From: Candidatus Krumholzibacteriia bacterium
GTDB lineage: Bacteria; Krumholzibacteriota; Krumholzibacteriia; WVZY01
Direction of reading: 5' to 3'
Length of the DNA: 25,652 nt
Assembly: GCA_036478295.1 (NCBI GenBank)
Contig: JAZGDW010000210.1
Coordinates: 1-25,652 of the forward strand
The notes beneath the pieces are model-generated. The model did no database searches and was not told the origin of the DNA. It was given only the letters and a program-made list of their open reading frames with translations. This document shows, piece by piece, positions 1 to 25,652 of the stretch (positions within the stretch are counted from its first letter, which is position 1; the number at the start of each line of letters is the position of its first letter). Both the position numbers and the translations under genes were made by a program.

Positions 1-1
1 G

Positions 2-172
2 GAGACTGCACCCCCGGACTCTGAACCCCTGGCTGCGGAAACCGAAGACACGTGGGCGCGCGTCCGCATCACGGATGACCTCGAGATCCATTTCCGCCCG
101 GGTACCGGCGGGGGTTTTCACAAAAAACTCCGCAGGCTGCTCGCGATGGCGCGGAAGAGCTTCGGCAAATAG
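2..172 (+). CDS. Partial CDS (C-terminus), probably a MerR-family/HTH transcriptional regulator
   Basis: Not in the ORF track because it has no start. Open frame 2..172 reads ETAPPDSEPLAAETEDTWARVRITDDLEIHFRPGTGGGFHKKLRRLLAMARKSFGK*, stop TAG at 170-172. The W-x-R-x-x-I-x-x-x-L-E-I-H motif resembles the C-terminal tail I recall from a MerR subgroup. The HTH would lie outside the window. Confidence 0.55.
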   Translation, partial: ETAPPDSEPLAAETEDTWARVRITDDLEIHFRPGTGGGFHKKLRRLLAMARKSFGK

Positions 173-255
173 AACATTCGATTCATTAACCCACAGGGTT
201 GGAGCTGTCCCCCACAGGCGGGCGTTCAGTTACCAATCCACCAAGGAGGAGAAAG

Positions 256-1221
256 ATGCTAAACCGTAACCACAGTCCACAACCGGACTCGCCTGCGGGC
301 CCCTACCGCTGGCCGGAGGTCCGGCTCGGGGCGCCGTGCACCAGCGTGGGACTGACCGTTTTTCCCATCGTGAACGGGCAGGGCGGCGGTGGAGACTACA
401 TACTGCTCGCCGATGCCGTCGAAAAGAACATCGCAACGGTCACCGAGGTCAACAGGGGCGGCGACATTCCCGTCATTCTGATCGAGAACCGGACGAAAAC
501 GCCGCTCCTCGGCATCCAGGGCGAGGAGTACATCGGCGCCAAGCAGAACCGAACGCTGAATATCTCGGTCCTTGCCGGCCCGGGCAAGACCCGCATCCCG
601 GTCACCTGCGCCGAGCAGGGACGCTGGGCTCCCGGCGCCAGCAATTTCTCCGCCGGAACCTACGAGACCATGGCCGTCCGCATGGCGAAAAACATTTCGA
701 TTGCCGACACCAAGAAGTCGGTGAAAGACGGCTTCGCCAAGTTCTTCGCCGACCAGGGCCTGGTGTGGAATTCGATACGGCGGGACAGTGCACGCTACGG
801 AGCCTCGTCACCTACGATGGCGATGAACGAGATGTACGAATCCGCACAGGTAAAGGACCCACTGGCGGAAATCGTCGACGGCATCGAAGTGCCCGCGGAC
901 ACGCGGGGCGTGGTGGTGGCCATCGGCGGCCGGCTGGTCGCAGCGGATATCTTCGAGCACCCCAACGTTTTTGGCTGTATCTGGCCCCGAATTCTCCGCA
1001 GTTACGGGTTGAGCGCGCTGCACGTGAAGAAGGGCGTGCCACCGTCGGTGGAGGTTGCGGAGGCGTTCGTTTCGCGGCCGGGGGCGACGGCGTGGAGCGC
1101 GACGCCGTCCGTCGGCATGGGCGAAGACGTTCGCTGGGAGAGCAAGGATATTCTGGCCTCGGCTCTCGTGTGGCAGGAGCGTTTTCTTCATGCTACGATG
1201 TTTTCTCGCGACGCGGCCTAG
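256..1221 (+). CDS. ARPP-1 family / DUF6569-like protein (321 aa)
   Basis: ATG at 256 follows SD AAGGAGGAG, so it is preferred over TTG at 199. Motifs GLTVFPI, VTEV..GG.IP, GEEYIGAKQNRTLN, IPVTCAEQGRW, ADQGLVW and GVVVAIGG..AADIF match my recollection of DUF6569/ARPP-1. Confidence 0.75.
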   Translation: MLNRNHSPQPDSPAGPYRWPEVRLGAPCTSVGLTVFPIVNGQGGGGDYILLADAVEKNIATVTEVNRGGDIPVILIENRTKTPLLGIQGEEYIGAKQNRTLNISVLAGPGKTRIPVTCAEQGRWAPGASNFSAGTYETMAVRMAKNISIADTKKSVKDGFAKFFADQGLVWNSIRRDSARYGASSPTMAMNEMYESAQVKDPLAEIVDGIEVPADTRGVVVAIGGRLVAADIFEHPNVFGCIWPRILRSYGLSALHVKKGVPPSVEVAEAFVSRPGATAWSATPSVGMGEDVRWESKDILASALVWQERFLHATMFSRDAA

Positions 1222-1254
1222 TCCCGCGCGCGGACGAACCAGCACGCAACGCCA

Positions 1255-1307
1255 CGCGAACGACACACGGGTGCGTCAAGACGCACCGGCACACACGACC
1301 GTTCGCG
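1255..1307. repeat. Nested inverted repeat (REP-like or stem-loop) between the ARPP-1-like gene and the glycosyltransferase
   Basis: CGCGAACG (1255-1262) pairs with CGTTCGCG (1300-1307). Inside them, GGTGCGTC (1270-1277) pairs with GACGCACC (1280-1287). No U-tract. Confidence 0.45.
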
Positions 1308-1374
1308 GAGCGCAAGGACTCGAGAACCCAACCGGCACACCACCGCAGAACCGGTGTAAGCAGCGACTGCGCCT

Positions 1375-2520
1375 ATGCCCAAGATCTTAATGTTCACCGG
1401 CCACACGTCCCTCAAGATTGGCGGCCTCGAGGAGTTCTTCGCGCGGTTGGGTTCCGAGAGTGCGGATGACTTAGTCCTGGTCGAGAACGACTACGAGCGG
1501 ATTCCCGACTCGGTGCGGACTTTTTTCGACGAGCGCAACCTGCACGTGCACCGCGGGAGCGTCGGCAAGACGCTCCTGCGAGCGGCACGGGACATCGCTG
1601 CACTGCTCCGCGAGCACAAACCCGATATCGTTCACGTCAACTTTCAGCCGGTGTCCTACGTTGCCATCGTCCTCGCCCGGTTGCTGGGCGCCCGCAGAAT
1701 CTACTGGACCAAGCACAGCCTCCTCACGACAAAGCGTTTCTCCAGGACGTGGTGGTACCACTGGTTCTGCATGCATTTCGTCGACAAGGTGGTCTGTATC
1801 TCCGCCTCGATCGACCGCGAGCTGGAGGATCTGAGATTGGCCCGTGGCAAGAGGATGGTCCTGCCGCTGGGCATCAACCTGGTCAGGTTCGACCGCAGAC
1901 GGATCAGCGGAGAGCGCATGCGCCGTATCCGAAGTGAACTCGCGATCGAGGAGGATGATTTCGTGGTGACGGTGGTCGCCCAGGTGCGGCCGGTGAAACG
2001 GTTGGACACCTTTTTGGAGGCGGTCCGGATCCTCGTGCGTGATTCCGACATTAAGAAATTGAGAGCCCTCATCGTCGGCGGCACGTGCGACAACGAAGAG
2101 TCCGCCGTGCTCGCCCGCCGCTACGCGGAGTTCGTGGAAGAGAAAAATCTTGCGGCGCACGTGAGCTTTCTCGGGGTGAGAGACGACATCGCCACGATCT
2201 ACGCGGTATCCGACCTCGCCGGCCTGACCTCCGAGTCGGAAGGCCTGGGACTGTCGCTGGTAGAAGCGGCGGCAATGGGAATGCCCCTGTTCGGAAGCCG
2301 CGTCGGCGGGATTCCCGAGATCGTAGTCGACGGGCAGAACGGGCACACCTTCGAGGTGGCTGATCCCGCCGGACTGGCAGAGATCATAGGCCGCCTCATT
2401 AACTCCAAAGCCACACGCGAAGAACTGGGAGCGCGATCACGACGGATCGCCGAGGAGCGTTACGACGTGGCGGCCAATACGAGAACGCTCGCGCAACTTT
2501 ACGGCGAAGCGTCCCGCTAG
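1375..2520 (+). CDS. Glycosyltransferase family 4 (GT-B fold)
   Basis: N-terminal GGLE, KPDIVHVN, LGINLVRF, VAQVRPVKR, the E-x7-E motif SESEGLGLSLVEAAA, and SRVGGIPEIV..GQNG. Confidence 0.93.
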   Translation: MPKILMFTGHTSLKIGGLEEFFARLGSESADDLVLVENDYERIPDSVRTFFDERNLHVHRGSVGKTLLRAARDIAALLREHKPDIVHVNFQPVSYVAIVLARLLGARRIYWTKHSLLTTKRFSRTWWYHWFCMHFVDKVVCISASIDRELEDLRLARGKRMVLPLGINLVRFDRRRISGERMRRIRSELAIEEDDFVVTVVAQVRPVKRLDTFLEAVRILVRDSDIKKLRALIVGGTCDNEESAVLARRYAEFVEEKNLAAHVSFLGVRDDIATIYAVSDLAGLTSESEGLGLSLVEAAAMGMPLFGSRVGGIPEIVVDGQNGHTFEVADPAGLAEIIGRLINSKATREELGARSRRIAEERYDVAANTRTLAQLYGEASR

Positions 2521-3203
2521 ACCGCGATTTCTTCCAGACTCCACAACGCCAGGCTCTTGCCATTCCCCTCGCCTTCATCGATCACCATGAGCGGCGCAGG
2601 AAAATTGAACGGCGCACGTTCGAGGTTCGCCGGTCTGAAATGGCCGATGGCCTCGAGGTCCGAGTTGGTCTCGAGATTGGTGAAGGTGGTGGTCAGAAGG
2701 TATCGCGATCCGCTCTCCTTCATGTTCCGGACCGCGCGGTGCACGTGACTGTTCGGATAGTGGAGCAGACAGTCGCGGCAGATAATCAGGTCGGCCCGCG
2801 GCAGGCTGTCCTTCATCAGGTCTCGGCGCCCGAACTTGATGTTGTCCGCTGAGTACTGCGATCGGTTGGCCTCAACCAGTTCCGGCACGATGTCGTAGCC
2901 TTCGTAGAGTACGCCGCCAAGATCAACTTCGCTCATCCAGTTGAAATCCCCGCAGGGGATATCGACAACGGTCCGGATGTGGAACTTGTCAAAGAGCCCA
3001 GGAAGATGCTGTCTTACAACGCGCGTCGCATCTAGCGTCGACCCGGGGCCCGAGGTAGTCTCCGGATTGTTCCAGCCGCCGTCCAGATAATAGGCCCGAA
3101 ACTTGGCGGGGTACGGCTTGAACCGGTAGAGGTATCGCTGGACTCCGCCAAGGAATGGAAAGGTGCGTATTAGTTTTTGCTTTATTCGGGTGAATGTTCG
3201 CAT
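2517..3203 (-). CDS. Class I SAM-dependent methyltransferase
   Basis: SGPGS, motif I VVDIPCGDFNWM, acidic motif II YEGYDIV, DLIICRDCLLH and YLLTTTF. Shares the CTAG tetramer (2517-2520) as stop codon with the convergent GT4 gene. Confidence 0.85.
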   Translation of the reverse strand: MRTFTRIKQKLIRTFPFLGGVQRYLYRFKPYPAKFRAYYLDGGWNNPETTSGPGSTLDATRVVRQHLPGLFDKFHIRTVVDIPCGDFNWMSEVDLGGVLYEGYDIVPELVEANRSQYSADNIKFGRRDLMKDSLPRADLIICRDCLLHYPNSHVHRAVRNMKESGSRYLLTTTFTNLETNSDLEAIGHFRPANLERAPFNFPAPLMVIDEGEGNGKSLALWSLEEIAV

Positions 3204-3319
3204 GCTCGGTTGGATACCGGCCCGCGCGTTTTGCGGCGGCTCGGACTACAGAATACACGCCCGATCGGCGTAGGGCAACACGCTTGTACAAAAGAGGGAC
3301 GCCAGCGCAAAGGGCGCCG

Positions 3320-3352
3320 GCGTCCGGAAAGAAGACGTTATTTTTCGGGCGC
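3320..3352 (-). terminator. Possible stem-loop immediately downstream of the FTR1 gene
   Basis: Imperfect inverted repeat GCGTCCGGAAA ... TTTTCGGGCGC, 6 nt after the stop. No clear U-tract. Confidence 0.25.
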
Positions 3353-3358
3353 TACTAC

Positions 3359-4966
3359 TTAAAAGTAGAACTCGTACTCGAGGATCCACTTCAGCGTGCC
3401 GTTCGGCGACGCGCTCGAAATACCAAACAGATACCCCACGTCATATTTCATCTTGCCAAGTTTCCCGTAAAAGACCGGTCCGAGCAGATGCGTCTGGTCG
3501 CGGTAGGGGCCGATATCCTTCAGCTCACCGAAGTTGCTGTGGAGCTCCACACCCGGCTCGAAGTTGCGCCGCAGCCGGTAGCGCGTGCTCCACGCCAGGC
3601 CCGCCTCCGTCGCCTCGGTCGCGTGCGAGCCGACCTGCTGCTCCAGTATCAGGTTCGTAATGTGGAGGAGCCTGCCCTGTTCTTTCTGCAGCAGTACTTT
3701 GGCCTCGAACTTGTCCGCGTGGCCGCCCTGCAGGGACCACTCGTACGCGGCATAGAGACCGACATCGAGCCATTTCTCACCGGGCTCAAAGAGCCGCAGC
3801 CGGTGTTCCCACTCGATAGCGGTGAACTCGAAGTCGTCTCCCGGTGACTTCTCGATCTCGCCGTAAATCTCGGTAAACCAGCGTTCGGTAAAACCGTATC
3901 CGACCGCGTACTTCTGTTTCTGTTTTCCATCCCTCAGTGCGTTGTCATCGACGTCGTAGCTGCCGCGCGCTTCGACTTCGAGCTCGCGGTATTCCGCGTT
4001 CGGCGAGTAGACCTTCTTGGTCGCCACCGCATCGACGGGCAGAACCAGGCCCGCCATCCCGGCGATCAACACGCCGATGACTGCGGCCCGGGCCCCGCGG
4101 CCTTTCCCAACGCCAGCGGTGCCGGGCACCCCGACTGCCTGTGAGGTGCCGCGGACGCGCGCGACGGCGGCACCACCGAACGACTTGAGCAGCAGGCCAA
4201 TGACACCCAGGGTCGCCAGATAGGCGGCGAGCTGAATGCCCGTCGGCTGCGCACTGTAGCCTACCAGTGTCTGAAGAACACTCCCCACCATTCCCCGCTC
4301 GGAGAGCAGCCACGAACTATCCCAAAGCGGCGAAGTCATGACCGGAATGAAACCGGCGCTCCCGAGTATCTGCACCGCCTGCGACACCATGGCGGCCGCG
4401 AGGAACGTGAGCAGCACGCCGGTGACCGAAAAGAAGTAACGCGTCGCCATTTTGATCAGTCCGAAATAAATACCCGCGCCGATCAGCGCCCCGGCGACCA
4501 GCCCCAGCAGGCCACCGGTGACGACACTAAGAACCGTCTGGCCGGACAGAAGAACACCGTAGGTCAGGAGAACGATCTCCGAGCCCTCGCGCAGAATGGC
4601 GAGCATCATGACGACGGCAATGATGTAGAGGGGACGCTTGCCCTCGGCGACCGCTTCGCCGACCGCCTTCAGCCGCTGGGCGAGGTACATCGCGTGGCGT
4701 TTCATCCACACGACCGTCCAGCCGATGAGCACCGCGGCCAACAGGAGAACCGACGCGTTGAAAACCTCCTGGCCCATGCCGGAGATGGCGTCGGAGATGG
4801 CACCGGCGCTCAGGGCAACAATGCACGACCCGGCCACTCCTGCCACCAGTCCCGCGGTGAGCCAGCGCCCACGCCCGACGAGTCCGCGCGTGGCCACGAG
4901 GACCACGCCGAGAATCAGTGACATTTCCAGAACTTCACGAAAAACGATGATGGTTGTGGATAACAT
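3359..4966 (-). CDS. FTR1/EfeU-family iron permease fused to a C-terminal putative outer-membrane beta-barrel domain
   Basis: Two RExxE iron-permease motifs (FREVLE, LREGSE), QEVFNA, WTVVWM, PLWDSSWLL and LVGY..QPT in the first ~262 aa. These are followed by a signal-peptide-like segment and a 220-aa domain with alternating aromatic/polar residues ending WILEYEFYF. Confidence 0.88.
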   Translation of the reverse strand: MLSTTIIVFREVLEMSLILGVVLVATRGLVGRGRWLTAGLVAGVAGSCIVALSAGAISDAISGMGQEVFNASVLLLAAVLIGWTVVWMKRHAMYLAQRLKAVGEAVAEGKRPLYIIAVVMMLAILREGSEIVLLTYGVLLSGQTVLSVVTGGLLGLVAGALIGAGIYFGLIKMATRYFFSVTGVLLTFLAAAMVSQAVQILGSAGFIPVMTSPLWDSSWLLSERGMVGSVLQTLVGYSAQPTGIQLAAYLATLGVIGLLLKSFGGAAVARVRGTSQAVGVPGTAGVGKGRGARAAVIGVLIAGMAGLVLPVDAVATKKVYSPNAEYRELEVEARGSYDVDDNALRDGKQKQKYAVGYGFTERWFTEIYGEIEKSPGDDFEFTAIEWEHRLRLFEPGEKWLDVGLYAAYEWSLQGGHADKFEAKVLLQKEQGRLLHITNLILEQQVGSHATEATEAGLAWSTRYRLRRNFEPGVELHSNFGELKDIGPYRDQTHLLGPVFYGKLGKMKYDVGYLFGISSASPNGTLKWILEYEFYF

Positions 4967-5013
4967 GACAGCCTGTGCTCCGTTCTACGGTGTTTGCTTG
5001 ACGTCGCGTGACG

Positions 5014-5502
5014 CTAACGGGCGATGATGACGCCCTGCGCCGTCTTTGGGTTGAATTCGCCGAAATATTTGTACGTGCCCGGCTTGAGCGGGCCGATGAA
5101 GACGATGATCTTGCGTCCTCCGGAGACGACCTTCTCACGGTTGAGGTCGTAGCTCTCGAATTCCTCCGGTGTCCGATCGAGATTCTCGATGCGCAGCTTG
5201 ATTTTCTTGTTCGCGGGTACGACCAGTTCCGCCGGGATGAACTTGTGGTCCTTGATCTGGATCACGTAGACATCTTTGAGCACCGGTTTGACATCCTTGA
5301 CGTCGATCTCTTTCTTCGTCGTTTCGGCAGACGTTGCGTCGCCGTCTTTCTTCGCCTTGCCGGTGTCCTTGTCTGCCGCCAGTCCCGACCCCATAAAGAG
5401 AAAACAAACGAGTCCCGCGGCCAGAACGGCTCTGGCCATCGTCTGTTTCCGTCCGGCGTGGTCCCCGGGAATCTTCCCTCCGCTCTTGTCTACCTTTATC
5501 AT
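5014..5502 (-). CDS. Exported cupredoxin-domain protein (EfeO N-domain / FtrB-like)
   Basis: SD GGAGGAG before ATG 5502 (alternative ATG at 5439). Hydrophobic signal segment, then FIPAELVVPA, PEEFES, LNREKVV and GPLKPGTYKYFGEFNP. Lies directly upstream of FTR1. Confidence 0.88.
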   Translation of the reverse strand: MIKVDKSGGKIPGDHAGRKQTMARAVLAAGLVCFLFMGSGLAADKDTGKAKKDGDATSAETTKKEIDVKDVKPVLKDVYVIQIKDHKFIPAELVVPANKKIKLRIENLDRTPEEFESYDLNREKVVSGGRKIIVFIGPLKPGTYKYFGEFNPKTAQGVIIAR

Positions 5503-5526
5503 GCCTGCTCCTCCATGCCTGGATAG

Positions 5527-5739
5527 TTAGGGTTGCCTAAGAATACGACCAAAAAAATTAGGAATGCCTAACAATCCGCCCAAAAAAATATTGGGAAAGA
5601 TTTCGCCTGGTTAGGCATGCCTAAGTAATACCTCCAAAAAAAACTGATACCGTTCATTTTTAAGCCTTTAGCGGCGCTCTGGTGTGAAACACCTGACCGA
5701 GTACCTGATTACTCCCGCATCATAGTTAGGAACCGCTAA
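5527..5739. promoter_or_regulatory. Four TTAGG-N4-CCTAA palindromes (DtxR/SirR/MntR-family operator-like)
   Basis: TTAGGGTTGCCTAA at 5527-5540, TTAGGAATGCCTAA at 5558-5571, TTAGGCATGCCTAA at 5611-5624 and TTAGGAACCGCTAA at 5726-5739. All lie upstream of an iron-uptake operon. Confidence 0.8.
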
Positions 5740-5747
5740 CTTGTCAA
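5719..5747 (-). promoter_or_regulatory. Sigma70 promoter of the cupredoxin-FTR1 operon
   Basis: Minus strand TTGACA (5747-5742), 17-nt spacer, TATGAT (5724-5719). The fourth palindrome sits inside the spacer. Confidence 0.75.
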
Positions 5748-5985
5748 CGCAAAAAAACTTGATTATTGTCAATTACCGGGGTTCCGCTCCCGCCCTGCGG
5801 GCACCTGGGATCACCGGACGAATACGATCTTCCGGGTCCGCTTCTCGCCGCTTATATAGCACAGATTGCCGGCCGGGCGCACTTGTGGACAAAGATAACG
5901 GGCTGCTCCCCGGAGAGAAAACAGCCCGTATATTGTATTACCACGAACCCGCCGCCAATTACTTCAAAGCGTGCTGAGGGGCGTG

Positions 5986-6885
5986 CTACCGTCGCCCGAA
6001 CCTGTCAAAACTCCAGGTCGTCGCAATATCGAACGTCTTCGCGTCGTGTGTGTTCTCCCCTGACACAGTAGACCCGAATGACACCGAGACGTCGAAGTTG
6101 GGAAACAGTCCATACGCCACAGCGCCCCCGAACCGAGTGTAGCTCGTGGCTGCCAGACGATCGTGGGCGTGACCAGTTTCGCTAGTGATTTGGAGCCAGT
6201 CGATCCCGTCGTGCGCGAATTGCAGGTTCGTAAAGCCGCTGACCGTAATCCTTTCGGTCAGGAAATACCCTGCGGCAAAATCGAGGTTACTCCGATCGAC
6301 TCCGATGTCTCCGATTTCTTCCGTGAGTGTGTACGCGTATCGTCCCTGCACGTAGACATCACTGAGGAACGGGTACAGGACCCTGCCCGCGCTCAAGCCC
6401 AGCTGTAGTTCGGTGAGATTCCTTCCAACGGCCGCATGACCCAGGGTTTCGTACCCATGGGTTGGTACGACGACCCCGATGAAGGGCGTCGCTACAAACG
6501 GCTTGTTGAACGCCATGTAACGCACGCGCAGCGAGAAGTCCTGCAACTCACCGTGGTAGATGCCGTTGTCGATCCCGGATTCCGCAAAACCCGACGGTCC
6601 ACCGAACTTCGCCGCCACCGCCGCAAGGTTGGCGTCCACCGCCAGGTTTCTCAAAATTCCGTACTGCAGACTGATTACCCCGGTGCTCGAGAAGATTTCG
6701 CCGAAATCGAATTCGGTACCATCCGAAAATAAATGATTATCGACCGAAAGGTACTGGTAACCAATGGTAGCCGATCCCTGGCCCCTGGCGGGCAGCCACG
6801 CCTGGGCCAAGACCACCGAAGGAATGACAAGCGTCATCACCAGGGCGAGAGATAGTACTATTCGCACCGATTCTGCGAACCGCAT
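5986..6885 (-). CDS. Exported protein, putative outer-membrane beta-barrel / transporter
   Basis: SD AGGAGG, signal peptide ending VLA|QAW, amphipathic strands rich in Gly/aromatics (SLQYGI, LQDFSLRVRY, FIGVVVPT, YVQGRYAY), and a C-terminal strand IATTWSF. Confidence 0.7.
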   Translation of the reverse strand: MRFAESVRIVLSLALVMTLVIPSVVLAQAWLPARGQGSATIGYQYLSVDNHLFSDGTEFDFGEIFSSTGVISLQYGILRNLAVDANLAAVAAKFGGPSGFAESGIDNGIYHGELQDFSLRVRYMAFNKPFVATPFIGVVVPTHGYETLGHAAVGRNLTELQLGLSAGRVLYPFLSDVYVQGRYAYTLTEEIGDIGVDRSNLDFAAGYFLTERITVSGFTNLQFAHDGIDWLQITSETGHAHDRLAATSYTRFGGAVAYGLFPNFDVSVSFGSTVSGENTHDAKTFDIATTWSFDRFGRR

Positions 6886-6920
6886 GAGAGCCTCCTGATA
6901 ATTGTGGTTGCCAACCGTGA

Positions 6921-7442
6921 TTAGGCCTTGGCAGCTTTCTTGGCCTTGTCCACCATGTCGTTCACAAGCAGGATTATCGTGCTCGATCGGTGTGACGCCT
7001 TCAGCACCCTGCCGTACTGCCCCTCGGCCTTCTTGATATCCTCTTTGGATACCTTGCCCATAACGGGCATCAGGAGCGGTTTCACGGCGAGCGATTGCAG
7101 CGCAGTCTCGAGTGCGCCGACATCTGCAATATCCCCGATCACGACGTCGAAGGTCCCGTACTCCAGGGCTTCGCTGAGCTCGGTGGCACTTCCTACCACG
7201 TGCACCTCGTGGCCCGCCCGCATCAGGTCACGCTGCAGCTCCTCGTTCAATAAGGACTTGGCCAGCTTGGAGTCGGCGTTCCGGAAAAGAAGCACGGACC
7301 CGGGATGTGGCGCAGCATAAACGAGCGACTGCTTGACGCCTCGACTGTTTACCAGAAACTTGTCCCCGCATGCGTAGAGAGGTGAGAAGGCGGTAGATGC
7401 AAGACACAGGACGATGAGGAGAGCAAGTAGACCTCTAGACAT
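6921..7442 (-). CDS. Exported hypothetical protein with receiver (REC)-like fold
   Basis: ATG 7442 follows SD AAGGAGG. Signal peptide ends LYA|CGDKFL. Segment AGHEVHVVGSATELSEALEYGTFDVVIGD resembles REC beta2-alpha2-beta3. Lies 35 bp upstream of the barrel gene, so probably co-transcribed. Confidence 0.7.
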   Translation of the reverse strand: MSRGLLALLIVLCLASTAFSPLYACGDKFLVNSRGVKQSLVYAAPHPGSVLLFRNADSKLAKSLLNEELQRDLMRAGHEVHVVGSATELSEALEYGTFDVVIGDIADVGALETALQSLAVKPLLMPVMGKVSKEDIKKAEGQYGRVLKASHRSSTIILLVNDMVDKAKKAAKA

Positions 7443-7488
7443 GGTAGATCCTCCTTGCTGAGTTGAGAGGGCGGTTCCCACAGTTTAT

Positions 7489-7518
7489 CTTATAGCAGAG
7501 GTTCCGGTCGTTTGTCAA
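7489..7518 (-). promoter_or_regulatory. Possible sigma70 promoter for the 7442/6885 operon
   Basis: Minus strand TTGACA (7518-7513), 18-nt spacer, extended -10 TGcTATAAG (hexamer 7494-7489). Confidence 0.45.
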
Positions 7519-7553
7519 CACGGTACTAGACAGCATGATAATCATTTCACAAA

Positions 7554-7595
7554 ATCGTTGGGTGAATCGTTGGGGGGATCGTTAGGGGCTTGGGG
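7554..7595 (+). repeat. Three 12-bp tandem units ATCGTT(G/A)GG... plus a fourth G-tract
   Basis: ATCGTTGGGTGA at 7554-7565, ATCGTTGGGGGG at 7566-7577, ATCGTTAGGGGC at 7578-7589, then TTGGGG. Confidence 0.55.
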
Positions 7596-7663
7596 TGATT
7601 GTCACTCTTTGTAAGGTTCGAGAATACAATAAAGAACAAAAAACCTTCTGCTGTTGGCTGATC

Positions 7664-10210
7664 TCAGTACTGCGATCGCAGGCGGTCGTGCAGTTTCTTG
7701 AGTTCCGCCACGCACTGCTCGTAACCGGGTAGCTCGCTAATAGTCACGCCCTTAGGGCCAAACATAATCCTGTTTCCCTCTACAGCAAACATATTATCGC
7801 TGCCCTTCTGCGCGGCGATCTTCAGCAACTCGAACGCTCGTTCGGGTTGGTCCACATAGAAGTGTGACATCGCTACAAAAAACAACTCTTCACCCTGGAA
7901 TGGCTCGCTCAAAAGTCTCATTTCCTCCTGCCAGAGCTTTTCTCTGTCTCCAGACACGCCATACATGGCAGCGAGCCCCGCACGCATCCGGAAATTGTCC
8001 GGGTACGCAGCCAGACTCTTTCTCAAGTTTTCAATTTCCTTCGCATACGCTTCCCTTGCTTTTTCCTTCTCGCCAATGGAGTCGTACAAGTGGCCAAGGT
8101 GTGCCGTGGCCACTTCGCCCCCTGGCAGCTCTAGCGCTCGCTCGTAGTGGACCCGTGCCGCATCGAGGTCCCCCAGGTGATGGTATGAATCCCCCACCCA
8201 TCTGTGAATTTCTCCGTCCTCACCGAATTTTGTAAAGAATTCCTCTCCGGTCTCGAGGGTCTTTTCGTGTTGATTTGCCCAATTGTGCGCCATCACAAGA
8301 AACCAGTGGGCCCCACGGTTGGCCGGGTCGCGCTCGATAATCCTCTCCAACAGCACGACCGCTTTGTCTGGTTGCCCACCCATGAAATAGGCCTGTGCAC
8401 GAACAAACAGAGCCTCGATATCATCCCGTCCTTCGAGAACCGATGCGTGACCCTGTTTCAGAACTTCCTCACTCTGACCCTTCTCCCAGTAGACCCGTAC
8501 CAATCCCGCACGTGCATTCGTGGACTTCGAATCCGATTCGAGCGCACGCCGGTAATTCGCCTCGGCGATTTCCAGGTTTTTGGCACCACCTTCCCATCCA
8601 TAATAGAACCGGTTTGAATGGATGGCGCCAATACCAACGTAGGCTTCCGCCAGGTTTGGATCGAGCTGAATAGCCTTTTCGAAAAAAATCAACGCTCGAG
8701 CGTCCGCGTCGTAGGTCTCCTCCTGCATGGCCAATGCGCCTTTGTAATAGTGCTCGAGGGCCGCTACGCTCTCTGCGGCGGGCCTGGCCAGTTCGACCTC
8801 TTCTTCTCCCGTGATCTTCCCTTTAAGACTCTGTGCTACCCCGGTTGCTATCTTACGCTGCACGGCGAAAAGATCATCGACCGATTCCTCGAACTCATCC
8901 GCCCAGTACTGCGTTTCCCTTTTCGCCTCGACGAGCGATATGGTCCCCTGGATGCGACCCCCAACAACCCTGAAAGAGCCTACGATCAGTGCATCGACGT
9001 GCAATTCGTCGGCAATCTCTCCGAGTGACACTGCTGCATCCGAATATCGTCGCGAGGTCCTCCAGGGCGTGATTCGCAGGTCGGGTATTCCTAGCTGCGT
9101 GAGCTTGGCTGTCAGCGTTTCGCTGATTGCCTGGGCAACCCAGTCGCTCTCGCTCGGCGATTGGCTGTCGTTGACCAGCGGCAGTACAGCGACGGACGCA
9201 AAGGGATGCGGGCTGCCAAAGTGCAACCCACCGGTTTTCCACAAGATGCCCATGACGAGCCCAAGAACCGCAGCCCAGATCAACCACCCCACGGGGCGCC
9301 GTGGAACCAACACCCCCGAAATCCGTGTGACCAGTTTGCGGCGCCTGCCTCTTTTACTCACCAGCGCGGCGGTTTCCGCATCCGTTTCCGGCCGCGGCGG
9401 CTCGCCCCGAAATTCCCGAAGTTCCGCCTCGAATTCCTGCGCCGTCTGGTAACGCTCCCCAGGATCTTTCGCCAGCGCCTTCAACACCATCCGGTCCAAT
9501 GCGGGATCGATTTCAGGATTGTGCTCGCTCGGCGGCCTCGCATCCTCGTTCACTGCAAGATAAGAAAGCGCCTCCTGTCGCTCAGCTTCGAACGGCAGTT
9601 TTCCGGTCAGCATCTCGTAGAGCACAACGCCCAACCCGTAGATATCTGAGCGATGATCCGATTGTTCACCCTTCAGTACCTCGGGGGCCAGGTACGCTGT
9701 CGTCCCCATGGCCACTCCCGTTCGGGTGAGCCGAGATGCTCCCTCCGGAAGCGCCAGGCCGAAATCTACGACCACTACGTGGCCGTCCTTGGTGGTCATG
9801 ATGTTGCGTGCGGTCACATCCCGGTGCAGCACTCCCCGGGAGTGTGCATGCCCCAGGGCCTCACACGCTTCGCGGCCAATACGGGTGGCTTCACTGAGCG
9901 GCATCGGCCCCTGCCTGATGCGGTCCGCCACCGTTTCACCGTCGACGAAGAGCATGGCAAGGTAGATCTGCCCATCCGCCTCACCGGCATCGTAAACGGT
10001 AGCAATCCCGGGGTGGTTCAGGGTGGAGGCAGAGCGCGCTTCGCGCAGCAGGCGGCGTCGGGCGTCCGCAGAGGAGGAGACGGATTCCGGAAGGAACTTG
10101 AGCGCGACGGTGCGCGCGAGCAGCGGGTCTTCGGCTTTCCACACCGTACCCATGCCGCCTTCACCGATCTTGGCGACAATTCTGTAGCGGCTTATTGTTC
10201 GACCGATCAT
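7664..10210 (-). CDS. Membrane Hanks-type protein kinase with TolB-N/FlgO-like and TPR domains (paralog K1, 848 aa)
   Basis: Start set at MIGRTI by analogy with the paralogs. Kinase motifs GEGGMGTV, VALK, REA, HRDVTARN, DFG, GTTAYLAPE and SDIYGLG. Then a basic stretch, TM helix WLIWAAVLGLVMGILW, SVAVLPL and TPR-like repeats. Confidence 0.92.
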   Translation of the reverse strand: MIGRTISRYRIVAKIGEGGMGTVWKAEDPLLARTVALKFLPESVSSSADARRRLLREARSASTLNHPGIATVYDAGEADGQIYLAMLFVDGETVADRIRQGPMPLSEATRIGREACEALGHAHSRGVLHRDVTARNIMTTKDGHVVVVDFGLALPEGASRLTRTGVAMGTTAYLAPEVLKGEQSDHRSDIYGLGVVLYEMLTGKLPFEAERQEALSYLAVNEDARPPSEHNPEIDPALDRMVLKALAKDPGERYQTAQEFEAELREFRGEPPRPETDAETAALVSKRGRRRKLVTRISGVLVPRRPVGWLIWAAVLGLVMGILWKTGGLHFGSPHPFASVAVLPLVNDSQSPSESDWVAQAISETLTAKLTQLGIPDLRITPWRTSRRYSDAAVSLGEIADELHVDALIVGSFRVVGGRIQGTISLVEAKRETQYWADEFEESVDDLFAVQRKIATGVAQSLKGKITGEEEVELARPAAESVAALEHYYKGALAMQEETYDADARALIFFEKAIQLDPNLAEAYVGIGAIHSNRFYYGWEGGAKNLEIAEANYRRALESDSKSTNARAGLVRVYWEKGQSEEVLKQGHASVLEGRDDIEALFVRAQAYFMGGQPDKAVVLLERIIERDPANRGAHWFLVMAHNWANQHEKTLETGEEFFTKFGEDGEIHRWVGDSYHHLGDLDAARVHYERALELPGGEVATAHLGHLYDSIGEKEKAREAYAKEIENLRKSLAAYPDNFRMRAGLAAMYGVSGDREKLWQEEMRLLSEPFQGEELFFVAMSHFYVDQPERAFELLKIAAQKGSDNMFAVEGNRIMFGPKGVTISELPGYEQCVAELKKLHDRLRSQY

Positions 10211-10293
10211 AGCTCTCGTAGGCCATACCAAGGGTTGCACTGATTACTAAGAGCGGGATACAATTAAGGCGGCGCGATATTCCGCTCCCCACG

Positions 10294-12804
10294 CTAGTAC
10301 TGCGACCGCAGGCGGTTATTGAGCTTCTCGAGTACCTTCACGCAATCCTCGTATCCGGGTGCTTCACGAAGCGCGTCGTCCCAGAGCACGTTCATCAAAT
10401 GGGACAAATTATCCGCCCCGGTTCCGGAAGCTATCTTAAGCAACTCGAAGGCTCTATTCGATTCGCCTAGATGAGCGTACGCGATTGCTACATTAAAAAG
10501 CTCCTCACTCACATCTGATCTGTCCAGAATCCGGGTCTCCGTCCGCTGCAGCATCTCTTTGTCTCCGAGAAACCCGTATGTCGCCGCCAGCATCGCCTCG
10601 ACCCTGAAGTTGTCCGGATACGCTGCCAGGCTTTCCTCCAGACGACGGACTTGCCTCGCAAAGATTTCTCTCGCTTTTGCCTCTTCTCCTGTCTGCCCGT
10701 AAAGGGTTCCCAAATGCATACTTAAGTACCAATCATAGTACGAAGATTCACTCTCCGTCGCAAGATGCAAGGACCGTTCGCAATGGATCAGCGCCGCTTC
10801 CAAATCTCCGACTGCATGATACGAGTCCCCGGCGAGCATGTGGATTGTTGCATCCTCGCCGAACTTCACAAAAAATTCCTCGCCGGTAGCAAGAGCATCC
10901 TCATGGTGGCCGGCAAAGGTCTGGGCCCAGCAGAGAAACCAGTGGGCGCCAAGGTTCGCCGGGTCGAGCGCGATGATCCTTTTGAACAACGGGATCGCCC
11001 TGTCGGATTGCCCAGCCAAATGATATGCCTGCCCACGGGCGAACAGGCCCTCTATGTCGTCAGGATCCTGAGACACGGCCTGGCCCTGTTTCAGGCATTC
11101 CTCGCTCATCCCTCGTGCCCAGTAAACATGTGTCAGCCCGGCTCTTGCGTTCGCTGAACTCGGATCCAGTTCGAGCGCACGGCGAAAGTTAGCTTCTGCG
11201 CTGTCGAGGCTCTTCGCGCCGCCCTCCCAACCGTTACCGAAACGATCCGAGTGGATGGCGCCAATGCCGACGTACGCCTCTGAGAGCGCCGGGTCGGTCT
11301 GCACCGCCTTCTCAAACAATGTCAATGCACGGTTGTTGGCCTCCCGTGTGCTCGCCTGCATCTCGAGCGACCCTTTCATATAGTATTCGTATGCAGCCAC
11401 ACTCGCGGCGGCCGGCGCTTTGAGCTGTTTCTCCTCGGCCCCTGACAATTTCCCCTTCAAACTCGCCGCCACCCCGACGGCAATCCGGCCCTGCGCAGCG
11501 AACAAATCGCCGACCGGTTCCTCGAAATCATCCGCCCACGATTGCATCCCACTCTTCGCTTCAACGAGCGAAATTGTTATCTGTATCCGGTCGCCGACTC
11601 GCCGCACAGATCCCGTGACGAGAGCATCGGCATGCAGCTCCCTTGCAATCTCCTGCAACGGTCGGGAAGGATCCGAGAACCGGCTGGAGGTCCTCCACGG
11701 GATAATTTTCAGACCGGGTAACTGGGTCAACTGTGTGGCCAGGCGCTCGCTGATCCCCTCGGCGAGCCAATCGCTTTCGCTGGCAAACTCGCTGTAGTTC
11801 AAGAGCGGGAGTACCGCGATCGACTTGAGCCCCTGCGAACCACCGAACGGGAACGTTCCGGTTCTCCACAGCACACCGGCGACGGCGAGGATAGTCACCC
11901 CCAGGATTACCCACGACAGGGGACGCAGCTTCTTTTTTCTCCGCTGCCGCAAGACGGCGGCCTGGAGTGCCTCATCCGTATCGACCCGCGGTGGCTCCCC
12001 CCGAAACACACGCAGCGCCGCTTCGAACTCCTGCGCCGATTGGAAACGCTCTTCCGGGTCCTTCGCCATCGCCTTGAGGACGATGCGGTCCAACTCGGTA
12101 TCTATTTCGTCACTGTGAGCGCTTGGGGCTTTGGCATCCTCGTGCACCGCCAGGTAAGAGAGCGCCTCCTGACGCTCGGCTAAAAAGGGGAGCTTCCCGG
12201 TCAGCATTTCATAGAGCACGACGCCCAGCCCGTAAATGTCCGAGCGTTGATCCGACTTTTCTCCTCGCAAGACTTCGGGCGCCAGGTAGGCTGTCGTTCC
12301 GACCGCGACACCGGACCGCGTCAGCCGGGACGCCCCTTCGGGCAGGGCCAAACCGAAATCCACGATCACGACGTGGCCGTCTGCAGCGGTCATTATGTTG
12401 CGCGACGTCACATCACGGTGCAGGACACCACCCACGTGCGCGTGCCCGAGGGCCTCGCACGCTTCACGCGCGATCCGCGTGGCCTCGCTGATCGGTAGCG
12501 GCCCCTGTGCGATGCGGCTCGCCACCGTATCACCGTCCACAAACAGCATCGCGATATAGACCCGATCGTCCGCCTCACCGGCGTCGTACACCGTTGCGAT
12601 ACCGGAGTGGTTCAGGGCCGAGGCCGCCCGTGCCTCACGCAGCAAGCGCTTGCGCGCGGAGGCGGAGGCGGAAAGGGATTCTGGTAGAAATTTAAGGGCA
12701 ATCGTTCGATCGAGCAGTGGGTCCTCGGCTTTCCACACCGTGCCCATGCCGCCCTCGCCGATCTTCTCGACGATCTTGTAACGATTGATAGTCCGACCGA
12801 TCAT
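10294..12804 (-). CDS. Membrane Hanks-type protein kinase with TolB-like and TPR domains (K2, 836 aa)
   Basis: Same architecture as K1. Catalytic loop HRDVTSRN, TM WVILGVTILAVAGVLW, SIAVLPL. Start MIGRTI at 12804. Confidence 0.92.
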   Translation of the reverse strand: MIGRTINRYKIVEKIGEGGMGTVWKAEDPLLDRTIALKFLPESLSASASARKRLLREARAASALNHSGIATVYDAGEADDRVYIAMLFVDGDTVASRIAQGPLPISEATRIAREACEALGHAHVGGVLHRDVTSRNIMTAADGHVVIVDFGLALPEGASRLTRSGVAVGTTAYLAPEVLRGEKSDQRSDIYGLGVVLYEMLTGKLPFLAERQEALSYLAVHEDAKAPSAHSDEIDTELDRIVLKAMAKDPEERFQSAQEFEAALRVFRGEPPRVDTDEALQAAVLRQRRKKKLRPLSWVILGVTILAVAGVLWRTGTFPFGGSQGLKSIAVLPLLNYSEFASESDWLAEGISERLATQLTQLPGLKIIPWRTSSRFSDPSRPLQEIARELHADALVTGSVRRVGDRIQITISLVEAKSGMQSWADDFEEPVGDLFAAQGRIAVGVAASLKGKLSGAEEKQLKAPAAASVAAYEYYMKGSLEMQASTREANNRALTLFEKAVQTDPALSEAYVGIGAIHSDRFGNGWEGGAKSLDSAEANFRRALELDPSSANARAGLTHVYWARGMSEECLKQGQAVSQDPDDIEGLFARGQAYHLAGQSDRAIPLFKRIIALDPANLGAHWFLCWAQTFAGHHEDALATGEEFFVKFGEDATIHMLAGDSYHAVGDLEAALIHCERSLHLATESESSYYDWYLSMHLGTLYGQTGEEAKAREIFARQVRRLEESLAAYPDNFRVEAMLAATYGFLGDKEMLQRTETRILDRSDVSEELFNVAIAYAHLGESNRAFELLKIASGTGADNLSHLMNVLWDDALREAPGYEDCVKVLEKLNNRLRSQY

Positions 12805-12880
12805 TCTTTTCTTCCGGAAAGTGGGCGATGAAAACAATCAAACAAACGGGAGCTCTTGGGCGCAGGTTCCAGGACGGGAG
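12805..12880. repeat. Conserved 76-bp intergenic unit, copy A (second copy at 15395-15470)
   Basis: Both copies share TCTTCCG.AAAGTGGGCGATGAAAAC.ATC.AACAAACGGGAGCT.TTGGG...ACGGGAG. GTGGGCGAT also occurs in the 18003-18080 spacer. Confidence 0.85.
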
Positions 12881-15394
12881 CTAGTACTCCGCCCGAAGCC
12901 GGTCGTTCAGTTTTCTTAACTCCTTCATACAGTCCTCGTAACCCGGTTGCTGCTTGATGTCGACAGGGCCGTCGATCCATAAATCAGGGTGAGCGACCAT
13001 CCACAAACTGTCCTCCCCCTTTTGCGCAGCCAGTCTGAGCAATTCGAATGTTCTCTCCGGTTCGTTGACCACCAGGTGCGCCAGTGCTACTTCGGCCCCT
13101 ACCGTTTCTGTCAGATCGAGCAGCTTCTGCTCTTCCTGCCACATAAGTTCCTTGTTTCCCAGCCCAGCATACGCCACGATCAGCCGGTTGCGCATTCCGA
13201 AGTTGTCGGGGTGCAATTCTAATCTCTTTCGTGCCGTTTCGATCTCGTTCAGGAAAAGCTCCCTCGCTTTTTCTTTAGCCCCAATCTTGACATATACGTG
13301 GGCCAAGAAACCACCGCCTCTCTCGCCGGAAAGACTAAGAGATCGTTCGTGGTGAACTCGAGCGGCATCCAGGTCTCCCAGTTGCTCGTAGCAGGCTCCC
13401 ACCCAGTTGTGGATCTCGGCGTCCTCACCAAATTTCTCAAAAAACGTTTCGCCCGCTGTGACTCCTCGCTCGAATTGCCCGGCCCACGTGCGTGCAATGA
13501 CGAGAAACCAATGCGCGTCATCGTTCTCAGGATCCATTTCGATGATCCGTTCGTAAAGCGGCACTGCCCGATCGGGCTGGCCGCCCGAGAAGTAAGCGTC
13601 CGCCCGAACCAGGAGTCCCTCAATGTCCTCCCGACCCTCTAGGGCCACCGCCTTGCCCTGCTTCAGAGCCTCCTCGCCTCCGAAGACGCGGATCAGCCCT
13701 CTCCTGGCATCTGTGGATTCCGGGCGCAGCATAAGGGCGGTCCTGTAGTTTGCCTTGGCTGTTTCCAGACTCTCGAGACCTCCCCAACCATAGAAATTGC
13801 GATCCGTGTGTATGGCACCGATGCCAACGTAGGCCGGCGCGAGTTTCGGATCGAGTTCCACCGCTTTTTCAAAAAACGCCAGGGCGCGGTTGCTTGCTTC
13901 CTCATTTTCCTCCTGCATGGCGTCTGCGCCTTTCAGATAGTACTTGTAGGCTTCCCAGTTCTCGGCCGGCGGCTTGGCCATTTCGGCTTCCTCGCTGCCC
14001 GAGAGGTTGCCCTTGATACTGTTCGCCAGCCCCAGCGCGATCTTGGTCTGGACGGCGAACAGGTCTTCGACCGCCTCTTCGAACTCACCGGCCCAGTACT
14101 GCGACTGGCCACTGGCATCCACCAGCGAGACACTGCCCCGAACCCGATCACCAAGCTGCCGCATGCTGCCTACAATGAGCGCATCTACACGCAACGCTTT
14201 GGCAATCTCCGGAATCGACATGGAGGCGTCCGAGAATCGCCGCGATGTCTGCCACGGTATGACCCGCAAGTCCGAGAGCTCGGTTAGTTTGATGACCAGC
14301 GTTTGGCTGATTCCTGTCGCGAGCCAGGCGTTTTCTCCCGGCGAGTCGCTTTCGTTTACGAGTGGAAGCACGGCGACTGACGCAAACCGCTGCGAACCGC
14401 CGAATCTCAGGACGCCGGTTTTCCACAGAGCGCCTGCCGCTGCGACCAGGATCAGCGTAAGAACCAGCCACGACACGGGACGTTGCGGGACCAATAACCG
14501 GGAAACCTGGGTAACCAGCTTGTGGCGCCTGCTCCGGGCGCCCACCCGCGCGGCGGTTTCTTCCTCCAGCTCTGCCCTGGCCGGCTCGCCCCGGAATGCT
14601 CGCAGATCGGCCTCGAACTCGCCTGCGGTTTGATAGCGCTCCTCCGGGTCCTTGGCGAGAGTCTTCAACACCATCCGGTCCAACCCCGGATCGATCCCGG
14701 CATTGTGCTCGCTCGGTGGCTTCGCATCCTCGTGCACCGCCAGGTAAGAGAGCGCTTCCTGCCGCTCGGCCTCAAACGGAAGTCGCCCGGTCAGCATCTC
14801 GTATAGAACGACTCCCAGACCATAAATGTCCGAGCGCTGATCCGACTTCTCTCCTCTCAACACTTCGGGCGCCAGGTAGGCTGTCGTTCCAACTGCTACA
14901 CCGGACCGCGTCAGCCGCGATGCCCCCTCCGGCAGTGCGAGCCCGAAATCCACCACCACCACATGACCGTCTTCCGCCGTCATGATGTTGCGAGCGGTAA
15001 TATCCCGGTGCAGAACGCCCTGTGAATGCGCATGCCCCAGGGCTTCACAGGATTCGCGGGCGATACGGGTGGCTTCGCTTATCCGCACCGGCCCCTGGGC
15101 AATACGCTCGGCTACCGTCGCGCCATCGACAAAGAGCATGGCGATATAAACCTGCCCGTCCTCCTCACCGGCATCATAGACAGTGGCGATCCCCGGGTGG
15201 TTCAGGGCGGAGGCCGAGCGGGCTTCACGCAGCAGGCGGCGGCGTGCATCGGCCGAGGTGGAGAGGGATTCGGGGAGGAATTTGAGGGCGATCGTGCGCT
15301 CAAGCAGCGGGTCTTCGGCTTTCCACACCGTGCCCATGCCGCCCTCGCCGATCTTCTCGACGATCTTGTAACGATTGATAGTGCGACCGATCAT
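12881..15394 (-). CDS. Membrane Hanks-type protein kinase with TolB-like and TPR domains (K3, 837 aa)
   Basis: Same architecture. HRDITARN, TM WLVLTLILVAAAGALW. Body very similar to K4. Confidence 0.92.
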   Translation of the reverse strand: MIGRTINRYKIVEKIGEGGMGTVWKAEDPLLERTIALKFLPESLSTSADARRRLLREARSASALNHPGIATVYDAGEEDGQVYIAMLFVDGATVAERIAQGPVRISEATRIARESCEALGHAHSQGVLHRDITARNIMTAEDGHVVVVDFGLALPEGASRLTRSGVAVGTTAYLAPEVLRGEKSDQRSDIYGLGVVLYEMLTGRLPFEAERQEALSYLAVHEDAKPPSEHNAGIDPGLDRMVLKTLAKDPEERYQTAGEFEADLRAFRGEPARAELEEETAARVGARSRRHKLVTQVSRLLVPQRPVSWLVLTLILVAAAGALWKTGVLRFGGSQRFASVAVLPLVNESDSPGENAWLATGISQTLVIKLTELSDLRVIPWQTSRRFSDASMSIPEIAKALRVDALIVGSMRQLGDRVRGSVSLVDASGQSQYWAGEFEEAVEDLFAVQTKIALGLANSIKGNLSGSEEAEMAKPPAENWEAYKYYLKGADAMQEENEEASNRALAFFEKAVELDPKLAPAYVGIGAIHTDRNFYGWGGLESLETAKANYRTALMLRPESTDARRGLIRVFGGEEALKQGKAVALEGREDIEGLLVRADAYFSGGQPDRAVPLYERIIEMDPENDDAHWFLVIARTWAGQFERGVTAGETFFEKFGEDAEIHNWVGACYEQLGDLDAARVHHERSLSLSGERGGGFLAHVYVKIGAKEKARELFLNEIETARKRLELHPDNFGMRNRLIVAYAGLGNKELMWQEEQKLLDLTETVGAEVALAHLVVNEPERTFELLRLAAQKGEDSLWMVAHPDLWIDGPVDIKQQPGYEDCMKELRKLNDRLRAEY

Positions 15395-15470
15395 GGTCTT
15401 CTTCCGTAAAGTGGGCGATGAAAACGATCCAACAAACGGGAGCTTTTGGGACCCGGCCCCAAAACGGGAG
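15395..15470. repeat. Conserved 76-bp intergenic unit, copy B, with small hairpin
   Basis: Homologous to 12805-12880. Stem TTTTGGG (15444-15450) / CCCAAAA (15458-15464). AAACGGGAGCT occurs twice. Confidence 0.85.
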
Positions 15471-18002
15471 CTAGTACTGCGCCCGGAGCCGGTCGTTCAG
15501 TTTTTTCAGCTCCTTCATACAGTCCTCGTAACCCGGTTGCTGCTCGATGTCGACGGGATTGGCACCACCCCATGGACCAAGATGCGCGACTGCAAAGAGA
15601 TTGTCCGTCCCTTTTTGTGCGGCGAGCCCGAGCAATTCGAAGGCTCTCTCCGCTTCGTCGATTTCCAGGTGCGCCAGGGCTACTTCACCCAACGGGCCTG
15701 TCTCGGTCAAATCGAGCAGCTTCTGCTCCTCACGCCACAGCATTTCGTGGTCCCTCAGCCGCGCGTACGATAGAATCAGCCGCGTGAGCATTCTGAAGTT
15801 GTCCGGGTGCAGTTCTAGTTTCTTTCGGGTGGTTTCGATCTTGTCCAGCAAGACCTTTCTCGCTTTTTCTTCAGCTCCAATCTTGATATATAGAGAGGCC
15901 AGAAAAAGGCCACCCCGCTCGCCGGAAAAAACGAGAGACCGTTCGGCATGAATTCGAGCGGCATCGAGGTCGCCCATTCGCTCGTAGCACACTCCTACCC
16001 AGTTGTGGATCTCGGCTTCCTCACCAAATTTCTCAAAAAACGCTTCACCCGCTGTGATCCCCCGCTCGAATTGCCCGGCCCACGTGTGCGCAATGACGAG
16101 AAACCAGTGGGCTGCACGGTTCTCGGGATCCATGTCGATGATCCGTTCGTAAAACGGAATGGCTCGATCGGGTTGACCGCTCATGAAGTAAGCGTCCGCC
16201 CGAACCAGGAGTCCCTCAATGTCCTCCCGACCCTCGAGGGCGACCGCCTTGCCCTGCTTCAGAGATTCCTCGTCCAGGCCCTTTTCCCAGAACACGCGGA
16301 TCAGCCCTCTCCTGGCATCGGTGGATCCCGGGCTCAGCATAAGGGCGGTCCTGTAGTTTGCCTCGGCTGTTTCCAGACTCTCGAGACCGCCCCAACCATA
16401 GAAAAAGCGATCCGAGTGGATGGCGCCAATGCCAACGTAGGCGGGCGCCAGTTTCGGATCGCGCTCCACCGCTTTTTCGAAGAGCGCCAGGGCTTGGTTG
16501 CTCGTTTCCTCGCCTTCTATTTGTAGGGCCTTCGATCCCTTCAGATAGTATTCGTAGGCGTCCCAGTTTTCGGCCGGCGCCCTGGCCATTTCGGTCTCCT
16601 CGCTTCCCGAGAGGTTGCCCTTGATACTGTTCGCCAGTCCCAGCGCGATCTTGGTCTGGACGGCGAACATGTCTTCGACCAACTCTTCGAATTCATCCGC
16701 CCAGTACTGGGACTGGCCGCTCGCATCCACCAGTGAGACACTGCCCCGAACCCGATCCCCAAGCTGCCGCATGCTGCCCACAATTAGCGCATCTACGCGC
16801 AACGCTTTGGCAATTTCCGGAATCGACATGGAGGCGTCCGAGAATCCCTGTGATGTCCGCCACGGTATGACCCGCAAGTCCGAGAGCTGGGTCAGTTTGG
16901 TGACCAGCGTTTGGCTGATTCCTGTCGCGAGCCACGCGCTTTCTCCGGGCGAGTCGCTTTCGTTTACAAGTGGAAGAACGGCGACCGAAGCAAACCGCTG
17001 GGAACCGCCGAATCTCAGGACGCCGGTTTTCCACAGAGCGCCTGCCGCTGCGATCAGGATCAGCGTAAGAACCAGCCACGACATGGGGCGTTGCGGGACC
17101 AATACGCGGGAAACCTGGCTCACCAGCCTGCGGCGCCTGCTCCGGGCGCCCACCCGCGCGGCGGTTTCTTCCTCCATCTCTGCCCTCGGCGGCTCTCCCC
17201 GGAACGCCCGCAGGTCCGCCTCGAACTCACGCGCGGTTTGATAGCGTTCCTTCGGATCCTTCGCAAGCGCTTTCAACACCACCCGGTCGAGTTCCAGATC
17301 GATCCCGGCGTTGTGCTCGCTGGGGGCTTTGGCATCCTCGTGCACCGCCAGGTAAGAGAGCGCTTCCTGACGCTCCGCCTCAAACGGAAGTCGCCCGGTC
17401 AGCATTTCATATAGAACGACTCCCAGACCATAAATGTCCGAGCGCTGGTCCGACGCGTTGCCGGTCAGCACCTCGGGGGCAAGGTACGCCGTGGTTCCCA
17501 CCGCCAATCCCGAGCGGGTTAGCCGTGATGCGCCTTCGGGAAGCGCCAGCCCGAAATCCACCACGACCACATGGCCATCTTCTGCCGTCATGATGTTGCG
17601 AGCCGTGATATCCCGGTGCAGGACGCCTTGTGAATGCGCGTGCCCCAGGGCTTCGCAGGACTCTCGGGCAATGCGTGTGGCTTCGCTTATCGGCACCGGC
17701 CCCCGGGCGATGCGCTCGGCCACCGTTCCCCCATCGACAAAGAGCATGGCGAGATAGACCTGCCCGTCCTCCTCCCCGGCATCATAGACGGTGGCGATCC
17801 CCGGGTGGTTCAACGTGGAAGCCGAGCGGGCTTCACGCAGCAGGCGGCGGCGGGCATCGGCTGAGGTGGAGAGGGATTCGGGAAGGAACTTGAGGGCGAT
17901 GGTGCGCTCGAGCAGCGGATCCTCGGCCTTCCACACCGTACCCATGCCGCCTTCACCGATCTTGGCGACGATTTTGTAGCGGTTGACTGTGCGACCGATC
18001 AT
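15471..18002 (-). CDS. Membrane Hanks-type protein kinase with TolB-like and TPR domains (K4, 843 aa)
   Basis: Same architecture. HRDITARN, TM WLVLTLILIAAAGALW. Confidence 0.92.
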   Translation of the reverse strand: MIGRTVNRYKIVAKIGEGGMGTVWKAEDPLLERTIALKFLPESLSTSADARRRLLREARSASTLNHPGIATVYDAGEEDGQVYLAMLFVDGGTVAERIARGPVPISEATRIARESCEALGHAHSQGVLHRDITARNIMTAEDGHVVVVDFGLALPEGASRLTRSGLAVGTTAYLAPEVLTGNASDQRSDIYGLGVVLYEMLTGRLPFEAERQEALSYLAVHEDAKAPSEHNAGIDLELDRVVLKALAKDPKERYQTAREFEADLRAFRGEPPRAEMEEETAARVGARSRRRRLVSQVSRVLVPQRPMSWLVLTLILIAAAGALWKTGVLRFGGSQRFASVAVLPLVNESDSPGESAWLATGISQTLVTKLTQLSDLRVIPWRTSQGFSDASMSIPEIAKALRVDALIVGSMRQLGDRVRGSVSLVDASGQSQYWADEFEELVEDMFAVQTKIALGLANSIKGNLSGSEETEMARAPAENWDAYEYYLKGSKALQIEGEETSNQALALFEKAVERDPKLAPAYVGIGAIHSDRFFYGWGGLESLETAEANYRTALMLSPGSTDARRGLIRVFWEKGLDEESLKQGKAVALEGREDIEGLLVRADAYFMSGQPDRAIPFYERIIDMDPENRAAHWFLVIAHTWAGQFERGITAGEAFFEKFGEEAEIHNWVGVCYERMGDLDAARIHAERSLVFSGERGGLFLASLYIKIGAEEKARKVLLDKIETTRKKLELHPDNFRMLTRLILSYARLRDHEMLWREEQKLLDLTETGPLGEVALAHLEIDEAERAFELLGLAAQKGTDNLFAVAHLGPWGGANPVDIEQQPGYEDCMKELKKLNDRLRAQY

Positions 18003-18080
18003 AGAGTTTCCTTCGAGCGGGTGGGCGATACATCATTGTTCGAACATGTACAAGACTCCGGCAGCGCGGCCGACAAGCAC

Positions 18081-20600
18081 CTAGTACTGGGCCCGGAGTC
18101 GCTTATCCAGTTTTCTGAGTTCGTCGATGCACTCTTCCCATCCCGGAAATTCGGACAAGTTCGCCAAACCTTCAGCCGCATTGGCTCCCTCGAAGATCCA
18201 CAATATATTTTGGCCACCTCGTCCGCATTGACGAAGCAGTTCACACCAACGATCTCGTTCACCGACAGCAAGGTAGCCCGATGCGATATAAGAAAAAGCG
18301 TAGCTTCTATGGCCTGCGGCAAAAAACGCTTGTGCGTGTTTCAAGAACAGTTCCTTATCTCCCAGGCCACCATAAAGGCCCGCGATTATATCGCGCACCC
18401 TGTGGTTATCGGGATAAGCGGCCAGCTTTTTTTTTGATATTTCCACACCGGCGGAAAAGATTTCTCTTGCCCTTTCCGGGTCGCCCATTTGCTTGTGGAG
18501 AATTCCGGCGTAGATGAAAACATACATGTTCGACTCGTCCCCAAAGAGTGCTATCGCTCGGTCATAATGAACCGCAGCCGCGTCCCATTCCCCAAGGTTG
18601 TGGTATGAAACGGCGATCCAGGTGTGCACTTCCGGATCCTCGCCGAATTTGCTAATAAAGGTTTGACCAGCTTCCAGAGCCTCGTCATTTTGTCCTGCCC
18701 ATACGTGGGTAAAGACCAGATACCAGTGGGCACCCTGGTTCTCGGGATCGAGTTCGATGATTCGCTGGAATAATGGCACCGCTTTGTCGGGCAGTCCGCC
18801 CAATACGTACGCCTCTCCGCGTACGGAGAGGGCGTCAATATCTTCACGGTCTGCCTGCAGCATCGCCTGCCCCTGTTTCAAGCACTCTTCGCTTTTCCCC
18901 CACTCCATGAAGACGCGCACGAGCCCTCTTCTGGCGGCGGCGGATTGCGGATCCCGCTCCAGCGCCTTCCGAAAATTGGTTTCGGCCACTTCCAGACTCT
19001 TTACCCCTCCCCCTCTGCCGTAGAAGAAACGGTTTTGGTACACGACACCGATTCCCACGTACGCTTCGGCCAGGTTGGGATCGATGTCGACTGCCTTCTC
19101 GAAGAACGCCAGCGCCCGGTTGTCTCCCTCTGTCGTATCCTCCTGCAGCCCCAGCCCCCCTCTTAGATAGTGCTCGTAGGCTTCGACACTTTGCGCGGCC
19201 GGCCTGGCGAGCTGCGTTTGTTCCTGTCCGGTTATCCGACCCTTCAAACTCGACGCCGCAGCGATGGCGATCTTTTTCTGCACTTGAAAGAGATCGGTGT
19301 AAGGCTCCTCGAATTCCTCTACCACGTGCTGCGCATCGCTCTTTACATCGACCAGCATCACGCGGCCCTGTATCCGATCGCCCAACCGTCTCAGGGTGCC
19401 GACAATAATCACGTCTACCCGCAAGGCCTTGGCGATATCCCGCAAATCCATCGACGCATCGGAAAAACGCCGGGAGGTCGACCACGGTGTGACGCGCAAG
19501 CCGGACAGCTCGCTCAGTCGCGCGGCGAGTGTTTCGCTTATTCCTTCTGCGAGATAGTTATTCTCGCTTGGAGAAACGTCGTAGTTAACCAGCGGAAGCA
19601 CGGCGACTTTTGTAAGTCGCTGCGCACCATCCAACCCTATCAGACCTGCTTTCCAGACGACCGCCCCTGCAACAACAATGATGAGCGCCATGATCGCCCA
19701 CGGCAGGGGACGCCGCAGCAGGCGTGACACACGTTCCACGACGCCGCTTCGCCTTATCGTCACGGGCGCGTCCGTGTCCACCCTGGGCGATTCCCCCCGG
19801 ATTGCCCGGAGGTCCGCTTCGAACTCCTGCGACGTCTGGTAGCGCTCCGCCGGGTCTTTTGCGAGCGCCTTGAGCACCATGCGGTCCAGCTCGGTGTCGA
19901 TCTCAACCCTGTGTTGACTGGGCGGCTTTGCATCTTCGTGAACCGCCATGTAAGAGACGGCCTCGTGACGCTCCGCTATAAAGGGCAGCTTCCCGGTCAG
20001 CATTTCATAGAGCACGACGCCCAGCCCGTAGATGTCCGAGCGCTGATCGGACTTCTCTCCTCTCAAGACTTCGGGCGCCAGGTAGGCTGTCGTCCCGATC
20101 GCCACACCGGACCTCGTCAGCCGCGACGCCCCTTCGGGCAGCGCCAGCCCAAAGTCCACGATCACGACGTGGCCGTCCTCGGCCGTCATGATATTGCGCG
20201 CCGTCACATCGCGGTGCAGAACTCCACCCGAGTGGGCGTGCCCGAGCGCCTCACAGGCCTCACGCGCGATGCGCGTGGCTTCGCTGATGGACACCGTTCC
20301 CTCGCCGATGCGCGCGGCCACCGTCTTGCCATCGATAAACTGCATCGCGATATAGACCCGGTCGTCCTCCTCGCCGGCGTCGTACACCGTCGCGATACCG
20401 GAGTGATGCAGATCCGAGGCCGAGCGGGCTTCACGGAGCAGGCGCTTGCGCGCGTCGGTGGAGGTGGAGAGAGATTCGGGGAGGAACTTGAGGGCGACCG
20501 ACCGATCGAGCAATGGGTCTTCGGCTTTCCACACCGTGCCCATGCCGCCTTCGCCGATCTTGGCGACGATCTTGTAACGACCAATGGTCCGACCGATCAC
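18081..20600 (-). CDS. Membrane Hanks-type protein kinase with TolB-like and TPR domains (K5, 839 aa, GTG start, first gene of the array)
   Basis: Same architecture. HRDVTARN, TM WAIMALIIVVAGAVVW. GGAG upstream of the GTG. Confidence 0.92.
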   Translation of the reverse strand: MIGRTIGRYKIVAKIGEGGMGTVWKAEDPLLDRSVALKFLPESLSTSTDARKRLLREARSASDLHHSGIATVYDAGEEDDRVYIAMQFIDGKTVAARIGEGTVSISEATRIAREACEALGHAHSGGVLHRDVTARNIMTAEDGHVVIVDFGLALPEGASRLTRSGVAIGTTAYLAPEVLRGEKSDQRSDIYGLGVVLYEMLTGKLPFIAERHEAVSYMAVHEDAKPPSQHRVEIDTELDRMVLKALAKDPAERYQTSQEFEADLRAIRGESPRVDTDAPVTIRRSGVVERVSRLLRRPLPWAIMALIIVVAGAVVWKAGLIGLDGAQRLTKVAVLPLVNYDVSPSENNYLAEGISETLAARLSELSGLRVTPWSTSRRFSDASMDLRDIAKALRVDVIIVGTLRRLGDRIQGRVMLVDVKSDAQHVVEEFEEPYTDLFQVQKKIAIAAASSLKGRITGQEQTQLARPAAQSVEAYEHYLRGGLGLQEDTTEGDNRALAFFEKAVDIDPNLAEAYVGIGVVYQNRFFYGRGGGVKSLEVAETNFRKALERDPQSAAARRGLVRVFMEWGKSEECLKQGQAMLQADREDIDALSVRGEAYVLGGLPDKAVPLFQRIIELDPENQGAHWYLVFTHVWAGQNDEALEAGQTFISKFGEDPEVHTWIAVSYHNLGEWDAAAVHYDRAIALFGDESNMYVFIYAGILHKQMGDPERAREIFSAGVEISKKKLAAYPDNHRVRDIIAGLYGGLGDKELFLKHAQAFFAAGHRSYAFSYIASGYLAVGERDRWCELLRQCGRGGQNILWIFEGANAAEGLANLSEFPGWEECIDELRKLDKRLRAQY

Positions 20601-20773
20601 CGGTGCACTCCGTTAGGGTTCAGAGAACAGTAGAGGGGCGAATACAAACAGGATAGACGAAACGGCATGCGTATTCCAAGCGCATTCTACCTGGCATAAC
20701 CTGCCGTCCCCCTTGGAGTGCTTCTTGCAACTAATTCCCATACGAAAGGCACAACTCGCCCGTCTGCGCAACC

Positions 20774-21781
20774 ATGAGGAAGGTGCTCGTGAATCGGTTT
20801 CAGCTTCTCATTGTCCTGACAGCCTCCATATTCCTTGTCTCCGGTTCAGCGCTCGGCGAACACGCTCCCCGCAACTGCGTCGCGTGTGGCGATCCGATTA
20901 CGGGCGCGAGTTACGAAACGGATGGCTCATTTTACCATCCCGAGCACTTCGCCTGTGCACATTGCGGCCTGCCGATCAAAGGCGCGTACACAGTCTACCG
21001 CGAGCGAAACTATCACGGTGACTGCTTTCAGACACACGTCGCCCTTCACTGCAGCGTCTGCGACCAAACCATCCAGGGCGAATACCTCATCGATTTCTGG
21101 GGCAATACCTCGCACCTGCGCCACCGCGGTGACGTGGTGCGCTGTGATTTCTGCAACCGCTTCATCGTCGGGCACCTGGGCGATAACATGATGCGCTTGC
21201 AAGACAAGCGCCACCTGTGCGGCATTTGCAGCCCAACGTCGATCACGAACCTGGTCGAAGCCCGGTCCCTCATGAGCGAGGTCGCCCAGCACATGCAGCG
21301 TTTCGGTCTCGGCGTCGACCCCAATCAGATCGAGTTTCATCTGGTCGGCGTGAAGAAACTCCAAAAGCTCGCGCGCAAACGTTCCGACAGTGTAACGGGC
21401 TTTACCGACTGCGAAGCGCGCAAGAGCCTTTTCGGACGGACCGAGCACCAGTCGATCAAGGTCTACCTGCTAAACGGCATGCCCCGCACGCAGATGGTCA
21501 GCACCCTCGCACACGAGCTCACGCACGTGTGGCTGTTCGTGCAAGGCCGCCTGCGTCACGACAAAGCGCTCGCCGAGGGCAGCTGCAACTACGCCTCGTA
21601 CCTCGTGCTGCAAAACATGGGTGGCGATGAGGCCGCCTACATCATCCATAATATGGAACGCGACAAGGACCGCATCTACGGCGGTGGTTATCGCCGCGTC
21701 AAACGCTATGTCGAAAAACACGGCATGGCCGAATGGATCGCGCTGCTCAAGAAGCGCGACACCATGGTATCCAGCTTCTAG
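20774..21781 (+). CDS. DA1-like protein: signal peptide, LIM and LIM-like zinc fingers, HExxH metallopeptidase
   Basis: CxxC-x16-HxxHxxCxxC-x16-HxxC LIM pattern, then further CxxC..HxxH..CxxC..CxxC. Peptidase motifs LAHELTHVW (HELTH at 21512-21526), AEGSC and IYGGGYR parallel plant DA1 (LAHEMMHAW, EEGIC, YGDGFR). Confidence 0.85.
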   Translation: MRKVLVNRFQLLIVLTASIFLVSGSALGEHAPRNCVACGDPITGASYETDGSFYHPEHFACAHCGLPIKGAYTVYRERNYHGDCFQTHVALHCSVCDQTIQGEYLIDFWGNTSHLRHRGDVVRCDFCNRFIVGHLGDNMMRLQDKRHLCGICSPTSITNLVEARSLMSEVAQHMQRFGLGVDPNQIEFHLVGVKKLQKLARKRSDSVTGFTDCEARKSLFGRTEHQSIKVYLLNGMPRTQMVSTLAHELTHVWLFVQGRLRHDKALAEGSCNYASYLVLQNMGGDEAAYIIHNMERDKDRIYGGGYRRVKRYVEKHGMAEWIALLKKRDTMVSSF

Positions 21782-21978
21782 CCCCTTAAAAAACCGCTCT
21801 GTACTGAGAAGCCGCGCACCCAACGGGGGGCGCTCCGGCTCAAAAGATCATCACGTGCAGGCGCCGGGCTCGCGCGCCCGCAGCTCTTGTGTACACTCCC
21901 GCCCGTCGTACCGCAGTGCACAGCGCTCCCGCAGACCGTTCTGCAGCACCCACTCTCCTTGAGTTTCCACGTGACTTG

Positions 21979-21992
21979 TTGACAAAAATCAA
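21979..21992 (+). promoter_or_regulatory. FNR/Crp-family box-like site upstream of the cytochrome gene
   Basis: TTGAC-AAAA-ATCAA versus consensus TTGAT-N4-ATCAA. AT-rich -10-like TATATT/TATTAT at 22017-22024 gives class II (about -41.5) geometry. SD AAGGAGG before ATG 22052. Confidence 0.6.
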
Positions 21993-22051
21993 GTAACAAT
22001 AGCGATAACAGGGGTTTATATTATTATCACAACCGCAAGGAGGACGTCGCC

Positions 22052-23215
22052 ATGAAGACGTCAGCAAAGAATATTCTGACCGTGACGACACTCGGGGTGA
22101 TGTTCGCGAGCGTGCTGTACAGTGCGCCACCGGCATCCGCGCAAGAATCGCAGCGAAGCACGACCCAGGCGAGCATGCGGGGTATCTTTCAATCACTGAC
22201 CGCCGCGTATAACTATAGCCTCGACCCGCCCGCGTTCGAAGATCCGGCGAACCATGAAAGCGTCCTCACCGCACTCCGCGCGCTCGCGGCGGACGCCGCC
22301 GCGCTGGAGGAACACGGCGGTGGGCTCGACCCGAGCTTCGATTACCTGCGCCGCTCGCTGACCAAGGACGCCCAGGATGCGCTCCAGCGTTTCAAGGACG
22401 GCCACTACATGGGCGCGCGGTTCATGCTAACCAAGCTTACCGAGAACTGCGTGACCTGCCACTCGAGGATTCCACGCAAGGAAGCCTTCGACGTGGGAGG
22501 TCACTTTCTTAAAAAGGCCAAGATCAAGAACCTGCCGCCGGTCGAACGCGTGAACATCGAGATCGCGACGCGCCAGTTCGACACCGCGCTCGATACGTAC
22601 GAGGAAATGTTCCGTGCCGCCGACATGACACCGGAACGGCTCACGCTGGTCGGCGCGTTCGAGGGGTACCTGAAAGTCTGCGTGGGAGTGCTGAACGACA
22701 CCGGCCGTCCCGTCGCTACCTTCAAGAAATTCAACAAACGGGTGGACATGCCGTCTAATCTGAAGGAACTCGTAGCCGGCTGGTCCGATTCGCTGAAGAA
22801 ACTGAAGCTCGAAGAGGCAAAGGGCAAGGAGCTCGTGGTGGCGAGAACTCTGATCGGGGATGCGAAGATCCAGCGGCGGTTCCCAACGGATCGCCGCGGA
22901 CTGGTTGATTTCATCGCGGCCACGGCGCTCCTTCACCGCTACCTGAGGTCGTCGCCGTCCAACAAGGCCGATATATCCGAAACGTATTACCTGCTCGCGG
23001 TGGCCGAGTCGATTATCACGCGCTCGTTCTGGATCTCGGAAACGGATTTTCTGCTGGAACGTGCCATCCGCGAGGCACCCAAGTCACCTTTTGCAAGCAA
23101 GGCGTATGATTTTCTGGAGGAATACACGCTCGCCGGGCACATGGGACGATCGCGGCAGGTACCGGCGGACGTGCGCGCGAACCTCGCCAAGCTCCGCGAA
23201 ATGATCGAGAATTGA
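22052..23215 (+). CDS. Exported monoheme c-type cytochrome with helical/TPR-like C-terminal region
   Basis: Signal peptide ending ASA|QE. Single CVTCH (22448-22462) at the end of a helical ~100-aa region, as in class II/cyt c'-like bundles. TPR-like ETYYLLAVAE...LERAIREAPKSP. Confidence 0.75.
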   Translation: MKTSAKNILTVTTLGVMFASVLYSAPPASAQESQRSTTQASMRGIFQSLTAAYNYSLDPPAFEDPANHESVLTALRALAADAAALEEHGGGLDPSFDYLRRSLTKDAQDALQRFKDGHYMGARFMLTKLTENCVTCHSRIPRKEAFDVGGHFLKKAKIKNLPPVERVNIEIATRQFDTALDTYEEMFRAADMTPERLTLVGAFEGYLKVCVGVLNDTGRPVATFKKFNKRVDMPSNLKELVAGWSDSLKKLKLEEAKGKELVVARTLIGDAKIQRRFPTDRRGLVDFIAATALLHRYLRSSPSNKADISETYYLLAVAESIITRSFWISETDFLLERAIREAPKSPFASKAYDFLEEYTLAGHMGRSRQVPADVRANLAKLREMIEN

Positions 23216-23220
23216 GCGAC

Positions 23221-23369
23221 GCGTGTCGCAAGGTGTTACACCCTTCGGCTCATGTCCTCGCGCGCGTCTAAAGGTCAGAGCGCGCTGCGCACTGCCGCAG
23301 CATTTCGCGCATTGTAAGAAGTGGCGGAGCTCAAGAAATCGCCTCACGGCGCAACACCTTGCGACACGC
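23221..23369. repeat. 149-bp element with 17-bp perfect terminal inverted repeats (MITE/REP-like)
   Basis: GCGTGTCGCAAGGTGTT (23221-23237) / AACACCTTGCGACACGC (23353-23369). Confidence 0.65.
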
Positions 23370-23481
23370 TGTCTGACTGTAAAAGGGGGCGGGGCGTTGG
23401 ATTGTTGACAGAGCCTTCGCGGGAACAAGTCAGGGGGGCGCCTGTTCCCGCAGCGCGTTCTCTCGTCACTAACATGAGCGA

Positions 23482-23601
23482 AGGCGTGTCGAGATGGGGG
23501 TTCTCAGGCGAGTTCCGCAGGCGCGCTACCAAGTGTCTATGAGCATGAGACTCGCGCGCCGAGGACTGTCTGAGCATGAGAACCCCCATCTCGACACGCC
23601 T
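23482..23601. repeat. 120-bp element with 25-bp perfect terminal inverted repeats (MITE/REP-like)
   Basis: AGGCGTGTCGAGATGGGGGTTCTCA (23482-23506) / TGAGAACCCCCATCTCGACACGCCT (23577-23601). Internal stem GGCGCGC/GCGCGCC. The right end overlaps the aminotransferase TAG. Confidence 0.75.
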
Positions 23602-24772
23602 ACCGCGGAAAGATCTCGTTCAGCCGACGAACGGCGAGCTCGAGCCGGTCGGGCGCTTCGCCGGTGAAGCAGATGCGGATGTAGTCGCCGAAGTCCTTTC
23701 CAAAGTCCTCCCCGGGCGCGACCGAGACACCGTTGCCCAGGCAGGCGTCGATGACCTCCCAGTAATCCCTCCCGTCCAGATAATCCTTTATGGGAAAAAA
23801 CAGGAAGTACGTGCCCTCAGGGACCTGCGGCGAGATCTCGAGACCCTGGATGAACATGTCGCGGAGTTCGCGGCTGTGGTCGACGAACGCCGCACTCCAC
23901 TGCGACCGCGTCTCAACCGCACTCACCATCATCTGCTGCGATAGTGTGGACGGGCCGTAGAGCTGGTGAACCATGATTTTGTTCAGGTTGCGCAGCACCG
24001 TCTCGGGCGCCACCACGTAACCCAGGCGAAGACCCGAGAACATGTACACCTTGGAGAAGGTAAATATCGACAGCGTGCGCTCGAACATTCCCGGCAGGGC
24101 GCCGATGGAGAAATGTTCGTGCTCGTCGTAGACCATCCCGTCGTACGCCTCATCGGACACGAGCCACAGGTCGTGCTCGCGCACAAAATCGGCCACTTGT
24201 TGCAGCTGACGCTTGCTTAGCACCTTGCCACTGGGATTGTTCGGCGTGTTGAGATACAGCGCGACCGTGCGCGGGGTAAGATGCGGTTCGAGGTGCGCCT
24301 TTATATGGAGACCCGGATCGTCGTATAGCGGTGTATAAAACGGGATTTCGACCGCCGTTCCACCCACCACCCGGACCATGCCGCGAAAGAACGGCCAGTA
24401 GGGGCTGAGCACCAGCACCTCATCACCCGGGTTCAGCAATGCCTGCATGCTGACCGAGAGCGCGTTGCAGGCGCCGGCTGTCATCATGATCCGGCTGGGT
24501 GTCGCGTCCAGGGCGTTGTCGGTCTTCACCTTTTCGGCGAGTACCTCACGCAGCGGGGCGATGCCGAAGGTGTCGCAGTAACGATTGAACCCGGGATGCT
24601 CCTTCAAGAAACCCGCATCGACGGGCATCTCGTACGGCGGCGGTATGTACGAGTCGCCGATGTGCAGTCTGACGAGATTCTCGCCTTGCTCTTGCATCTT
24701 CGCCCGGAACTTTTCGAAAACAGAACCGGTAATGAGTTGGGTTCGCTCTGCGAATTCGGGAAATCTCGGCAT
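23600..24772 (-). CDS. PLP-dependent aminotransferase class I/II (aspartate aminotransferase-like)
   Basis: LNPGDEVL..SPYW, YLNTPNNPSG, SDEAY, PLP-lysine motif TFSKVYMFSGLRLGY, GTYFLF and YIRICF. Confidence 0.93.
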   Translation of the reverse strand: MPRFPEFAERTQLITGSVFEKFRAKMQEQGENLVRLHIGDSYIPPPYEMPVDAGFLKEHPGFNRYCDTFGIAPLREVLAEKVKTDNALDATPSRIMMTAGACNALSVSMQALLNPGDEVLVLSPYWPFFRGMVRVVGGTAVEIPFYTPLYDDPGLHIKAHLEPHLTPRTVALYLNTPNNPSGKVLSKRQLQQVADFVREHDLWLVSDEAYDGMVYDEHEHFSIGALPGMFERTLSIFTFSKVYMFSGLRLGYVVAPETVLRNLNKIMVHQLYGPSTLSQQMMVSAVETRSQWSAAFVDHSRELRDMFIQGLEISPQVPEGTYFLFFPIKDYLDGRDYWEVIDACLGNGVSVAPGEDFGKDFGDYIRICFTGEAPDRLELAVRRLNEIFPR

Positions 24773-24894
24773 TCGTGCTCACTCGTTTTCAACTGGGAAG
24801 CGGGGGACAGGTCTGTCGTTGGCGGAACTCTACCAGATACAACGAAGAATTAAAAGCATTTGGGAAGTGCTCAGAACACGCGGCTGGATTCCAT

Positions 24895-25263
24895 CTATGT
24901 CCGGAATCGCCCGCTCATGCGCTTGACCCATCGCTCGTGGTCACGATGGCGGCGAACGCCGTGCGAATACTCATAATAATCCGGCGGTACGACCGCGCCG
25001 GTTCTGTAACGTCCTTCAGAGTGAACGCGGTAATGGCAGTGATCGCGATTTGTCCCTTTTGTTCCCGTGCACAGAACGACACAATTATCCGGCCGTGCAT
25101 CGCCACCCGCGCTGCGAGGGATAACGTGGTGAAAGTTCATGGCGTCCATCGCCGTCTCTTCGAGAAGCTGATTGAGATCGTAGCCGCAAACCGCACACTT
25201 ACCTTGCTGACGAACAAAAACCTCTCGCATGGTTTCTTGTGAGAACCGTGAGCTATCAGACAT
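24895..25263 (-). CDS. Small HNH endonuclease-family protein
   Basis: VFVRQQGKCAVC ... FHHVIPRSAGG ... DNCVVLC ... CHYRVH is the zinc-binding HNH pattern. Confidence 0.8.
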   Translation of the reverse strand: MSDSSRFSQETMREVFVRQQGKCAVCGYDLNQLLEETAMDAMNFHHVIPRSAGGDARPDNCVVLCTGTKGTNRDHCHYRVHSEGRYRTGAVVPPDYYEYSHGVRRHRDHERWVKRMSGRFRT

Positions 25264-25374
25264 TACAAACCTCTCCGTTCAAATACGATCGCCTTTCGCG
25301 GGCGCCCTCGACGGGTGCGGCTCTCGTCACCCCCCGAATGACTGCATCGTTTTCTCTGATGCGAGCGCTTGCCG

Positions 25375-25650
25375 CTACAGCTTCAGGTAATCCGCTTGGG
25401 TGCCAGTTTCACCGGGATTGCCCAAACCAGAGCCTCCGATGCCTGGGGTACCAGGCGTAAATGTATTGCCAGATCTTGTGGCACTGCTCGCCGGGCTTTC
25501 GACGATACCGATAGCTGGCCCTCCTCCACCACCGCCGCCGTTCCCACCCCTGCCTGCGCTACCGCCCGCCCCTCCTCCACCACCTGCCGAGGTTACGCCC
25601 CCGCCGGTCCTACCGGCCCCACCCGCTCCCCCATTTCCGCCAGGACCGCC
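25375..25650 (-). CDS. Partial CDS (C-terminal 91 aa) of a glycine-rich PGRS-like protein; start lies beyond the window
   Basis: Not in the ORF track. The minus frame reads GGPGGNGGAGGAGRTGGGVTSAGGGGGAGGSAGRGGNGGGGGGGPAIGIVESPASSATRSGNTFTPGTPGIGGSGLGNPGETGTQADYLKL*, TAG at 25377-25375. GGxGGx periodicity explains the C-rich low complexity. Confidence 0.8.
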   Translation of the reverse strand, partial: GGPGGNGGAGGAGRTGGGVTSAGGGGGAGGSAGRGGNGGGGGGGPAIGIVESPASSATRSGNTFTPGTPGIGGSGLGNPGETGTQADYLKL

Positions 25651-25652
25651 CA

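Follow-up and report, generated by a model that had tools for sequence, protein, structure and literature searches.

An inner-membrane permease of the FTR1 family and an outer-membrane-type β-barrel are encoded by a single open reading frame (ORF) in Candidatus Krumholzibacteriia bacterium, and this fusion is confirmed as genuine and conserved. Judging from sequence comparisons, the precursor is most likely cleaved by signal peptidase I into two products, so that one protein probably supplies components of both cell membranes. As a whole, we consider it likely that a two-gene operon encodes an FtrB-like cupredoxin and a permease-barrel precursor that is cut by signal peptidase I and plays a role in Fe(II) uptake.

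Organization of the Fused Gene

The analyzed DNA, herein referred to as the window, is a stretch of 25,652 nucleotides. The fused gene is a single ORF at positions 3359..4966 of the minus strand, encoding 535 aa with no internal stop. It contains the following parts:

4157..4966, minus strand: FTR1/FtrC-type permease domain (residues 1-270), with seven hydrophobic segments and the motifs REVLE (10-14) and REGSE (126-130)
4082..4156, minus strand: basic, non-conserved linker, presumed cytoplasmic n-region (residues 271-295)
4022..4081, minus strand: internal signal-peptide-like segment (residues 296-315), with h-region VIGVLIAGMAGLVL and c-region PVDAVA; predicted cut after A315
3362..4021, minus strand: predicted 12-stranded outer-membrane β-barrel domain (residues 316-535), with conserved N-terminal TKKVYSP and C-terminal β-signal LEYEFYF
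3361-3359, minus strand: stop codon of the fused ORF

The junction reads ...GVGKGRGAR-AAVIGVLIAGMAGLVL-PVDAVA|TKKVYSP..., with codon 316 (T) at 4021-4019. An earlier note on this DNA had claimed that the frame continues past the FTR1 end through KGRGAR-AAVIGVLIAGMAGLVL-PVDAVA|TKKVYSP into a 220-aa tail at 3362-4021 that ends in LEYEFYF. The junction is present letter for letter as quoted there, and the coordinates and end of the tail were confirmed.

Conservation of the Fusion

When proteins of 294-937 aa were searched with residues 290-535, FTR1 was present in 79 of 80 matches. The cupredoxin gene lies directly before the fused permease gene in 9/9 fused loci, which belong to five bacterial lineages: Omnitrophota, Planctomycetales, Micavibrio, other Alphaproteobacteria, and Pseudobdellovibrionaceae. 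Another assembly holds a copy with 534/535 identical residues; in an independent assembly copy, identical at 506/535 residues, the frame is kept despite a one-residue indel in the linker. Since the fusion is kept in about a hundred non-redundant proteins, it lies far beyond chance.

It is extremely improbable that the fused frame results from an assembly or sequencing error, that is, a lost stop or a frameshift. Such an error could be suspected from the fragmented source genome (316 contigs) and from a relative of the same order that has both genes in different frames. Against it stand the independent sources of the fused proteins, the two near-identical copies in other assemblies, and two contigs from other sequencing runs, X3 record 15 (3982-4129) and X5 record 19 (3963-4100), which cross the predicted cleavage site at the checked junction without indels. 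Thus, the objection raised with the original proposal, that the fusion might be a singleton, was not upheld.

The 18 sequencing runs listed, none of which is an RNA run, each share <0.3 of sampled words with the window. In the four runs aligned, where the contigs come from related strains, no contig spans the entire region from helix 7 to the barrel. The bridging contigs add little over conservation at the protein level.

Permease Domain

The Pfam FTR1 domain (PF03239) spans residues 1-257 (E 3e-28, 99.3 bits vs. a cut-off of 25.3). Two REXXE motifs were found, R10-E-V-L-E14 and R126-E-G-S-E130, as expected for the FTR1 family, in which two such motifs are located in transmembrane segments. 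Over 94 fused proteins, residues R10, E11, E14, R126, G128, and E130 never vary. A candidate assignment as an EfeU orthologue was ruled out: the score with the EfeU equivalog model (NCBIfam NF041756) is 131.1 bits, below the cut-off of 255, and the protein is a family member only.

Seven hydrophobic segments were found by hydropathy within the FTR1 part, and an eighth at residues 296-314. The distribution of K/R agrees with a predicted N-out/C-in topology, and the AlphaFold2 helices concur. The loop 265-295, located ahead of the eighth segment, contains 5 K/R and 0 D/E, which fits both this permease topology and export of the tail. The proposal of an eighth helix exporting the tail beyond a seven-helix permease is consistent with these predictions.

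C-Terminal Outer-Membrane β-Barrel Domain

The AlphaFold2 model of the 220-aa domain has 12 strands with pLDDT 98.2. This predicted model matches solved 12-stranded outer-membrane barrels with Z-scores of 17-22, including FapF (5o65, Z 21.6), the COG4313 channel (4rl8, Z 20.9), KdgM (18.8), and NanC (17.1). Foldseek provided 61 matches at E≤1e-3, and all among those listed are outer-membrane barrels or barrel-based entries. The strands show an alternation of hydrophobic and polar faces, and 48 of the 71 residues of the lipid face are aromatic or aliphatic. The predicted model supports the C-terminal domain as an outer-membrane β-barrel, as the strand-rich tail had been interpreted. The BAM-like aromatic signal suggested for its end, LEYEFYF, has counterparts among the relatives: the C-terminal residue is aromatic in 101/119 fused and 95/116 stand-alone proteins.

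With the lumen and lipid faces assigned by strand parity rather than from coordinates, the lumen contains about 20 D/E vs. about 9-11 K/R. Among the conserved (≥80%) charged positions facing the lumen, nine are acidic and none is basic.

No Pfam family matches the 220-aa domain at E≤1, and NCBIfam likewise names none. A profile of 103 relatives found no solved structure by sequence (best match E 0.68, irrelevant); PF13557 (Phenol_MetA_deg) weakly matches 6 of these relatives at E≤0.01 (best 1.2e-5). In public annotation the barrel is overlooked, the proteins being named "FTR1 family protein," "high-affinity iron transporter," or "hypothetical protein." The host genome encodes Omp85/BamA homologues (8 matches, best 200.9 bits) and a signal peptidase I (TIGR02227, 135.2 bits vs. 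a cut-off of 47).

Stand-Alone Barrels and Their Genomic Context

Stand-alone homologues of ~250 aa account for 104 of the best 150 representatives. Their N-terminal signal peptides stop right ahead of the same TKKVYSP motif. As for their neighbors, the earlier note had proposed looking for stand-alone homologues next to FTR1 and cupredoxin genes, and these were found: the gene order cupredoxin-FTR1-barrel is present at 14 of 41 stand-alone loci, with overlapping stop and start codons in several. In one relative from the same order as the host (G031), the genes are unfused, the FTR1 stop overlaps the barrel ATG (TGATG), and the barrel starts with MRVGLPAAAACLAAVLALPTVATA|TLKVYSP. At 22 of the 41 loci, neither a cupredoxin nor an FTR1 gene was found within about 4-5 kb; thus, the barrel family overall is not tied to FTR1. 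Other stand-alone copies adjoin genes for CopB+MerR+CDF, TonB-dependent receptors, or cupredoxin+Nramp. No P19 gene was found among the neighbors scanned (65 ORFs at 14 of the first 21 loci and 39 ORFs at 12 of the next 20).

In total, 33 changes between the fused and unfused states were found on a tree of 219 rows, and at least 19 of these are forced by well-supported branches. As reconstructed on this tree, the fused and unfused forms interchange in evolution.

These data also bear on the substrate. Instead of forming a cation channel, the barrel could carry hydrophobic or other non-metal substrates, as COG4313 proteins do, its link to FTR1 being incidental; we regard this as unlikely. In its favor, neither FapF nor the COG4313 channel, the solved structures nearest in fold, is an ion channel, and the COG4313 channel was judged by its authors unlikely to carry hydrophilic solutes (PMC4493636); the weak Phenol_MetA_deg matches and the 22 loci lacking metal-uptake neighbors agree with this. 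The cupredoxin-FTR1-barrel order, fused or unfused, nevertheless recurs in many lineages, and the metal-related neighbors of other stand-alone copies and the acidic lumen with its nine conserved positions, as set by strand parity, likewise argue for a metal cation.

Internal Signal-Peptide-Like Segment

A complete n/h/c signal peptide with Pro at -6 and an A-x-A site had been proposed within the fused protein, and all of these elements are present, with Pro at -6 and Ala at -3 and -1 relative to T316. The (-3,-1) rule is satisfied in 103/113 fused and 74/97 stand-alone relatives, the remaining 10 of the 113 fused proteins violating it. In the fused set (113 proteins), Ala is found at -3 in 84% and at -1 in 93%, P or G is found within -8..-4 in 106 proteins, and P at +1 in none. 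In contrast to Ala at -3 and -1, positions -22..-4 are variable, with the top residue at ≤42% at each, and the linker stretch is variable in alignments as well. From the -3/-1 rule and homology, signal peptidase I is predicted to cut behind A315, and the conservation pattern indicates that this predicted site is under selection in the fused forms. By alignment, the internal segment appears to be a signal peptide by descent, matching in position the N-terminal signal peptides of the stand-alone barrels.

In the full-length AlphaFold2 model, residues 275-293 have pLDDT <50, and helix 8 and the linker are of low confidence and unpacked. The spacer between the hydrophobic segment and barrel strand 1 is only ~16 residues long, presumably too short for spanning the periplasm.

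This geometry is relevant to an alternative in which the hydrophobic segment escapes cleavage and acts as an eighth transmembrane helix, with the β domain remaining covalently joined to the permease, either as a periplasmic or inner-membrane module or as an outer-membrane tether. Such an arrangement would agree with the single ORF without a stop and with the non-canonical -3/-1 pairs of the 10 fused proteins. We consider it improbable, because conserved Ala at -3/-1 beside a variable helix is unexpected for a plain anchor, because the hydrophobic outer face and BAM-type C-terminus are those of outer-membrane proteins, and because the short spacer would be insufficient for reaching the outer membrane. 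Moreover, evolution swaps fused and unfused genes freely, and the N-terminal ~14 residues of the COG4313 protein fold into the lumen (PMC4493636), which a short tether would hinder.

Another possibility, about as improbable, is that translation of the barrel begins mostly within the ORF, at a start surviving from the ancestral barrel gene, and that the cell tolerates the read-through fusion as a side product. Here the fused genes differ. A Shine-Dalgarno (SD)-like sequence with an in-frame start was found in or near the linker in 3 of the 8 fused genes examined at the DNA level: L002 has a full AGGAGGT 6 nt before ATG, and L007 keeps the Met of a normal signal peptide (MNKNTSLPAG...), preceded by AGGA; such a Met is also kept in L003 (MKKVYSLARKG...), without an SD-like sequence. 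The gene of the window, when scanned, has no SD-like sequence upstream of any in-frame linker start, in agreement with the first reading of the sequence, and no conserved Met or Val column is present in the linker (24 or 94 fused proteins). Ribosomes translating the permease would always add the tail, and with no stop codon between the two parts the cell must handle the fused precursor in any case. Thus, internal initiation, the objection named alongside the original proposal, finds neither a conserved start among the fused proteins nor an SD-like one in this gene, yet the three genes indicate that some lineages may also, or instead, use it.

Operon, Cupredoxin, and Candidate Regulation

The predicted operon and its surroundings contain the following elements:

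5929-5898: terminator-like hairpin closing the preceding gene, upstream of the promoter
5719..5747, minus strand: sigma-70-like promoter TTGACA-17-TATGAT, 11/12 matches, predicted to drive the two-gene operon
5527..5739, no strand assigned: putative operator made up of four TTAGGNNNNCCTAA palindromes, three exact and one with one mismatch
5527-5540, 5558-5571, and 5611-5624: exact TTAGGNNNNCCTAA copies
5726-5739: TTAGGNNNNCCTAA copy with one mismatch, overlapping the promoter
5014..5502, minus strand: gene for an FtrB-like periplasmic cupredoxin (162 aa) whose N-terminus carries a hydrophobic, signal-like segment
3297..3325, minus strand: terminator-like hairpin with a T-run, 12 pairs of which 10 are G-C, located 34 nt past the stop codon

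The cupredoxin belongs to Pfam Cupredoxin_1 (E 1.7e-27), and its residues 79-162 match the Brucella FtrB structure 8vuk (E 6.9e-13). In the description of FtrB, three glutamates are named as Fe-binding, and D118 and H121 are proposed as Cu ligands (PMC11966278). In the 8vuk alignment, the cupredoxin retains E114, E116, and E123 at the positions of the three glutamates and has G148 and N151 in place of D118 and H121.

The four TTAGGNNNNCCTAA matches at the locus compare with 0.29 expected, and none of 100 shuffles reaches four. Only four exact sites were found genome-wide; three are at this locus, and the fourth is located 47 nt upstream of feoA-feoB. Two sites were found upstream of the cupredoxin gene of G031. 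Genome-wide, the pattern is not over-represented (4 sites vs. 6 for the reversed control). Between 5480 and 6000, the sequence most similar to a Fur box departs from the 19-bp E. coli consensus at 7 positions, and therefore no Fur box was called. The operator common to feoAB and this locus, together with the acidic lumen of the barrel, points to Fe(II) uptake, and the two-gene operon is probably iron-regulated.

Proposed Mechanism

For cleavage, localization, substrate, and regulation, we infer the following scheme. After membrane insertion of the seven permease helices, the end of the permease would face the cytoplasm, and the segment that once served a separate barrel gene as signal peptide would then insert N-in/C-out, taking the 220-aa tail across via SecYEG. 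Cleavage by signal peptidase I would occur after A313-V-A315, and the permease would keep the signal peptide as its eighth helix. The released barrel, starting with TKKVYSP (TKKVYSPNAEYR...), would be put into the outer membrane by BAM via its C-terminal aromatic signal. There, the acid-lined barrel may pass Fe(II) or another divalent cation, which the cupredoxin would bind in the periplasm and the permease would then import. The stoichiometry of permease and barrel would be coupled under this scheme.

Chances are about even for a more specific version, combining co-translational barrel delivery to SecYEG on the SRP-type targeting of the permease (in place of a free precursor exported after translation), a permanently retained signal helix, a dedicated outer-membrane gate for cupredoxin/FTR1-type Fe(II) uptake, and selected 1:1 co-production. 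Within this version, selection would act on making both parts 1:1, because lineages repeatedly switch between fused and translationally coupled genes.

Comparison With Known Systems

Like the FtrABCD/FtrAPBCD systems for Fe(II) uptake (Brucella, Bordetella, Burkholderia; Rubrivivax gelatinosus), the operon encodes a permease of the FTR1 family that carries two REXXE motifs, next to a gene for an FtrB-type cupredoxin. Unlike FtrABCD, it comprises just two genes from promoter to terminator, without P19/FtrA and the polyferredoxin FtrD; no Pfam match to P19/FtrA or FtrD was found among the ORFs neighboring this operon. The cupredoxin differs from FtrB in lacking D118 and H121 equivalents, and the predicted outer-membrane component is encoded 3' of the permease and fused to it, in contrast to the Ftr systems. 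The outer-membrane step of FTR1/FtrB-type Fe(II) uptake is usually ascribed to general porins. If the proposed role is true, unannotated small acid-lined 12-stranded barrels would be the outer-membrane partner in this uptake.

To our knowledge, the only bacterial precedent for the proposed mechanism is the cytochrome b/c1 protein FbcH of Bradyrhizobium japonicum, in which one ORF reportedly encodes a polytopic inner-membrane protein and, behind an internal signal peptide, a second protein facing the periplasm, the two being split post-translationally. The fused protein resembles this type in that a polytopic protein predicted to end in the cytoplasm is followed by an internal signal-like segment and by a domain homologous to independently secreted proteins. 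The products of FbcH share one inner-membrane complex, whereas the second product here would enter a different membrane. If cleaved as proposed, the precursor would be a widespread natural case, with ~hundred non-redundant sequences in several phyla, of one ORF supplying both diderm membranes; it would also provide a natural system for asking whether the delivery of outer-membrane proteins can be co-translational and what the fate of a non-releasable signal peptide is. No published description of an FTR1-barrel fusion or of the barrel family was found in the full-text literature covered, most subscription journals lying outside this coverage.

Among solved barrels, FapF (5o65, 211 residues aligned) and the COG4313 (PF13557) protein Pput2725 (4rl8, 213 residues, rmsd 2.8 Å) share with the modeled domain a monomer-sized barrel of 12 strands, a similar length, and a short conserved N-terminal segment ahead of strand 1. 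The 4rl8 fold match begins at residue 2 of the barrel model, and the N-terminal segment of Pput2725 is located in the lumen (PMC4493636). Differences from these two barrels include a sequence identity of 8-9% and the strongly acidic lumen face; differing from COG4313 also in gene context, the domain is found with metal-uptake genes rather than with those for aromatic or hydrophobic catabolism. The copper channel PcoB/CopB (7pge) is similar as a small acid-lined barrel of a metal system (Z 12.8 over 181 residues), but the fold match is much weaker, no sequence relationship exists, and PcoB carries no fused inner-membrane part. One of the stand-alone barrel relatives is encoded next to a CopB gene.

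The Fused Gene

An earlier note had read one gene of the window as an FTR1 permease whose frame runs on through a linker into an outer-membrane-type barrel, with an internal signal peptide between them, and had proposed that this precursor is split into two membrane proteins. The sequence is exactly as quoted there. Past FTR1, the frame contains GVGKGRGAR-AAVIGVLIAGMAGLVL-PVDAVA/TKKVYSP (the slash marks the predicted signal peptidase I cut after A315, with T316 as +1), and the C-terminus is LEYEFYF.

3359..4966, minus strand: fused FTR1-barrel gene, 535 aa (ORF reading)
4021..3362, minus strand: barrel tail, beginning with codon 316 (Thr, 4021-4019)

The Pfam FTR1 match covers residues 1-257 (E 3e-28, 99.3 bits vs. 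a cut-off of 25.3), and the NCBIfam equivalog for EfeU scores 131 bits, under its cut-off of 255. Both REXXE motifs are kept, and R10, E11, E14, R126, G128, and E130 are invariant among 94 proteins. By hydropathy, the FTR1 part has seven hydrophobic segments, and an eighth follows at residues 296-314. The K/R-rich loops of the permease alternate as for an N-out/C-in topology, and the loop preceding the eighth segment (265-295) has five K/R and no D/E. Thus, the eighth segment would run outward through the membrane and carry the tail across, as initially suggested. In the full-length AlphaFold2 model (94 sequences, mean pLDDT 88.4, pTM 0.55), both domains are confident. Linker residues 275-293 and residues 304-315 fall below 50 pLDDT and the blocks that span helix 291-305 have averages of 41-52, so the eighth helix is not modeled as integral to the permease fold.

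Distribution of the Fusion

When residues 290-535 were searched against a word index of proteins 294-937 aa long, FTR1 was present in 79 of 80 matches (query included), mostly 510-535 aa long. When 50%-identity representatives were searched exhaustively with residues 291-535, 1066 matches were obtained at E<=1e-3, including 144 at E<=1e-30. Among the best 150 of these 1066, checked with Pfam, 35 were FTR1-linked (20 full-length and 15 N-terminally truncated); the rest were 104 proteins of 225-300 aa without FTR1, 10 short fragments, and one unclear case. Publicly, the fused proteins are named only FTR1 or "hypothetical."

A cupredoxin gene lies directly 5' of the fused gene in all nine loci from named genomes, which belong to Candidatus Omnitrophota (three, two of them cut by contig ends), Planctomycetales (two), Micavibrio (one), other Alphaproteobacteria (two), and Pseudobdellovibrionaceae (one). 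Fused copies were found in two other assemblies (534/535 and 506/535 identity). The latter copy has a one-residue indel and many linker substitutions, yet retains the frame and PVDSVA/TKKVYSP. Additionally, in two contigs of other sequencing runs the predicted cleavage-site region is continuous, with no indels. The fusion is real and widespread; the matches, the loci, and the independent assemblies rule out the singleton arising from a sequencing error or a lost stop against which the earlier note had cautioned.

The distribution of the barrel is patchy and crosses phyla. It was found in only 3 of 208 genomes of the window's own phylum (E<=1e-20), in 33 of 401 sampled genomes of the class of Micavibrio, and in 71 of 401 sampled from the phylum of Micavibrio, the last two tallies each including one unpublished genome. 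An open frame long enough for the fusion was present at 7 of 36 matched places in the class and 18 of 77 in the phylum.

The Barrel Domain

No Pfam or NCBIfam model matches the barrel domain by sequence; among 103 relatives, weak Pfam matches were to OMP_b-brl (14) and Phenol_MetA_deg (6). The AlphaFold2 model of the tail, built from an alignment of 103 sequences, is all-beta with 12 strands (mean pLDDT 98.2, pTM 0.91). Against the PDB, 61 matches at E<=1e-3 were obtained with Foldseek, and the top ones were FapF, invasin/intimin beta-domains, OmpG, Tsx, and NanC. A structure search independent of Foldseek returned FapF (Z 21.6, 211 residues, 2.7 A), the COG4313 channel Pput2725 (Z 20.9, 213 residues, 2.8 A), KdgM (18.8), autotransporter barrels (17-18), NanC (17.1), and PcoB (12.8). 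The model and the fold matches all support an outer-membrane-type barrel, as had been supposed from the strand-rich tail.

With strand faces assigned by residue parity rather than from model coordinates, one face is aromatic or aliphatic at 48 of 71 positions, and the opposite face carries 20 D/E vs. 11 K/R (family averages 20.3 and 9.4). By the same assignment, nine acidic positions of the D/E-rich face are kept at >=80% (E328, E330, E332, E366, E387, D401, E474, E530, and E532) and no basic position is. The aromatic end, taken earlier for a BAM-like signal, recurs among relatives: the last residue is aromatic in 101 of the 119 fused and in 95 of the 116 stand-alone proteins. Both Omp85/BamA-family proteins (eight matches, the best at 200.9 bits) and a signal peptidase I (135 bits) are encoded in the host genome.

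According to a passage in PMC4493636, about 14 residues preceding strand 1 of the COG4313 channel, the nearest relative of solved structure, fold into the barrel lumen. The corresponding 12 residues of the window protein (TKKVYSPNAEYR) are among the best conserved of the family, with P322 invariant and Y320 and V324 kept at >=90%.

Stand-Alone Barrels and Origin of the Internal Segment

In stand-alone barrels, ordinary N-terminal signal peptides end directly 5' of the shared motif (e.g., SLSQPAYA/TKKVYSP and LLPRDAHA/TQKVTSP). In G031, a relative from the same order as the window's genome, FTR1 and the barrel are separate genes: the TGA stop of the 274-aa FTR1 gene overlaps the barrel ATG (TGATG), and the barrel begins with MRVGLPAAAACLAAVLALPTVATA/TLKVYSP. 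Among 41 stand-alone loci from proteobacterial genomes, 14 have the order cupredoxin-FTR1-barrel, several with one base common to the FTR1 end and the barrel start and others with gaps of ~25-90 nt. G031 and these 14 loci are the stand-alone neighbors of FTR1 and cupredoxin genes that the earlier note had proposed to seek. Cupredoxin adjoins the barrel without FTR1 in five loci, and 22 have neither gene within about 4-5 kb, one of them at a contig edge. Given the overlapping stop and start, the fusion is the expected product of a one-base slip there. As judged from these comparisons, the hydrophobic segment of the fused gene is a signal peptide by descent.

Other stand-alone barrels adjoin TonB-dependent receptors, and many have unrelated neighbors. 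In L061 (G615 contig 13, 2638-6155), cupredoxin and a stand-alone barrel are followed ~765 nt on, on the same strand, by an Nramp-family transporter replacing FTR1; the cupredoxin-barrel pair may work with inner-membrane metal importers of more than one type. In L022 (G393 contig 216), the barrel (E 5.6e-101 against the family profile) lies between genes for a CopB-like outer-membrane copper protein, a MerR-family regulator, and CDF cation efflux, a context of metal resistance rather than uptake. The small genome of L032 has two barrel copies of equal score separated by 1.4 kb (G365 contig 64, 1396-2214 and 3601-4374), and two copies on G633 contig 2 each contain one in-frame TAG. These copies point to duplication, possibly with decay or recoding, of the barrel gene.

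Predicted Cleavage Site and Proposed Processing

For 113 fused proteins aligned on the mature N-terminus (six near-identical cluster members dropped), the top residue does not exceed 42% anywhere from -22 to -4; Ala reaches 84% at -3 and 93% at -1. The von Heijne (-3,-1) rule is satisfied in 103 of 113 fused and 74 of 97 stand-alone proteins. Pro or Gly occurs at -8 to -4 in 106 and 70 of them, and Pro at +1 in none and five, respectively. In both classes (119 fused, including the six, and 102 stand-alone), the uncharged stretch 5' of the site has a median of 19 residues, and the net charge of the eight residues preceding it is about +2.3. Small residues at -3 and -1 would not need to be kept in a segment that served simply as a membrane anchor. 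In these alignments, the site is clearly under selective conservation where the helix is not, and the segment first described as a complete signal peptide with Pro and an A-x-A site fits this pattern.

In the AlphaFold2 models, ~16 residues separate the hydrophobic segment from the first strand. At ~3.5 A each they reach <6 nm, and the periplasm is well wider than this, so the uncleaved protein could not place the barrel in the outer membrane; the modeled geometry would exclude such an arrangement.

A FastTree phylogeny was built for 219 barrel domains (113 fused, 106 stand-alone), excluding near-duplicates, partial barrels, and stand-alone rows whose upstream part exceeded 60 residues. The fused/stand-alone label changes 33 times, vs. 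a mean of 73 for shuffled labels; well-supported branches force at least 19 of the 33. Some of the 33 may reflect noise from gene calling or frameshifts in metagenomes. The pattern nevertheless says that fused and separate genes are equivalent in function; the simplest reason would be that the same pair of mature proteins results from either.

Internal initiation may contribute to barrel production in some lineages. An SD-like sequence precedes an in-frame start in three of eight fused genes examined as DNA, and a Met able to open a normal signal peptide is kept in two of the eight loci. In the Omnitrophota locus L002, a perfect AGGAGGT lies 6 nt 5' of an in-frame ATG at codon 258, inside helix 7; it is encoded by Ile-Gly-Gly codons and is either a coding-sequence coincidence or a working internal barrel start. 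However, no SD-like sequence precedes any candidate in-frame linker start in the window gene, as the first inspection had indicated, alignments of fused proteins have no conserved Met or Val column in the linker, and the read-through product would still need processing.

The fused precursor, the barrel fold, descent from a separately secreted protein, and the selective conservation of the signal-peptidase site are solid. Cleavage of the barrel and its localization in the outer membrane are what we infer, and the FTR1-barrel polyprotein mechanism as a whole is likely; the original interpretation is supported as far as computation goes. The cytochrome b/c1 precursor FbcH of Bradyrhizobium is reportedly a precedent for such biogenesis. 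No account of an FTR1-barrel fusion or an inner-/outer-membrane polyprotein emerged from a full-text literature search.

Operon, Putative Regulation, and Neighboring Genes

5747-5719, minus strand: promoter-like TTGACA-17-TATGAT (sequence match)
within 5527-5739: putative operator TTAGGNNNNCCTAA, a palindrome; three exact copies between promoter and cupredoxin start, and a one-mismatch copy overlapping the promoter
3325-3297, minus strand: strong terminator-like hairpin at the operon end (hairpin scan)

Only two genes, for the cupredoxin and the fused permease, lie between promoter and hairpin. The upstream 162-aa protein contains a Cupredoxin_1 domain (E 1.7e-27) and is closest to Brucella FtrB (8vuk, E 6.9e-13). 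A section of PMC11966278 gives E84/E86/E93 as Fe-binding glutamates of FtrB and D118 and H121 as proposed Cu ligands. In the 8vuk alignment, E114/E116/E123 of the window cupredoxin match these glutamates, and G148 and N151 replace D118 and H121. The permease likewise resembles FtrC of FtrABCD; unlike that system, the operon lacks FtrA/P19 and FtrD. The ftrAPBCD genes of Rubrivivax gelatinosus encode, in the words of one passage, "an outer membrane protein (FtrP)" (PMC7415376), so an outer-membrane partner of an Ftr system is not unheard of. The window system would join two known kinds, Ftr-type iron uptake and the signal-peptide-split polyprotein, with Fe(II) as its presumed substrate.

Promoter and leader together contain four matches to TTAGGNNNNCCTAA vs. 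0.29 expected, a number reached in 0 of 100 shuffles. The whole 3.5-Mb genome has four exact sites, three in this leader and the fourth 47 nt upstream of feoA-feoB (G000 contig 276, 20227-20240; L042 4028-4041); genome-wide, the pattern is not enriched (4 sites vs. 6 for a reversed control). In G031, two such sites precede the cupredoxin gene by 30-96 nt. The palindrome is probably a shared repressor operator of ferrous-iron uptake genes, bound by a putative iron-responsive regulator, and the operon would be under iron control.

Directly upstream of the operon, a gene at 5986-6885 (minus strand) forms its own transcription unit with a terminator-like hairpin at 5929-5898. Its 299-aa product starts with a signal peptide, has no match in Pfam, and is placed among protein-atlas clusters partly annotated Phenol_MetA_deg (structure TM 0.8-0.9); a second outer-membrane barrel of COG4313-like type may thus adjoin the operon. 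Two genes flanking the operon have no relation to it: one for an ARPP-1 domain protein (199-1221, plus strand; PF20208, E 1.4e-68) and one for an 858-aa Ser/Thr protein kinase with C-terminal TPR repeats (7664-10240, minus strand).
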